Assembly (NCBI GenBank): GCA_965214095.1
Contig: OZ243938.1
Span: forward strand, 64,001-128,000
Length of the DNA stretch: 64,000 bases
Reading direction: 5' to 3'
Source of the DNA: Candidatus Poribacteria bacterium
Lineage (GTDB): Bacteria; Poribacteria; WGA-4E; WGA-3G
Shown here: piece after piece, positions 1 to 64,000 of the stretch
Position numbering within the stretch: position 1 is the stretch's first letter
Layout of the letters: the number at the start of each line of letters is the position of its first letter
Notes under the pieces: generated by a model
What the model saw: the letters and a program-made list of their open reading frames with translations, nothing else
What the model was told of the DNA's origin: nothing
Database searches by the model: none
Translations under genes and position numbers: made by a program

Positions 1-868
1 AGACCGCATAACGCGTAACTTCGGCATCAGATAAAGATTTTATTGGCGTTACTTGGGCAACGCCAAGGTCTTCCTGTTTATTTCGAATCCCTTCTTGCGT
101 AAGTACTGATAGAATAGTATCACTCTTATCATCTCTATATCTTAAATCAATTTCAACAATTTGATGTTGTGCGAGTAAATCGGATAATGTTTCAGCTTGG
201 CTATCCACATATCCATAATCAAGGGCTTGAAGGGTTGTTAGAGTCAGCAACTCTCCCTCAGAACAGAGCACTTTCATTTGTGTGCCAGCTTCTTGTTCAG
301 CAAAATATTCATCTGCGCGCAATTTGATTATATCACCATTTCTGAGTCGGACAAGGTATAACCGCTTGTCTACCATAGTCTCAGCAATGTCAGGGTTTCT
401 ATCTGCGCGTTCAGCTGTTGAACGAATTGTAGCACGAAGGTCTGAAACGATTTTCTCAGGTGCTTCCTGACCACTTCCATCAACGGGTTGAGAATCTCCA
501 ATTGTTGCACCAGATGACATCACAATCTGATCACACGCAGTAGATATCATCGCGCCAGCGGAAATAGCACGCCTATTGACAAAAGCAATAGTTGGAATCT
601 CTGTTTCTTGGATTTCCCTGATAATTTTCAGTGCAGCATTAACACTTCCACCTGGCGTATTCACATCAAATATAATCACGTCTGCATTAGCTTTTTCTGC
701 TCTATTAACGCCTTTGCTGATGTAACTACTGACACCACCACCTATCACATCCCGAATGTCCAAAACATAGACTAAGGCTGTATCTTCTTCTGCTGACAGA
801 CCACTACCAAAAATAAGTAAACAGCATAAAAGGAGTGTGTTCATTAGTAGGTTTCTTTGCTTCTTCAT
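1..868 (-). CDS. NfeD-family membrane-bound ClpP-class serine protease, N-terminal part (runs off the window edge)
   Basis: Manual translation from ATG at 868: MKKQRNLL...IIFDVNTPGGSV...PTIAFVNRRAISAGAMISTACDQIVM...TIGDSQP. These are NfeD motifs; the ORF is absent from the supplied track. Confidence 0.85.
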   Translation of the reverse strand, partial: MKKQRNLLMNTLLLCCLLIFGSGLSAEEDTALVYVLDIRDVIGGGVSSYISKGVNRAEKANADVIIFDVNTPGGSVNAALKIIREIQETEIPTIAFVNRRAISAGAMISTACDQIVMSSGATIGDSQPVDGSGQEAPEKIVSDLRATIRSTAERADRNPDIAETMVDKRLYLVRLRNGDIIKLRADEYFAEQEAGTQMKVLCSEGELLTLTTLQALDYGYVDSQAETLSDLLAQHQIVEIDLRYRDDKSDTILSVLTQEGIRNKQEDLGVAQVTPIKSLSDAEVTRYAV

Positions 869-1024
869 TTTCCATCACCCCAGTTGCGACCTTATATTTT
901 ATCTTATGTATATTGATGATTTTTATTTGCTGGACTTAGATATAAGTATACCTTAATTGTTCATGGGTGTCAAGATACCTATTAGTAAAGTGCGTATAGA
1001 GATTATTTCAACTGCATTAGATAA

Positions 1025-1609
1025 TTATGAACGACCCTCAATCAACTCTTCTTTAATCCAAGCATGCAAAACATGATTCAATACAAGATGCACATCTTCA
1101 ACTGGACCATACTCGTTGCTATCAACAACAACGTTTACATCACAAATCTTTGCCAATCGTCCACCACCAAATCCACTCCACCCAACTGTCTTGCATCCAG
1201 TGTTAACGGCATGCTCCATTGCACGGATTACATTTTCAGAATTTCCACTTGCGCTGATACCGATCACAACATCGTCAGCATTCACAAGATTCTTGAGTTG
1301 TTCAACAAATACATCTTCATAAGAAACATCGTTAGACCAAGCAGTCATTGTCGCTACGTTATCTGTCAGACTAATAACCCGAAATCGTTTTTTGCCTTCA
1401 ACACTTGTGCCTTTCCCTAAATCACAGGCAAGATGAGATGCCGTAGATGCACTGCCACCGTTTCCTATTACAAATATCTGTTTGTCAGCATGATATGCTT
1501 CCATGATTAAATCAATGGATTTCCGAACATCTTCTAAATTCAACTTGTTTATAGCATCTTGAAGGTGTGTAATATATTTCTGAATTCTCTCCACTTGATT
1601 TTTCTCCAA
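1025..1609 (-). CDS. SIS-domain phosphosugar isomerase (GmhA/phosphoheptose isomerase-like)
   Basis: IGNGGSASTASH, ISASGNSENV and VEDVH motifs. Confidence 0.85.
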   Translation of the reverse strand: MEKNQVERIQKYITHLQDAINKLNLEDVRKSIDLIMEAYHADKQIFVIGNGGSASTASHLACDLGKGTSVEGKKRFRVISLTDNVATMTAWSNDVSYEDVFVEQLKNLVNADDVVIGISASGNSENVIRAMEHAVNTGCKTVGWSGFGGGRLAKICDVNVVVDSNEYGPVEDVHLVLNHVLHAWIKEELIEGRS

Positions 1610-1631
1610 TTCATTCTAAAATCAACAAAAA

Positions 1632-2585
1632 TCAGACTACCAGTGCGACCGCTGCAAGGTCACCCAAAGATTCTCCTAACTGTGCAGGCATAATTGTAAC
1701 TACTTCAGCAGGCCGTTCCATAGCAAATGATGAGACTGTTTTTCTTATAGGTTCAAGTAACAGGTCTCCAGCTGCGATTGCAATTGTGCCTAATAATACA
1801 ATATCAGGATTCAGGATATTCACAAGATTGGCGATACCCCATCCCATAAAATACGCAGTTTCATCAATCAACTTTAGAGCTAATGTGTCCCCTTTCCTTG
1901 CAGCTAAAAGCACATGTTCAGATTTTACTGCATCTATATCTCCATCTGCAAGTTCAAGGAGGACAGAGTTTGGTTCTTTTAAAATCGCTTCTTTAGCACG
2001 ACGTGCAATAGCAGGTCCAGAACACAACGACTCAAGACATCCACGTTTACCACAACCACAGTGCGGTCCATCAGGTAAAAGTATCTGATGTCCTACTTCA
2101 CCTGCACTGTCATTTGCGCCGTGATATATCTGTCCATTGAGGACAATGCCACCACCGATACCAGTACTCATTGTCATATAAAGAACTGATTCGTAACCTC
2201 TACCCCCACCGAACCGATATTCAGCAAGTGCACAAGCATTCGCATCATTTTCAATTATCACAGGAATTCTAAATTCGTTTTTTAACCTTTCTTTTAGTGG
2301 GAATGCCACCCATCCGGGAAGATTTGGTGGCGAATAGACTATACCAGTTTTTGTGTCCAACGGACCACCACAACTGACACCAATCGCTAATATATCTTTC
2401 AGTTCCAATTCTGCTTGATGAATAGTTCGGTAAACCATATCTATCAACAACTGAAGCGCATACCCAGGACCTTTGTCTGCTTGTGTCGGTTCACGGACTT
2501 TGGAGATGATTTCACCAGATACATCGGCAACAACAGTTGCAAGTTTAGTTCCACCGATGTCTATTCCTACAACATAGTTTCCCAT
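1632..2585 (-). CDS. ROK-family sugar kinase
   Basis: GIDIGGTK, ENDANA, STGIGGG, GEVGH and CGCGKRGCLE motifs. Confidence 0.9.
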   Translation of the reverse strand: MGNYVVGIDIGGTKLATVVADVSGEIISKVREPTQADKGPGYALQLLIDMVYRTIHQAELELKDILAIGVSCGGPLDTKTGIVYSPPNLPGWVAFPLKERLKNEFRIPVIIENDANACALAEYRFGGGRGYESVLYMTMSTGIGGGIVLNGQIYHGANDSAGEVGHQILLPDGPHCGCGKRGCLESLCSGPAIARRAKEAILKEPNSVLLELADGDIDAVKSEHVLLAARKGDTLALKLIDETAYFMGWGIANLVNILNPDIVLLGTIAIAAGDLLLEPIRKTVSSFAMERPAEVVTIMPAQLGESLGDLAAVALVV

Positions 2586-2611
2586 AGCATCACGAACATG
2601 GATTCTTTTTC

Positions 2612-4117
2612 TTACAATTGATCGTTTATATCACGGAGTGCGGGATAGATTTGCTCATATACCTTTAATTTTTCATCGTATTGTTGTGCAAACTCCTCAC
2701 GTGGATAATATTCTTTTTGGGGTTTGACTAACAAGTCAACTGCCTCTTCAATTGTATTATATTTACCTGTTGCTGTTCCTGCCAGAATAGCAGTGCCAAG
2801 ACACACACCCTCTGATATATCAAGGGCGATAACCTTTTTACCAAACATATCCGCTTTGAGTTGTAACCATTTTTCTGATTTCGCACCACCACCAATTGCC
2901 CGCACCTCATTTATGACTACACCTGCATCTTGAAGCATTGTGAGATTCTGTTTTATTTCGTAACTAATCCCTTCAAGTATTGCCTTAACAAGTTCCCCCT
3001 TTGAAGTAGAGAGTGATAAACCAACAATTGCCCCTTTCGATTCTAAATCCAGATGTGGTGTCCCAGAACCTGTAAAGTGTGGAAGCAACATCGCTGTTCC
3101 CGGTTCATCAGGTATATCTTCAAGTAAAATATCGTAGACATCGCGTCCTGTTTTCTCCGCTTGTGCAACTTCAGCTTGTGCCAAGGTGTCACGAAACCAA
3201 CGGAGCACAACACCGCCACTTGATACAAATCCCAATGTAACATAGAGTCCTTCAACGACATGAGGATAGCAAGAAAAGTTACCATCTATCATCTGCTGGT
3301 TGACGACCAGTTCAGGAAAAGCAGGTGCAATACATTCCACTGTACCTGTTGCATCCATAACTTCTCCACCACGAATTATACCCGCACCCAACGCTCCACA
3401 CGGTTGATCATGTCCACCTGCAACAACCACAACGCCAGATGGCAGATTAAGTTCACCTGACACTTTTTTACCAATTTCGCCAATTATTGTTCCCGATGGC
3501 ACTGTATCTGGTAAAATAGTTACATCAACATCCGCTAATCCGAGCATTCTATCTGACCATGATTTGTCATTTATGTCAAACGCCATGGTACGTGCAGCAA
3601 GTGAATAATCAACTGCAGGTTGGACTCCCAGTCTGAAATTAATAAAATCTTCAAAACCAAAAAACTTCCAGACCTCTTTATAGATCTCAGGTTGATTTCG
3701 TTGTATCCACACCAATTTTGCAAGCGTATGTATATCACTCGGTGGCATCCCTGTGATTTGCATGACTTCCAATGGAGTTATATCCTGCAGTATTTCATTG
3801 CAGATTCCTATTGTGCGCGAATCAAAAGTAGTTATCGCATTTGCCAAGACATCACAGTTCCCCAACACAGGGGTCACCGCTTCACCTTGAGACGCAACAC
3901 TAATTGCTTCTATAGGATCTGATTTTGTCTGAGAAGCTACCTCCTGAATCCCATTTGATACTTTCTCCCAAACAACATTCCCATCTAATTCTGACCACCC
4001 GAGTTGTGGATGAATTAGCGGATATTCACCATAAGCATGTGCAAGGATTTCTCCATCCTCTTGAAATGCTATAACTTTGCACCCTGTTGTACCAACATCT
4101 ATACCCAATAAACTCAT
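2612..4117 (-). CDS. FGGY-family carbohydrate kinase (xylulokinase-like)
   Basis: GIDVGTTGCK, GGHDQ and GGGAKS motifs. Confidence 0.9.
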   Translation of the reverse strand: MSLLGIDVGTTGCKVIAFQEDGEILAHAYGEYPLIHPQLGWSELDGNVVWEKVSNGIQEVASQTKSDPIEAISVASQGEAVTPVLGNCDVLANAITTFDSRTIGICNEILQDITPLEVMQITGMPPSDIHTLAKLVWIQRNQPEIYKEVWKFFGFEDFINFRLGVQPAVDYSLAARTMAFDINDKSWSDRMLGLADVDVTILPDTVPSGTIIGEIGKKVSGELNLPSGVVVVAGGHDQPCGALGAGIIRGGEVMDATGTVECIAPAFPELVVNQQMIDGNFSCYPHVVEGLYVTLGFVSSGGVVLRWFRDTLAQAEVAQAEKTGRDVYDILLEDIPDEPGTAMLLPHFTGSGTPHLDLESKGAIVGLSLSTSKGELVKAILEGISYEIKQNLTMLQDAGVVINEVRAIGGGAKSEKWLQLKADMFGKKVIALDISEGVCLGTAILAGTATGKYNTIEEAVDLLVKPQKEYYPREEFAQQYDEKLKVYEQIYPALRDINDQL

Positions 4118-4301
4118 TCTTTTTCTCCTTGAATCATGATGTTCATATCATATTACATATCTGATTTTTGTGCAAGGACTCTGTTGTTAGTTTGAACACA
4201 TAATTTGACTTATTTTGCAAAAGATGTTAGTATCAATGCAGTTAGGAAAACAAATCAATTGCTGCAAGATTAGCAACATGAAGATTGATATAGGAGAAAT
4301 A

Positions 4302-5165
4302 ATGAACGCAAGTGATACGGCACAGAAACGAGGTTATGGATTAACCTCAGAAGAACTTTCATTTTGGAATGACAACGGTTATCTCATCAGGCAAGATGTC
4401 TTCTCACATGACGAAAATGATGCCTTACGTAAAGTGGCTGAAGACATTGTGGATGGGAAACGTGCATTTCCCTCTGCACATGTTGATAAGAACGCACTTG
4501 TTAGAGATGGTAAAATCGAAGAACAAGGAATATATGCGATGCATAAGATACACCATCCAAGTTGTTATGTGCCAGAATTCCTATCAAGAGTTAGGGATAC
4601 CCGTTTAACAGACCCAATTGTAGATATGATGGGTCCCGATATACTCGGTATAAACAATCTCTTTATATGGAAAGCACCTAAGATTGGACTTGGATTTCCG
4701 TGGCATCAAGATATGTTTTATTTTCGCAATAGGTTTAACACTGAAACAACTATCGGTACTTGGACTGCTATTGATGCAGCGGATCGAGATAACGGGTGCC
4801 TTTATGTGATACCCGGTAGCCATAAAAATGAGATTCATGAACACGATGACCTTGAAGGTTCACAACAGAAAGAGTTCAAACTGGCTCGCGGCGCACGGGA
4901 CGAAGACGCTGTGGCAGTGGAAGTACAACCCGGTGCAGTTGTCTGGTTTCATAGCTATTTATTACACAAAAGCACAGATAACCACAGTCTGCGATTTAGA
5001 AGAAGCTATGTCATTCACTACTTGAGTGCACAAGCAGAATGGGCAAAAGGTAATGGAACGTATAGAGGACAACCAGTGATGTGGGTTAGGGGACAGACCT
5101 ATCAAGATAAGGTGCATGAAGTTGAAAGAGATGTCTTGCCAGTGCCAAAGTCTGATTCATCATAA
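4302..5165 (+). CDS. PhyH-family Fe(II)/2-oxoglutarate dioxygenase
   Basis: WHQD...NGCLYVIPGSH...LLHKS...R motifs; start chosen at the ATG after a GGAGA RBS. Confidence 0.88.
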   Translation: MNASDTAQKRGYGLTSEELSFWNDNGYLIRQDVFSHDENDALRKVAEDIVDGKRAFPSAHVDKNALVRDGKIEEQGIYAMHKIHHPSCYVPEFLSRVRDTRLTDPIVDMMGPDILGINNLFIWKAPKIGLGFPWHQDMFYFRNRFNTETTIGTWTAIDAADRDNGCLYVIPGSHKNEIHEHDDLEGSQQKEFKLARGARDEDAVAVEVQPGAVVWFHSYLLHKSTDNHSLRFRRSYVIHYLSAQAEWAKGNGTYRGQPVMWVRGQTYQDKVHEVERDVLPVPKSDSS

Positions 5166-5314
5166 TACCGTTTTCTTGTATCTATGCTATGGTTGAGTTC
5201 TATTTACTCCCGAAAATACTCAATCTTTCCGTCAGATATATTCATTTTCCATTTCATATCTATTGTAAAATATGGTATAATGTATCTTGACAAAGGTCAT
5301 TATAGAGGAAAGAA

Positions 5315-6085
5315 ATGCGTTTTAAAGATAGAGTTGCAATTATAACTGGTGGAGGAGGTCCATTAGGTATTGGACGCGCTGCTTGTATAGCATTTGCACG
5401 CGAAGGTGCATCCGTTGTAGTTGCTGGCGGAAGAAGTGCAGATGCTGTCGCTTCAGAGATAAAAGCCGAAGGCGGAGAAGCAATTGCCAGACCATTAGAT
5501 GTCACAGATCCGCAACAAGTTCAAGCAACCGTTGATGTAACATTGGAGAAATATGGACGGATTGACATTCTATTCAACAACGCTGGCATAATTAACAGAC
5601 AAACCCTATTTGAGTTGACCCCAGAAGCCTATGACAAAGTTATGGATGTTAATGTAAAGGGGTGTTTATTATGTGCACAAGCTGCAGCAAAGGCCATGAT
5701 TGCTCAAAATATCAGAGGTAGGATTATCAATAATTCTTCTATTTTTGCAGAAGAATCGCATGTTGGTGTTCTAAGTTATTGTGTGAGTAAAGCTGCCGTA
5801 AACCGATTGACACGTAGTCTGTCATTGGAACTACGACCACATGGAATTACTGTGAATGCTGTTGCACCAGGAGGTGGTGCCCCCACAGGTATGAATGCAC
5901 CGCACAACTTACCAGTGGATGAAAGTCTACCAGAACTGTTACCAGCACCATCGGACGTTCCCCTTGAACGTAGTGCAACAGTATGGGATTATATCGGCGC
6001 AGTGCTTTTTCTTGCATCTGATGATGCAGCTTATATTAGTGGTGATATTATCACTGTAGATGGTGGAGCCGTTTCTCGAAGATGA
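5315..6085 (+). CDS. SDR-family oxidoreductase
   Basis: TGGGGPLGIG, NNAG and YCVSK (YxxxK) motifs. Confidence 0.9.
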   Translation: MRFKDRVAIITGGGGPLGIGRAACIAFAREGASVVVAGGRSADAVASEIKAEGGEAIARPLDVTDPQQVQATVDVTLEKYGRIDILFNNAGIINRQTLFELTPEAYDKVMDVNVKGCLLCAQAAAKAMIAQNIRGRIINNSSIFAEESHVGVLSYCVSKAAVNRLTRSLSLELRPHGITVNAVAPGGGAPTGMNAPHNLPVDESLPELLPAPSDVPLERSATVWDYIGAVLFLASDDAAYISGDIITVDGGAVSRR

Positions 6086-6572
6086 AAGTCGAAGGAGATT
6101 ATATGTTTTGTGGTTTATAAATGCACTTGAATCTTGTTGGATTGTAATCAGTGGTTGGGTTACGTTCTTATTGGAACTAATTGCTAATCACTGGTTATTT
6201 TTTTTGATTTTTTCTGGCATAAGTTTAGTACTCAGCATTGTTGGATGTGCAGCCATGATTACATATATACCACCTGACTATTTCAATGACGCAAAGCAGA
6301 TTCGCCCTATAAAAAATCCTGTGTTACGTGTGATGGTTTCTACACTGAAAAACTTAATAGGTTTCCTGCTTATAGTCGTTGGAGCACTTCTTGCTGTACC
6401 TGGTGTACCAGGACAGGGGTTACTGACAATCTTAACAGGATTGATAATCAGTGACTTTCCGGGAAGAAAACGACTTGCACGTCGAATTATTCGTATGCCT
6501 GCCGTGCTTTTAGCTGCGAACAAAATACGCACGAATTTCAAGCGTCCCCCACTTGTAATAAATAAAGATTAA
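6060..6572 (+). CDS. Small membrane protein (PGPGW-like domain); true start probably slightly downstream
   Basis: Hydrophobic helices, VPGVPGQGLLTIL motif, DFPGRK. Confidence 0.65.
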   Translation: MVEPFLEDESRRRLYVLWFINALESCWIVISGWVTFLLELIANHWLFFLIFSGISLVLSIVGCAAMITYIPPDYFNDAKQIRPIKNPVLRVMVSTLKNLIGFLLIVVGALLAVPGVPGQGLLTILTGLIISDFPGRKRLARRIIRMPAVLLAANKIRTNFKRPPLVINKD

Positions 6573-6596
6573 TAGGAGACAATTGTTGAATCCTTC

Positions 6597-7946
6597 CTAA
6601 GATTCTGTATCTACATCGTCAACCGATTCACCATCTTCTCCTTTTGTAATGCTTGCTTGAAGTTTCTCTAATCCTGCAATCTCATCACTTTTCATCTCAA
6701 TACTTCCCTTGATAACCTCCACATTCCTTCCTATCAACCAATTCGGTATTCTTAATATATGCATAGAAAGGAAAGCAGCAAACAACATAAGACAACCAAC
6801 TAAAAGGTATGCTACAATTGGAATCGTAGGCTTCAATCCTTTACTCAAAGGAATAGGCATATCTAATAAATTACCATAGCAGAGGGCAAATCCGCCTCTA
6901 CCATACCACGAACCCAATGTTAACTGGTAATTGTTCAGGTTATCATGATCTAAAAAGCCGTTTGGTTTTAGGTGATCATGTCTACCTACGAAATACTGTC
7001 TATTTCCTTGCCATCTCAAGTTACCATCTTTTGAAATGTGATATTGGTTGTCAAGTAAGTCGGGTGGTTGAAGTGGATCTACTTCAGGATCAACGTTTTC
7101 AACACTTTTTTGCATAGTCTCAAACATCGCTTTCATATCATCTCTCAGCGACATCTTTAGTCCAATAATAAAATCTGTTAAGTCACCACCAGCATCATTA
7201 TATTCAAGGATGTCGCTCCAATCAGCTAAACGCACTCCATCACCCAATTGTGCTATACACTCAGCATTATGATCCTCCGTTTCGTTCAATGAATGTCCAA
7301 TGACATGGAAATTGTCATAACTTGCTAAAGATTTGTCTTTTACATTCTCGTCCAATTCTCCATAACAGAGTGCATATCCACCTTGTGCAAACCAAGATCC
7401 GACTGTCAATAAGTAATTATTTAGGTTGTCATGGTCTAAGAAACCGGGCGGTTTGATGTGATCATGTCTTGCAACAAAGTAATGTCTGTTTGAACCTTGA
7501 TATCTTGGTCCTCCAAGATATGAAATTCGATAACCAGAACCAGGTGCATACGGAATTAATTGTTGTCCTTTCTCTTGCACACTGCTTTCTGAATTCCTCT
7601 TTATGGTATTAAACACATCAAGCATGTCTTCTCTGATTGACATCTTGAGCCCTTTAATAAATTCGTCTAATGAACCTCCCGACTCATAAAATGCAACAAT
7701 ATCGTTCCAATCTGCTAAACGCATCCCATTACCCAATTGTGCTTTACTTTCTGCCTGAAGATCCCCCATTTCATCTAAATCGTGCGCAATAACATGAAAT
7801 TGCTGAAAACTTGTTAAAGGTTTCCCTGTAGGTAACATATTAGTCAATGATTTTGATAGTTGAATTACATAAAAAGATGCAAAAAATGCACCTATCAACA
7901 AACAACATACCAACACCGCTGCGATGAACTGTTTCTGTTTTAACAT
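6597..7946 (-). CDS. Membrane-anchored protein with two copies of an uncharacterised ~150-aa domain
   Basis: N- and C-terminal TM helices; repeated FHVI.H....RLADW.DI...YF..RHDH.KP.GFLDHDNLNNY.LT.GSW...GG.ALCYG. Confidence 0.75.
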   Translation of the reverse strand: MLKQKQFIAAVLVCCLLIGAFFASFYVIQLSKSLTNMLPTGKPLTSFQQFHVIAHDLDEMGDLQAESKAQLGNGMRLADWNDIVAFYESGGSLDEFIKGLKMSIREDMLDVFNTIKRNSESSVQEKGQQLIPYAPGSGYRISYLGGPRYQGSNRHYFVARHDHIKPPGFLDHDNLNNYLLTVGSWFAQGGYALCYGELDENVKDKSLASYDNFHVIGHSLNETEDHNAECIAQLGDGVRLADWSDILEYNDAGGDLTDFIIGLKMSLRDDMKAMFETMQKSVENVDPEVDPLQPPDLLDNQYHISKDGNLRWQGNRQYFVGRHDHLKPNGFLDHDNLNNYQLTLGSWYGRGGFALCYGNLLDMPIPLSKGLKPTIPIVAYLLVGCLMLFAAFLSMHILRIPNWLIGRNVEVIKGSIEMKSDEIAGLEKLQASITKGEDGESVDDVDTES

Positions 7947-8169
7947 TTTATTCCCTCAGATTTTTTTAGGTATATATTTATGGCTTGAAAAAATTGTAAT
8001 GGATCTTATTCTAAGTTGAAGGCGTGACGTATAGGATAATACCATATTTTTGGAAAAAGTAAAACCAAAATTCTTATTAGCAAATACAATTACTTCTGAT
8101 AGTGAGAGACCTGTCTTCATTATCAGAATAGCGATATATATTAGATATGCAAATATAGATAGGCATTTA

Positions 8170-8209
8170 AAAAGATAATACCTCGTAATCCTACGAGGTA
8201 TTATCTTTT
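8170..8209. terminator. Hairpin, probable intrinsic terminator downstream of the DUF1028 gene
   Basis: Perfect 18-bp inverted repeat AAAAGATAATACCTCGTA / TACGAGGTATTATCTTTT. Confidence 0.6.
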
Positions 8210-8324
8210 CTCTTTATTCTTTTTATCGATAAATTCAGGGATATTAACCAAATCCTAAAGGATTATGGAACCGATTTTCAAGAATAAATAGAAGGTCTAT
8301 TATCCAATTAAGCACGGTGTAAGG

Positions 8325-8996
8325 TCAACGGGAGAAAAATTGTTTATGTATGTTTAAGAGACGTTGCAGTTCTTCTATAGGTTTAGCTGCATCGTCTACG
8401 CGTATGTCAATATATCGGTCATTAAATCCACCATACCCGCCGTTTTTTCGGACAACAAGGAGTGCAGCGGATTGTTGACCCCGTTTGTCACCACCCTCAT
8501 CTTGCCCCGCAAATAAGGCAGCTAAGAGCTTGTCTGCCAATTCACCATCTGCTGCTTCAAAGGATTTTCCCATCGCTTTCACAACATCTTCACCTGTAAG
8601 GATATTTCCTTGTGCAGCATAATGCTTACCAGAAAATGCACCTGCCCAATCGTTGCATTCCTCACCAGTGAAGTGTGTAACATTACCCGAAGCATCTACG
8701 ATACCAACTTGCCGTGATTCTCTGCCATTATCATCTTTAATCAGATGTTCCAATGCTTGTTCCGCAGACAAACCGATCTTTAGCAACTGTAAACCTCTCG
8801 GACCATAGGTTGTATTTGCCCAAGATTGCGTTGCAATTGCTCCGACACCTACTTCTGCCCAAGGCACTACTGCTCCAACAGCAAAAAACTTTGATTGAAC
8901 TGCGACACCTAAATCTCCATTATCAGGATCATATCCAACAATGGAAAATGTTGATATGGCTTTGACGTTCTTGGAGAAAGAAAGATTATTATACAT
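8325..8996 (-). CDS. DUF1028-family Ntn-hydrolase-like protein
   Basis: STFSIVGYD...GVAVQSKFFAVG, GGDKRGQQSAAL and DIRVDD motifs. Confidence 0.85.
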   Translation of the reverse strand: MYNNLSFSKNVKAISTFSIVGYDPDNGDLGVAVQSKFFAVGAVVPWAEVGVGAIATQSWANTTYGPRGLQLLKIGLSAEQALEHLIKDDNGRESRQVGIVDASGNVTHFTGEECNDWAGAFSGKHYAAQGNILTGEDVVKAMGKSFEAADGELADKLLAALFAGQDEGGDKRGQQSAALLVVRKNGGYGGFNDRYIDIRVDDAAKPIEELQRLLNIHKQFFSR

Positions 8997-9069
8997 TCTG
9001 TTGTGTTTTCTTTATAAGAATTCTGCCTTGCAAGGAAAAACAATGAAATACTGCAAAGAGGCATTTAAG

Positions 9070-10368
9070 CTAATCGTCTTCAAATCTAATTTTCATGGCA
9101 GCGGCATGACCTTCTAATCCTTCTACTTCAGCGAGTTTTACAACATCTGGTGTAACTTTGTCTAATGCTGTTTTTGTATAGGAAATAAGACTGGTCTTTT
9201 TCAGAAAGTCATCCACACTCAACGAGGATGCATAACGAGCAGCGTTGCCTGTAGGAAGAATATGATTGGGTCCAGCAATATAATCACCGACTGCTTCGGG
9301 TGAGTAAGGACCGATGAATATCGCACCTGCGTTCCGAATGTCTCCAATCCAATCAAATGGATCTTCAATGTGAAGTTCTACGTGTTCAGGGGCAATTTTG
9401 TTTGTAATGTCCACAGCTTCTTCTATATTATTGACGATAATTGCAACACCATAATTTTCAAATGCTTTCACCAATTCGTATTGTCTTGGGAGAGTCTGTG
9501 CTTGGAGTTCTACTGCTCCTTTAACTTGCTCCGCGAATCCGCGTGATGTTGTTATCAGAATTGCAGAACATTCTGCCCCGTGTTCCGCTTGTGAAATCAG
9601 ATCTGCTGCGACAAAATCAGGATCAGCAGCACTATCGGCAATGACAAGGATTTCACTTGGACCTGCTAATTTGTCAATTCCAACCTGACCAAAGACCTCT
9701 TTCTTCGCCATCTGAACAAATAAGTTTCCTGGACCAGCAATTTTATCTACTGGAGGAATTGTCTCTGTGCCATAAGCCATTGCAGCGACTGCTTGAGCAC
9801 CGCCGCATTTGTATATCTCATCAATTCCACATTCTGCTGCAGCGACCAGCATGTGTGGATCAATATGACGATTCCGCATCGGTCCCATACATACTGCAAT
9901 TTCTTCTACACCTGCTACGGTAGCCGGTATAACACTCATAAGGAGTGATGACACCAATAGTTGACTCACAGATGGTACACAGACACCAACACGTCTTAAT
10001 GGACGAACAAGCTGTCCTAACAAAACCCCATCTTCCTCGGTGGATAACCAAGATGATTGCAGCTGCTTCTTATGGAAACTTTCTATTTTTTCCTTAGCAT
10101 GGACAATAGCATCTATATAATCAGATTTGACATCGGAATAGGCTTGTTTAAATTCCCGAGGCAGTACCTTTAAACTCTTCGTTGATAGACGCGGGGCATC
10201 ATATTTTCGAGTATAGCGAGCAACTGCTTTGTCACCTTCTTCCCGCACTTCACTGATTGTTCTCCGCACAGTTCTCAGGATATTTTCATCCATCAACTTT
10301 CCACGATCATTCAGTTTTGTAAGAAAGGATGCGCTTTCTGGGGTATCTATTTCAACTATTCGTAACAT
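9070..10368 (-). CDS. hisD: Histidinol dehydrogenase
   Basis: GPGNLFV, AGPSEI, QAEH, APEH and GDYIAGPNHILPT motifs. Confidence 0.95.
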   Translation of the reverse strand: MLRIVEIDTPESASFLTKLNDRGKLMDENILRTVRRTISEVREEGDKAVARYTRKYDAPRLSTKSLKVLPREFKQAYSDVKSDYIDAIVHAKEKIESFHKKQLQSSWLSTEEDGVLLGQLVRPLRRVGVCVPSVSQLLVSSLLMSVIPATVAGVEEIAVCMGPMRNRHIDPHMLVAAAECGIDEIYKCGGAQAVAAMAYGTETIPPVDKIAGPGNLFVQMAKKEVFGQVGIDKLAGPSEILVIADSAADPDFVAADLISQAEHGAECSAILITTSRGFAEQVKGAVELQAQTLPRQYELVKAFENYGVAIIVNNIEEAVDITNKIAPEHVELHIEDPFDWIGDIRNAGAIFIGPYSPEAVGDYIAGPNHILPTGNAARYASSLSVDDFLKKTSLISYTKTALDKVTPDVVKLAEVEGLEGHAAAMKIRFEDD

Positions 10369-10400
10369 ATCAGGTTAATGTCCCGTTTCCTTGTGTGGTT

Positions 10401-11669
10401 TCACTCATCATTCAATCTAACAATGTCTGCGCCAAGACCTTTTAGTTTGTCCTCAATAGCTTCGTATCCTCTGTCAATGTGATAGATACGAGAAACAACA
10501 GTTTCGCTAGATGCTGCCAATCCAGCTACAACAAGCACTGCACCAGCCCGTAAATCGGATGCCATAACAGGTGCTCCACTAAGATATGACACGCCATTGA
10601 TTATTGCTTTGCGTCCGTCAAGTTTTATATCAGCACCCATTCTGTTGAGTTCTGCAGCGTGAATAAAGCGATCAGTGTGAACATTCTCCGTTATTGTACT
10701 TTTACCTGACGCAAGACTGAGTAGTCCCATAATCTGTGCCTGCATATCAGTTGGAAACCCTGGGAACGGGACTGTTTTCACATCAACGGCTTTGAGTTGC
10801 TTTGGTGTCGTGACCCGCACACCCGTTTCGTTCCAATCTAACTGCACACCCGTTTCAATGAGTTTCTCAGATATAGCAGGAATCTGTTTTTGTGTTATTC
10901 CTTCAACAAAGACATCACCATTTGTGATAGCTCCAGCGACCATAAACGTTCCTGCTTCAATATCATCAGAAACCACTGTGTGTTCTGTTCCATGTAATTG
11001 CTTTACACCCCGTATCGTCAACTTAGAAGTACCGATACCTTTTATATCTGCCCCCATAGCATTCAAAAATGTTGCGAGATCGGATATATGCGGTTCACGG
11101 GCTGCACCGCGTAGAACAGTTGTACCCTGTGCTAAGGTCGCAGCCATCATAACATTTGCTGTTGCCCCGACACTTGGACCATATTGTCCAGAAAGGTTCA
11201 TATCACAACCGACTAACTTGTCAGTCTGTGCATAGATATATCCTTTCTTTACATCTACATCTGCTCCTAATCCCTCTAAACCACGTATATGTAAATCAAC
11301 TGGACGCGGACCGATGGCACATCCACCTGGGAAAGAGACTTTTGCTCTACCTAACTTGGCAACCAGTGGTCCTAATACATAAATTGATGCCCGCATCTGT
11401 CGCACTAGGTCGTAGGGTGCTTCGTATTCCATTCGGTTAATTGGTTCAATATAGAGAGAACCGTTTTTTCGTGTGATTGATGCTCCAAGTCCTTCAAGTA
11501 CTGCACTCAGTGTTTTTACATCTGTGAGATTCGGCACATTATGTAGTACACTTACACCATCTCCGAGAATTGCTGCCGCTACAGCGATGGGAAGGACTGC
11601 ATTTTTTGAACCACTTATCTTAACAGTCCCTTCAAGTCTGTTTCCGCCGTTGATTATGAACTTTTGCAT
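10401..11669 (-). CDS. murA: UDP-N-acetylglucosamine 1-carboxyvinyltransferase
   Basis: SGSKNA, PGGCAIGPRPVDLH, GFPTDMQ, DLRAGA and HIDRGY motifs. Confidence 0.97.
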   Translation of the reverse strand: MQKFIINGGNRLEGTVKISGSKNAVLPIAVAAAILGDGVSVLHNVPNLTDVKTLSAVLEGLGASITRKNGSLYIEPINRMEYEAPYDLVRQMRASIYVLGPLVAKLGRAKVSFPGGCAIGPRPVDLHIRGLEGLGADVDVKKGYIYAQTDKLVGCDMNLSGQYGPSVGATANVMMAATLAQGTTVLRGAAREPHISDLATFLNAMGADIKGIGTSKLTIRGVKQLHGTEHTVVSDDIEAGTFMVAGAITNGDVFVEGITQKQIPAISEKLIETGVQLDWNETGVRVTTPKQLKAVDVKTVPFPGFPTDMQAQIMGLLSLASGKSTITENVHTDRFIHAAELNRMGADIKLDGRKAIINGVSYLSGAPVMASDLRAGAVLVVAGLAASSETVVSRIYHIDRGYEAIEDKLKGLGADIVRLNDE

Positions 11670-11933
11670 TTTTTCTCCTTACTTTTGCCTTATATGTTTA
11701 TGTTTATGTAGAAATATTACATACTTTACTTATTTCTTGCATAAACGATGCCAATTATAAGGTTGTTACAAATATAAGTAAACTGGGGAAAATGCTGGTT
11801 AGTAATTGTATCAAAATAGACACATGTAAGTTTCTATATTCTATTAAACAAAGAAATGAATTGAATTGCAAATCAATTTTTGATACACTTTGATTAAAAT
11901 GTTAACATATTTTCATATTTTGAGGTAATACTT

Positions 11934-12983
11934 ATGGCAGATAAAACATATCGTGTTGGCGTAATTGGTTGTGGAGGCATGGGTCGCGCACATGCAAGAA
12001 GTTGGAATGGTTTTGATAATGTACAAGTCGTCACCGCTTCTGATATAAGTGCGGAATCTGCAGCTAAATTTGCAGATGAGCTATCTCTCAAAACACATTA
12101 TACTGATTTTGAGGAAATGTGTGAAAAAGAGGAACTTGATATTGTTAGTATCACTACATGGCAGAGCGTCCGGGCAGAACCTACAATCGCTGCAGCAGAA
12201 AACGGTGTGATTGGTGTCATAACCGAAAAACCGATGGCTGCATCTGTGGGTGATGCACAAGACATGATGAATGTTTGTGATAAGAACGGAACTAAGTTGG
12301 TTGTTGGACATCAACGTCGTTTCAGTGCTCAGAATTGCGAAGCACGAAGACTGATAGAAGAAGGCGCGATCGGACAACCCCAAACTATGCTACGTCGTGA
12401 TGGCCATGGTCTGTTAAATCGTGGAACTCATGAAATTGACGAAATGCGATTTATTCTTGGAGACCCTGATCCACAATGGCTTATTGGTCAGGTGGAACGA
12501 AAAACCGACCGTTGGGAACGTAGAGTTCGCACAGAAGACCTTTGTATGGCTGAGATCTGTTTTGAAGGCGGTATCCGTGGGATTTATGAAAGTGATCTTC
12601 CAGGTCCAGGTTTGCGTGGTGATGCGGTCTACGGTGATGATGGACAACTACGTCGTGGTGAAGGTGGAACGATTGAAGTCCTAAATAGTAAAGCCGCTGG
12701 ATGGCAGACTATTAAGCCTCGACAAAGCGAACCTAATCAGTTTTCTGAGATGTTAGCATGGATTGAAGGCGATGTAGATGAACACCGTAATGCTGGCAGA
12801 CATGGACTCTGTACAATTGAAATCCTTATGGCATTTTATGAATCCGTTCGTATTCAAGGCGTTGTGACATTTCCACTCACAACCCGTCCAAACCCACTTG
12901 ATCTGTTAGTTGAAGGTGGTAAGTTACCCGTGTTTAAAGAGGGACGTTACGATATTCGTGCTCCTTTCCCAGAACAGAAGTAA
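11934..12983 (+). CDS. Gfo/Idh/MocA-family oxidoreductase
   Basis: GVIGCGGMG, EKPMA and GHQRRF motifs. Confidence 0.9.
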   Translation: MADKTYRVGVIGCGGMGRAHARSWNGFDNVQVVTASDISAESAAKFADELSLKTHYTDFEEMCEKEELDIVSITTWQSVRAEPTIAAAENGVIGVITEKPMAASVGDAQDMMNVCDKNGTKLVVGHQRRFSAQNCEARRLIEEGAIGQPQTMLRRDGHGLLNRGTHEIDEMRFILGDPDPQWLIGQVERKTDRWERRVRTEDLCMAEICFEGGIRGIYESDLPGPGLRGDAVYGDDGQLRRGEGGTIEVLNSKAAGWQTIKPRQSEPNQFSEMLAWIEGDVDEHRNAGRHGLCTIEILMAFYESVRIQGVVTFPLTTRPNPLDLLVEGGKLPVFKEGRYDIRAPFPEQK

Positions 12984-13016
12984 ATAGTACAAATCACATA
13001 ATATAGATATTACTAC

Positions 13017-13037
13017 AAGGGTGGATTTTCCACCCTT
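13017..13037. terminator. Bidirectional terminator hairpin between convergent genes
   Basis: AAGGGTGG / CCACCCTT inverted repeat. Confidence 0.55.
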
Positions 13038-13913
13038 TTAACATTCTACATCTTTTCCCTCACTACCATATACATCCATCCGATCTTGCGTTGAGATGTC
13101 TCCGCTACTTGCTGGTTTATAGTGAAATTGGAGTGCTCTTCGTCTAAGTGAAGATTGATTTACAGGACTGCCATGATGTAGCAACCCGTGCCAAAATAGA
13201 CATCCTCCCGGTTGAAGTGGTACCATTGTATCCCGAGCAATCGGAACGTGTGTATCACATATCTGCCAATCTCTCCTCTTGAAGTGTATCATTGGACCTT
13301 CATTGTGCGAGCCAGGGATGATATGCATGCATCCATTTTCAGCAGTGGCTTCGTCTAATGCAATCCACACACCAACAACAGTTGTTCCTTCTTCCAAGTT
13401 AAAGTATGCACAATCTTGATGCCACGGTTTCTCAGAACCGAATAACTTTGGTTTGACCAATGCCATATCTTGAAATAACACGGGTGTATCATCCATAATA
13501 CGTTCTAACACACCGAGAAGTCCAGCATGTGCAGCCAATGCGTTCAAACGTGGTTCATGATTAACAAAACTGAATATCTTTCTTATCGCATCACGACGTT
13601 CATCTCCATCCATTTCATCTTTCTGCTTAGCGAGTTTCGGTTCATATTGGATTGCGCGAAAGTCAGGATTATTTCCATCCATCAGATAGACCATACCATC
13701 TAACGCATCTTGGATTTCGTCATGAGTGAATGCATCATTTATCACCAGATAACCATGATCATGAAAGTATTGAATCTCTGTTTCAGATACTGATGAAAAA
13801 CTACCAGATATACTATTTGCAACTGTATCAAAACTATACAAATCCTCTGGATAAGGAATGGCTATTGGTGTTGTTGCCACTTCTCTCGGTTGGTCAAGTG
13901 CTGGTGAGTTCAT
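13038..13913 (-). CDS. PhyH-family dioxygenase
   Basis: KPWHQD, NGCMHIIPGSH and HHGS...RRA motifs. Confidence 0.9.
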   Translation of the reverse strand: MNSPALDQPREVATTPIAIPYPEDLYSFDTVANSISGSFSSVSETEIQYFHDHGYLVINDAFTHDEIQDALDGMVYLMDGNNPDFRAIQYEPKLAKQKDEMDGDERRDAIRKIFSFVNHEPRLNALAAHAGLLGVLERIMDDTPVLFQDMALVKPKLFGSEKPWHQDCAYFNLEEGTTVVGVWIALDEATAENGCMHIIPGSHNEGPMIHFKRRDWQICDTHVPIARDTMVPLQPGGCLFWHGLLHHGSPVNQSSLRRRALQFHYKPASSGDISTQDRMDVYGSEGKDVEC

Positions 13914-13925
13914 ATAATACTCTCC

Positions 13926-14939
13926 TTATATTTCTCCTCTTCCTTCTTTTTCAAGTAATGTTAGGAAATTGTCCACGCGGTTGATGGCATTTTGGGCTCT
14001 TTCACGTTCTGATTCACTTTTCTCCTCTTCAGCAATCCACTGTTGTCGTTGAGGCAACCATTCTTCTTTCATGTATTTAAGTTGATTTAGAAAATGTGGG
14101 TCTTCTGTCTCGCTAACAAAATACTCAATAATACCGAGTAATCCGTATTTCCGGTTTATTTCCATGTCTTCTAATTCAGCCACCATTTGACTAAATAGTT
14201 GTTGATTCCGATCCTGCCTTGCTTGTGCAACTTCACGAGCAGATTCAGTTAGGAGTTTATCCACAAATTCCTGTTTGGAATTTATCCAACGAGGCAGATT
14301 TCGTACATACTCTTCTAAATTGAAGTTGCCGCGTTGGATAGCAAAATATGCATGTATATGAATATTACGGAAAAAACCTGTATAACCGATATTTGGATCC
14401 ATTGTATCAGCATCATAGAGAATCTGATTTTCAATGTTTCCATATAACAGTTTGAAGTTTTCAGCAGTAAGGTTCATAGGCTTCAAATGAGCCAGAACAA
14501 CTGCAGTTGCAGCCTCAACAAATTCAGGTTCGAAGTCATACATACCCAAGATATTCTCAGTAATCACTGCACCAGATTCATGGTGAACCTTACCGTGTAG
14601 ATTATGCTTCTTGTATAGATCAGTGACTACATTTTGTCCAGCAGGTGTTAATGTTTCGTTTAACCAAAATCCGTTGTGATCTAAGATACGTTTCCCGTTG
14701 TCATCAGTCAAGATTACACCATCATATCGTTTTGTGATGTCGTGTAACGTACCTGCGACTTCAAGTAGTTTGACATCGCCACCTTCGCGTCTACCAAGTT
14801 CCATGCTCATTGCACGCACACGCATTGTATGATTCCAGGTATAGTGTCTCCATTGGAATCCTACACGATTATGTTCCCAAAGACCGAAAGTTTCGTTGAC
14901 AAGAGTTTCCAGTTCATTCAAAACTTGAGTGTAGTTCAT
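13926..14939 (-). CDS. HD-domain metal-dependent phosphohydrolase
   Basis: HTMRV...LHDITK...HH...H...YDAD. Confidence 0.8.
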   Translation of the reverse strand: MNYTQVLNELETLVNETFGLWEHNRVGFQWRHYTWNHTMRVRAMSMELGRREGGDVKLLEVAGTLHDITKRYDGVILTDDNGKRILDHNGFWLNETLTPAGQNVVTDLYKKHNLHGKVHHESGAVITENILGMYDFEPEFVEAATAVVLAHLKPMNLTAENFKLLYGNIENQILYDADTMDPNIGYTGFFRNIHIHAYFAIQRGNFNLEEYVRNLPRWINSKQEFVDKLLTESAREVAQARQDRNQQLFSQMVAELEDMEINRKYGLLGIIEYFVSETEDPHFLNQLKYMKEEWLPQRQQWIAEEEKSESERERAQNAINRVDNFLTLLEKEGRGEI

Positions 14940-14952
14940 AAATACCTCGTAA

Positions 14953-15708
14953 TTATTCGTTATATTTAACGCTGGTAAGTGACAACCCGTGTGCAGGTGC
15001 TGATGGACCTGCCATTGATCTATCCCTCAACTCCATAATATCATGAAACATCTTACATGCTACCTCTACATTTCTGTTTGCTTTCTTCATGCATTTCAAT
15101 GCAGTGCCAACAATTGCACGAACCATTCCTCGCAAAAACGAATCTGCTTCAATTTCAAAAAAGACATAGTCATCTGTTCTATAGCAACTTGCATCGAAAA
15201 TCTCACACACAGGATTCAATCTATCGCTTCCCGTTTTTTGAAAGGAAGAAAAATCCAATTTACCATTCATGCAGCGACAAATCGCATCAAGTGAATCAAC
15301 CGCAATTGGTAATGAGAACAAGTATGCTGTGTGCCGTCTCAGTGCTGATGGATAGTCTCTGTTTAGAATAGTATACCTATATTGTCGACTCTTAGCACTA
15401 AATCTTGCATGAAAATCTGTTGGCACTTCATCAACATCTGTAACAACAATATCTCGTGGTAAAAAGGTGTTAAGTCCTTTTTGAAAGGCTATCGTTGGAA
15501 TTGATAATTCGGTAAAGAAGTTTGCCACTTGTCCTTCTGCGTGCACGCCAGTATCTGTCCTACCAGCACCGATAATCTGAATCGGAGTTTTCGTAAGCTG
15601 TGCCAAGGCATCTTCAACCTTATCCTGAATTGTAGGAAGTTCCGGTTGCTTCTGCCATCCGTGATAATTAGTGCCATCATATTCAAGTACAAGTTTGATA
15701 TTTCTCAT
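14953..15708 (-). CDS. truA: tRNA pseudouridine(38-40) synthase
   Basis: YDGTNYHGWQ, AGRTDTGVHA, FHARF and FLRGMVR motifs. Confidence 0.95.
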   Translation of the reverse strand: MRNIKLVLEYDGTNYHGWQKQPELPTIQDKVEDALAQLTKTPIQIIGAGRTDTGVHAEGQVANFFTELSIPTIAFQKGLNTFLPRDIVVTDVDEVPTDFHARFSAKSRQYRYTILNRDYPSALRRHTAYLFSLPIAVDSLDAICRCMNGKLDFSSFQKTGSDRLNPVCEIFDASCYRTDDYVFFEIEADSFLRGMVRAIVGTALKCMKKANRNVEVACKMFHDIMELRDRSMAGPSAPAHGLSLTSVKYNE

Positions 15709-15743
15709 TCTGCCACATTGAAACAGATTTGTATTCGGATTAC

Positions 15744-16175
15744 TTGACCGCTCCTACACCTAAAGGAGTGGGATTCTTGTTCCTACTCCGAGCAATTTAG
15801 GATTTAGATTTATGCCACTTGCAAAGTCAATCTATTGGGTCATCTTCCTCACTTTAGAACATGTGTTCCGTGTGAGGTTTCCCACTCCAGACATGATGTC
15901 TTGTTGGGACAACACAGGTTACAAAACCTGCGGTGCGGGTCATGAGGCACTCTACGGAAAACTTTGTTGCTTACAAAGCCGACCGATACTTTTGACTGTC
16001 AGTTACAGTGTCAAAACTTATGAATATATCAGCGTTCCTATCTTTCAAGGCTTTTCGCTTATGTTTCATGTTTTTCGCAGTGTCTTGGTTTTCTGCATCT
16101 GCTCATTCCGCTACAAAGGAGTGGTAGAGAACATTAGCAAGGAATGCCAAAGTTGTAATTCTCTACCAGCAGATG
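15744..16175 (-). ncRNA. Putative ~430-nt structured RNA (omega-RNA-like 3' end)
   Basis: Starts just downstream of a consensus promoter, contains at least 7 visible stem-loops, and ends at the IS right-end TCAA. Confidence 0.5.
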
Positions 16176-16180
16176 TCCGA

Positions 16181-16209
16181 ATTATACTACATTTTAACTA
16201 TAAAGCCAA
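16181..16209 (-). promoter_or_regulatory. Sigma70-type promoter inside the non-autonomous element
   Basis: TTGGCT-17 bp-TATAAT on the minus strand. Confidence 0.65.
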
Positions 16210-16293
16210 GTGTTTTTGATTAACAAACATAACGGTTTCCGTTGGACATCACAAACCTAAAGGATTGGGTTTTGAACGGAACGTCCTGATAAG

Positions 16294-16321
16294 ATTATCA
16301 TATACTATATTCAGGTGTCAA
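16294..16321 (-). promoter_or_regulatory. Probable ancestral truA promoter stranded between two IS elements
   Basis: TTGACA-16 bp-GATAAT on the minus strand in the 55-bp inter-element spacer. Confidence 0.45.
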
Positions 16322-16348
16322 ATGAAATTGTATATATGATATATTCAA

Positions 16349-17611
16349 CTACCCAAGCCTAAAGGCATTAGGATTGTTAAGAGGTTCAAACAGCGATAAC
16401 TGAATGATTTTCTTCTCCATAGCCTTTGTTGCTTCGTTCTTGTTTCTCGTTTCATAGAGGGTGGTAACCCACCGCTCTCCACGACGGGCAGCAGCTGCCC
16501 GAAAAAGTCCGTTTATTGCAGCGTTGTGGTCTCGGTCAAGCGAGTGTCCACAATATCCGCAGTTGAATGTCCGCACCGATAGCGATATTTTTTTCGGTGC
16601 TTTCTGTCCGCAGCAAGAGCAAGTTTGCGAGGTGTTCTTTGGATCGACTTGGTAGAAATGGAAACCGTCTCTTTCGGCTATGTTCCCACACCACTCAAAG
16701 AAGTGTGCCCAAGACGCATCGCTGATACTCTTGCTGAGGTGTTTGTTCTGAACCATATTGGCAGTATTTAGATTTTCGGTTACCAAGACATTATTTTTCT
16801 TATGATGGTAGAGTTTGTAAACGAGTTTACCGATAAAGTCTCTGCGTCTGTTTACAGTGCGCTCCTGATGTAAAGCGAGTTTGTGTTGTTGTTTCTTTCT
16901 ACGGTGAGAACCTAACTTTTTACGAGAAAGGTCTTTAGCGTGCTTGCGGAGTAATCCCTCCGCTTTGCGATACCAACGCGGGTTGTCAACTTTTTCACCC
17001 TCAGATGTCGTCAAATAGTGGTTCGTGCCGACATCAACGGCAACAGCACGGGTCGGTTCCACTTTCGGTGTATCACCAATGTCGCAGGAGATATGTGCAT
17101 ACCACCCGGAGGCTTTTTTCACGATAGTAACCTCTTTCGGGTCACCTTGGATGGGACGGGACATCCGCATCTTGATTTCACCGAGTTTGGGCACAATCAG
17201 TCTATCTAAACGGTGCTTCGTTGGACGAATAGGATTTTGACGAATGCCTGCTTTGTTCTTACGTAGACTCCAGGTGAGAGAACGGATACGTTTGCGATAG
17301 CGTGGGAATCCCGGTTTTTCACCACCTTGTTTGACACGACGGAAAAAGTTCGCAAAAGCTTTGTTCACACGTTGAAGTGCGTGTTTCTGAAACTCTTGCG
17401 GCACAATGTCGAAGTCTTCATACTTTGCACGTGCTTGTGTCAGAAGTCGACACTGTTCAGCATAACTTACAGAACGTTTCTTTTCTTCATACGCACGCAT
17501 ACGATTCAGTCGCGCTGAGTTGTGTAACTCACACAAATGCGAAAGATATTGATATAACTCGGTTTCTTGCGTAGGTGTCGGATACAAGCGGTATTTGAAC
17601 GTTAAAACCAT
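16349..17611 (-). CDS. tnpB: RNA-guided endonuclease TnpB
   Basis: FKYRLYPT N-terminus; RuvC residues AVDVG, VTENL, DRDHNAA; zinc finger CSCCG/CGYCG. Confidence 0.95.
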   Translation of the reverse strand: MVLTFKYRLYPTPTQETELYQYLSHLCELHNSARLNRMRAYEEKKRSVSYAEQCRLLTQARAKYEDFDIVPQEFQKHALQRVNKAFANFFRRVKQGGEKPGFPRYRKRIRSLTWSLRKNKAGIRQNPIRPTKHRLDRLIVPKLGEIKMRMSRPIQGDPKEVTIVKKASGWYAHISCDIGDTPKVEPTRAVAVDVGTNHYLTTSEGEKVDNPRWYRKAEGLLRKHAKDLSRKKLGSHRRKKQQHKLALHQERTVNRRRDFIGKLVYKLYHHKKNNVLVTENLNTANMVQNKHLSKSISDASWAHFFEWCGNIAERDGFHFYQVDPKNTSQTCSCCGQKAPKKISLSVRTFNCGYCGHSLDRDHNAAINGLFRAAAARRGERWVTTLYETRNKNEATKAMEKKIIQLSLFEPLNNPNAFRLG

Positions 17612-18027
17612 TATTTACCTCGCTGGTTCTCTACATACTTGCGAAGCACTTCTAAAGTGATACCCCCTGTGGAGGCGATAAATCTAGAACGCGTCCAAAG
17701 CGAGGGAATACGAGATTTCAGAGAGGGATACTCATCACGCAACACACGAGAAGTCCAACCTTTGATCTTGCCAACGACAGATGCAGGAGCGAGTTGGGGA
17801 CTACTACTCATCAGAATATGAACATGGTCATCCATCACTTCACAGGCGTGCACTTCATACCCATAAACCTCTTGTTGTTCATAGATCAGTGTTTTGAGCC
17901 GTTCAGCAATAGGAGAGACAAGCACAGGACGACGATATTTTGTGCACCAAATCACATGGTAATCACAACTATAGACTAAAGAATGAGTTGATTTGTAGGT
18001 AGAGGGTTTTTCTTTAAGTTCTAACAT
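17611..18027 (-). CDS. tnpA: IS200-type Y1 HUH transposase
   Basis: YHVIWCTKYRR, DHVHIL (HUH), SLWTRS and YVENQ motifs. Confidence 0.95.
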   Translation of the reverse strand: MLELKEKPSTYKSTHSLVYSCDYHVIWCTKYRRPVLVSPIAERLKTLIYEQQEVYGYEVHACEVMDDHVHILMSSSPQLAPASVVGKIKGWTSRVLRDEYPSLKSRIPSLWTRSRFIASTGGITLEVLRKYVENQRGK

Positions 18028-18175
18028 TCTATATATTCATTTATTAGATATATATTATATATAATAACATATATTTAGTTAATAGTCAAATATATTTGGG
18101 CTAAAGCAAAGAAAAGTCCTCATATCCCAAGTCTAAAGACTTGGGCTTCACGGACTATGAGAGGTGAATTATAAC

Positions 18176-18263
18176 TATAAGTTGGCACCCGAGACCCACG
18201 GTAGGCAAGGTTTCCTAACCTCGCCGATGCAGAGTGTTCAAGTAATTTCAAAATCTACTATAA
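18176..18263. repeat. 88-bp dispersed repeat containing a GTAG REP-like hairpin (copy 1)
   Basis: Near-identical to 36702-36789: TATAAGTTG.CAC...GACCCACGGTAGGC.AGGTTTCCTAACCTCGCC...AAATCTACTATAA. Confidence 0.85.
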
Positions 18264-18349
18264 ATGCTATTGATTGGAAATGAAGTGCATCAAAAATATG
18301 GATATGATACGATAGGTTATAGGATAAGTTAGAACTGGAGGAATTACTA

Positions 18350-19441
18350 ATGAGTCGGATTAAGATTGGTGTTATTGGGTGTGGTGCAGTGGCACAAGTC
18401 CAACATTTGCCTAACCTCAAACATCTACACAGAGAGTTTGAAGTATCTATCGTATGTGATTTGTCTCAAGGAGCAGCAGAAGCAGCTGCAAAAAGATTTG
18501 ACATCCCACATTTCGTTTCTGACTATAAGGAACTCTTAGAAACAGATGTTGATGCAGTCCTGTTGTGTCATGGCGACCCTAAAACTGAAGTTGCACTTGC
18601 ATCATTTGAAGCAGGAAAGCATGTTTTCATTGAAAAACCTGTATGCTTTTCACTACAGGAGATTGATGCGATGCTTGATGCACAACGAAAGTCTGGTACC
18701 GTCGCTCAAGCAGGATATATGAAGGTGCATGATCCTGCATTTCAACTTGCAAAGCATGAAGTAGATACGATGCATGACTTCCGGTTTGTCCAGATTAATC
18801 ATTTACATCCAAACAATAGTTTGCATCTAAGCCAATTTGACGTTGAACGTTTTGACGATGTGCCATCCAACGCATTCGCACTTGCTCAGTCAGCACGGGC
18901 AGCTGCACGGAAAGATGCTATTGGAGATGTTCCACCACAAGTGGAACGCGCATTTCATTTATTGTCAGGTAGTATGATTCACGACATATACAGTTTACGT
19001 GTCATGCTCGGATCACCGAGTGAAGTTATCAGTGCGGAAGTTTGGTCAGAAGGTGCTGGAGTAAATATAGTATTTGCTTATCCTAATGGCGCACGTTGTG
19101 TTGCTACATGGGTAGACTTACCTGAACTATGGGACTTTAAGGAAACATTAGAGATTTACGGTGGAGAAAAACGCGTATTGGTTTCGTATCCAACAGGTTT
19201 TTCACGCGGTATTTTGTCTGAGGTAACAATTCAGGGAATAGATGCAGATGGAATCACCTACACAAAAAATCCCACAATTGAATGGGAAAGTGCATTTGTT
19301 AGAGAATTACGACATTTTCATGCATGTATAACTGAAGGTGTAACCTGCTATACTCCGCTTGAATCAGCACGAAAAGATATTGAATTGATAATCAATATTG
19401 TTAGATGTTATGCAAATAAATCTGCAGTTAAATGTGAATAG
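18350..19441 (+). CDS. Gfo/Idh/MocA-family oxidoreductase
   Basis: GVIGCGAVA, GKHVFIEKPV and MIHDI motifs. Confidence 0.9.
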   Translation: MSRIKIGVIGCGAVAQVQHLPNLKHLHREFEVSIVCDLSQGAAEAAAKRFDIPHFVSDYKELLETDVDAVLLCHGDPKTEVALASFEAGKHVFIEKPVCFSLQEIDAMLDAQRKSGTVAQAGYMKVHDPAFQLAKHEVDTMHDFRFVQINHLHPNNSLHLSQFDVERFDDVPSNAFALAQSARAAARKDAIGDVPPQVERAFHLLSGSMIHDIYSLRVMLGSPSEVISAEVWSEGAGVNIVFAYPNGARCVATWVDLPELWDFKETLEIYGGEKRVLVSYPTGFSRGILSEVTIQGIDADGITYTKNPTIEWESAFVRELRHFHACITEGVTCYTPLESARKDIELIINIVRCYANKSAVKCE

Positions 19442-19473
19442 GTAAGATATTCTATAATAGGAACATAAGCAAA

Positions 19474-19509
19474 AAAGTCTGGACAGTTCAATGCAACTGT
19501 CCAGACTTT
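19474..19509. terminator. Bidirectional terminator hairpin
   Basis: Perfect 15-bp inverted repeat AAAGTCTGGACAGTT / AACTGTCCAGACTTT between convergent genes. Confidence 0.65.
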
Positions 19510-19525
19510 CTGTTATTAATGGAAA

Positions 19526-21565
19526 TTATTCCACTTCAGTTTCAACTGTTTCTTCAGTTTCAACCACAATAGGTAATACTTCGATTTCAATCACTGTATC
19601 TCCAGTCACAATAAAACGGGGAACAATCAATGCTGTACCTGTAATCGGGATCGGACGTGGTGTTGGAACCAAGTCCTCCATCATTTCTTCTTCATCAATT
19701 ACATCAATTATTTCTTCGTCTTCGGGTGGCGTTTCACCATTTTCGGGTGGCGTTTCACCATTTTCGGGTGGCAGTTCGCCATCTCCTGGTATTATACCAT
19801 CAGTTATACCGTCAATTAAAATTGCGAAAAACTCTCCGAAAAATCCTTCAAATAATTCTTCAATTGAACCTTCTTCTGGTTCAACTTCATCTTCTACCAA
19901 TGTTGCAAGAGTAGCCAACACCAATCCCTTATCAAACTGTAAATCATGGAGTTGTGCAATCAGTTGGTCTAAATTCTCTGGTGACGGAGCAAATGGATTT
20001 CCGAATGGATTAAATCCATATTCATTCGCAGCAGCCATTGAAATTTCTGCTGGTCCAGGAATGAAATGCTCTGGTATATATAGTTGAACTTCTCTATACA
20101 TTTTACGGCTCTGTCCTGCAGCAGTCCAGTGCGGTAACATTTCAAGAACGAATGTTGCAACTTCACCTTGCTTAACTTCACCAACTACATGTATGTCAGT
20201 AATTTCAGTGTGAAGAATGAAAGGTAGATCAGCCATAGAGATGTGGATTTCATCAATAGTTGCTCTACCAGCACCATTAGCAAATAAGTGTGTAAATGAT
20301 TGAACGATGACTTCCATATTTGCTAATACTGCTTCAAACGGATCGGTTGTAATTGTACGGAAAGATTCTCTATAGACTTCATCTGTTTCTTTGAAACTTA
20401 TTGCTACGTTTGCTTCAATAGTTCCAGGACTAACTTCCATTCGAATAGCGTCGAGTGTAGTAGCTGCAACAATTGAAATAAACTCTTCTTGTCCGTAAGC
20501 AACCTTATGTTTCTTGACAATGGGTTCTGCGCTGTTCACTGGCGAATATGAGACTGTAACTGGTATCATAGGTGCTAATTTACCAAGTTCACCAACAATA
20601 CCTGGTCTCAAGTCTTTAGTAATCGTTCCAATCGGGTTACCATAGGCAGTAGCTGACTTGTATGCTATACGTGTATTTGGAACAATTCCATCTACGACTG
20701 CTCTATAAACTGGTAATGAAACTTGTCCATCAAGGAACATGTCATGTCCAAATGCAACGAAGCTGTCTCCATAAACTTGTGTAACAGTTCCAAATCCCAT
20801 TGCATTAACAACATCTCCAACAACGAGTCCAACACCGATCATATCTCCAGCGGATAGATTTTTGGGTGCATTCGCCGGAGGGGCACCAGGGGCACCACCG
20901 ACACGTGAAAATATTTCAACATTGCTGTAACGTGGGTCGGATAGGTGCGATGACAAACTTTGTAACCTATTTTCACCAAGTCCAGTAATAGTTATTGGAG
21001 TTTCCACTGCAGTGTAAGTTGAATTTACGACTGCCCCAGGGGCAGCGGGAAGTGGACCGATGAATTCTCCGAATGGAATATGATCTAATGTGCCTTCCAT
21101 TGCATCAATCGGTGTTACCCAGAACCGATGTGGCGCGGCTGCCCAGGTATCACCATAAGCAAGTGCTCCGAATACACGACCTGACGTTCCTACTGGACTT
21201 CCTGACATACCTTGTGCAAGACCACCCATTGCTGTAACTGCTTCATCAGTTAACACACATTCATAGAGTGGAAATCCGAATCCACCAAATGATTGGACTC
21301 TTCGGAATTCAGCTTCAACTATGACTTTACTTGTGCCTTCAATTGCAGTGATGATTTCAATTGGTGTTTTGGTTGCAAGTCTACGGACTTCATCTTCATA
21401 CATACTTTCGAGTTCTACTTCACCAACAATTGGTGCAGCAGTTGAACCCTCTGTTGCATCAATTACAGCAGGATTCTCAATCTGTGCTTGTTCTTCATCA
21501 GATGAACAAGCCATCTGGAAGAGGATTAACATCGCAATTCCTGCTAAAACAAAAAAACGTTTCAC
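19526..21565 (-). CDS. Lipoprotein with SpoIVB/S55 peptidase domain and acidic low-complexity C-terminus
   Basis: Lipobox-like MAC; AQGMSGSPV and FVAFGH motifs. Confidence 0.75.
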   Translation of the reverse strand: MKRFFVLAGIAMLILFQMACSSDEEQAQIENPAVIDATEGSTAAPIVGEVELESMYEDEVRRLATKTPIEIITAIEGTSKVIVEAEFRRVQSFGGFGFPLYECVLTDEAVTAMGGLAQGMSGSPVGTSGRVFGALAYGDTWAAAPHRFWVTPIDAMEGTLDHIPFGEFIGPLPAAPGAVVNSTYTAVETPITITGLGENRLQSLSSHLSDPRYSNVEIFSRVGGAPGAPPANAPKNLSAGDMIGVGLVVGDVVNAMGFGTVTQVYGDSFVAFGHDMFLDGQVSLPVYRAVVDGIVPNTRIAYKSATAYGNPIGTITKDLRPGIVGELGKLAPMIPVTVSYSPVNSAEPIVKKHKVAYGQEEFISIVAATTLDAIRMEVSPGTIEANVAISFKETDEVYRESFRTITTDPFEAVLANMEVIVQSFTHLFANGAGRATIDEIHISMADLPFILHTEITDIHVVGEVKQGEVATFVLEMLPHWTAAGQSRKMYREVQLYIPEHFIPGPAEISMAAANEYGFNPFGNPFAPSPENLDQLIAQLHDLQFDKGLVLATLATLVEDEVEPEEGSIEELFEGFFGEFFAILIDGITDGIIPGDGELPPENGETPPENGETPPEDEEIIDVIDEEEMMEDLVPTPRPIPITGTALIVPRFIVTGDTVIEIEVLPIVVETEETVETEVE
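19721..19772. repeat. In-frame 21-bp tandem repeat (~2.5 copies, PPENGET)
   Basis: TTCGGGTGGCGTTTCACCATT repeated. Confidence 0.8.
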
Positions 21566-21765
21566 TATTTTTCTCCTTAGAGATTTCTCTCTGTATTACA
21601 GAATTAAATTAATGATATTATTGAATAATTGTTGTTATTTACAAAATTATATGTTGTATCCCAATGTAGTCAGAATATCAAAAATTTTTATAATATCACA
21701 TCAAAATTATACCCTACAAAAACTGGTTTTTGCAAGGTTTGCTATGGCATATTGTTATTTCAATT

Positions 21766-22530
21766 TTACCATGCTACCCAACCACCATCAACTGCAATGG
21801 TTTGTCCAGTAACCCAATTTGCAGCATCTGATGCTAAGAATAGGACAGCCCCAACAACTTCATCAACCTCGCCAACGCGTCCCATCGGAATACGACGGAC
21901 GACATCTTCATAGAATTCTTTGCGTTGCAGCAACACATCTGCCAACGGTGTTCGAGTGAAAGCTGGTGCTACTGCGTTGACAGTAACATTGTGTGGTGCC
22001 CATTCTACTGCTAGACCTTTTGTTAATAGGACTACACCTCCTTTACTACCAGAATATGCTACACGCAACGGTCCCCCAACTAATCCCATAGTTGAGGATA
22101 TATTGATTATTTTTCCACTTTCACGTTCAATCATCGGTTTGACAAGTGTTTGTGTCAAAAAGAATAACCCTTTGAGGTTTAGGTCGTAAATTGCATCCCA
22201 ATCTTCTTCAGTCAGTTCCAGAGCTGGTTTCGGACGATTTGTGCCTGCATTATTAACAAGGACATCAACTCTTCCCCAGACATCCAATGCAGTTTTAGCA
22301 CCCTCTTCTACTTCTTTCATATCACTCACATCAAACACAACAGATTCTGCTTCACCACCATTAGCACGGATTTCATCCGCAACTTCATCAAGGTCAGATT
22401 TAGTTCGACTGTTCAAGATGACCTTTGCCCCCATCTGCGCAGCAGCAAGGGCGATTCCTCTACCAATACCTTTGCCAGAACCGGTAATTAACATCACTTT
22501 ATCATTCAATTCAAATCCGGGAAATGCCAT
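21766..22530 (-). CDS. SDR-family oxidoreductase (gluconate 5-dehydrogenase/KduD-like)
   Basis: TGSGKGIG, NNAG, YSGSK and VDGG motifs. Confidence 0.9.
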   Translation of the reverse strand: MAFPGFELNDKVMLITGSGKGIGRGIALAAAQMGAKVILNSRTKSDLDEVADEIRANGGEAESVVFDVSDMKEVEEGAKTALDVWGRVDVLVNNAGTNRPKPALELTEEDWDAIYDLNLKGLFFLTQTLVKPMIERESGKIINISSTMGLVGGPLRVAYSGSKGGVVLLTKGLAVEWAPHNVTVNAVAPAFTRTPLADVLLQRKEFYEDVVRRIPMGRVGEVDEVVGAVLFLASDAANWVTGQTIAVDGGWVAW

Positions 22531-22606
22531 AAAATACCTCCAACTTTCTATTCTGTTTGCGTACTCAAATATCTCTAAGATACAATTCCATACAGAATAA
22601 ATACTC

Positions 22607-23449
22607 TTAGCTGCTTATCTGCCTACTGGCTAAAGTCATTGTATTCTGTAATAACATTGCGCGTGTCAATGGACCAACTCCTCCTGGTACTGGTGTAATA
22701 TAACCGGCAATCTCTTTGACTTCATCAAATTTGACATCACCTATTAGACGCTCGCCAATCGAATTTATACCAACATCAATAACGATCGCATCTCTTTTTA
22801 CCATATCACCTGTGATAAATTCCGCGTGCCCAACAGCAGCAACAAGGATATCTGCTTGACGAGAGATCTCTGCAAGATTCTTTGTTCGTGAATGACAGTA
22901 TGTAACGGTGGCATTTCGATTTAGAAGCATTATACCGATGGGTTTCCCTACAAGATGACTCCGACCAACACAGACAGCATGTTTCCCTTCAATCTGTCTA
23001 CCTGTCTTTTCGATCAGATGTATTATTCCCGTTGGTGTGCATGGTGTAATACATTCTCTATTGATGAAAAGGTTACCTAAATTGAACGGAGTTAATCCAT
23101 CAGCATCCTTATCTGGTGAGATTGCATCTATGATAGTCTGTTCATCAAGAGTATCCGGTAAGGGCATTTGTACTAAGATACCGTGAATGTCCTTCCGCTG
23201 ATTTAACGCTTCTACTTTTTCAATTAGAGCATTTTGTGTTATGTTGGGTGGAAGTCGGTGTACTTCAGAATGGAAATGTACTTTCTCACAATCGCGCTGC
23301 TTGTGTTTGATATATACGATGGATGCGGGATCATCACCAACCTGCACGACTGCAAGTCCAGGAGTAAAAGGTTTTTTTTTCAATTCCCGCCGTATTTCAC
23401 TACGTATTCGTTGTGCAAGACGGGTTCCATTAAGGATTTCTGCTGACAA
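22607..23449 (-). CDS. folD: Bifunctional methylenetetrahydrofolate dehydrogenase/cyclohydrolase
   Basis: HGILVQMPLP, PCTP, GRSHLVGKP and TPVPGGVGP motifs. Confidence 0.95.
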   Translation of the reverse strand: MSAEILNGTRLAQRIRSEIRRELKKKPFTPGLAVVQVGDDPASIVYIKHKQRDCEKVHFHSEVHRLPPNITQNALIEKVEALNQRKDIHGILVQMPLPDTLDEQTIIDAISPDKDADGLTPFNLGNLFINRECITPCTPTGIIHLIEKTGRQIEGKHAVCVGRSHLVGKPIGIMLLNRNATVTYCHSRTKNLAEISRQADILVAAVGHAEFITGDMVKRDAIVIDVGINSIGERLIGDVKFDEVKEIAGYITPVPGGVGPLTRAMLLQNTMTLASRQISS

Positions 23450-23604
23450 GTACCAATTCCTCCAAGATGAAAATCCACTATCTCAATTCAATCAGTGCGG
23501 TCTTTTCTATATATTCATGATTATCACGAAATCTATAGAGTCCTCAATTATTATATCAATTTACCATCATTCTGTCTATATGAAAATATATCATCGCACA
23601 GTAT

Positions 23605-25605
23605 TTATTCAGTCTTTATACGTTTTTGTCGTTCTTGTAAAAATTCTATGACATCATCCGAACTTTGAAATCCGATATTTCTTGCCTCATCAACAACCAT
23701 CTGTTTCTGAATATGATTGTTTGTAATAATCATCTCCGCTTGCTGATAATATTCTAACGCCTGTTCCTTATTTCCACTTTCCTGATGCATAACAGCCAAG
23801 TAAATCAGGGCTGCTGCTAAACGCGGAGAATCAGTACGGGTCTTGATGAACTCTTCAAAAGCGAACCGAGCATCAGTATATCGTTGATCTTCAAAATGCA
23901 CCCTACCAATCCGAAATTGTGCTTTGTCAGCATAACTGTCCTTGTATCCACCAGATAGATAAATTTCTCTCTCAGGATATGCGATTGTTGTCTGATATGC
24001 TTTTATGGCTTCATCATACCGTTGCAGTTTTCTAAATATTTCTCCTACCTGAAATGTTGCCATCATCGCCTGTAAGGTGTTTGGGTATTTCTTAGTGATA
24101 GTATTGAATGAATTGATGGCTGAATTTGGCTTTTCCAGTATATCCGTATAGATTATACTTATACGGTAGAGTGCCTCAGCTGCATAAGGTGATTGCCCGT
24201 GTTCCTTTACTACTTTATTGTATGCCTCAACGGCTTTAGAATAATTAAGGAGCTCACGTTCATAGATGGTTGCAATTTGTAGTTGAGACCTCGCCATTTC
24301 GGCAGCATTTATTCTATCGTTTGATATATGGACTTGAAGGTTTTCTATTGCAGCGAGATGTTTTAGAGACGATAGTTGAGTCGCAACCTTTTTTGAGTAT
24401 TGTGTATTCGGATATGTTACAATCAGATTTTTAGCAATAGTTAATACTTCATTATATCTGCCTTCAGTCATTAACTCTTCCAGTTTTTCATATTCATGCT
24501 TCGGAATTAAATTTGAAAGCGTCTTGATCTTTTGAGTCAGCAATTCCGTTACTTCAGACAAACTCTTATCATACATTGCAATTTGTCCATAGTAGACTGG
24601 ATCAAGTTCTGGTAGGTAGATATTAATAAAGATATTAAGTGTTTTATGTGCTTCGGTGTAATTCTGTGTTTGTTCATGGCAGATGCCAGTCCAATAATAT
24701 ACGGCATGTAAATTCCAGAAGTTTGGATATTTCTCTGTAATTGTTGAGTATACATCGATCGCGTTTTGATATTCTAAGTTCTCACGATGTAGATTACCGA
24801 TATGAAACAGTGCCTCAGCAGCAAAGTTTGTCGTTGGATAATTTTTGACCACTTTTTTGTATGCATCAATCGCTAATGCAAATTGATGAAGGACTGTATG
24901 TCTGATATGTGCAATTCGCCATTGTGATTCTGCTGCCAATTGTTCGTAGGGATGGCTATGTAGCAGTGTTTGATAGGCAGTAATTGCAAGTTCAGGTTGA
25001 TTAAGTTGTGAATGAGATCGGTACAGTTCTGCAATCTGAAATTGTGCTACCGCAGCTAAATGAGTGCCTTTATAGGTCTTAATTACATCTTCCTGATTCT
25101 CTAAGTTTTTTAAGGCATTTTCTATATCTCGGATTCTTCGCAAACCTATCTCATGCACAAAATGTGTTTCTGGTGCCATGCCAACAAGAGCCTGAAAATA
25201 TTGGACAGCCCGATCGTAATTCCCCATACGACTATACACATCTCCGACCTTAATGTATGCAAGATATATTTCAGCAATCGGTATCCCTTTGTCTTTCAAC
25301 CCTAATATCCTCTCATAAGCCTTGAGTGCTTCAGGATATTGCTGTGTATAGGTATAGTATAACTCACCAAGTTGGTGGTAGGACTGACTGCGTGTGTCAA
25401 CATCGGTTGATGTTTTTAAGTGTATTTTCAATTGCGCAACTGCTTCGGGATACCTACGTTCTTTTATTAGAGAGGTAATGTCGTCCTGCTGCGCAAAAGA
25501 TGATAAAACAAACGGCAACATCAACAAGTATATACATGTATATATGATGACGGATAGGAAGGATACTTTCAATTTTCCCACGATATTCCTTAATGTTAGA
25601 GGCAA
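23605..25605 (-). CDS. Exported multi-TPR protein (BamD/CpoB-like repeats)
   Basis: N-terminal hydrophobic segment; many 'AI.AY..VV..YP....AA.A.F.IG' TPR units. Confidence 0.8.
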   Translation of the reverse strand: MPLTLRNIVGKLKVSFLSVIIYTCIYLLMLPFVLSSFAQQDDITSLIKERRYPEAVAQLKIHLKTSTDVDTRSQSYHQLGELYYTYTQQYPEALKAYERILGLKDKGIPIAEIYLAYIKVGDVYSRMGNYDRAVQYFQALVGMAPETHFVHEIGLRRIRDIENALKNLENQEDVIKTYKGTHLAAVAQFQIAELYRSHSQLNQPELAITAYQTLLHSHPYEQLAAESQWRIAHIRHTVLHQFALAIDAYKKVVKNYPTTNFAAEALFHIGNLHRENLEYQNAIDVYSTITEKYPNFWNLHAVYYWTGICHEQTQNYTEAHKTLNIFINIYLPELDPVYYGQIAMYDKSLSEVTELLTQKIKTLSNLIPKHEYEKLEELMTEGRYNEVLTIAKNLIVTYPNTQYSKKVATQLSSLKHLAAIENLQVHISNDRINAAEMARSQLQIATIYERELLNYSKAVEAYNKVVKEHGQSPYAAEALYRISIIYTDILEKPNSAINSFNTITKKYPNTLQAMMATFQVGEIFRKLQRYDEAIKAYQTTIAYPEREIYLSGGYKDSYADKAQFRIGRVHFEDQRYTDARFAFEEFIKTRTDSPRLAAALIYLAVMHQESGNKEQALEYYQQAEMIITNNHIQKQMVVDEARNIGFQSSDDVIEFLQERQKRIKTE

Positions 25606-25620
25606 AATGATAACTGATGA

Positions 25621-26235
25621 TTAGAACTCAGAATTAACACTTTTTAGTTGATTGTCGGCAATATTTACCCAATCTGTTCCTTGGGCTTGGTCTTTAACTC
25701 GATTGAGTTGACTCACTGTATCCCACGTATCAGATTGACGAAGATGTTTTTTACGTAACACATCTTCCAAACTTCGTTGAATATCTTGATGTCTATATTG
25801 CTCAATACGTGCATCAGCTGAATTTATTCGTTCCATATCTAAAGTCGGAGGCCTGAACGGATTACCAACAAAAAACGCAACTGCTATTGCAGCAACAGTA
25901 AAAATACAGATACTGGCCACCTTCTGTTGCTGCATTACTATCATGATATTTGAAAAATAGTTAGATATACGTGTAAGTAGCGATGTTTTTTCCGGTGGAG
26001 CGTCCGCAAGACGTTTGTAGAGTTTCATCTCAAGATCGCGAGGAGCAATAGCATACGGTAGAAATTCGTTCTCGGCATCATCAACAAGGTGAAGCACACG
26101 ACTATAGGAATACACCATTCTGGTACACTTGTTGCATGTGGTCAGGTGATGCTCAAAATCATAAGATTCTGAGTGTTCTAACTCACCATAGACATAATCT
26201 ATGACCTGTGCTTCAGATATTTTACATTTAGGCAT
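25621..26235 (-). CDS. Zinc-finger anti-sigma factor (zf-HC2) with TM helix
   Basis: HLTTCNKC (HxxxCxxC), a central TM segment, and position directly after the ECF sigma gene. Confidence 0.85.
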   Translation of the reverse strand: MPKCKISEAQVIDYVYGELEHSESYDFEHHLTTCNKCTRMVYSYSRVLHLVDDAENEFLPYAIAPRDLEMKLYKRLADAPPEKTSLLTRISNYFSNIMIVMQQQKVASICIFTVAAIAVAFFVGNPFRPPTLDMERINSADARIEQYRHQDIQRSLEDVLRKKHLRQSDTWDTVSQLNRVKDQAQGTDWVNIADNQLKSVNSEF

Positions 26236-26246
26236 TAACTTCCCCC

Positions 26247-26828
26247 CTATATTTCATTATTCTCTAATAGTGGTCGTAATATGGTCTGTAATTTTTTAAT
26301 CGCACGGTGTAAATGAATCTTGACTGTACCTTCAGCCATTCCGAGTGTTTCAGCTACTTCCTTAATCTGCAAACCTTCATACCGTGCCAACATAAATACA
26401 GATTTTTGCTTTGCTGAGAGTTCATCAACAGCTTCTCTTATTATACGTCCTCGTTCTTTGTCTTCAAGATTCTTTTCAGGATTACTCGCAATGTCTGTCG
26501 CAACTAACCTATTTTCTATTACCTCTTCATCTTCCAACATGTAAACAGGCTGTCGAGATTTTGCCCGGTGGTAATCAATTGAGAGATTTGAGGCTATTGT
26601 ATATAGCCAAGTGGAAAACTTTGCCTTTGGCTCCCATTTACCAAGTGCACGATATGCTTTGAAGAATACTTCAAGCGTTAACTCTTCGGCATCTTCGTAA
26701 TTTCGGACAGAACGAAGAAGATATCCGAATATTCTACGTTCATAACGTTTCATTAATTCATCAAAAGCTTTCTGACTACCTGATTTGAACTGTGCTACCA
26801 ACATTTCATCGTCAATCATTTTGTCCAT
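26247..26828 (-). CDS. ECF RNA polymerase sigma factor
   Basis: DAEELTLEVF, FSTWLYTIASN and EVAETLGMAEGTVKIHLHRA motifs. Confidence 0.93.
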   Translation of the reverse strand: MDKMIDDEMLVAQFKSGSQKAFDELMKRYERRIFGYLLRSVRNYEDAEELTLEVFFKAYRALGKWEPKAKFSTWLYTIASNLSIDYHRAKSRQPVYMLEDEEVIENRLVATDIASNPEKNLEDKERGRIIREAVDELSAKQKSVFMLARYEGLQIKEVAETLGMAEGTVKIHLHRAIKKLQTILRPLLENNEI

Positions 26829-27074
26829 AATATTTGCCAGACTTTCATGTAGTTTTTGAACAACTTAACCATTTAACGCAAATAAGTTTCGTTAAGTTTA
26901 CAGGATTTATTTTTTTGTGTCAAAAATTGTGTTCCATCATACAATAATTACTTAGTAATATCAGACGTTCAATAAGATCTCATGCATTTTTGGTGGAAAT
27001 GTGTCAAATTTAGTGGAATATGCACAGCAAATTAGGTAAAATAATGAATGTAAAATCAAACGGAGGTATTTTAG

Positions 27075-28097
27075 GTGGCAAACGAAAATTCAAAACCGAT
27101 TGTAATTCCAGCATCAGAAACGGCTGAACGTATGACGCTTGCAGCGTCGAATTTCTTAGATGTACTATCCCCCGCAATGCGCGAAAAAACAAATCTTCCA
27201 TTTGAAGGGAACGAACGTTTTCGATGGCATTACATTCCCATTGAGATGTGGGAACGACAGGGAGTATCTTTAAAAGAACTTAATGCCAAGCAACAGGATG
27301 CAGCATTTGCACTTATGGAAAGTGGGTTGAGTCCTGATGGATATAAAAAAGCACGGGCAATAATCAATTTGGAGACAATACTCGGAGAAATAGAGAAAAC
27401 AGACGGTGATGGAAGACTTGAACGAAATCCTGAATTCTACTATTTCACCATATTTGGCGATCCGACAGGCAACGGTGCGTGGGGATGGCGCGCTGAAGGT
27501 CATCATGTCTCTCTCAACTTTACGGTGGTCAACAGAGAATTGATTTCACCAAATCCATTCTTTTTCGGGTCAAATCCAGCAGAGGTACCAGATGGAGAAA
27601 ACAAAGGTTTACGGGTACTCTATGCTGAGGAAGACCTTGCCCGACAACTCTTAACAAGCTTAACACCGTATCAAAAAACAATTGCGGTTATAGAAGCAGA
27701 TGCCCCATCTGATATTCTGACTCGCAATGCACCCAAAGTAGAATTTGATGCAGTTGAAGGTCTATCGGTTGAAACCATGCAAACGCATCAGCGCGATCTC
27801 TTGATACAGGTTGTGCATGAATATATAGATAGACTACCAGGGGAAATTGCAGCTATTGAGAGACGAAAACTACGCGAAAGCAGCGTAAACGACATACATT
27901 TTGCTTGGGCAGGTGGCGAAGAACGTAGGATGCCGCACTATTACCGTATTCACGGACCATTCTTCTTCGTAGAATATGATAACACGCAGAACAATGCTAA
28001 TCATATTCATTCTGTGTGGAGACACATAGAGGACGATTTTGGGGTTGATCTACTTCGGTTGCATTACAACAAAAGTGATCATCATGATCATTCGTAG
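27075..28097 (+). CDS. DUF3500-family protein
   Basis: WGWRAEGHHVSLN, YYRIHGP and NHIHSVWR motifs. Confidence 0.8.
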   Translation: MANENSKPIVIPASETAERMTLAASNFLDVLSPAMREKTNLPFEGNERFRWHYIPIEMWERQGVSLKELNAKQQDAAFALMESGLSPDGYKKARAIINLETILGEIEKTDGDGRLERNPEFYYFTIFGDPTGNGAWGWRAEGHHVSLNFTVVNRELISPNPFFFGSNPAEVPDGENKGLRVLYAEEDLARQLLTSLTPYQKTIAVIEADAPSDILTRNAPKVEFDAVEGLSVETMQTHQRDLLIQVVHEYIDRLPGEIAAIERRKLRESSVNDIHFAWAGGEERRMPHYYRIHGPFFFVEYDNTQNNANHIHSVWRHIEDDFGVDLLRLHYNKSDHHDHS

Positions 28098-28116
28098 CAA
28101 AGACTGTACATTAGAA

Positions 28117-28139
28117 AAGCCGCCAAAGTTGGCGGCTTT
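28117..28139. terminator. Bidirectional terminator hairpin
   Basis: AAGCCGCCAA / TTGGCGGCTT inverted repeat. Confidence 0.65.
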
Positions 28140-28173
28140 CCAAATTTGCTAGAGATTACTGAAGATTGTTTTG

Positions 28174-28224
28174 CTAGATTGTTTTTTCTCCTGCGGATTG
28201 AAGTATTTCATTGATCAACCTATT
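28174..28224 (-). pseudogene. Probable C-terminal remnant of a DUF3368 PIN-like gene
   Basis: Reads NRLINEILQSAGEKTI*, overlapping the end of the UPF0175 gene; resembles DUF3368 C-termini. Confidence 0.45.
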
Positions 28225-28499
28225 TGTTGCAACAGAGTTTTACTATTTTCCAACTCAATTTGGATTTCTTCATCATCAAATTCAGCTATGGGAATACCAT
28301 GCTGATTTAACAACTGAATAAAATCCCACAGATGTAATTCAGCTAATTTAGCAGCTTGTCCCAAAGACAGGGCATTTCGCTTGAACAGAGAAACAGCCAA
28401 CAAGTGTCTTACCTCTTCGGTTAATTTCTCACGATTGTATCCCGATAAAGAAAGGGGTGTTGATAGTTCACTGGGAACATCCAACTTAATTGAAAACAT
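28215..28499 (-). CDS. UPF0175-family protein (putative antitoxin)
   Basis: LAVSLF...LSLGQAAKLAEL...F...L...GIP motif. Confidence 0.8.
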   Translation of the reverse strand: MFSIKLDVPSELSTPLSLSGYNREKLTEEVRHLLAVSLFKRNALSLGQAAKLAELHLWDFIQLLNQHGIPIAEFDDEEIQIELENSKTLLQQIG

Positions 28500-28507
28500 A
28501 TTAATAC

Positions 28508-28539
28508 CGTTATAGTGGTTCAATCGAACCACTATAACG
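28508..28539. promoter_or_regulatory. Perfect 14-bp palindrome (terminator of the upstream gene or an operator)
   Basis: CGTTATAGTGGTTC-AATC-GAACCACTATAACG, just upstream of the UPF0175 ATG. Confidence 0.5.
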
Positions 28540-28571
28540 TTCCATTAATTATAATGAATAAGTCTAACATG

Positions 28572-29417
28572 TTAGTGTACAGACTTAATTCTACCCCAAG
28601 TAGATGCCAATTTGCCTTCTGGTTCAACAGGGGTAACATTATCAGCACTTAAAACCACAAGACCTGTCTTTTCAGGATTTTTATTGTGAACAACAGTATG
28701 CGGATTCCACCCACTCCAACCTTTTTGACCAGGAGCGTTTTCATCTCCATCATTCACGCAGATTCCTAAACCAATTTCAAGACCTGCAGAAAGTGATATA
28801 TCCAGACCAAAATTAGCTGGCGTAAACCTGAATTCATAGCTGGTTGTCTTGGAATCCTCGTCTCTGGTAATAGCAACATCATCCCCACTGACAAGTCCAG
28901 TTAGACCATTCAACTGTTCATTATGTAAGAGAAGATCACCATTCTCGGCTAATGCAACATTATAGAGAAAGAAAGGCTGACCAGATTCCCGAATACCACT
29001 TGGAACAACGTTGAGTTGTACGCTATCACCGTTCCACGCTGCACCACCATTTTGATGCTCGTCATCTGTGACGCTTAAGGCAAGATAAACATTATCTTCA
29101 TCCCACACGATCATAAAACAAGTTGTGTGATCGTCGGGACCATCCCAAGTACCACCTTGATGGGCTTCCCAGACTTTAACTACACCGCCTTGTCCTTCAA
29201 ATTCGACGCCACAGAATGTTGAGCCATCAGTGCCTGTGACAGAATCCATGACACCGCTCCATTCGTCAAGATTGCCATCAATTTCAACATCAACACCTGT
29301 TGGTGCATTGTATACATCGTGTGTTGGACTACGCCACTGTGCATCAGCAACGCCGATTCCGATTAACATAATTGCTACGAATATAGCAGTAAATTTAAAC
29401 ACATACTTTTTCATCAA
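28572..29417 (-). CDS. Secreted CBM9/DOMON-like sugar-binding protein with TWG C-terminal tail
   Basis: Signal peptide; IDGNLDEW, WDEDNVYLALSVTDD, GDSVQ, VNDGD; ends VEPEGKLASTWGRIKSVH. Confidence 0.75.
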   Translation of the reverse strand: MMKKYVFKFTAIFVAIMLIGIGVADAQWRSPTHDVYNAPTGVDVEIDGNLDEWSGVMDSVTGTDGSTFCGVEFEGQGGVVKVWEAHQGGTWDGPDDHTTCFMIVWDEDNVYLALSVTDDEHQNGGAAWNGDSVQLNVVPSGIRESGQPFFLYNVALAENGDLLLHNEQLNGLTGLVSGDDVAITRDEDSKTTSYEFRFTPANFGLDISLSAGLEIGLGICVNDGDENAPGQKGWSGWNPHTVVHNKNPEKTGLVVLSADNVTPVEPEGKLASTWGRIKSVH

Positions 29418-29530
29418 AAATTACCTCGTATTAGTATTAATTATCCACATTTATGTGTGGAAATTCTAATTTACAACAATGATGTTGTAATGTATTTTAA
29501 AATGGTAGCAAGGTGCTACCATTGAATTTC

Positions 29531-29553
29531 GTAGCGGATGTTACATCCGCTAC
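29531..29553. repeat. GTAG REP-like palindrome
   Basis: GTAGCGGATG-TTA-CATCCGCTAC. Confidence 0.6.
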
Positions 29554-29582
29554 TCAAAGTTTAATGTTAGTGATATTAAACT

Positions 29583-30431
29583 TCAACGGGTTGATTTTAA
29601 TCTTCCCCAAGTTGTTGTTAACTTATTCTTTGCTTCAACAGCGAGTTGTTCGTCTGTGAGAATGACTAAACCTGTGTTTTCTGGTTGTTTAGCACCGTTG
29701 ACGATACAATCTGTATACCAGCCGCTCCAACCTTTTTGACCGGGAGTGTCTTTGTCGCCATCATTGACACAAATAGCTAAACCAAATTCATAACCTGCAC
29801 TGAATTTACCACCAGCAACATCCCAATCATCAGCTGAAAATCTATATTCGTAGTAGGTTTCCTTGTCGTCTTCGTTCCGAGTTATTGCAACATTATCACC
29901 CTCAGTTAATTCCTGAGCTCCGAATATCGCTTCATTATGAAATATAAGGCCGTTTGCATCATTGTTTAAAGCAGCATTATACAAGTATAATTCTGCCCCA
30001 GGCTTACGCATACCAGATGGTACGAATCCAATTTGTGCACTATCACCATTCCAAGCACCACCACCATTTTGATGCTCGTCATCAGTAACGGCAAGTGCAA
30101 GATAGATATTTTCTTCGTCCCAGACAATACCAAAACAGGTTCTATGGTCATCACGACCATCCCAATTTCCTCCATCCCATTCACGGAAGACATATATTTT
30201 GCCATCGTTCCCAGCAAATTCTACTTCACAGAAAGGATCTCCATTTTCTCCAGTTACAGACTCAAAGACACCTTCCCAACCTTCTGCGTCATCAAGTTGA
30301 CCGTCAATCGTAATTTCTGCAGGACGTTGAAGTGCATGATATTCATCATGTGTATCGCTCCGCCACTGCGCATCTGCTGTTAAGCCAGTGATGAGTAACA
30401 ATAGTGTAATTGCGATTAAAACCTTCTTCAT
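29583..30431 (-). CDS. Secreted CBM9/DOMON-like protein (paralog of the neighbour) with TWG tail
   Basis: MKKVLIAI signal peptide; shares ADAQWRS, TDDEHQNGG and PGQKGWSGW; ends VEAKNKLTTTWGRLK. Confidence 0.75.
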   Translation of the reverse strand: MKKVLIAITLLLLITGLTADAQWRSDTHDEYHALQRPAEITIDGQLDDAEGWEGVFESVTGENGDPFCEVEFAGNDGKIYVFREWDGGNWDGRDDHRTCFGIVWDEENIYLALAVTDDEHQNGGGAWNGDSAQIGFVPSGMRKPGAELYLYNAALNNDANGLIFHNEAIFGAQELTEGDNVAITRNEDDKETYYEYRFSADDWDVAGGKFSAGYEFGLAICVNDGDKDTPGQKGWSGWYTDCIVNGAKQPENTGLVILTDEQLAVEAKNKLTTTWGRLKSTR

Positions 30432-30579
30432 TTTCTTTCTCCTTGTTATGCCATTTCTATATGATTTTCCCTTCAATAATGGAATGTAAGAGGCGCAATG
30501 AATTGCGCGACTATGATATACTATCTCTTGAAAGGGTTGACTTATGAATAATAAATTTGTTTGAAAACTAATTAGATTA

Positions 30580-32115
30580 TTAACGATCACCAATTATTTC
30601 AACTGTATCTTTCTTACCTATACAAAATATATATCTGTCATCTGAACCAATATATAACTTTTCATTTGCGATTGCTGGTGAGGATAGGAATTTCACACCA
30701 TTCGTGTCAGTATCTGAATCATACTCCCACTGAATCTGTCCATCCTCAACACTTAAAGAATAGATACGACCCGCTTGCGTTGCAACATAGACGGATTCGT
30801 CCGTTACTGCTGGTGAAGCCAAAACGGGTGAACCGAGATTTTTTTTCCAATGGATTTCACCATTCAAAGCATTAAGTGTGTAAACAAAATTAGTTCGTGA
30901 TCCAAAGGTAACATAGCCGTCGTGCACTACAGCGGCTGTCAGCACAGCATCACCTGCTTCATATTCCCAAACAATGTCACCTGTTTCACCATCTAATGCA
31001 ACGAACTTTCCAGCAGGAATAGGGGCACTTTGAGAAAAATCCCCTCTTCCGAGACCGAAAAAGACAAGATTTTCATATCCACTCGGAGTTCCCCACACTG
31101 GATACGGCATCGGGGTTGACCATATCTCTTCTCCAGTAACAGCATCTACAGCATATATTGTATATCCATCATAACCAGTACCGAAATAGACCTTATCATT
31201 TTTTACGAAAGGTGACATATCGGCATGGACTGCCGGATAATGCCAGATCTGTTCACCAGCAAGAGCGTCAATACAATAAACGCCATCTGCCCCTGCAGTG
31301 AAGTAAAGTCTACCTTTTGTTATGAACGGTGTCGATTCTACATGACTTGCAGTAGTAAAACTCCATATCGGTTCACCTGTGTTAGCATCCAGACATCTTA
31401 GTCTGCATCCACTATCCAAATGAAAACCTTCACCTATGTAGACCCTACCTGCAACAACTGCAGGAGATGAAAATATCGGAATCTCAGACTCTTTCTCCCA
31501 CACAACTTCATTCTTATCTGTGTCAATACAAAATGTAGCACCACGAACAGAGAAGACTGATCCTGCAACAGCACCAATATAAAGTCGATTTCCAACGATG
31601 GCTGGTGATGATAAGAACTGTACCGTTCTTGATCCCTTTGCCTTAAATACCCAAAGTGCGTTCCCATCAATAGGACCAGAAAGTTCATCAACTCGTCCTG
31701 TGCGGTTAGCATTGCCTCTAAAGGTTGTCCAGGCACTGCCTGTTCTTGCTTTCTGTTCTGCAGTTTTTTCACTACTTACATCTATCGGAGTTGGATTATT
31801 ATCAACGCCTTTATCAACTAAATAGAAGGTGAGCACTCCTAAACCGATAAGTACAAACAGACTAATGAAAGATACAATTGTCCTTTTCACTGTAAAAAAT
31901 CCTCTAATCTTGTAATATATGCTCTTCGTTGTATCACGTGCAAAGACAAGTGAAGTGAGTACAGCAATACCAACGAATGCAAGAATCTGCGGAATTATTG
32001 CAAGTAATGCAGTCAAAGGTCCTATCAATTGTGGTATTACTGCCTCAGCAGTAGAAGTAAAACAGACAATAACAGACAAGATACTCAATGATAGTATCTT
32101 TGCTATATTTCGCAT
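30580..32115 (-). CDS. PQQ-like/BamB-type beta-propeller repeat membrane protein
   Basis: WTTFRGNANRTG; repeated SSPAV...YIG...LDA.TGE.IW. Confidence 0.85.
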   Translation of the reverse strand: MRNIAKILSLSILSVIVCFTSTAEAVIPQLIGPLTALLAIIPQILAFVGIAVLTSLVFARDTTKSIYYKIRGFFTVKRTIVSFISLFVLIGLGVLTFYLVDKGVDNNPTPIDVSSEKTAEQKARTGSAWTTFRGNANRTGRVDELSGPIDGNALWVFKAKGSRTVQFLSSPAIVGNRLYIGAVAGSVFSVRGATFCIDTDKNEVVWEKESEIPIFSSPAVVAGRVYIGEGFHLDSGCRLRCLDANTGEPIWSFTTASHVESTPFITKGRLYFTAGADGVYCIDALAGEQIWHYPAVHADMSPFVKNDKVYFGTGYDGYTIYAVDAVTGEEIWSTPMPYPVWGTPSGYENLVFFGLGRGDFSQSAPIPAGKFVALDGETGDIVWEYEAGDAVLTAAVVHDGYVTFGSRTNFVYTLNALNGEIHWKKNLGSPVLASPAVTDESVYVATQAGRIYSLSVEDGQIQWEYDSDTDTNGVKFLSSPAIANEKLYIGSDDRYIFCIGKKDTVEIIGDR

Positions 32116-32141
32116 ACTTGGGTGACTCCAACAATATGGAT

Positions 32142-33311
32142 CTACTTTAGAAATTCTACCGTATAATGCAGAAGATTTTCAAGTAATTGACGATTCTTAT
32201 TCGTATTCTGCTTATTATCGTTGCGAAGGTTTGTAATGAGATACATCCCTTTTCCATATCTAAGTTTTGCAACGACTATCTCTTTACCGTTATTGGTCGT
32301 AGCGAGCACTTCAAATTTATCGTTCCAACCGTTCCATGAATCATCAAGTGCAAGTTTTCCTGAACGAATTTGGTGTGGTGACTTAAATAGATCGCCAGCT
32401 TTTGAAGTCGGTTTAAAATCGTCTCTGATATTACTTTCAATACCTCTGAGTGGCTCCGACAACCAACCTACACCACAAGGACGATTCTGATCGCTATCCT
32501 GTCCAGAAACTATGACAACACCGCCAGACTTCACATAATCTTTAATCCGCTTCTCATGGTTCTTATTCAGGCGATATTTACCATCATCAATTGCACGGTA
32601 TCCAAGCCATAATATATCAAAATCCTTTAATCCATCCAACTCACGTTCTGTAGTCTGTTTACAGGCTATATATTGACCATCAATCCTATTAAGGTCAGAT
32701 ATGAAATGAAGTTCCTCTTCATATCCTTTTCTGTTTAGAAGTAGGAAGTTCATCATTCTGCCATCCAACATAGACCGTAATTCTTTTTGGAAATCTTTAG
32801 TTGAGTCACGTTTGGAAACTTTGTCTTGATTGAGGTATTTCTCAAAGTGTGTAAACCCCCATCTACCCCATCCTCTTTCACGATCCTTCGTTAGCTGCAG
32901 TTGAAACCATTTTCCCCTTGTGTGTGCCAACGCGTCAATACGTCTATCTTCTTGTAGGTAACACACAACAATCTGTTCATCCTTCTTCAAGAAACGGGAA
33001 AGTTCGCCCCTATGATCTGCTTCACCTTTATATATATCAAAGCGAATTTTAATAACATCAAATTCACTTCGTCCTTTAATGTTATGTTCTACCTTAATAT
33101 TGGCAGTCTTTCGTTGCGTGTTTACCTCTTCAATTGTGCCAAACACGATATTAGAACTTTCATTGACAATTTGCGGAATAGTATACCGTGCTGCAATGTA
33201 GGCATCCGTGTACAGGTGTGTAAATATAAACAGATTTGTAAGCAGTATTCCTATCGTCCATTTTGTCTTTAGTTTCAAATTCTGTTGGTTTTTTATACTA
33301 AGTTTGTGCAT
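32142..33311 (-). CDS. Exported hypothetical protein, C-terminal domain possibly GATase-like
   Basis: 389-aa ORF with RBS; DILWLG...IKDYVKSGGVVIV...YGKGMY pattern. Confidence 0.55.
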   Translation of the reverse strand: MHKLSIKNQQNLKLKTKWTIGILLTNLFIFTHLYTDAYIAARYTIPQIVNESSNIVFGTIEEVNTQRKTANIKVEHNIKGRSEFDVIKIRFDIYKGEADHRGELSRFLKKDEQIVVCYLQEDRRIDALAHTRGKWFQLQLTKDRERGWGRWGFTHFEKYLNQDKVSKRDSTKDFQKELRSMLDGRMMNFLLLNRKGYEEELHFISDLNRIDGQYIACKQTTERELDGLKDFDILWLGYRAIDDGKYRLNKNHEKRIKDYVKSGGVVIVSGQDSDQNRPCGVGWLSEPLRGIESNIRDDFKPTSKAGDLFKSPHQIRSGKLALDDSWNGWNDKFEVLATTNNGKEIVVAKLRYGKGMYLITNLRNDNKQNTNKNRQLLENLLHYTVEFLK

Positions 33312-33345
33312 AGACTCCCTCCTTTAGAAATCCTTGATGATGAAA

Positions 33346-33672
33346 TTAGCTTAATTTAACTGCAGTTCCAGTTCCAGTAGCAGTTACCATCAGCATTCCA
33401 TTACTGGACCCAAGCACTTGATAATCAATATCAATACCTACGACAGCATCTGCACCTTTATTACTTGCTATTTCTTGCATTTCACGGATGGCAGTTTCAC
33501 GCGCTTCTGCGAGTTTATCCTCATAAGTATTAGAACGTCCACCGATCATGTCTGTAATTCCAGCAAGAAAATCACGGAATATGTTTGCACCCATGATCGC
33601 CTCACCTGTTACCAAACCAAGATATTGTCCAATCTGTCTACCTTCAATAGTATTTGTCGTTGTTGAAATCAT
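33346..33672 (-). CDS. YbjQ/UPF0145 heavy-metal-binding family protein
   Basis: [13 protein letters not shown]...GGRS..YE...[12 protein letters not shown]. Confidence 0.9.
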
Positions 33673-34781
33673 TATTGTGATCTCCCTCTTGCTGCTATTT
33701 CCCACACTGTCTCCACGATTTCATTCCGAATACCATAAAACCTGTCATGAAGGTTAACATTAGTACAACAGTGTGTCGGTAAAATTTCAAGCTTATCTGT
33801 CGGTTTTAGTGAAATATCTTCATTGGATACATGCATTTTCCCATGTTCTTCGGAAAGACCGGTCATTTCGACACCCTGCAAACCAACAGGTTGTGGTATA
33901 CCAAACTCTTTTGTTAACACCTTTAGACCAGTATCTACAATAATCCTGTTTTTTTCTGGACGACTAACAACTGTCGCTAAGACTGTTAACGCACAACCAA
34001 ATTTCTCACCGACACCTTCAACATTACGATATGTTGAATCCATAAAGACATAAGAACCAGCCTGTACCTCAGTCATTTCAAGGATACTGCCTGTTATATC
34101 GTAAGTGCCAGTTCCGCCACCGCTCATTATGGCTACATTGATACCGTTTTTTTCAAGGAGATGTTTTGTATCAATTAGACGTTGCATTGCTGATTTCGTA
34201 GCAGCTACACGTTCAGTTTTATTCGGTTTTGCAACGGTATGTCCTTCATATCCCATCAAACCTTCAAACTTTAGGCTTGGACTCTCACCTATAATATTAA
34301 CCAACGAAAGTGTTTCAGGTCCAGGTTCAACACCACACCGATCCATACCGATATTGACTTCAACCAAAACCCTAATCGTAACACCTTTTTCTGCTGCTGC
34401 CTTGGAAATTGCATGAACATTGTCATCGTTGTCCACTGCAATCATTATGTCAGAATGTTTTGCTAAGTTTATAAGTCGAGCTATTTTATGTGTACCGACA
34501 ATCTGATTTGCAATTAAGACATCTCTGATGCCTGAATGAACAATTGCTTCTGCTTCTCCTAATTTGGCACATGTCACACCAATTGCTCCAGCAGCAATTT
34601 GTTTATGTGAAATAATTGGAGTTTTATGTGTTTTGACGTGTGGTCTTAGTTCTGTGTTTACTGTAGCAAAATAATCTGCCATTTTCTGGATATTCGATTC
34701 CATTATATCCAGATCAATCAACAATGCAGGCGTATCTAATTCCGTTTTATGTCTACCGATATACGTCTCGACATCGGACAT
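33672..34781 (-). CDS. DSD1/D-threonine aldolase-family PLP enzyme
   Basis: [27 protein letters not shown] and PTHCC motifs. Confidence 0.9.
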
Positions 34782-34791
34782 ACACCACCTC

Positions 34792-35745
34792 TTAAAGTTG
34801 TTGGACAGGATTAGAAAGTGTGCCAAATCCTGGGATTTCTATCTTGACAATATCGTTCGGAGCCAGTGGTAAATCATTTGGAACGATTATTCCTGTACCA
34901 GTTGAGACAACAGTCCCATAAGGTATTGGGTTATCTCGCATTAAAAATTCGGTGAGTTGTTCAAACTTCCAATTTATCTGCGATGTATTTACTGCACCTG
35001 CAAAGATCTCTTTGTCCTCACGAAGAATAGTACATTTAATTTCCAAATTATAAGGATCATCTACTTCAGAAGGAGTAACGAACATCGGTCCAAGAGCACA
35101 ACATCCATAGAATACCTTTGATTGTGGTAAATATAACGGATTATCGCGTTCAATGTCCCAAGCGGACACATCATTACATAAGGTATAGCCGACTATTTCA
35201 CCTTCAGCACCGAGAACATAAGCAAGTTCTGGTTCAGTAGCAGTCAATGCAGAGTCGCTTCGTATACCAATGTATCCATTCGGTCCAACACAACGAGATG
35301 GTGTCGCTTTAAAAAATATCTCTGGTCTATCTGCATGATATACACGACTATAGATATCTTGTTCTGAATCGTCATCACGCATATCCGCACTACGTTTATA
35401 GGTAACGCCACATCCCCATACTTCTGGAGGGTCTATGGGCATCAATAGATGTGGTTTTTTTTCTGATGGATTTACATTCAACTTGTCCAATGTCAATCCG
35501 TTGTCTTCTGCTGAAACACTATCTGTTTCTCGGAATGCTGTAAACCGCATCGGTGGAGGGACAGATACCTTTTCCTGTATATCTGCAAGCAATACACCTA
35601 AACTCACGCGTTCTTTATGCGCAAGTTTAAGCACATCTAACACACTCCTCGATTCTTCACTGGTTACATCAATTACACTGTTTTCGCGGGTAACAACCCC
35701 GACACGCTTACCTAAGTTAGGCAAATGATATTGGATAAGTTTCAT
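34792..35745 (-). CDS. Fumarylacetoacetate hydrolase-family protein (2-keto-3-deoxy-pentonate dehydratase-like)
   Basis: EVWGCGVTY, RPEIFFK, EPEL, NDVSAWDIE and NPLYLPQSK motifs. Confidence 0.85.
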   Translation of the reverse strand: MKLIQYHLPNLGKRVGVVTRENSVIDVTSEESRSVLDVLKLAHKERVSLGVLLADIQEKVSVPPPMRFTAFRETDSVSAEDNGLTLDKLNVNPSEKKPHLLMPIDPPEVWGCGVTYKRSADMRDDDSEQDIYSRVYHADRPEIFFKATPSRCVGPNGYIGIRSDSALTATEPELAYVLGAEGEIVGYTLCNDVSAWDIERDNPLYLPQSKVFYGCCALGPMFVTPSEVDDPYNLEIKCTILREDKEIFAGAVNTSQINWKFEQLTEFLMRDNPIPYGTVVSTGTGIIVPNDLPLAPNDIVKIEIPGFGTLSNPVQQL

Positions 35746-35824
35746 AAAACACCGTAAATTACCATTATTCTCAGTTGTCCGTCCTATATCTAAGATCTGA
35801 CTAACTTAATATCAGAATTTACCT

Positions 35825-36442
35825 TTATCTATCGGATGGGATTAAGTTCATTGTCTCAAGATATGAAATCACCTTTTGTGCTGATTCAAGAATTGAAAGA
35901 TCGGCACTATTCACAAGCACTTCAGGTTTATTCGGTGCTTCATAGGGTGCACTAATTCCAGTAAATTCTTTGATCTCTCCTGAACGGGCTTTCTTATACA
36001 ACCCTTTCGGATCGCGTTCTTCACATACATCAAGAGGACATTCAACATAAACTTCAACGAATCTATTTTCAGATATTAGTTCTCTTGCTTGGTCCCGATC
36101 AGCGCGGTAGGGTGAAATGAAGGCTGTCATGACAACTGTGCCTGCGTCAACGAATAGTTTCGAGACTTCACCGACTCTGCGTATGTTTTCTTCACGATCC
36201 TCAGGAGAAAATCCTAAATTTTTGTTCAATCCGTGTCGCACATTGTCACCATCTAACACATAAGTGTGATGCCTACGTTCATGTAACAAGTGTGCCACTG
36301 CGTTTGCCAATGTTGATTTTCCTGAACCTGAAAGTCCTGTAAACCAAACTACACAACCTTTCTGGTTGAGTAGTTGTTCTCTATCTTCCACTGTAACAGT
36401 GGTTTCATGCCATGTTATATTTGTTGCTTTCTGTTCTGCCAA
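35825..36442 (-). CDS. cysC: Adenylyl-sulfate kinase
   Basis: [32 protein letters not shown] and FTGISAPYE motifs. Confidence 0.95.
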
Positions 36443-36701
36443 ACGATTGTTCCTCAGTTCTTTGTAGTAGTTAATAAGGAAGGTTACATTAATCAATAAT
36501 GTATTCTGGAATGTTACTTCTAATCATACTTATTGAGTGGAATGCACTTAGAAATAGTATATCAGATGTAGTTGTCAAGTGCAAACAATTATGGTATGCT
36601 ATATATTATACCTTATCTAAATTGAAAAATGCAAAAGATTTTAGGTTATTTCACAGTGTGAAAGAAATTGCAGAAAGTTTATATTATAGATGCATTATAA
36701 A

Positions 36702-36789
36702 TATAAGTTGACACTTTCGACCCACGGTAGGCGAGGTTTCCTAACCTCGCCGACGCAGAGTGTTCAAGTAATTTCAAAATCTACTATAA
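36702..36789. repeat. 88-bp dispersed repeat with GTAG REP-like hairpin (copy 2)
   Basis: Matches 18176-18263. Confidence 0.85.
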
Positions 36790-36871
36790 CAATGTTATAA
36801 TTGGCACTCAAATACAACTATGATAGATACAAATTGAATAGTGTTTATTTTAAGTTTGAGAACGTTTAAAA

Positions 36872-37288
36872 ATGCCGGCAAAAGATATTTATCACGACAC
36901 GGTTAAGAATGCACTTGTTAAAGATGGTTGGACAATTACACACGATCCATTAAGATTAAAATGGGGTAGTAATTTTCTGTATGTGGATTTAGGTGCGGAA
37001 AAATTATTGACAGCTGAAAAAGACAATCAAAAAATCGCAGTTGAAGTTAAGAGTTTTGTAAGTCCATCCAATCTTTCTGACCTTGAAAATGCTCTTGGTC
37101 AATATATTCTGTATCGCAATATCATAGAAGAGCTTGAACCTCAGCTTAAATTGTATCTTGCTGTTCATGAAGAGATATTTGCAACCGTTTTTGAGGAGTC
37201 GCTTGGACAAATGCTTATCCGTAAGAACAACTTGAAACTAATTGTCTTTAGAATCACTGAGGAGGAGATTATCAAATGGAACGAATAG
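36872..37288 (+). CDS. xisH: XisH-family protein (PD-(D/E)XK fold)
   Basis: MPAKDIYHDTVKNALVKDGWTITHDP, DLGAEK, IAVEVKSF and ALGQY motifs. Confidence 0.93.
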   Translation: MPAKDIYHDTVKNALVKDGWTITHDPLRLKWGSNFLYVDLGAEKLLTAEKDNQKIAVEVKSFVSPSNLSDLENALGQYILYRNIIEELEPQLKLYLAVHEEIFATVFEESLGQMLIRKNNLKLIVFRITEEEIIKWNE

Positions 37289-37608
37289 AAAAATATCGAG
37301 AAATAATAATGCAAATCTTTCGTGAATTTACAGAAACTCCTCATGTCTATGATGAACTAACTGATGAGATAATCGTTGACAGGGAAACTGACCGGTTTCT
37401 CTGGATGACAAGAGGAGTACAGAAACAAAAAAGGATTCATGCTTGTGTTGTACGGATTGATATTATTGATGGTAAGTTGTGGATTCAACAAGATAACACC
37501 GAAGGTATAGCACCAGAATTAGAACGGTTTGGAGTCCCCAAAGAACATATTGTATTGGGATTTCGATCACCCGATATTCGTCCATACACGGGTTACGCTG
37601 TAGATTAG
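37276..37608 (+). CDS. xisI: XisI-family protein
   Basis: IDIIDGKLWIQQDNTEGIA.EL...GVPKEHIVLGF...RPYTGYAV. Confidence 0.92.
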   Translation: MERIEKYREIIMQIFREFTETPHVYDELTDEIIVDRETDRFLWMTRGVQKQKRIHACVVRIDIIDGKLWIQQDNTEGIAPELERFGVPKEHIVLGFRSPDIRPYTGYAVD

Positions 37609-37659
37609 ATGAGCCTTAACAACAATGATAGAGATAGATACGGTATAGGAATATTATAT

Positions 37660-38502
37660 ATGTCAAAAGATGAAATAAGAGTCGCAGCATGTCAATTGCT
37701 AACAAGCAAAGATGTAGTGTCAAGTACAGATAAAGTTTTGCAGCAAATAGAGCAATGTGCTGAACATCAGATACAGATTGCTGCATTTCCAGAAGGATGC
37801 TTGTTCGGATACTGTTGTGAGACTAAATATTGGGAACAGATATCACCCCAAGTGTTCAAAGAAGCGGAAGCAAGAATTGCCGAAGCCGCTCGAAGACACA
37901 AAATAGCGGTCATCGTTGGAACTGCACATCATGATGGTGAAAATTGGCACAACGACTTAGCAATATTCGATCAACACGGTTCTTTAAGATACCGTTATGG
38001 AAAGACATTTCTGGCAGGAGAAAAGTGGTGTACAAACAATCGTGGAAAATTGCCAATTGTCCGATTAGTTGATGTTGATTGTTGCTTTATTATATGTCAC
38101 GATGTCCGTTATCCTGAATTGGTTAAACTGCCGGCTGCGATGGGTGCACAAATCTGTTTCTTCTGTTCTTGTGAATCGGGTCTACTTTCTGAATATAAAC
38201 TCTCGGCATACCGAGCAATGCCAATTTCACGCGCAACTGAAAACGGGATTTATCTTGTGATGGCAAACACACCTGCAAATCCTGATAATATTAAGTCACC
38301 AGGATCTTCTCATGGCAACTCAAAAATAATACATCCTAACGGGAATGTTATCAAGGAAGCAGGATTCTTCGGTGATGAAATCGTTTCTGCAACAATAGAT
38401 ATTTCTCAAGCTAATGGCGGACAAGCAAAACGCACATACAACGAAGATACTATTTTGCGTGAGTGGTTTCAGAAAGGAACAGATTTTGTTGAAAAGGTCT
38501 AA
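37660..38502 (+). CDS. Carbon-nitrogen hydrolase (nitrilase family)
   Basis: E-K-C triad: FPEG, YGKT, ICHD. Confidence 0.88.
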   Translation: MSKDEIRVAACQLLTSKDVVSSTDKVLQQIEQCAEHQIQIAAFPEGCLFGYCCETKYWEQISPQVFKEAEARIAEAARRHKIAVIVGTAHHDGENWHNDLAIFDQHGSLRYRYGKTFLAGEKWCTNNRGKLPIVRLVDVDCCFIICHDVRYPELVKLPAAMGAQICFFCSCESGLLSEYKLSAYRAMPISRATENGIYLVMANTPANPDNIKSPGSSHGNSKIIHPNGNVIKEAGFFGDEIVSATIDISQANGGQAKRTYNEDTILREWFQKGTDFVEKV

Positions 38503-38515
38503 GTTCAGTTGAGCA

Positions 38516-39952
38516 CTACCGCTCTCTATCAGACACAAGCAGATCATACGAATTGCTCTGCCATCCACCCTCCATCACAATGTTGTCTCTTGTATCACGT
38601 AACCATCTAACCATACGATCCTTCATACGTCTTAGCACGTGTTTATAACCAAGATGTGTTGCAAGGTTATGGAGTTCATGTGGGTCACTCTTCATATCGT
38701 AGAGTTCATCTTCACTATATGGATTATACACATATTTCCAGGAATCAGTTCGCACCATCCGCACAGTAGCAAGTGTTGCTTCATAGCCATGAAATTCTGC
38801 AAAGACATCATCTGGCCAGTCATCAACAGTGTCCCCTCTGAGCAGAGGAACAATTGACCTACCGTCAAGATTATTCGGTATTTCTGCGCCACCTATTTCC
38901 AAAAATGTTGGCATTAGATCAACAAGATTAACAAATTCATTACATGTAGAACCCGCTGATGTTATACCAGGCCATCTCATGACAAGCGGTATGTGATGAG
39001 TCTCCTCATACATGTGAAAACCTTTGTTAAAGAGACGATGACTACCAAGCATATCACCATGGTCAGTTGAAAAAATGACAATTGTGTTCTCTGATAAACC
39101 GTTCTGTTCAAGGCAATCAAGGATCCGTTGAACTTGGTCATCAATGAATGTGCAGAAACCCCAATATGCAGCTATCACCTTCTGCCAATCTTCCCAAGTC
39201 AAATGACTTGCATTCCATCGCAACATCTCTTTCTGTTGAATCAGTGGTTTATTGATAAACAGTTCATCAAAGTTTCCCCAACGTTCAACAGATTCTGGGT
39301 CATACATCGTATCATAAGGCTCTGGAACAGCATAAGGAAAATGTGGACCGAAGAAATTCGCCGCAATCATAAAAGGTTTTTCTGAATTCTGATAGCCATC
39401 AATTAACTCAATGGTCTTATCTGCCGTCCACGCCTCCATTGTCCGTTCAGCAGGAAGTGGAAGTCTACCATAAAACGGTGCCTCTCCACCCCATTCATAG
39501 GGTTGCACTGCATCTCGGTCAATCCGAAAATCTATACCATCATCACGAAGCCACTGATGCCATTCACTATACGGATGCCACTTGTCGTAACCCCAGAACT
39601 CAGTGTCTCCTTGTTTAGCAAGATGCCATTTACCTATACATGAAACATCATAATCTGCTGCCTTTAATAATTGTGGATACGCGGGTTTATCAAGAATCTG
39701 TTCTCCAAATACTGCATTGAAATTACCCATATTAGATAACTGTCCATGATTATGAGGATAGAGACCTGTAAGTAGAGAACCACGCGCAGGTGAACAGAGT
39801 GCTATTGGTGTATAGGCTTTTGTGAAACGCATTCCTGTAGCAGCCACACTGTCTATTGCTGGTGTTTGACATATAGTTGCACCATTACAACCCAATGAAT
39901 CGTAACGTTGTTGATCAGTTAAAAGAAAAAGAATATTTGGAGTATCAGTCAT
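38516..39952 (-). CDS. Formylglycine-dependent sulfatase (S1)
   Basis: TDQQR, CSPARGSLLTG, GKWHL, PHFP and STDHG motifs. Confidence 0.93.
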   Translation of the reverse strand: MTDTPNILFLLTDQQRYDSLGCNGATICQTPAIDSVAATGMRFTKAYTPIALCSPARGSLLTGLYPHNHGQLSNMGNFNAVFGEQILDKPAYPQLLKAADYDVSCIGKWHLAKQGDTEFWGYDKWHPYSEWHQWLRDDGIDFRIDRDAVQPYEWGGEAPFYGRLPLPAERTMEAWTADKTIELIDGYQNSEKPFMIAANFFGPHFPYAVPEPYDTMYDPESVERWGNFDELFINKPLIQQKEMLRWNASHLTWEDWQKVIAAYWGFCTFIDDQVQRILDCLEQNGLSENTIVIFSTDHGDMLGSHRLFNKGFHMYEETHHIPLVMRWPGITSAGSTCNEFVNLVDLMPTFLEIGGAEIPNNLDGRSIVPLLRGDTVDDWPDDVFAEFHGYEATLATVRMVRTDSWKYVYNPYSEDELYDMKSDPHELHNLATHLGYKHVLRRMKDRMVRWLRDTRDNIVMEGGWQSNSYDLLVSDRER

Positions 39953-39964
39953 AATAAAATCCTT

Positions 39965-40546
39965 TTATGTCAAATCTGATAAAAAGTTGGTTTGTATATC
40001 ATCCACTAATGATAACCACCACATATCGTCGGAGTTCACACGTAAGATGTAAGTGTTGTTAGGAGAATCATTTGCCCCTAAACCCTTTTCAATAATTTTT
40101 GTATCCTTGTTATTCTCAAGAAAAGTACCAATTGTATTCTCCAATCGTATAGGAGATCGAATTGCTATAAGATTTATTATCTCAGATATTTCTAAATCCA
40201 GTAAATGGTCTATGTTCCAAAACAATTTCTTACCGTTTTTTGGTAATGGGTTTGAAGGTCCTAACCCACATGCTTGGAACTGATTCAACATGTCATCTCG
40301 AATTCTATGAGGTGGTTTGGAACTTGTTCTTGTAGCGTGTCTAACAAGCCTTCTGGCAAGAGAAGTTGAACCTTTCTCAGAAAGTGCAGACCCCACATAA
40401 CTATAATCACCTGCAGGTAATGAAATCAATTTTCCTTTCTTAAATCCACCAAATTTTAGTTTGGTATTCTTGCTCAGTCGAATTCTTAGCACATAAGTTC
40501 CTGCTTGTGAATCGTCACCAAGAATTGATATTTTTGGTATTTCCAT
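39965..40546 (-). CDS. GIY-YIG/DUF123-family putative endonuclease
   Basis: GTYVL...G.YSYVGSA...RRLVRH...WNIDHLL...G.GAND. Confidence 0.75.
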   Translation of the reverse strand: MEIPKISILGDDSQAGTYVLRIRLSKNTKLKFGGFKKGKLISLPAGDYSYVGSALSEKGSTSLARRLVRHATRTSSKPPHRIRDDMLNQFQACGLGPSNPLPKNGKKLFWNIDHLLDLEISEIINLIAIRSPIRLENTIGTFLENNKDTKIIEKGLGANDSPNNTYILRVNSDDMWWLSLVDDIQTNFLSDLT

Positions 40547-40652
40547 GATTTACTAAGAAATGCAATAAGGTGCGAATTAGTTGTCTATATTTGCTATGTC
40601 AGTGTAATCACTATACTACATTATGTCAAGAAAAAACACAGATAAATCAATC

Positions 40653-40789
40653 TATGGTAAACTTTTGAATTAATGGGACATTTTGAGATGTAGGCGGGAA
40701 CTCCGATTTCCGATTATCACTGAGTTAAATCGCGATTCGGAGATCGCTCCTACAGGAACTTTGTATTATTATTTTCAATGTTAGCTATA
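40653..40789. mobile_element. TA-bounded MITE-like element carrying a GTAG...CTAC REP doublet
   Basis: Imperfect terminal IRs TATGGTAAACTTTTGAATTAAT / ATTATTTTCAATGTTAGCTATA; REP pair at 40690-40753. Confidence 0.5.
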
Positions 40790-40799
40790 AATACACTGA

Positions 40800-40985
40800 C
40801 AGGGTTATTTAAGTTTTCGGTTTTTCTGCTATATTTTTCACATTTCAATATAACACCTGTAGGTCGGGTAGAGGCACGAAACCCGACAAGCATTGAACGT
40901 GTCGGGTTTCGTGCCTCTACCCGACCTACGATATAAACTCTTAGTAACGTTCATCAATTGAAAATTATTAAACTAAATAACCCTG
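40800..40985. mobile_element. MITE with CAGGGTTATTTA terminal IRs, 9-bp target duplication and REP-doublet cargo
   Basis: ATACACTGA direct repeats at 40791-40799 and 40986-40994; internal perfect 30-bp GTAG inverted repeat at 40859-40929. Confidence 0.85.
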
Positions 40986-41086
40986 ATACACTGAAGTATT
41001 TCTTGACTTCAGTGACCATATATGATATTACTTTGTTGAACAAATATCAAAACCATGATGAAATGTAAATCACCCAATATTATTTT

Positions 41087-43138
41087 ATGAAAAAGTTAGA
41101 TAGACTTACACTTGGAAAGACTGTTGTCTTAGTATTATTTTTGATACACCTATTACCTGTATGGATTTTCCAGTATTTTCCGACACAGGATGGGGCAAGT
41201 CATATATACAATGCTTATGTACTGAAAGAATACCACAACCACGACAACTATAGACTTCGTGAAGTCTACGAATTAAACACAACTTTATTCCCCAATTGGA
41301 CTTCACATGTTTTGTTGGTAGGCTTAATGTACATCTTCCCGCCGATTATATCTGAAAAAATAGTCATTACTTTGTGCATCGCGCTTTTACCGATTTCTCT
41401 ATTCTATTTCCTTAGATGTGTCCAGAAGAGTAATCTACTATTTGGCCTTATAGGATTCTTCTATGCCTACAATTATCTGCTGCATATGGGATTTTACAAC
41501 TTTGTTCTCAGTATATCGTTATATTTCTTTACTGTTGGATATTGGTGGAGAGTCAAAGACAATTTACGTTGGAATAACATACTAATCATATATCTAATGC
41601 TCATATTGACTTACTTTACACATTACCATTCCTATGCTTTACTCCTTATTTCTCTAACAATCTTATCGTTACTTTCATCAGTCTACAATGCAATGCATTC
41701 AGTAACAGACAAGAATAATATATCAGATGCACAGATGTCAAAATATAACTTTGCATTTAACAATTTCAAACCTACACTGAGATTGATAATTTCCCTAATA
41801 CCAGCATATTGTATAATGTTGGCTTACTACCTTTATCTTGTAAAAGCACATGGAAGTGATGGAGATTATAGAGGTATAGGTTGGCTTGTCAATTATTTTT
41901 TCTCTATGAAATCATTAGTTTCTTTTCGTGATGAGCACATACTTATTGGACAGATGCTATTGCTTGTGTTTGGAGTAGTATTTGTAATCTCTGTTCTCAA
42001 TAGAATCCGACTGTATAAAAATGGATTGAACACTGTCCCTCAACAATTTTGGTCAAGTATTGTCACTAAAACAGATGCATTTATGATCCTGGCAATTATT
42101 GTATCTGGAATGTATTTCATTTCTCCTTGGTCTGGTTACAGTGGGGGTTGGATAAATGACCGCTTTCATATATACATCTTCCTCATAATACTACCCTTCT
42201 TTACAGTCAACATACATCGATATATGAATAATATAATTGCGGGAACAATTATTTTCCTAGCCCTTTTGCACCTTGGTTTCAATGTACACACTTATGCCAT
42301 GTTGAATCGTGATATATCTGAAGCACTTTCGTTAGATGGAATGGATGAACGACATGCTGTTCTCAGTAGTATACCAGGTGAATGGAATGGAATCTCAGAT
42401 TCGCTCGGTTTTGAATCCAAGTATGTTGAACCATTTGGACATTTAGAGTGTCTGTTAGCAACAAATATGGGGATTGCATATCTTAATAACTATGAAGCTA
42501 ATACAGACCACTTTCCGCTACAATATAAAAATAAGGATTTGACTGTTGACTATATCATCGTTTGGAAAACTGAATTTCACGATACTGAAGGATTGGAACA
42601 AGAATATGACCTAATTGATTCCAATGACTACAACCGTCTATATCGTAGGAAAACGACTCCATCTGACAATCCACTTTGGATAGGATCAGATAGTTTGGCA
42701 TTTGACATGCAACCTCATGATGCAGAAACTGCCCTTGGGCACATTGCTATCTATAAAGATACTGTATACGAAGATGAAAGATTCGGATGGTTAACACAAT
42801 CAGAAAAGGATGGTCTTAGTAGTTCTGCAGGGACTCAACCTTATTCCGACAGCATTACAGGTGAGGATGATGGTGTTTTCCGTTTGGTTCTTCCTAACGG
42901 AATTTATGAAGTTATATGTTATTTCAATACGACAGAATCTGAACCTATTGAGATAAACCTAATTGCAAATGGCGAACATAAAATACAGCAATTGCAAATT
43001 TCTGATGGATATGAGAAAATTCAAAGAAGGTATAATATCACAATTACTGATGAACAACTGACCCAGGTGATATATACACGTGGCAAATCAGGTTATAACA
43101 GATGGGGATGGAGCGGTTTCTCAATTCAAAAACAATAG
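41087..43138 (+). CDS. Polytopic membrane protein (GT-C glycosyltransferase-like) with C-terminal soluble beta-sandwich-like domain
   Basis: About 11 TM helices; first-loop PTQDGASH motif; soluble C-terminal ~150 aa. Confidence 0.55.
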   Translation: MKKLDRLTLGKTVVLVLFLIHLLPVWIFQYFPTQDGASHIYNAYVLKEYHNHDNYRLREVYELNTTLFPNWTSHVLLVGLMYIFPPIISEKIVITLCIALLPISLFYFLRCVQKSNLLFGLIGFFYAYNYLLHMGFYNFVLSISLYFFTVGYWWRVKDNLRWNNILIIYLMLILTYFTHYHSYALLLISLTILSLLSSVYNAMHSVTDKNNISDAQMSKYNFAFNNFKPTLRLIISLIPAYCIMLAYYLYLVKAHGSDGDYRGIGWLVNYFFSMKSLVSFRDEHILIGQMLLLVFGVVFVISVLNRIRLYKNGLNTVPQQFWSSIVTKTDAFMILAIIVSGMYFISPWSGYSGGWINDRFHIYIFLIILPFFTVNIHRYMNNIIAGTIIFLALLHLGFNVHTYAMLNRDISEALSLDGMDERHAVLSSIPGEWNGISDSLGFESKYVEPFGHLECLLATNMGIAYLNNYEANTDHFPLQYKNKDLTVDYIIVWKTEFHDTEGLEQEYDLIDSNDYNRLYRRKTTPSDNPLWIGSDSLAFDMQPHDAETALGHIAIYKDTVYEDERFGWLTQSEKDGLSSSAGTQPYSDSITGEDDGVFRLVLPNGIYEVICYFNTTESEPIEINLIANGEHKIQQLQISDGYEKIQRRYNITITDEQLTQVIYTRGKSGYNRWGWSGFSIQKQ

Positions 43139-43207
43139 AAACTGAATCTGTATAATCTTGAAGAAAATTAAATCAGAGTATTCAAAAATTAATGAAAGGA
43201 TACAAAT

Positions 43208-44827
43208 ATGATTGAAGTACAAGATATTGGATGGCATGCAGAAAGCAAAATAGGTGTTGTTGCTGCAGGTGGTGCAAAGGCAGTTGCAGCAGGAATTGAG
43301 CTCTTGGATGCAGGTGGAAACGCAGCGGACGCAGCAACTGCAACGATACTCGCTCTCAATGTTACTGACCATGGTGCGTGTTCAATTGGCGGTGAGGTGC
43401 CACTGCTCATCTATGATGCAGAGAAACATGAAGTGAAATCATTGTCTGGACTGGGACGCGCACCTCTCTCTCAAAAAGCAATCGACTGGTATATAGAAAA
43501 CGAGATACCAAACTATGATGTAAAAATGGCTCCTGTGCCATCTGTTGTTGACCTATGTACCACAACACTCAAACTCTATGGAACAATGACATTTGGGCAA
43601 ATCGTCTCACCTACCTTGAAAATCCTTGACGAAGGAAATGCAGAATGGCATCCTGATTTAGCTGCTACACTACGAAGATTAGTCTCTGAAGAAAGAAACA
43701 CTTCCGGAACTCGTGAGCAAAAAATTCAAGCAGCAAGTGATAGATTTTATGGACGAAACGATGTAAACAGCGACATTGCTGATGAATTAGAAGCCTTTTA
43801 CATTGAAAATGGTGGGTTTCTTCGAAGGAATGACCTCGCAGCACATGTTACATTAATTGAAGACCCTATAACCGTGGAATATCAAGGATACACAGTGTGT
43901 AAATGTGGCACATGGACACAAGGCCCCTACCTTTGTCAAGCATTGAGACTCTTGGAAGGATTTGACCTTAAATCTATCGGACATCTATCCGCAGATTATG
44001 TGCATGTAGTCACAGAAGCACTGAAGTTAGCGATGGCGGATAGAGATGCGTATTATGCTGATCCCGAATTTGTTGATGTACCGATGTCCACATTGCTCTC
44101 GGATGCTTATACTGAGATGCGTAAACCATTAATTGATATGGAAAAAGCATCCAATGAAGCACGACCAGGTGATGTAGAAAATATGAAACCGACAAAAGAT
44201 AATGGAGTATTTCGTCCAGGTGTTGGTGGAACAACAACCTGTGTTGTCGCTGACCGATGGGGGAACGTTGTTTCTGCTACGCCGAGTGCAAACGTGTACC
44301 ACGCAGGAGGTACTGGCACTACCGGTGTTAGTTATGGCAACCGTCTACGTAGTTTGAACACAACAGAAGGACACCCGAATTGTATTGAAGCGGGAAAACG
44401 TCCAAGAATTACCTTGACACCAACACTTGTTCTGAAGGATGGAAAACCTATATTGGCAATCAGCGTTGCTGGAGGGGACTTGCAGGATCAAGCAACGATG
44501 AACTTACTGCTTAATTATGTTGAGTTTGGTATGAAACCAGAAGATGCAGTGACGGCACCTCGGTTTGCAACTGCACATCATGAAGATTCGTTTGACCCAA
44601 ATCCTAATCGCGAACAGACATTCAAAGGACCAGGATCTCTGACTATCAACAATAGTGTCAACGAAGATATCCGGGAAGACCTTGCAGGTCGCGGACACAA
44701 GGTAAGTGCAGTCTCTTCAGCAATTGCTGCACCTTCAATGCTCTATATTGACCAAGATTCAGAAACTTATTATGCTGTGGGTGACCCTGCAGCTGGTAGA
44801 CATGCTGCCGGTTTATCTGGAGAATAA
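43208..44827 (+). CDS. Gamma-glutamyltransferase-family Ntn hydrolase
   Basis: GGNAADAA, LAMADRDAYYADP, GTTTCVVAD.WGN and GKRPR motifs. Confidence 0.9.
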   Translation: MIEVQDIGWHAESKIGVVAAGGAKAVAAGIELLDAGGNAADAATATILALNVTDHGACSIGGEVPLLIYDAEKHEVKSLSGLGRAPLSQKAIDWYIENEIPNYDVKMAPVPSVVDLCTTTLKLYGTMTFGQIVSPTLKILDEGNAEWHPDLAATLRRLVSEERNTSGTREQKIQAASDRFYGRNDVNSDIADELEAFYIENGGFLRRNDLAAHVTLIEDPITVEYQGYTVCKCGTWTQGPYLCQALRLLEGFDLKSIGHLSADYVHVVTEALKLAMADRDAYYADPEFVDVPMSTLLSDAYTEMRKPLIDMEKASNEARPGDVENMKPTKDNGVFRPGVGGTTTCVVADRWGNVVSATPSANVYHAGGTGTTGVSYGNRLRSLNTTEGHPNCIEAGKRPRITLTPTLVLKDGKPILAISVAGGDLQDQATMNLLLNYVEFGMKPEDAVTAPRFATAHHEDSFDPNPNREQTFKGPGSLTINNSVNEDIREDLAGRGHKVSAVSSAIAAPSMLYIDQDSETYYAVGDPAAGRHAAGLSGE

Positions 44828-44860
44828 TGTTATGGTCTGATTAAACAAGCATTATATTAT

Positions 44861-45658
44861 TCAATAACCCAAACTCCGCAGATATTCTCGATTTACTTTC
44901 GCAGCTTCAGCAGGTGGACGTGGCGGGTACGGACGGTCCAGTTCTACTGAAACCCATCCATCATATTCAACAGATTCAAGTCCTTCAAGCACTGCTTTAA
45001 CATCAAGTCCAAGATTACCTGCACCAAGTTCTGCAAAGCGTGCCTTTTCACCGAATCGTTGGGTTCTATAATTCCATGTATCGGGTTCATCTGCATGACA
45101 GTCTTTGAGATGCACGTGTCCAATGCGATTACGCAAGAGTTCACTATCAAACACCTTCATCGGATCGCTGCCTGCTGCAAGCATGTGGCCTGTATCAAAC
45201 AATAACCAAAGACTTGGAGCAACGGATAATAGACGTTCTGCATCTTCAACCGTCTCAATCAATGTGCCGAGATGTGCGTGATGGAACCCTTTGATTTGGT
45301 GTGCATCACAATAGGCAAGAATATCATCAAGTGTTCGCGCACCATTTTCTATATCACTATCACTTGGATCAGCACCACCCCATTCACTACGTCGCAGTGC
45401 GGGGACCTCTGCTGCGTAATTTCCAAGTGTTACGTTGAACCTTACTCTATCAAGTCCAGCACCACCTGCGTTGACGATGTGTAACCCTAAACTACGAGCA
45501 AGTGTTGCCATTTCAATCAGATTTTCTGCACCATCAATAGGGACACTTTCCACACCTTCCCAACCAGCCTCTGCGACTTCACGCAATACTTTTTCAGGAT
45601 TATCTCTCTGCTCACCGCCAAACTGAATTAAATGGCAAGCGAATCTTAAGTTACTCAT
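44861..45658 (-). CDS. Sugar phosphate isomerase/epimerase (IolE-like TIM barrel)
   Basis: HHAH.GT.IE, DTGH, HVHLKD and YDGWVSVELD motifs. Confidence 0.85.
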   Translation of the reverse strand: MSNLRFACHLIQFGGEQRDNPEKVLREVAEAGWEGVESVPIDGAENLIEMATLARSLGLHIVNAGGAGLDRVRFNVTLGNYAAEVPALRRSEWGGADPSDSDIENGARTLDDILAYCDAHQIKGFHHAHLGTLIETVEDAERLLSVAPSLWLLFDTGHMLAAGSDPMKVFDSELLRNRIGHVHLKDCHADEPDTWNYRTQRFGEKARFAELGAGNLGLDVKAVLEGLESVEYDGWVSVELDRPYPPRPPAEAAKVNREYLRSLGY

Positions 45659-45825
45659 GCGTATACTCCTATCTCAACCAACTGAATTATGTATTTTTTA
45701 CCTACAGTATTAGCATACTATCCAAGAGTGAAAAGCGTAAAATTCTCTGCATGTTTTTCTATTCTTGAGATAGTTTATTTTTGGAGTAGATCTAATATTT
45801 GACTTATCCTTATCTTCTGGCACTA

Positions 45826-46590
45826 TCAATTGAGCATTTTGAGCATCCCCCAAGTCGTTGCTGCTTTCTCTAATGGAGAGACACTCAGAACCTGATCCAT
45901 ATCCTGCTTGATCTCAGCTTTAGTCAGAACACGGTTATAGATAACAAATTCATCAAGCATACCCTTATAAGGCCACGCGCCGTCTAACCGATTACCAAAC
46001 CAGTGGTCTGCTTGAGAAACAGGAATCTCTCCTTCCAACTTGTGTGTTTCATCAAGTTCACCGTTTATATAAATCCGAAGTTCTTTATTGAACTCATAGA
46101 CTGCGGCAACGTGTGACCATCTATTCTGTGAAATTATGTTTTTAGCACTATTCCAGGTGCCTCCACCTGCTCCAGCACTTCCAATCCATACTGAAGGTTT
46201 GCCTTGATGCAGACTCAAATAATATGTATGAGGATCTGCCTGTCCACGTATATTCCGATATTCACCAACACTTTGTGGGTATAGCCATACACCCATCGTA
46301 AAACTCTTGGTAATCGCCAGACTATTTGACGCTTTGACTGCAACCACGCCTTGCTGAACTTGTTCATCAAAATACACTGCTGACTTTATTTTGCCGTTGT
46401 GCATCCATTTTACATCACCTTCAAGGATACCATCATTACCTTTGCCACTAAGATCCTCTACATCTTTTCCGTCACCCTCATCGAATGACAGATAAAGTAC
46501 CATCGCATCGTCCTTAATTGCTTCAACGACAACAGGCAATGTCAACATAATTGTCGTGCACATTACAAAGATAAGTATTCTTTTCATCAT
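45826..46590 (-). CDS. Secreted LamG/concanavalin-like protein with TWG tail
   Basis: YLSFDEG.G...DLSGKGNDG, WSHVAAVY...IYING, DEFVIYNRVLT; ends VSPLEKAATTWGMLK. Confidence 0.85.
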   Translation of the reverse strand: MMKRILIFVMCTTIMLTLPVVVEAIKDDAMVLYLSFDEGDGKDVEDLSGKGNDGILEGDVKWMHNGKIKSAVYFDEQVQQGVVAVKASNSLAITKSFTMGVWLYPQSVGEYRNIRGQADPHTYYLSLHQGKPSVWIGSAGAGGGTWNSAKNIISQNRWSHVAAVYEFNKELRIYINGELDETHKLEGEIPVSQADHWFGNRLDGAWPYKGMLDEFVIYNRVLTKAEIKQDMDQVLSVSPLEKAATTWGMLKMLN

Positions 46591-46599
46591 AAGAAGAAC

Positions 46600-46920
46600 C
46601 TACTTCCAATCATCATCTGGAGGGTATATTGTGTAACTTCCACCCCCAGCACCTTTATATTCGTTCTCTGCAAACCAATCCTTAACGGTATCACGCCACT
46701 TGATGAAGTGTGGTGTTTCCAGATGTGCTTTGAATGCATCCTCATCTAAATACACCTCATAAAGCCAAATCCGATTCTCATCAGAACCATCTTGTATCAC
46801 ATCAAATCTTAAACAACCCGGTTCATCACGAACTGAACCCCGAGCATCGTCTAACATCGCTTCTATAAATTCTTCACGTTTACCTTCTTTTATCTGAATT
46901 GGGGCAATTATTACAAACAT
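46600..46920 (-). CDS. Antibiotic biosynthesis monooxygenase/LsrG-family protein
   Basis: EPGCLRFDV, LYEVY and AHLETPHF motifs. Confidence 0.88.
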   Translation of the reverse strand: MFVIIAPIQIKEGKREEFIEAMLDDARGSVRDEPGCLRFDVIQDGSDENRIWLYEVYLDEDAFKAHLETPHFIKWRDTVKDWFAENEYKGAGGGSYTIYPPDDDWK

Positions 46921-47063
46921 ATTCTTTCTCCCTTAAATGAGTATAGTTATGGGTAAAATCTAACTTATCATACTGAATATCAGATGTCAAGTTGAAAGTT
47001 GTGGAAGTTTTAATTATTCGTAAAAAGGAGGAAACTAATCTAATTCAAACCTGCTTAAGACTA

Positions 47064-47822
47064 CTAACTACGAAGTGTCAAATTGTCAGCCATCACTACT
47101 CCATCTCGGTTCTTTGTACCTGAGGACATGTAATGGATGACCATTGCACGTCTGTCTCGTGGTGATCTGTTCGGATTAGTTTGATGAAGTGTCATACAGT
47201 GATGTAACATGACATATCCCGCTTTGACTGGAACCGCAACAGCACGAGTCTCATCTGCATCGACCTCCAAAAGCGCAGGTAATTCACCCTTTTCTGACTT
47301 AGCACGTCCGTGAGAGGTCAATCCCTCTAAATGACTACCGGGAATTACATTCATACAACCGTTTTCCTCATCCGCATCATCAAGTGCAATCCAGATACTC
47401 ACAAGATTCGGAGGATCACATTGCCAATATGCGTTGTCCTGATGCCAAAAAACTTCTCCACCATGATAAGCAGGTTTATAGAGTGCCTGATCATGAAATA
47501 ACTGGATTTCAGTTCCAATCAAACTCTCTGCTATATCTAATAACGGTTTGTGGTAGAGCAGCTTTTGATACTCCTCATCTAATCGCCACATCTCCATAAT
47601 CTGCAACATCTCTTCAGCGCGATCAGTAGCATCATCATTTTCCGAATTTTCAACAACTGCAAGGTTTCGCATTCCTTTTCCAGTAGTACCTCTTCTCTCT
47701 GCAAAAAGCGTGTCATAATGTTCACGCAGCACAGTGAGATGATTGTCATCAATAACTCGTTCATTTATCTTGAGATACCCTTCACTCTTGAATGTTTCTA
47801 CCTCTTGTAAACTAAGTTTCAT
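47064..47822 (-). CDS. PhyH-family dioxygenase
   Basis: WHQDNAYW, NGCMNVIPGSH and LHQT.PN.S..DRRA motifs. Confidence 0.9.
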   Translation of the reverse strand: MKLSLQEVETFKSEGYLKINERVIDDNHLTVLREHYDTLFAERRGTTGKGMRNLAVVENSENDDATDRAEEMLQIMEMWRLDEEYQKLLYHKPLLDIAESLIGTEIQLFHDQALYKPAYHGGEVFWHQDNAYWQCDPPNLVSIWIALDDADEENGCMNVIPGSHLEGLTSHGRAKSEKGELPALLEVDADETRAVAVPVKAGYVMLHHCMTLHQTNPNRSPRDRRAMVIHYMSSGTKNRDGVVMADNLTLRS

Positions 47823-47888
47823 ATATCTCCTCTATCATATCATAAGTTATTATTATTTGTAGGAGGGGTTTCTAACCCGAGTATTATT

Positions 47889-48836
47889 TTATGTTTTAGA
47901 TAGCGATGCTAACCGAATATCGTTTAACTCTTTTGCACTGAATACTCCTGCTTTGTAAAGATTCAGGTATTCTTCAGATACACTTTGACCAAAGATAATC
48001 AGATCGTCTGTATTAATCGTGACTGCTACACCGTTATCATACAGGATCCGAATAGGATGAGAAGCAAGGTTAGGAACTGCACTCAACATCACGTTACTCG
48101 TGGGACACACATTTAATTGTATCTGATTCTGAGATAACCACCGCATCACTTCAACCGATTCTGCTGCAGCGATTCCGTGTTGCACCTCGTCCAAGTCAAG
48201 GATTTCAACTGTTCTCCGTATCTCTTCTGTGTCTCCAAATTCACCGACATGTGCTTTGAGTTTCATTCCAGCTGCGCGCGCCGCACCATATAAAGGTTTT
48301 ACTTCTTCAGGAGCACATGCTTCTTCAAAACTATACAGATCTATTGATTTAAAAACGCCTAATTCCACTGCTTCATGTGCAAACTTCATGAGACTTGCAT
48401 CGCTAACATGTGTCCGTGGAATACCGAGTTCAGGTCGTAAGTTTACTTGTGGTTTAAATCTATCAACTAACCCCTCAATAAACGCTTTTACACCCACTAA
48501 TCCATCGGGATAAAACCTTGTCATCATAATATCAAAACTCATTTCAAGGTAGACCACACCATCCTCTATGGCATCGTTTACGCCTGATGATGAAACAAAT
48601 TCAAAACCTTCACGGGATTTCTGGAGAGGTGCTAAAACTGCGAGAATATACTCCATCATCCCCTTAAGTCCTTTCATCATACGAGGAGGTCTCGGCACAG
48701 AATGTCCTAACCATTCTTCCAAATTCTGCAATCTTGTGCTAAGAAAAGCGTGAGAATGGACATCTGTTTTGGGTGCTGCTCTTAATCCATCAAGATTATA
48801 TGTTGATAATGCTGTAACAAAATCTGTGTCTTTCAT
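47889..48836 (-). CDS. Adenosine/adenine deaminase-family protein
   Basis: DVHSH, KAHVGE, QHG, VCPTSN and INTDD motifs. Confidence 0.88.
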   Translation of the reverse strand: MKDTDFVTALSTYNLDGLRAAPKTDVHSHAFLSTRLQNLEEWLGHSVPRPPRMMKGLKGMMEYILAVLAPLQKSREGFEFVSSSGVNDAIEDGVVYLEMSFDIMMTRFYPDGLVGVKAFIEGLVDRFKPQVNLRPELGIPRTHVSDASLMKFAHEAVELGVFKSIDLYSFEEACAPEEVKPLYGAARAAGMKLKAHVGEFGDTEEIRRTVEILDLDEVQHGIAAAESVEVMRWLSQNQIQLNVCPTSNVMLSAVPNLASHPIRILYDNGVAVTINTDDLIIFGQSVSEEYLNLYKAGVFSAKELNDIRLASLSKT

Positions 48837-48990
48837 ATCAATTTATGTCATTCATAATTCACCTATACTCATTTTATTGTAGCACGAATCTCAAAATGTA
48901 TGCTAAACTAAAAACACTATTAGCAGATGAATATAGTTTCTTGTTAGTTCAATACAAATCATACATTGTAATGTGAGATAACACTGACAA

Positions 48991-50598
48991 ATGTTTGGCA
49001 CAATGATGGACAATCCTCTTTCAATATCGTTAATAATTGAACACGTTAATCGGATACACGGTGATAAGCATGTCTTTTCTCTCTCACCAAATGGAGAGAT
49101 ACACAACTATACCTATTCTAACCTCTATTCCCGTACAATGAAGTTAGCAGATGCGATCACAGAATTAGGTATACAACAAGGGGAAGTTATAGGCACTTTT
49201 TCATCCAATAATCACCAACACTTAGAACTTTCCTTTGCTATTCCAATTATAGGTTCAATTATCCATCCTATCAACATTAAACTCTCACCTATTCAACTTT
49301 CAAAGATTATCAGAGAAGCAGATGACAAAATCATATTTGTTGATGGAATGATGTTTGATAAATTTACTAACTTACGCAATGAAATAGAGGGTCTACATTC
49401 TATCGTATTCAACTCACAGAATTCTAAGACTGAATCAAAATGTGAATATGAGATGTTGATATCCAATGCAAGTGATAATTACTCGACAGAAATCCAAGAC
49501 GAAAATATGGCAATGGCATTATGTTATACAAGTGGTACAAATGGCGAACCGAAAGGAGTTCTCTATACTCATCGTTCCATGCTATTACATACTTTGGCTG
49601 TCAATCAAGCTGATGTGTTTGGTCTAACAGAAGCAGATGTTGTGATGCCACTTGTACCAATGTATCATGCAATGGGTTGGGGACTACATTATGCTGCTAT
49701 GTTTGCTGGTGCGGATCTCGTACTAACCGATCCAATCAATCAACATATTATTGATCTCATCGCAGAAACCAAAGTTACTATTGCAGCAGGTGTGCCAACT
49801 GTTTGGAAAAAACTAATACCTGAATTACTGAAAAGAAGAAACGATGTGCCTTCACTACAACGAATAATCGTAGGTGGAGAACCGATGCCAGTGAATCTCA
49901 TTGAAATATTTGAAAAAGAGCTTAATATAGAAATAAGGCATGCATGGGGAATGACAGAAATGTCTCCGACAGGAACATTTTCCACACTAAAGAAGAAACA
50001 TCATAAATTATCTGACCAAGAAAAATACAAGATTAAAGCATTACAAGGTCAACCCATTCCAGGTGTTCAGCTACGGATCGTTGATGAGAATCAGTATATA
50101 CTTCCTAATGATGGAATTTGTGTGGGAGAGGTGCAGGTAAAAAGTCCATGGACAGCGAGTAGTTACTTTAAAAACGGAATAGATGGCTATAGTTTTACTG
50201 AAGACGGATGGTTTCGAACAGGTGATCTGGCAACAATCAATGAGGATGGATATATGAAGATTGTTGACAGATTGAAATCACTTATCAAAAGTGGTGGAGA
50301 GTTCATATCTCCTAAGGAATTAGAGACTGCACTTTTGAAACATCCAATTGTTACGGATAGTGCAGTTGTCGGTATTTCTGATGACAAATGGGGTGAAAGA
50401 CCAGTCGCAGTTATTGTAATATCAGATCAGGATAACGTTGATATATCAGAAATATTGAAAGAACATCTGTCTAAGGATTTTCCAAAATTCTGGATTCCAG
50501 ACAAGTTTATTATTGTTGAAAAAATACCGAAAACAGGATCAGGAAAAACTGATACAGTTGCGATTAGAAGGACATTAAATGGAGTTTTTACGAAATAA
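48991..50598 (+). CDS. Acyl-CoA synthetase (medium/long-chain fatty acid-CoA ligase, AlkK/DmdB-like)
   Basis: YTSGTNGEPKG, AWGMTE, RTGD, IKSGGE, KWGERP and PKTGSGK motifs. Confidence 0.9.
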   Translation: MFGTMMDNPLSISLIIEHVNRIHGDKHVFSLSPNGEIHNYTYSNLYSRTMKLADAITELGIQQGEVIGTFSSNNHQHLELSFAIPIIGSIIHPINIKLSPIQLSKIIREADDKIIFVDGMMFDKFTNLRNEIEGLHSIVFNSQNSKTESKCEYEMLISNASDNYSTEIQDENMAMALCYTSGTNGEPKGVLYTHRSMLLHTLAVNQADVFGLTEADVVMPLVPMYHAMGWGLHYAAMFAGADLVLTDPINQHIIDLIAETKVTIAAGVPTVWKKLIPELLKRRNDVPSLQRIIVGGEPMPVNLIEIFEKELNIEIRHAWGMTEMSPTGTFSTLKKKHHKLSDQEKYKIKALQGQPIPGVQLRIVDENQYILPNDGICVGEVQVKSPWTASSYFKNGIDGYSFTEDGWFRTGDLATINEDGYMKIVDRLKSLIKSGGEFISPKELETALLKHPIVTDSAVVGISDDKWGERPVAVIVISDQDNVDISEILKEHLSKDFPKFWIPDKFIIVEKIPKTGSGKTDTVAIRRTLNGVFTK

Positions 50599-50655
50599 AT
50601 TACGTGAGTTTGGTATATTCACGGAACAATTCTATCATATTTAAAGGATGCCAGT

Positions 50656-51390
50656 ATGTCAAATAACAACTATAGATTGAGTTCAGAGGAAGCAAATCAA
50701 TTTCGGAATCAAGGTTACCTTGGCCCCTATACTCTCTGCAGTCCAGAAGAAATGCGCAAACAACAACCAGAAGTTGAAAAAATACTCAAAACAGATGCAC
50801 CAGATCATAAGAATAGAGTCCATAACCGTCATCTTGACTATCCATTAATTCACGACCTTGCTACACATCCATCTATCGTTGAGCGCATGGTATCTCTTTA
50901 TGGACCCGATCTGTTGCTATGGAGAACACGGTTTTTCATCAAAGAACCTGGAGCAAAAGAGATTCCGTGGCATCAAGATTTCTTTACTGTACCCCTTGAA
51001 CCCCCACTTATAATATCAGCATGGATCGCAATTGATCCGGTTACAAAAGAAAACAGTTGTCTTCAGATTGTGCCAGGATCACATCGCAAAGTAATACCTC
51101 ACGTTAAATCAACTCCAGATATGGCATTTGGGCAAATGGGAGATCCTAACTATGTTGATGGAAGCAATTATGAGAATCTTGAGTTGCAACCGGGAGAATT
51201 TGTTCTGTTTAATGAACGGACATTACACCACTCTGATGCAAACCGTTCTGACAAGAGACGTATCGGACTAGCTGTTCGTGTGATCGTACCAATTGTGAAA
51301 GTCTTAAAATGGGATTCACCCAAACACGAGCCAATAGTAATAAGTGGAGAAGATAAAGTACAATTCAATAAAAGGAGTGAAGATGAATAG
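50656..51390 (+). CDS. PhyH-family dioxygenase (copy A, divergent active-site region)
   Basis: PWHQDFFTVPLEP, NSCLQIVPGSH and LHHS motifs. Confidence 0.9.
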   Translation: MSNNNYRLSSEEANQFRNQGYLGPYTLCSPEEMRKQQPEVEKILKTDAPDHKNRVHNRHLDYPLIHDLATHPSIVERMVSLYGPDLLLWRTRFFIKEPGAKEIPWHQDFFTVPLEPPLIISAWIAIDPVTKENSCLQIVPGSHRKVIPHVKSTPDMAFGQMGDPNYVDGSNYENLELQPGEFVLFNERTLHHSDANRSDKRRIGLAVRVIVPIVKVLKWDSPKHEPIVISGEDKVQFNKRSEDE

Positions 51391-51680
51391 ACAAATAACA
51401 TTAGCCGCACGTCCCGTTGGATATCCAAAAGAATCAGATTTTAAACTTGTTGAAACCCAATTCCAACCCCAGAAGATGGTTAAGTCTTGGTGAAAATCAT
51501 TTACCTTTCAGTGGATCCGTATATGCGTGGACGAATGAATCAGGCGCGGTCTTATGCTGCCAACGTTGAATTCAATGAAGTGATGGTTGGTGGTGTGGTC
51601 GCTCAGGTAGTAGAATCAAAACACACAGATTGTCAAGCAGGTGATATTGTCAACGCACATATCGGTTGGCAAGAATACGG
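51383..51680 (+). pseudogene. Truncated, frameshifted NADP-dependent oxidoreductase fragment
   Basis: About 96% identical to the first 299 bp of 52439-53449, with a 1-bp deletion, a CAA>TAA change and truncation at the repeat junction. Confidence 0.9.
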
Positions 51681-51711
51681 AACAATTCTATCATAATTAA
51701 AGGATGCCAAT

Positions 51712-52446
51712 ATGTCAAATAATAACTATAAATTGAGTTCAGAGGAAGCAGATCAGTTTCGGAATCAAGGGTATCTTGGTCCCTATACACTCTGCAGTCC
51801 GGAAGAAATGCGCAAACGACAACCAGAAATTGTAAAAATACTCGAAACAGATGCACCAGACCATAAGAATAGAGTCCATAACCGTCATCTTGATTATCCA
51901 TTAATTCACGACCTTGCTACACATCCATCCATCGTTGACCGTATGGCTTCACTCTATGGTCCTGATCTCTTGCTTTGGCGAACTAATTTTTTCGTCAAAG
52001 AACCAGGGGCAAAAGAAATTCCGTGGCATCAGGATTTCAACTATTGGCCCCTTGAACCCCCAATCATCATTTCCGCATGGATAGCGATTGATTCAGCCAC
52101 ATTAGAGAACAGTTGTCTACAGATTGTGCCGGGATCACATCGTAAAGTAATTCCACATGTAAAAGCAACATCAGATATGGCATTCGGACAGATGGGAGAT
52201 CTTGACTATGTTGACGCAAGCAATCATGTCAATCTTGAAATGCAACCGGGTGAATTTGTTCTCTTTAACGAACGGACACTTCACCACTCTGAAGCAAACC
52301 GTTCTGATAAGAGACGTATCGGACTGGCTGTTCGTGTGATCGTACCAATTGTAAAGGTATTTAATTGGGATTCACCCAATCATGAGTTGATAGAAATTAG
52401 TGGAACAGATAGAGTACAATTCAATAAAAGGAGTCAAAATGAATAA
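51712..52446 (+). CDS. PhyH-family dioxygenase (copy B)
   Basis: PWHQDFNYWPLEP and LHHSEAN motifs. Confidence 0.9.
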   Translation: MSNNNYKLSSEEADQFRNQGYLGPYTLCSPEEMRKRQPEIVKILETDAPDHKNRVHNRHLDYPLIHDLATHPSIVDRMASLYGPDLLLWRTNFFVKEPGAKEIPWHQDFNYWPLEPPIIISAWIAIDSATLENSCLQIVPGSHRKVIPHVKATSDMAFGQMGDLDYVDASNHVNLEMQPGEFVLFNERTLHHSEANRSDKRRIGLAVRVIVPIVKVFNWDSPNHELIEISGTDRVQFNKRSQNE

Positions 52447-53449
52447 ACAAATAACATTAGCCGCACGTCCCGTTGGATATCCAAAAGAATCAGATTTTAA
52501 ACTTGTTGAAACCTCAATTCCAACACCAGAAGATGGTCAAGTCTTGGTGAAAACCATTTACCTTTCAGTGGATCCATATATGCGTGGACGAATGAATCAG
52601 GCGCGGTCTTATGCTGCCAACGTTGAATTCAATGAAGTCATGGTTGGTGGTGTGGTCGCGCAGGTAGTGGAATCAAAACATACAGATTTTCAAGTAGGTG
52701 ATATTGTTAACGCACATATCGGTTGGCAAGAATACGGCATTTCTGGTGGAGATGGTTTGCGAAAGATTGATCCTTCAATCGCACCGATCTCAACGGGAAT
52801 TGGCATTCTCGGTATGCCAGGGTTGACAGCATATTTTGGGTTACTTGAAGTAGGTCAACTTCAAGATGGAGAAACTGTATTCGTCTCAGGTGCAGCGGGT
52901 GCTGTAGGTTCTGTCGTCGGACAGATTGCTAAAATAAAAGGGTGTCGTGTGATCGGGGCAGCAGGTTCAGACGAAAAGATTGCTTATATCACAAACGAAC
53001 TCGGTTTTGATGAAGCCTTCAACTATAAGAATGTCAATGATTATCCTGCAAAGTTAGCGGAACTATGTCCTGATGGAATAGATGTGTATTTTGATAATGT
53101 CGGTGGTAAAATTACAGACGCTGTTTTTCCAAACTTAAGGTTAAAAGGACGTGTTATTATCTGTGGACAGATTTCACAATACAACTTAGAAAGTCCGGAA
53201 ACAGGTCCGCGTTTTCTATGGTATATGATTACAAAACGAGCGCGTATTGAAGGTTTCCTTGTCTCCGATTTTTTTGACAAACAAACTGAGGCACTTGCTC
53301 AAATGGCTGAATGGCTGCAGCAAGGTAAATTAAAATATCGTGAAACAATTGCTGAAGGCGGCATAGAAAATGCTCCAGCTGCGTTTATCAGCATGCTCAA
53401 AGGTGGTAATATCGGAAAACAGCTGGTAAAGATTTCAGATCCAAGTTAA
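52439..53449 (+). CDS. NADP-dependent oxidoreductase (prostaglandin reductase/CurA-like MDR)
   Basis: LSVDPYMRGRM, GMPGLTAYFGL, SGAAGAVGS and YFDNVGG motifs. Confidence 0.92.
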   Translation: MNKQITLAARPVGYPKESDFKLVETSIPTPEDGQVLVKTIYLSVDPYMRGRMNQARSYAANVEFNEVMVGGVVAQVVESKHTDFQVGDIVNAHIGWQEYGISGGDGLRKIDPSIAPISTGIGILGMPGLTAYFGLLEVGQLQDGETVFVSGAAGAVGSVVGQIAKIKGCRVIGAAGSDEKIAYITNELGFDEAFNYKNVNDYPAKLAELCPDGIDVYFDNVGGKITDAVFPNLRLKGRVIICGQISQYNLESPETGPRFLWYMITKRARIEGFLVSDFFDKQTEALAQMAEWLQQGKLKYRETIAEGGIENAPAAFISMLKGGNIGKQLVKISDPS

Positions 53450-53462
53450 ACCACTATAAAAC

Positions 53463-54407
53463 CTAATATCCCTTCCGCTTGTCTATCACACTAAGCAGCG
53501 GTTTGCCAACAAGAAATCGTTCTAAGTTATCACAAAACAGTGATACAGTCCGATCCATCCGAATCGGTGAACCGCCCGCGACGTGGGGTGTAATAATTAC
53601 ATTGGGCATATCCCACAAAGGATTATCATCAGGAAGTGGTTCAACAGGTGTAACATCCAAACCGGCACCACCTATTTGTCCTTCATGCAATGCGCGAATA
53701 AGGGCTGGACCATCTACAATCTTACCACGAGTAACGTTAATCAGTAATGCGTGTGATTGCATTTTACCAAATGCATCATCGTTAAACATACATTCTGTTA
53801 CAGGTGTCAATGGTGCACAGATACAGACAATATCGGATTGTGATAACAAATCATCTAATCTATCCATTTTCCATACTTCATGAACAAATGTTGGTGCATC
53901 TACGGATTCTGGGTCAACAGCAATAACACGCATTTCAAAACCTTGTGCCCGGCGTGCAACTTCTATTCCCGTACCACCCAGACCAACAATACCCAGTGTC
54001 CGTTCTCCAAGTTCCCATGCAGCTAAACGGATTGACATCTTATTATCCCACGTCCGTTCACGTACTGATCGACCAATACCACGAAGTAGACCCAAAATCA
54101 ATGCCCACGCCTGATCGGCAAGATGTGTCCCAACATATCCCTTTGCACTTGTCAGAACGACATCGCTCTCAACGAATTCTGGAAACAGGATTCCGTCTAC
54201 GCCAGCTGCCCACACTTGCACCCACTTCAATTGCTTAGCTTTTTCAAAAAGTGTTCGATTGAATCCACCGAATACAATGTCAGTGTCAACGATTTCTTCT
54301 AACGCTTCAGTGGAATTCTTAGGGGTTACTATATTCAATGTATCAGAAATTGATTCTATCTGTTGTTTCTGTTCAGATGTGATCTCAGAGTTTATCATTA
54401 TTTTCAT
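53463..54407 (-). CDS. D-2-hydroxyacid dehydrogenase
   Basis: GIVGLGGTG, NVTRG, GLDVT.VEPLP and TPHVAG motifs. Confidence 0.9.
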   Translation of the reverse strand: MKIMINSEITSEQKQQIESISDTLNIVTPKNSTEALEEIVDTDIVFGGFNRTLFEKAKQLKWVQVWAAGVDGILFPEFVESDVVLTSAKGYVGTHLADQAWALILGLLRGIGRSVRERTWDNKMSIRLAAWELGERTLGIVGLGGTGIEVARRAQGFEMRVIAVDPESVDAPTFVHEVWKMDRLDDLLSQSDIVCICAPLTPVTECMFNDDAFGKMQSHALLINVTRGKIVDGPALIRALHEGQIGGAGLDVTPVEPLPDDNPLWDMPNVIITPHVAGGSPIRMDRTVSLFCDNLERFLVGKPLLSVIDKRKGY

Positions 54408-54480
54408 CTTGAAATCTTCTCCGATTCTTGTTATTCTAATTATATTACTATGACAACCGTTTTTCTAAGGAGGAAATAGT

Positions 54481-54972
54481 TTGGAAAATATAAAATTAAT
54501 TCATGTTCGTACAATGTTATTTGTGATATTTGCAATCAGTCTCTTAGTTTCTGCCGGATTAATTTCCGGTTGTGGTGACGAAGGTGATTCTCCTACTGAG
54601 ATGGTCACCGGAGAAGGTGATGAAGTCACAGAAACTGAGCCTGTAGATCCTGTTGTTGATCCTGAACCCGTTGATCCACCTCCAGCACCTGGCGTTTCCT
54701 ATAATGATGATATTAATCCAATCCTTGCTGAGAGTTGTGCAGTTGCTAATTGCCACGACAATGTTGCTTCTGGTGGTCTGGACCTTACTTCTTATGACAA
54801 CTTCAAGAAAGGTGGAAACAACGGACTTGCCTTTGTTGCAGGAGATGGTGAAGACAGTCTCGTTGTAAAACGTATTGATGGTGGAGGTATGCCTCCCCTT
54901 GGTCCACCACTAAATGCAGACCAAATCCAGCTCTTTGTAGATTGGATCAACGAAGGTGCAGAAAACAACTAA
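54481..54972 (+). CDS. Lipoprotein with Planctomycete-type cytochrome c domain
   Basis: Lipobox ISGC; INPIL..SCAVANCH...GGLDL...MPP...WI.EGA. Confidence 0.8.
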   Translation: MENIKLIHVRTMLFVIFAISLLVSAGLISGCGDEGDSPTEMVTGEGDEVTETEPVDPVVDPEPVDPPPAPGVSYNDDINPILAESCAVANCHDNVASGGLDLTSYDNFKKGGNNGLAFVAGDGEDSLVVKRIDGGGMPPLGPPLNADQIQLFVDWINEGAENN

Positions 54973-54997
54973 ATTCTTTAGTTTGAAATTCAATCTT

Positions 54998-55027
54998 GGG
55001 GCGAGTTTTATATCTTGCCCTATTTTT
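54998..55027 (+). terminator. Intrinsic terminator
   Basis: GGGCGAG...CTTGCCC followed by a T-rich run. Confidence 0.5.
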
Positions 55028-55220
55028 GTTACCCCCTCAATTAACAATACTACATTTTCTCAATCTAATGCATTATCATAACAACATTAGACATATAAGT
55101 CAATATTCCAGAGTCCCGTATAGTTCATATTCTTGACACTTTTATGAAATATTGATACATTTATATTACGTTTTAAATTCAATCTTTCAATCCAATCTAC
55201 TACTGTCATAGGAGTACCCC

Positions 55221-56492
55221 ATGAAAGTAACAGATATTGACCGCATCCTGGTTGATGTTCCATTCACACCGCGCCAACAAGAAATAACTACTACCAGTGT
55301 CTCAACAGTTTACAATTGGTCTCTCCTTGAATTGTGTAAAGTTACTACAGATACGGGACACATTGGGTGGGGTGAAACCGTTATCCACTACACATATAGC
55401 CGCGTAAGTGATGGCAGTGTGGCACGTGTGCTCGGACAAAATCCAGCAGAATATATGAACGATGACTCTCTCGGTGCTGGACTACAAATTGCACTCTTTG
55501 ATGTCGTCGGTAAAATCTTAGAAGTTCCTGTCCATAAACTCCTTGGCACAAAATGTCGTGCCGAAGTACCAATCTCTTGGTGGAGCATTGACTCATCACC
55601 AGAAAAGTGGGCAGCAGAGGCAGCAGATTCTGTCGCAAAAGGTTACACCAGTTTCAAGAATAAACCGCGTCCATGGTGGGATATTATTCAGCAGGTTGAG
55701 GCAGTCGCAGAAGTTGTGCCAAACGACTACAATTTGGATCTTGATCCAAATGCCTGCTTACGTGATGCAGAGACAGCAATTCCTTTGTTACAGAAACTCG
55801 CAGCACATCCAAATGTTGCAATTTTCGAATCACCCATTCCACAGAATGATGTTGAAGGGAACAAACAGATACGACAAGAAGTTGATTGTCCAATTGCGAT
55901 GCATTTTGGGTCTCCACCTTATACCACATGCATTAAGGAAGAGGTCTGCGATGGATTTGTGATCGGTGGTGGTAAATCCCGGACGATGTATGACGGATAT
56001 CTGAGTGCAGCTGCGGATATGCCTTTCTGGCTCCAAATTGTTGGCAATGGATTGACAACGACTTGGGCAGCACATCTCGGTTGTGTCCTAACACATGCTA
56101 CATGGCCAGCTATCACATGTCTAAATCTTTACAGTGATCATCTGATTACAGAACCCATAGAAGTATCAGAAGGATGTCATACTGTACCTGATACGCCAGG
56201 ATTAGGTGTTGTCGTGGACGAAGCAGCAATTGAAAAATACCGCGTCTCTGATGAAGATTTAGATGATGATGGATATACCATTCACCCACATCCTCGGATT
56301 ATAAAAACCGCCGTCTATCCTGACGGAAATTGCATCCACATGGTTGGTGACGGTTTGAGTTATTTCAATGCGGGGAATGGTGATGCTTATGTTGAAGGAG
56401 CAAAACTTGAACTGACCTTTGACGATGGCACAAAGGAGTGGTCAGATCTATATGAGAAAGCATTAGAGAAACCTGTACATGCCCAATGGTAG
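55221..56492 (+). CDS. Mandelate racemase/muconate lactonizing enzyme (enolase superfamily)
   Basis: GWGE, ALFDVVGK, FKNK, LDPN, FESP and PGLGV motifs. Confidence 0.85.
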   Translation: MKVTDIDRILVDVPFTPRQQEITTTSVSTVYNWSLLELCKVTTDTGHIGWGETVIHYTYSRVSDGSVARVLGQNPAEYMNDDSLGAGLQIALFDVVGKILEVPVHKLLGTKCRAEVPISWWSIDSSPEKWAAEAADSVAKGYTSFKNKPRPWWDIIQQVEAVAEVVPNDYNLDLDPNACLRDAETAIPLLQKLAAHPNVAIFESPIPQNDVEGNKQIRQEVDCPIAMHFGSPPYTTCIKEEVCDGFVIGGGKSRTMYDGYLSAAADMPFWLQIVGNGLTTTWAAHLGCVLTHATWPAITCLNLYSDHLITEPIEVSEGCHTVPDTPGLGVVVDEAAIEKYRVSDEDLDDDGYTIHPHPRIIKTAVYPDGNCIHMVGDGLSYFNAGNGDAYVEGAKLELTFDDGTKEWSDLYEKALEKPVHAQW

Positions 56493-56527
56493 GTTGAGAA
56501 AATTGTATGTGAATTAGATAAGTTGGA

Positions 56528-58447
56528 TTGATGTCCCATACACAACAGCGTGTTCTTACTTGGCGCGCAGTCCTCATTTTCGTTGTTATTGCTCCAGTCA
56601 ACTGCTATTTCCTTATCCAAATGGAATTGGTGCGATATACCTTTCCTACTTGGGTAGTTCCTTTTTCAAATGTCATCTTTGTTCTGATTGCAATTCTAAT
56701 ATTCAATCAATTGGTTCGTATCCTGAAAATCAATTATGCACTTGAACAAGGTGAACTATTATTTCTTTATGTATCACTGAGTTTTGCAACAACGCTTGCA
56801 GGATGTGATATACTACAGGCTGTCCTCTCTGTGCTTGGACACGGTTTCTGGTTTGCTTCAGAAGAAAATGAATGGCAAACACTTTTCTGGCATCATATAC
56901 CTCAATGGCTAACAGTCTCAGATAAAAAAGCATTACAAGGGTATTATCAAGGAGATTCTTCACTTTATATTTCTCATCATTTACGTGTGTGGTTACCAGT
57001 CGTTGGGGCATGGCTATTGCTATTTACAGTGATAGCCTTTATTTATCTCTGCTTGAACACAATCTTACGGCAGCAATGGACACAACGCGAGCGATTGACT
57101 TTTCCTGTGATCCAACTTCCACTTGCTTTAGCAGATCCGACTTCTGCTTTCTTTCGGAACAAACGGATGTGGATAGGATTCTCAATCGCTGCAGGAATCA
57201 GCCTATTCAACGGGTTGAGCCATCTATATCCTGTAATTCCACATATACCAGTAACAAGACGTTTTTTCCGATTCAGCGAACCACCCTTAAGCCTATACGG
57301 AACGATCATCACAGCCTTCTATCCATTTGCAATCGGTATTATGTTCCTCATGCCTTTGGATGTCCTGTTCTCCACAACCTTTTTCTATTTTATCTATCGA
57401 AATGAAGTTGCATTGGCTGATGCAGTGGGATGGAAAAGCATTCCGCGCTTCCCGTATCTCAACGAACAAACTATTGGTGCATTTATCGGTTTATGCTTTT
57501 TCTTCTGGTGGACAGGCAAAAGACATTTCAAGGCAGTGATACATAACGCACTCAGATTTGGACGAGATCCACCCGGTCAATCGTCTGATCAACCCATGCC
57601 ATATCGAGTAGCAGTTTGGGGATTTGTTGGAGGAATTCTGCTATTCGCTTTCTTACTATACAAAGCTGGCATGGCAGTATGGTTGGCTATTGCTTTCGCA
57701 GTGCTTTTTCTCATCACACCATTGGTAACAACGCGCATCCGTGCAGAATCTGGTATCTTTGTCCACGCCTATCACTGGCAAGCTCCACGATACATACTAA
57801 ACACATTTATCGGTACACACCGTCTCGGTGCAAAGAACTTAACAGCAATGTCGGTCTGCTTTTTCAACCGTGATTACCGTCCACAGATGATGCCACATCA
57901 ACTTGAAGCGTTTAAAATAGCTGAGGTAGCACACATTAACCCACGAAGAATGTTGTATACCATTCTAATAGCAACTGTTGTCGGTGGTCTTGTTGCATTT
58001 TGGGTGCAACTACATCTATACTATCAATTCGGTGCTGATTCTGGATATTACGGTCCGTGGGCACTCGGATATGGTCGGCAATACTTCAGCAGACTTACGA
58101 ATTGGATAACATATCCACTTGACACAGATTGGATTGGCGTAATCTTCATCGGGATTGGGTTTTCTGTCATGATGGTATTGACCTACCTACGTGTCAAATT
58201 TTTTTGGTTACCATTACACCCCCTCGGCTATGTAATGGCAAGTAACCAAGAGATGTCTGACCTATGGATCCCGTTAGTTATAGCGTTGACTCTCAAATGG
58301 TTGATCTTGCGACATGGAGGCATAAGGAGTTATAGAAGAGTCGTTCCATTCTTTCTTGGATTAGTTCTCGGTGATTTTCTTATGGGCACTACCTGGAGCA
58401 TTTTGAACGTTATACTAAACACAACGATGTATCAGTTTTATCCGTAA
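56528..58447 (+). CDS. Polytopic membrane protein (DUF6785/DUF6784, OPT-like putative transporter)
   Basis: QW...ERLTFP, RIRAESG, WLPLHPLGY and PFFLGLVLGDF motifs. Confidence 0.7.
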   Translation: MMSHTQQRVLTWRAVLIFVVIAPVNCYFLIQMELVRYTFPTWVVPFSNVIFVLIAILIFNQLVRILKINYALEQGELLFLYVSLSFATTLAGCDILQAVLSVLGHGFWFASEENEWQTLFWHHIPQWLTVSDKKALQGYYQGDSSLYISHHLRVWLPVVGAWLLLFTVIAFIYLCLNTILRQQWTQRERLTFPVIQLPLALADPTSAFFRNKRMWIGFSIAAGISLFNGLSHLYPVIPHIPVTRRFFRFSEPPLSLYGTIITAFYPFAIGIMFLMPLDVLFSTTFFYFIYRNEVALADAVGWKSIPRFPYLNEQTIGAFIGLCFFFWWTGKRHFKAVIHNALRFGRDPPGQSSDQPMPYRVAVWGFVGGILLFAFLLYKAGMAVWLAIAFAVLFLITPLVTTRIRAESGIFVHAYHWQAPRYILNTFIGTHRLGAKNLTAMSVCFFNRDYRPQMMPHQLEAFKIAEVAHINPRRMLYTILIATVVGGLVAFWVQLHLYYQFGADSGYYGPWALGYGRQYFSRLTNWITYPLDTDWIGVIFIGIGFSVMMVLTYLRVKFFWLPLHPLGYVMASNQEMSDLWIPLVIALTLKWLILRHGGIRSYRRVVPFFLGLVLGDFLMGTTWSILNVILNTTMYQFYP

Positions 58448-58503
58448 TGCATACTTAACAATTACCCTTAATCTCTAAATACAATGAAAACTTAGTTCAT
58501 CTT

Positions 58504-59118
58504 TTACTGCGCATCAACAAATTTTATAGTCGTGAGTTTTCCTTGATGAATTGTAAAGTCTTGTTCTATCCTCTTATCAGGCTTTTCACTCATACTTGTT
58601 CCAGATTCTCTTACCATGTAGCTAATAGAAATGATATCAGATGTTACAGGTAGTTTGTACGAAGCTACATTGTTTATCACTACTCTATCTCCAAGTAGAA
58701 ATTGCTTTTCTCCTCTAAGAGTTGTTTTATCAAATGCGGTTAGATAATAAAAAGTTCCAGATCCACCCCAATTATAAGAAACCACAGCAAATATATACCT
58801 ATTGCCTTCAACTACATGCTGTTTGAAGAAATTATACTGAAACTCATGTAACTCACCATTACCTATTGAGAACTCTCTTGTTCCACTATAGTCATCACCA
58901 ACCGTAAATTCTATCGGTTTTCCGTTTTCATCATTTTCACCAGGAGCAACCAAAGTCAGTTTTGGTAATACCTCCTCAAGTGGCGCATCCAATTTAATAA
59001 AATCTCCGCTTTGGGTTGGATTACACCCATAAATCACTATCAATGAAAGTAAAATTATTACAGGAATACTTATTTTTTTTACTGACTGATGATGGTTATT
59101 GTTAACTTTAAATAACAT
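58504..59118 (-). CDS. Hypothetical lipoprotein
   Basis: Lipobox IYGC; NWGGSGTFYYL motif. Confidence 0.6.
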   Translation of the reverse strand: MLFKVNNNHHQSVKKISIPVIILLSLIVIYGCNPTQSGDFIKLDAPLEEVLPKLTLVAPGENDENGKPIEFTVGDDYSGTREFSIGNGELHEFQYNFFKQHVVEGNRYIFAVVSYNWGGSGTFYYLTAFDKTTLRGEKQFLLGDRVVINNVASYKLPVTSDIISISYMVRESGTSMSEKPDKRIEQDFTIHQGKLTTIKFVDAQ

Positions 59119-59793
59119 TGATTTTTCCTCCGTTATATTGTATGTATCTATATCTATTTTGATATTTTAACCTAAGTTGCTACCTATAAATTGATTTTAT
59201 ATTCATAGGATTTTCTCTATGATGTTTGACATTATTTTTACAATGAGAAACCCATGGAATTAACTATTGTAGCAGTATATACGATTTGTGAGGATCTTTT
59301 AATCTCACGCAGACATCATTTTAAGAAAAACGCGCTTGTAGCACAAATCATTACGCCTCGGGCATTCTTTACTTAAGTCTAAATTCACAGTCTCATAATG
59401 AGATATTCTCTGTTAGAAATGGTATTATTTAACACCTATTGAATTTGAATAGGAACTTGTCTTAACTTTATGAAATTATGGTCTAAAAGATCGATGACAC
59501 TTCAGTTTGTAACCCTGATTTATAAGAAGTGATACCAAACTAAGCAGAAATCCTTTGTTCCTCCGTTTGATAAAGTAATTTGATGGTTAATATTCAGTAA
59601 GTAGCAACTTGGTCTTTTAGTAATATACATATTAAGACATCTTATTATGTAAAAATAAATATGATTGTCAAATATGGCTTAATATGTTATAATAATATGA
59701 AATTTAATCAATAACGTGACTATAAAAAAGAAAGAAAATAAAAAAATACTACATATTTGCTCAAATACACTTACTATTTATAGGAGATATCTC

Positions 59794-62700
59794 ATGTTAA
59801 TCAAAAACTATCTGGCTCACGAAAAGATGCAGCGACCCCTCAGAATCGCGCTAATTTCGTTTATCCTTTTTTGTGGTTCGGTTTCTCAAGGTATCACTTT
59901 TGATTTCAATTGGGAAATAAACGAGACACCTGAAGGCAGTGAAAGTGCAACTATCATTGAACCTGTCCAAGTAGTAATGTTAGATGAAGTCATACAAGTT
60001 CCATCACACAGCGCGTCTTTACGGTTGATGCAGAAGTATTCTGTATATCTTGGTTCTGAATGGGATGCTGGACATGCATACAGATTGCTAAAGACGTTTG
60101 AAACAATACCGCAGGATGTCAACTACTCTTACGATGGGAACCACGAAGTGCCTACTTCTTTGTGGCGGTTGACAGATACTCATGTTCAAGATGACATCAA
60201 GGTTGAATTAATAAATAGACAAACAATTGTAACGATAGCAGCGGAAACGTTTACGTATGCAGATCCGCTTTTAGCAGAAATTGATGGTGTGCGTGGCAGG
60301 TATTTCTCCAAACGGCTGCATCAGGCTGTCGTTCGGTTTGTAACCGATAACGGTGCTGATAAAGAGGCACTTGAACGGATATTACAGGAACGCTACGCTG
60401 TCAGCTTAAACGTACCGGACTATACCGAACTGACGAGTAACACAACAGGTGAAGATGCAGGAAGATTCACAACATTCAAAAACGAAGAACTTATCGCAAT
60501 TGCAACGATGTTTGAAGAATATCCACAAGGCATGCATAAAATAGCAGGACTTAAATATCTGGTTAGACGGTTAGATGGCACACCGCACCCCCTTTATCCG
60601 AGTGCACCTGCAGTCGCTTGGACGACGAGCGGTTATATTGAATTCATGGAATCCGCTTTTCAGGCACAAGGCTCGGATTATATCAATCGGTTGATCCTTC
60701 ACGAAAAAGCACATTTTTTGTGGGACCACCTTTTTGATGAGCAACTCAGACAGGATTGGATTGAACTCGGTGGTTGGTATGAAAATCCTGACAATGAAGA
60801 TGGATGGTCAACGACTAAGCAAACTGAGTTTGTGTCCGCTTATGCACACGCTAAGAACCCCAACGAAGATATGGCGGAGTCCATTAGTTTTTACATCGTG
60901 AATCCGGACAAACTCCGCTCGCGGTCACCCGGAAAATATCAATTCATCCAAGACAGGATTATGCACGGTACCCGATACATCTCAAAAATACGTGAAGATT
61001 TAACGTTTGAGGTCTACAATCTGTATCCAGATGCTGTATATCCAGGACGGATTATCAGGGTGGATATACAGGTGATTGGTGAACCGATGGAGGATAAAAC
61101 TATCATAGTAGAACTTGAACTTCATAAGACAGGTGAACATGACGATGCTCAAGCGTCTCAGCTCAGAATAATAAGTTCAACAGGCACCTTTTTTGATATC
61201 TGGCTTGATCCAATCGGCTCCGATGGTGTATCTCAGGTAGGTGCGTCTCATATTCTACGAGGTAAAAAGACGATCTCGCGCTTCGCAGCAGACGGTTATT
61301 GGGGACCGGACCAGATTACGCTCACAGATTCACAAGGCAATGAACGCCACCAATCACAAACTGATTTTGGATGGAAGCTCTTTGTTACCAATCCCTTGGC
61401 AGACGATGAACCGCCGATTTACGTCAAAAACTCAATGAAACTCTCTTTATCAGACGGTATGGAAGATGGGAGACGCTACCAAATTCTTACGGCTCGTTGG
61501 CAGATTCTAGAAGAAAATGAGGTGGCAGTAGTATATGCACATGCATACGATACAAACGATGAGACCTACTCTCGTAGGAATGAGAAACAGGGGACATATA
61601 ATAAGGAAACCGGTGAAGCGACTGTTGATCTCATAATTCCTGATTACTATCAGACGGGGAACTATGTGCTTAATTATATTAGTATGATAGATATAGGTTT
61701 AAACGAGAGGGGAGTCTACTTCACGAGAGCAGAGGGTACTCTAAGAGAGGAACAGGAGGTAATGGATGAGAAACCTACCACCATTGAGATCCAATCAATA
61801 AACCCTGATAGCACACCGCCAGTGCTTGATTTGAACCGGATTACAGTGACTGCAGTACCGACAAATCCTGAACAACCAAATGGGGAAACACAAGTAGATA
61901 TTACTTTTAGAGTCAAGGACAATATCAGTGGCTATTCATATTCAGGAATCTATTTGCGTGATCCGCACGGTGTGACGTACTCCTTTAGACATTATCATGA
62001 TGATTTTGAGAAAATCTATTTTTCAGACAACCCGACTGTCTATTCTACATACCACAAGACGATTATCTTACCTGTTGGCAGTATCCCTGGGACTTGGGGA
62101 ATTGCGGAAATGACTGTTACGGATAAGGCAAAAAATAAACTTCTCGCAGACTTTACTGAAATCGTCCGTTTTGAAGTTGATAGTGAACCTGAATATAGTC
62201 AGTACGATATCAACCAAGATGGGAGTGTTAACATTCTTGATCTGATACTGGTTGCAAAAGCATTCGTAGCGTATGACGAGAAAGCGGATGTTAACGCTGA
62301 TGGTGTCGTGAATATTCTTGACTTGACACTTATTGCTTCTGCATTTGGCACTACTTCTAATGCTGCGCCAGCATTATGGACTCTGAATGCTGACAACATA
62401 CCAACACGCGCCACAGTGGAAAAGTGGTTACAGGATGCACGGCAGGTTAACTTATCTGATCCGGCATTTCAACGCGGTATCTTTACACTGGAAAATCTGT
62501 TGAAGACGTTGACACCAAAGGAGACTGCACTCCTACCGAACTATCCGAACCCGTTCAATCCAGAGACGTGGATACCTTATCAGTTAGCTACTCCTGCTGA
62601 TGTTAGCATTGCTATCTATACGTCAGATGGTAAACTAATTCGACAGTTGGATTTGGGGCATCAGCCTGTTGGAATCTATCGTCACCGTAGTCGCGCTGCA

Positions 62701-62811
62701 TATTGGGATGGTAGAAATACGCTCGGTGAACCTGTGGCAAGTGATGTCTATTTCTACACACTCACCGCTGGCAAATACACCGCAACACGGAAGATGTTGA
62801 TAAGGAAGTAA
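59794..62811 (+). CDS. Large secreted zinc metallopeptidase-like protein with dockerin-like repeats and a FlgD/T9SS-like C-terminal domain
   Basis: ILHEKAH (HExxH) with downstream EDMAES; DINQDGSVNILDL and DVNADGVVNILDL; NYPNPFNPETWIPYQL...YFYTL...TRKMLI. Confidence 0.8.
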   Translation: MLIKNYLAHEKMQRPLRIALISFILFCGSVSQGITFDFNWEINETPEGSESATIIEPVQVVMLDEVIQVPSHSASLRLMQKYSVYLGSEWDAGHAYRLLKTFETIPQDVNYSYDGNHEVPTSLWRLTDTHVQDDIKVELINRQTIVTIAAETFTYADPLLAEIDGVRGRYFSKRLHQAVVRFVTDNGADKEALERILQERYAVSLNVPDYTELTSNTTGEDAGRFTTFKNEELIAIATMFEEYPQGMHKIAGLKYLVRRLDGTPHPLYPSAPAVAWTTSGYIEFMESAFQAQGSDYINRLILHEKAHFLWDHLFDEQLRQDWIELGGWYENPDNEDGWSTTKQTEFVSAYAHAKNPNEDMAESISFYIVNPDKLRSRSPGKYQFIQDRIMHGTRYISKIREDLTFEVYNLYPDAVYPGRIIRVDIQVIGEPMEDKTIIVELELHKTGEHDDAQASQLRIISSTGTFFDIWLDPIGSDGVSQVGASHILRGKKTISRFAADGYWGPDQITLTDSQGNERHQSQTDFGWKLFVTNPLADDEPPIYVKNSMKLSLSDGMEDGRRYQILTARWQILEENEVAVVYAHAYDTNDETYSRRNEKQGTYNKETGEATVDLIIPDYYQTGNYVLNYISMIDIGLNERGVYFTRAEGTLREEQEVMDEKPTTIEIQSINPDSTPPVLDLNRITVTAVPTNPEQPNGETQVDITFRVKDNISGYSYSGIYLRDPHGVTYSFRHYHDDFEKIYFSDNPTVYSTYHKTIILPVGSIPGTWGIAEMTVTDKAKNKLLADFTEIVRFEVDSEPEYSQYDINQDGSVNILDLILVAKAFVAYDEKADVNADGVVNILDLTLIASAFGTTSNAAPALWTLNADNIPTRATVEKWLQDARQVNLSDPAFQRGIFTLENLLKTLTPKETALLPNYPNPFNPETWIPYQLATPADVSIAIYTSDGKLIRQLDLGHQPVGIYRHRSRAAYWDGRNTLGEPVASDVYFYTLTAGKYTATRKMLIRK

Positions 62812-62917
62812 AATCTGGAACTTTCAAAATTGAGTAATGTAATACCATTTTAAATGACAGTCTAACATTACCAAAAAACATGTTTGTAGTCGCGCAATTT
62901 ATTGCCCCTCTTACATT

Positions 62918-63007
62918 ATACCAAATTAACCTGATTTGTAGCGCGAGGTCTCCGTGCCTCGCAATGCTGACTTTATCAAAAAAATAATAATCACGTCAAT
63001 TTGGTAT
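62918..63007. mobile_element. MITE-like element with ATACCAAATT terminal IRs enclosing a GTAG REP hairpin
   Basis: ATACCAAATTAACCTGATT / AATCACGTCAATTTGGTAT; internal GTAGCGCGAGG...CCTCGC. Confidence 0.65.
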
Positions 63008-63100
63008 TAGACATCTTATGGTACATAACACAAGTGATAAACATCAAAGTACAAGTGAACAATGCAAACCACCAACGCTACTGGTGTTTGTTCAGTCACA

Positions 63101-63127
63101 TAGATGCGGTTGGAAAACCGCATCTAC
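63101..63127. repeat. GTAG REP-like palindrome (minus orientation)
   Basis: TAGATGCGGTT-GGAA-AACCGCATCTAC. Confidence 0.55.
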
Positions 63128-63326
63128 CGAGAATGTGCACATATTTTTTGATTTCACTACAAAAGATCGTTGGCACTTCAGAGCGTAGAAGATTGATATA
63201 ATTGCAAATTATAGCAAATGATACATCAAATCAAGAACCGAAGCATCTTTGAAAGCGACAACATCAACATTATACTCGGATTTGACAGCGAAACGATAAA
63301 CCTCAACTTATACAAGGAGCATTATA

Positions 63327-63947
63327 TTGAAATCAGTTAAATTCTATTTACAGAAACAGAGCCTTTTTAGAAAATGTGTAAACCATGGTGGCGGTTGTAT
63401 GTCAGTAACAATACCAACGATATGCCCAGAATGTGGTGAAGATGTTTTGTTTAGAACATGTATGGACGGATCTAGAGTATTCTTAAATAAATCAAATAAG
63501 CAAGGCGTTGCACCAACAAAGCACTTGCCATACGGCACCTGCCCAAATGCGTAATTTTAACATATCGTATTCTATATAAAAGGTGAACAACATTCATGAA
63601 CAATAAAACTAGACATAACAGAACAAATCAGAATGACGTAACCGTAAAGGTTGACAAAGGTGATGTCACGCAAAATGTGCCAAAGTTGTTGTCCATGTCG
63701 ATCAGGAAAAAAAACAGATTCCAAAGGGAATGATTCTTATGGAACAGCCGCAGCCATCGGTTGTGGTATTGGTTGTTTTATACTTATATTCCTTATGTTA
63801 TTCGAATCTATAGTAAACGCAACTGTTTGTTCTCTTTTAAATATATATATCAAATTAAAAATCGAACCATCTTTGACAGCTATAACTTCGCAATTCTATG
63901 GGCATAGTTCCAAATGCCTTGACCTTTTTATTGCAATAAGGAAATAA
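63327..63947 (+). pseudogene. Possibly degraded small gene(s) with Cys-rich motifs
   Basis: Short ORFs with PTICPECGEDV.F..C..GSRVF and a later Cys/TM-like segment, separated by stops. Confidence 0.3.
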
Positions 63948-64000
63948 ACAAATGATACTTGAAGCTCCTTGCTCCGCATTAAACTTTCATTCAAATGAAA

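Follow-up and report, generated by a model that had tools for sequence, protein, structure and literature searches.

The window, a 64,000-nucleotide stretch of a Candidatus Poribacteria genome, carries on its minus strand a 545-bp element without a protein-coding gene (15744-16288). Its neighbours are the likely native truA promoter (TTGACA-16-GATAAT, 16321-16294) on one side and truA, which starts at 15708, on the other; element and gene have the same orientation, and the insertion separates truA from its likely promoter. At the orthologous site of a congener (G032, locus L056) the element is missing: window positions 16344-16289 run straight into 15743 onward (...AATCTTAT|GTAATCTGAATAC), giving the empty site ...CTTAT|GTAATC..., and the 545-bp insertion is exact and without target duplication. 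Read on the minus strand, the element begins with CAGGACG... at 16288, directly 3′ of TTAT (16292-16289), and terminates with ...GGAGCGGTCAA at 15744. The adjacent IS605, which ends at about 16343, is a separate insertion that is likewise absent from G032. We ruled out that the element is part of this IS605, the other three copies of which end at the equivalent of window position ~16343, 6 nt past the tnpB stop. The following features were assigned, all on the minus strand.

15744..16288, minus strand: whole protein-less IS200/IS605-type element (PATE), 545 bp; absent base for base from the orthologous G032 site, ends common to full-length relatives
16289..16292, minus strand: TTAT target motif and predicted TAM, directly 5′ of the left end in 7/7 aligned copies
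16233..16283, minus strand: nested subterminal hairpins of the left end, read from the sequence; outer CGTTCCGTT/AACGGAAAC, inner CCCAATCC-TTTA-GGTTTGTG
16181..16209, minus strand: internal promoter TTGGCT-17-TATAAT, matching 10/12 consensus positions; predicted start near 16175
16099..16172, minus strand: 5′ leader domain P1, a long hairpin with an apical GGCA..UGCU stem and a side hairpin; helices 1-4
16077..16096, minus strand: small hairpin P2 (GCAG..CUGC), at the presumed deletion junction; helix 5, in which 2/4 pairs covary (UA/CG, AU/GC)
15909..16051, minus strand: central domain, homologue of the tnpB 3′ end (5′ part of the putative omega-RNA), with CUUGAAAGAU, AAAGUAUCGGUC, UUCCGUAG and hairpin P6 with loop CUCAUGACCC
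15937..15943, minus strand: AUGACCC copy (a), in the loop of hairpin P6 (stem GUGC/GCAC, 15950-15933)
15837..15843, minus strand: AUGACCC copy (b), within the conserved AAGAUGRCCC ~95 nt before the right end; positions invariant
15744..15772, minus strand: right-end hairpin and terminal tail, CCCACUCC-UUUA-GGUGUAGG and tail GAGCGGUCAA; helices 13-14
15724..15743, minus strand: flank DNA, predicted guide if the transcript reads through, GUAAUCCGAAUACAAAUCUG; assigned by analogy with TnpB biology

Relatives have the same nested hairpin architecture at the left end, and so do IS with TnpA/TnpB in those genomes (nhmmer left-end matches). In the window copy, the inner left-end hairpin has two mismatches. 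At the right end, the hairpin stem occupies 15772-15751 and the helices covary. The element resembles the PATEs first described in Haloquadratum walsbyi (PMC3119063) in that it has no protein gene, carries subterminal palindromes at both ends instead of terminal inverted repeats (conserved in the family), and sits 3′ of an invariant short motif with no duplication of the target site. Its ends are also related to those of TnpA- or TnpB-bearing elements, as in PATEs: tnpB-only IS of G000 and G003 and a tnpA+tnpB IS of G064 have matching left ends, and the right-end architecture is shared as well. A likely origin through loss of the IS core, a further PATE character, is argued below. The flank 20-mer is unique in the genome at ≤2 mismatches, and an exapted guide with a second genomic target was ruled out.

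A mobile family without a conserved gene

The element belongs to a family of protein-less IS200/IS605-type elements of 493-589 bp that, in an exact-pattern scan, was found almost only in records titled Candidatus Poribacteria. The collection loci contained 66 copies of full length, lying in 65 different pairs of flanks; the full-length relatives share identical end motifs and lie in unrelated flanks. TTAT preceded the left end in 65/65 distinct insertions of the collection scan, in which the regular expression allowed only T[TA]AT and the raw flanks read TTAT. Copy numbers ranged widely, with 3 copies in G019, 12 in G020 and 36 sequence-identical 589-bp copies at different sites in G064, the last being a recent burst. 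The genome of the window holds a single full copy plus two left-end matches of 40-46 nt, ruling out a multi-copy state there, and the plasmid collection gave no match. The original prediction, made from the letters alone, had claimed complete HUH-type ends and mobility and had named TTAT|GTAATC as the empty site to look for. Both claims are borne out by the G032 site and by the relatives in unrelated flanks; the copies that it expected at other TTAT sites exist in relatives but not in the genome of the window itself. Among the papers listed by our literature search, none joined Poribacteria with TnpB, IS605/IS200, omega RNA or MITE.

No reading frame is conserved on either strand (14 aligned members; 30 distinct sequences), and in the 30 distinct sequences the longest open frame is anywhere between 45 and 147 codons. 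The 10-codon ORF reported before is present, but it is not conserved in the family. An antisense ORF of 135 aa (15812-16219) was rejected as a gene, having no Pfam match and a frame that is not kept in the family. With four TnpB proteins as queries, tblastn returned nothing significant (best E 0.2), and we ruled out a tnpB protein remnant inside the element; the best hints, at E 0.2-0.38, included a 27-aa stretch of one member in the zinc-finger and RuvC-III region.

A conserved promoter motif and a covarying RNA fold

The internal promoter that had been proposed for the element, TTGGCT-17-TATAAT, is sigma-70-like and holds up in the aligned relatives, in which both hexamers are conserved. The position and orientation of the element fit an RNA leaving through the right end into the flank, and we found no terminator-like site 3′ of that end. 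The one piece of RNA evidence, a metatranscriptome contig assembled from an RNA library (X1) and derived from a ~89%-identical relative, extends 41 nt past the right end, which is weak evidence given that the contig carries no end or strand information and that DNA carry-over is possible; the figures of X4 are identical to those of X1 and may be the same data. Neither X1 nor X4 gave cover over 16020-16411, X11 gave nothing, and with RNA-library shares of only 0.08 of the sampled words these results speak for neither expression nor silence.

For the predicted ~430-nt RNA, RNAalifold on 12 sequences yielded 73 pairs, 43 of which show compensatory changes. Across 71 tested pairs, 92.7% of cells were paired versus 40.3-50.8% when the partners were slid, and 43 pairs had changed on both sides versus 9-15 with slid partners. 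For four of five measures, none of 500 shuffles reached the observed value; for the fifth (further standard pair types), 30/500 did. Cells changed on both sides numbered 143, against 45.6 expected from shuffles, and lineages with only 67-71% identity still keep the fold. The single-sequence minimum free energy was -132.2 kcal/mol, compared with -108.0 ± 6.3 for shuffles (z = -3.85; 0/100 shuffles as good). G-U pairs are frequent in several helices, which fits an RNA of the minus strand because the complement would give C-A.

In P1 (helices 1-4), 14/21 pairs changed on both sides, and helices 6-10 of the central domain covary; the stem of P6 (helix 9), for example, is UA in 7, CG in 3 and AU in 2 sequences. 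The large structured RNA of the original prediction thereby gains a fold backed by covariation, and several of the stems listed there recur in the family consensus: the 5′ multi-stem domain (~16172-16099), TTTTGAC/GTCAAAA, CTTTGT/ACAAAG and CAGGTT/AACCTG are its helices 1-4, 7, 8 and 10, all with compensatory changes. Two further stems of that list, AGACA/TGTCT and CCTCAC/GTGAGG, fall in a length-variable region of the family and stay predictions, as does TAGATT/AATCTA.

Pairing had also been suggested between the terminal GGUCA and two copies of AUGACCC (15943-15937 and 15843-15837); all three are present and conserved. Either AUGRCC copy could base-pair with the tail by complementarity, with UGACC as the pairing partner in the loop of copy (a). 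RNAalifold (12 sequences) paired copy (b) with the tail as helix 11, in which no both-side changes occur since the GGUCA tail is invariant within the family. We consider that either AUGRCCC copy may pair with the tail. For the ISDra2 omega-RNA, base pairing has been described between positions -5 to -3 and positions -103 to -105 (PMC10097598).

Rfam 15 gave no match at gathering score on the 64-kb window. At E ≤ 10, positions 15500-16700 produced seven matches, all unrelated, of which the best scored 22.3 bits where its gathering score is 60; neither the HEARO model nor those of the IStron group I introns were among them. The element thus matches no Rfam family, ribozyme or riboswitch, and the outcome that the original prediction had named as speaking against it, assignment to an already described family, did not arise. 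Since Rfam covers only some omega-RNA lineages, this null result lowers the omega-RNA claim little.

Probable descent from a tnpB-only insertion sequence and possible supply in trans

A match to nhmmer profile positions 5-196, which comprise left end, promoter and leader hairpin, precedes the tnpB ATG in the IS loci L112-L115 and in L096, where tnpB encodes 393 aa. A covariance model (R1) built from 13 protein-less elements only, with no tnpB sequence included, matched the tnpB 3′ ends of all four loci L112-L115 along its whole length (model positions 1-141), with 20.3-21.4 bits and E 0.0045-0.0085; in this search space of 47 loci and 163,155 bases the E-values are roughly calibrated and the scores modest. 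A fifth match was cut by the locus end (E 0.96), and R1 did not match 13 other TnpB loci of G000 or, at E ≤ 1, the TnpB of the L112 clade in the window's own genome. The homologous segment, window 16051-15909, corresponds to the last ~120 nt of tnpB, from the RuvC-III HRDG codons through the stop, and the motifs AAAGUAUC, CCGUAGUG and AUGGC are common to PATE and tnpB-linked 3′ ends. The earlier statement that no RuvC or zinc-finger remnant is present must be amended, as the interior aligns with the tnpB 3′ end at the level of nucleotides and RNA structure, not as an open frame.

The match of left end, promoter and 5′ hairpin to tnpB-only IS, together with the R1 matches to tnpB 3′ ends, indicates that the RNA is no new class; judged from the sequences, it is a tnpB-deleted derivative that keeps an enlarged omega-RNA. 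About 95 nt of the RNA are the 5′ leader hairpin inherited from the parent tnpB transcript, and part of the remainder consists of hairpins absent from the tnpB-linked version, so that the description as an oversized guide RNA needs correction. Between the two options offered in the original prediction, a trans-acting guide and a new RNA cargo, the central-domain homology and the possible GGUCA/AUGACC pairing favour the omega-RNA, and its premises of an oversized guide and of no tnpB remnant need correction.

The tnpB-only IS at L112-L115 (four copies in G003, same genus, 393-aa TnpB) share with the element the TTAT target, the nested left-end hairpin, the promoter and 5′ leader hairpin, the tnpB 3′-end motifs and the right-end architecture. 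They differ in their intact tnpB, in their tail (GUAUGUCAG versus GAGCGGUCAA) and in having neither helix 7 nor the variable region, and on comparison of the sequences this IS is not the immediate parent. In tnpB-linked IS the tail reads UGUCA, and the loop reads UGGCA (L112), UGGCAU (the TnpB IS of the window's genome) or UGACA (L214). Because the UGUCA tail faces these loops in three tnpB-linked IS, the fifth pair of the candidate pseudoknot would go from C-G to A-U; in L213 the pairing does not fit.

Proteins that might serve the element were sought in the host genomes. Y1 TnpA matches numbered 5 in G000, 3 in G003, 2 in G020 and 6 in G064. A TnpB gene with the exact right end of the family was not found in G000, G003, G019, G020 or G031. 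The exact right-end pattern occurs at 24 places in 5 genomes, all of them PATEs apart from two solo fragments of 100 nt that adjoin a non-TnpB ORF, ruling out identification of a cognate TnpB by a shared right end; nor does identity over the last 50 nt (28-45/50) discriminate between TnpB lineages. With the L112 protein as query, G019 gave no TnpB match at E ≤ 1e-60, the TnpBs of G020 were only 42-48% identical, and the genome of the window had one TnpB of 44% identity, inside a TTAC-targeting IS. G064 has two single-copy TnpBs of the parental clade (70% and 59% identity); a parent IS was not identified in this 36-copy genome, in which only the left-end hairpin is held in common. No close cognate TnpB was thus found in several host genomes, but because several of these are incomplete assemblies, a missing TnpB proves little. 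The intact TnpB of the neighbouring IS605, to which the original prediction had drawn attention, finds no support as a partner: it belongs to a separate insertion, it is only 23% identical to the clade from which the RNA descends, and the 3′ end of its tnpB was not matched by R1 at E ≤ 1.

Proposed mechanism, rival explanations and known systems

We consider it probable that the element is a tnpB-deleted, non-autonomous PATE that is mobilised by TnpA and whose ~430-nt RNA includes an omega-RNA for a TnpB acting in trans. Its single-stranded DNA would be inserted 3′ of TTAT, presumably by a Y1 TnpA supplied in trans. The putative ancestor, a tnpB-only insertion sequence, would have lost almost the whole tnpB reading frame. 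Four pieces of it would remain, namely its left end, the promoter of tnpB with the 5′ leader hairpin, the omega-RNA-encoding last part of tnpB, and its right end. The promoter (16209-16181) would then drive a ~430-nt RNA through the right end into the flank, and the 3′ ~300 nt of this RNA would form an enlarged omega-RNA of the TnpB type, the tail GGUCA, located just before the flank-derived guide, pairing with the AUGACC loop. Loaded with this RNA, a TnpB encoded elsewhere could cleave the empty site, TTAT followed by the flank sequence, which would favour retention or re-copying of the element. Published work describes PATEs as often encoding omega-RNAs that need TnpBs encoded elsewhere (bioRxiv 10.1101/2023.03.14.532601) and reports that TnpB can use an omega-RNA supplied in trans (10.1101/2023.11.20.567912).

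That the RNA is instead a cargo with a TnpB-independent role, for another effector, in self-stabilisation or processing, or as a regulatory RNA, with the omega-RNA ancestry only as history, appears unlikely to us. Such a role would suit an RNA about twice as long as its tnpB-linked counterpart, in which the extra hairpins P1, P2 and helix 7 covary, a right end not shared by any TnpB gene found, and the proliferation in G020 and G019 without a close TnpB of the parental clade as well as the 36 identical copies beside two single-copy TnpBs in G064. However, conservation is highest in exactly the parts shared with the tnpB 3′ end and in the tail that adjoins the flank, the 5′ hairpin needs no new function because an intact tnpB has it as its leader, nothing in Rfam points to another activity by a family, ribozyme or riboswitch match, and the incomplete assemblies weaken the argument from missing TnpBs. 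We regard as similarly doubtful that an RNA-only selfish lineage has moved beyond its TnpB origin, with the enlarged RNA working through a distant or different effector or through a TnpB-independent activity, and with the leader hairpin, P2 and helix 7 (covarying), the variable region and the duplicated AUGRCCC strand as its extra domains; if true, it would explain bursts of 36 copies in a genome with only two single-copy TnpBs of the parental clade.

Slightly less credible still is a functionless deletion remnant that is copied by TnpA, its fold inherited instead of selected and its RNA idle if made at all. PATEs arising by core deletion of IS605-type elements are documented in Haloquadratum (PMC3119063), and the window copy is single in its genome, with two mismatches in its inner left-end hairpin; yet lineages of 67-71% identity hold 92.7% of cells paired, cells changed on both sides exceed the number that the shuffles predict (143 versus 45.6), the promoter hexamers stay conserved, and compared with its tnpB-linked form the RNA has gained hairpins, not shed them. 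The transposition of IS200/IS605 elements uses folded single-stranded ends, and the hairpins might accordingly serve as DNA structures, but the structure spans the whole interior, far from the ends, and its many G-U pairs are impossible on the other strand. The element might alternatively act as a mobile outward promoter, here for truA, as suggested by its position between the truA promoter and truA in the same orientation with no terminator-like site after the right end. A crude ORF-based test over 59 distinct sites revealed no co-orientation bias with downstream genes (24 same, 34 opposite, 1 none), which led us to reject the promoter role, and we give these last two explanations together very little credence.

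The preferred reading, a tnpB-deleted PATE carrying an omega-RNA, has close precedents. The use of PATE RNAs in trans by TnpB is an idea already in print, and PATEs of Geobacillus stearothermophilus have been noted as often encoding omega-RNAs (bioRxiv 10.1101/2023.03.14.532601). Compared with published PATEs as described there, the family occurs in another phylum (Candidatus Poribacteria records), keeps the parent promoter and 5′ leader hairpin, has an omega-RNA-derived part enlarged by extra covarying hairpins, and has diversified to 67-71% identity with the fold kept. On standalone or trans-acting omega-RNAs our search returned only general papers, and a guide-only hitch-hiker of this kind is expected but rarely documented. 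If correct, the family would represent a clean natural case of a guide RNA parted from its nuclease gene and spreading as a 0.5-kb element, in which promoter, leader and omega-RNA survive the loss of tnpB and continue to change as RNA. With the coding constraint gone, the omega-RNA would have accumulated compensatory changes and inserted hairpins, and it would carry the pseudoknot-strand motif twice. Natural variants of the family are numerous, and since their target motif (TTAT, the predicted TAM) and boundaries are known, they lend themselves to asking which TnpBs accept foreign guides. For annotation, the family explains ~0.5-kb "empty" repeats in Poribacteria genomes.

The predicted RNA resembles TnpB omega-RNAs (reRNAs of IS200/IS605 and IS1341-type elements, e.g. 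ISDra2) in its location at the 3′ end of the element, its predicted end at the right end by the flank, its tie to the tnpB 3′ coding region (by overlap there, by descent here), a segment further upstream that might pair with the nucleotides immediately preceding the guide, and a predicted TAM equal to the transposon target motif. Unlike them, it has no tnpB in cis and no Rfam match. At a predicted ~430 nt it is long beside the 116-nt ordered scaffold and 247-nt construct reported for ISDra2 (PMC10097598), and it differs from ISDra2 in that two segments, at about -195 and -95, are candidates for forming the pseudoknot. As a large structured RNA on an element of the IS200/IS605 family, it also recalls IStron group I introns and the IscB/IsrB omega-RNA (HEARO). 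In HEARO the guide lies at the 5′ end, upstream of iscB, whereas here the promoter is internal and the RNA would read out of the right end.

Insertion site and neighbouring elements

The 545-bp protein-less element, a PATE (palindrome-associated transposable element), starts directly after TTAT (16292-16289, minus strand) with CAGGACGTTCCG and ends at 15744 with GGAGCGGTCAA. The empty site expected by the original prediction, TTAT joined to GTAATC, was found with a base-exact junction in the congener G032 (locus L056), where flanks 94-96% identical to the window join 16344-16289 directly to 15743 onward (...GATAATCTTAT/GTAATCTGAATAC...). Since the flanks are contiguous there, the 545 bp are an insertion 3' of TTAT without duplication, which is the signature of the IS200/IS605 family. 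The following features lie in or next to the element:

14953-15708, truA-like gene, 251 aa, matching PseudoU_synth_1; its ATG lies 36 nt beyond the element's right end
15744-16288, minus strand, the protein-less element
15812-16219, plus strand, antisense ORF of 135 aa, rich in cysteine and phenylalanine
16349-17611, tnpB of 420 aa, upstream of the element, matching OrfB_IS605, a Cas12f1-like TNB domain and an HTH domain
17611-18027, Y1 tnpA of 138 aa, upstream of the element
16343-18170, minus strand, complete IS605-type element with tnpA and tnpB, inserted after TTAT

This IS605 is present in four 98%-identical copies in the same genome, whose common sequence stops at window ~18168 and at ~16343, 6 nt past the tnpB stop. 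The protein-less element therefore lies outside IS605, which rules out that it is a part of it, and the omega-RNA (the TnpB guide RNA) of IS605 must lie within its tnpB. The orthologous G032 site lacks IS605 and the adjoining ~100-bp repeat as well, and thus the window's intergenic region has been struck several times. The repeat (18164-18259) contains a GC-rich hairpin (GGCGAGGTTAGGAAACCTCGCC) and resembles a MITE, as it has more than 40 genome copies at 91-95% identity with TAT/TATA-like flanks; its end is abutted or interrupted by IS605.

A consensus scan revealed a strong promoter-like site (11 of 12 positions), TTGACA-16-GATAAT at 16321-16294 on the minus strand, just upstream of the insertion point; G032, which has no insertion here, carries it too. 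Probably this is the promoter that truA originally used, and the insertion has lengthened its distance to the gene by 545 bp. The element was inserted ~5 nt downstream of the -10 box, so that transcripts of truA now likely start in the element or run through it.

A promoter and a conserved RNA fold

The predicted internal promoter, TTGGCT-17-TATAAT (16209-16181), agrees with the consensus at 10 of 12 positions and is aligned with TTGACT/TATAAT-like hexamers in relatives; ~430 nt separate its predicted start (~16175) from the right end. The large RNA structure proposed for this region is supported by compensatory changes. RNAalifold predicted 92 pairs, 33 of them compensatory, from six sequences and 73 pairs, 43 compensatory, from twelve. 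For 71 of the latter 73 pairs, 92.7% of the cells held standard pairs (40.3-50.8% when partners were slid by 1-3 columns), 43 pairs were changed on both sides (9-15 with slid partners), and 143 cells were changed on both sides (45.6 expected from shuffles). None of 500 shuffles attained the observed value for four of five measures, and 30 did for the fifth, further pair types; the shuffle tests are inflated by related sequences, a bias of which the slid-partner control is free. The single-sequence fold was also better than its own shuffles (z = -3.85), and the frequent G-U pairs fit an RNA of the minus strand, the strand of the element.

No open frame was conserved on either strand among 30 distinct sequences, in which the longest stop-to-stop frames measured 50-113 codons in sense and 45-147 in antisense and shifted from subfamily to subfamily. 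The 10-codon MQKTKTLRKT noted earlier exists in the window element but is not retained, a stop following the ATG in the copies of genome G003. The 135-aa antisense ORF has no Pfam match, and the resemblance of its N-terminus to those in the two closest relatives reflects DNA conservation alone; its frame is not retained in other family members, so that gene callers might annotate it wrongly.

In ISDra2, nucleotides -5 to -3, just before the guide, are described to pair with -103 to -105 (PMC10097598). The tail of the element, GGUCA(A), is complementary to AUGACC, which is present twice:

15937-15943, copy (a), about -195, in the loop of the covarying hairpin 15950-15933
15837-15843, copy (b), about -95, within the invariant AAGAUGRCCC

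RNAalifold paired the tail with copy (a) using six sequences and with copy (b) using twelve. The tail and AUGACC bases are invariant in the family, so covariation is silent for this helix (helix 11). Insertion sequences with the tail UGUCA have the loop UGGCA, UGGCAU or UGACA, and thus C-G gives way to A-U at the fifth pair when lineages are compared, but the IS of locus L213 does not fit this pairing. Subfamilies with the tail GGGGUCA form six contiguous pairs with copy (a) and lack a recognizable copy (b). The suggested pairing of AUGACCC with the tail has some support from complementarity and the lineage switch and is weakened by L213; a pseudoknot with copy (a) or (b) as the partner is likely.

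RNA libraries with any of the stretch contained only 0.08 of its sampled words, and the figures of libraries X1 and X4 are identical, probably representing one data set. A single contig of 434 nt aligns to 15741-16019 of the window (21 mismatches, 10 gaps), extends 41 nt beyond the right end and has 112 nt on its 5' side unlike the window. It is compatible with a relative's transcript that reads through the right end; strand, ends and an RNA template are not deducible from a contig.

Probable descent from a tnpB-only IS

Positions 5-196 of the family DNA profile, comprising the left end, promoter and 5' hairpin domain, match directly upstream of a 393-aa tnpB that has four copies in G003 (loci L112-L115) and a fifth in L096. 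In the L112-L115 type of IS, the 5' hairpin is the leader preceding the ribosome-binding site and the ATG. At the other end of the gene, from the YHRDG codons to the stop, the L112-type sequence ...AAAAGUAUCUGG-hairpin-CCGUAGUGGCGGCCAUGGCACCGCC... has its counterpart in AAAAGUAUCGGUC-hairpin-UUCCGUAGAGUGCCUCAUGACCCGCACCGC of the element. A covariance model built from 13 protein-less elements only and searched in 163 kb of TnpB loci aligned end to end with all four L112-L115 tnpB ends (20.3-21.4 bits, E 0.0045-0.0085), its sole other match there being the element itself; the gene-linked version differs in lacking hairpin helix 7. The central domain is thus homologous to a tnpB 3' end, a tnpB remnant in nucleotide sequence and structure though not as an open frame, contrary to the earlier view that no RuvC or zinc-finger remnant exists. 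Together with the 5' match, this makes the element best read as a tnpB-deleted derivative of a tnpB-only IS, consisting of the left end, tnpB promoter, leader hairpin, omega-RNA and right end. An intact TnpB does adjoin it, as noted earlier, but the 420-aa protein belongs to the separate IS605 and is 23% identical to the L112 protein, and the model did not match its tnpB end. The element's genome encodes one TnpB of the L112 clade (43% identical to the L112 protein) in a TTAC-targeting IS, and the motifs of the L112-type gene end recur at the 3' end of its gene.

Haloquadratum PATEs are described as protein-less IS605-type elements, some derived by core deletion and one retaining C-terminal tnpB sequence (PMC3119063). 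Meers et al. state that omega-RNAs are often encoded by PATEs and would serve in trans (bioRxiv 10.1101/2023.03.14.532601), and an IStron study reports equal TnpB activity with omega-RNA given in trans (10.1101/2023.11.20.567912). The element thus represents a new family of an already known kind, distinguished by the promoter and leader it has kept, by covarying hairpins that enlarge its RNA, by having evolved for long and independently as RNA, and by bursts among Poribacteria. The observation itself was confirmed, and its interpretation was largely right, though less exotic than proposed.

Mobility, partners and related families

The element is single-copy in its genome, and the copies anticipated at other TTAT sites were found in relatives only. 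With BLAST, 24 of 61 genomes gave matches. All belong to the element's genus, in which 23 of the 36 congeners matched; none of the 24 genomes from three further families did. G014 and G025 carry full-length relatives (69-71% identity), and a 534-bp subfamily in G003 and G020 has copies 97-98% identical to one another. All aligned copies read CA...GAGCGGTCA(A/G/T) directly after TTAT, between unrelated flanks. An exact degenerate pattern from the conserved core, scanned in bacteria and archaea with each species represented by a single genome, yielded 94 stretches; 79 of the 80 listed came from records whose titles name Candidatus or uncultured Poribacteria, and the remaining one, from a Clostridiales MAG, was taken as chance as it had no profile match. 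These loci gave 66 full-length elements of 493-589 bp with 65 distinct flank pairs, none containing tnpB. A 589-bp subfamily accounts for 37 of the 66, all in G064 (many at loci among L121-L197), and 36 of these are sequence-identical at different sites, which indicates a very recent burst. Despite it, G064 has only two TnpBs of the parental clade, both single-copy, 70% and 59% identical to the L112 protein. Of 40 genomes in the genus, 11 gave matches to a covariance model of the core, with at least 1-12 copies each, lower bounds because only 81 candidates were scored per genome. These comparisons show a family that moves, is distributed patchily and was active recently.

Y1 TnpA genes were present in all four genomes checked, and in G064 one adjoins a parental-clade TnpB; the IS that holds them has a left-end hairpin like that of the PATE. 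A TnpB of the parental clade was found in 22 of the 40 genomes from the genus; searches with the L112 protein gave zero matches at E <= 1e-60 in G019 and only 42-48% identical ones in G020. In G000, G003, G019, G020 and G031 the exact right-end pattern was found only in PATEs and two solo fragments and at no TnpB gene, and the last 50 nt are alike at 28-45 of 50 positions over all TnpB lineages compared, which does not discriminate a cognate. That a cognate TnpB was not found is the main weakness of reading the RNA as a guide for TnpB in trans, and is the basis of the bolder alternative of an enlarged RNA working without a close cognate. The flank that would serve as guide has no second occurrence in the genome, a pattern expected of a homing guide rather than of an exapted regulator. 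Orientation relative to downstream genes was not preferential (24 same, 34 opposite and 1 with none at 59 sites).

The solo right-end fragments of ~100 nt (L215:2220-2320 and L216:2322-2422) are orthologous, in G003 and G020, downstream of a ~385-aa non-TnpB ORF, and could be what is left of an old copy. A second, more distant protein-less family of ~516 bp has three copies in the element's genome outside the window (contig C1):

C1:3916758-3917274
C1:4732574-4733090
C1:1997613-1998129 (= L043:2672-3188)

These copies target TTAC, end in GAGCCGTCAG and have the same promoter-plus-leader-hairpin layout as the element; a tnpB-only IS that also targets TTAC, at approximately C1:2247167-2248556, shares their left end.
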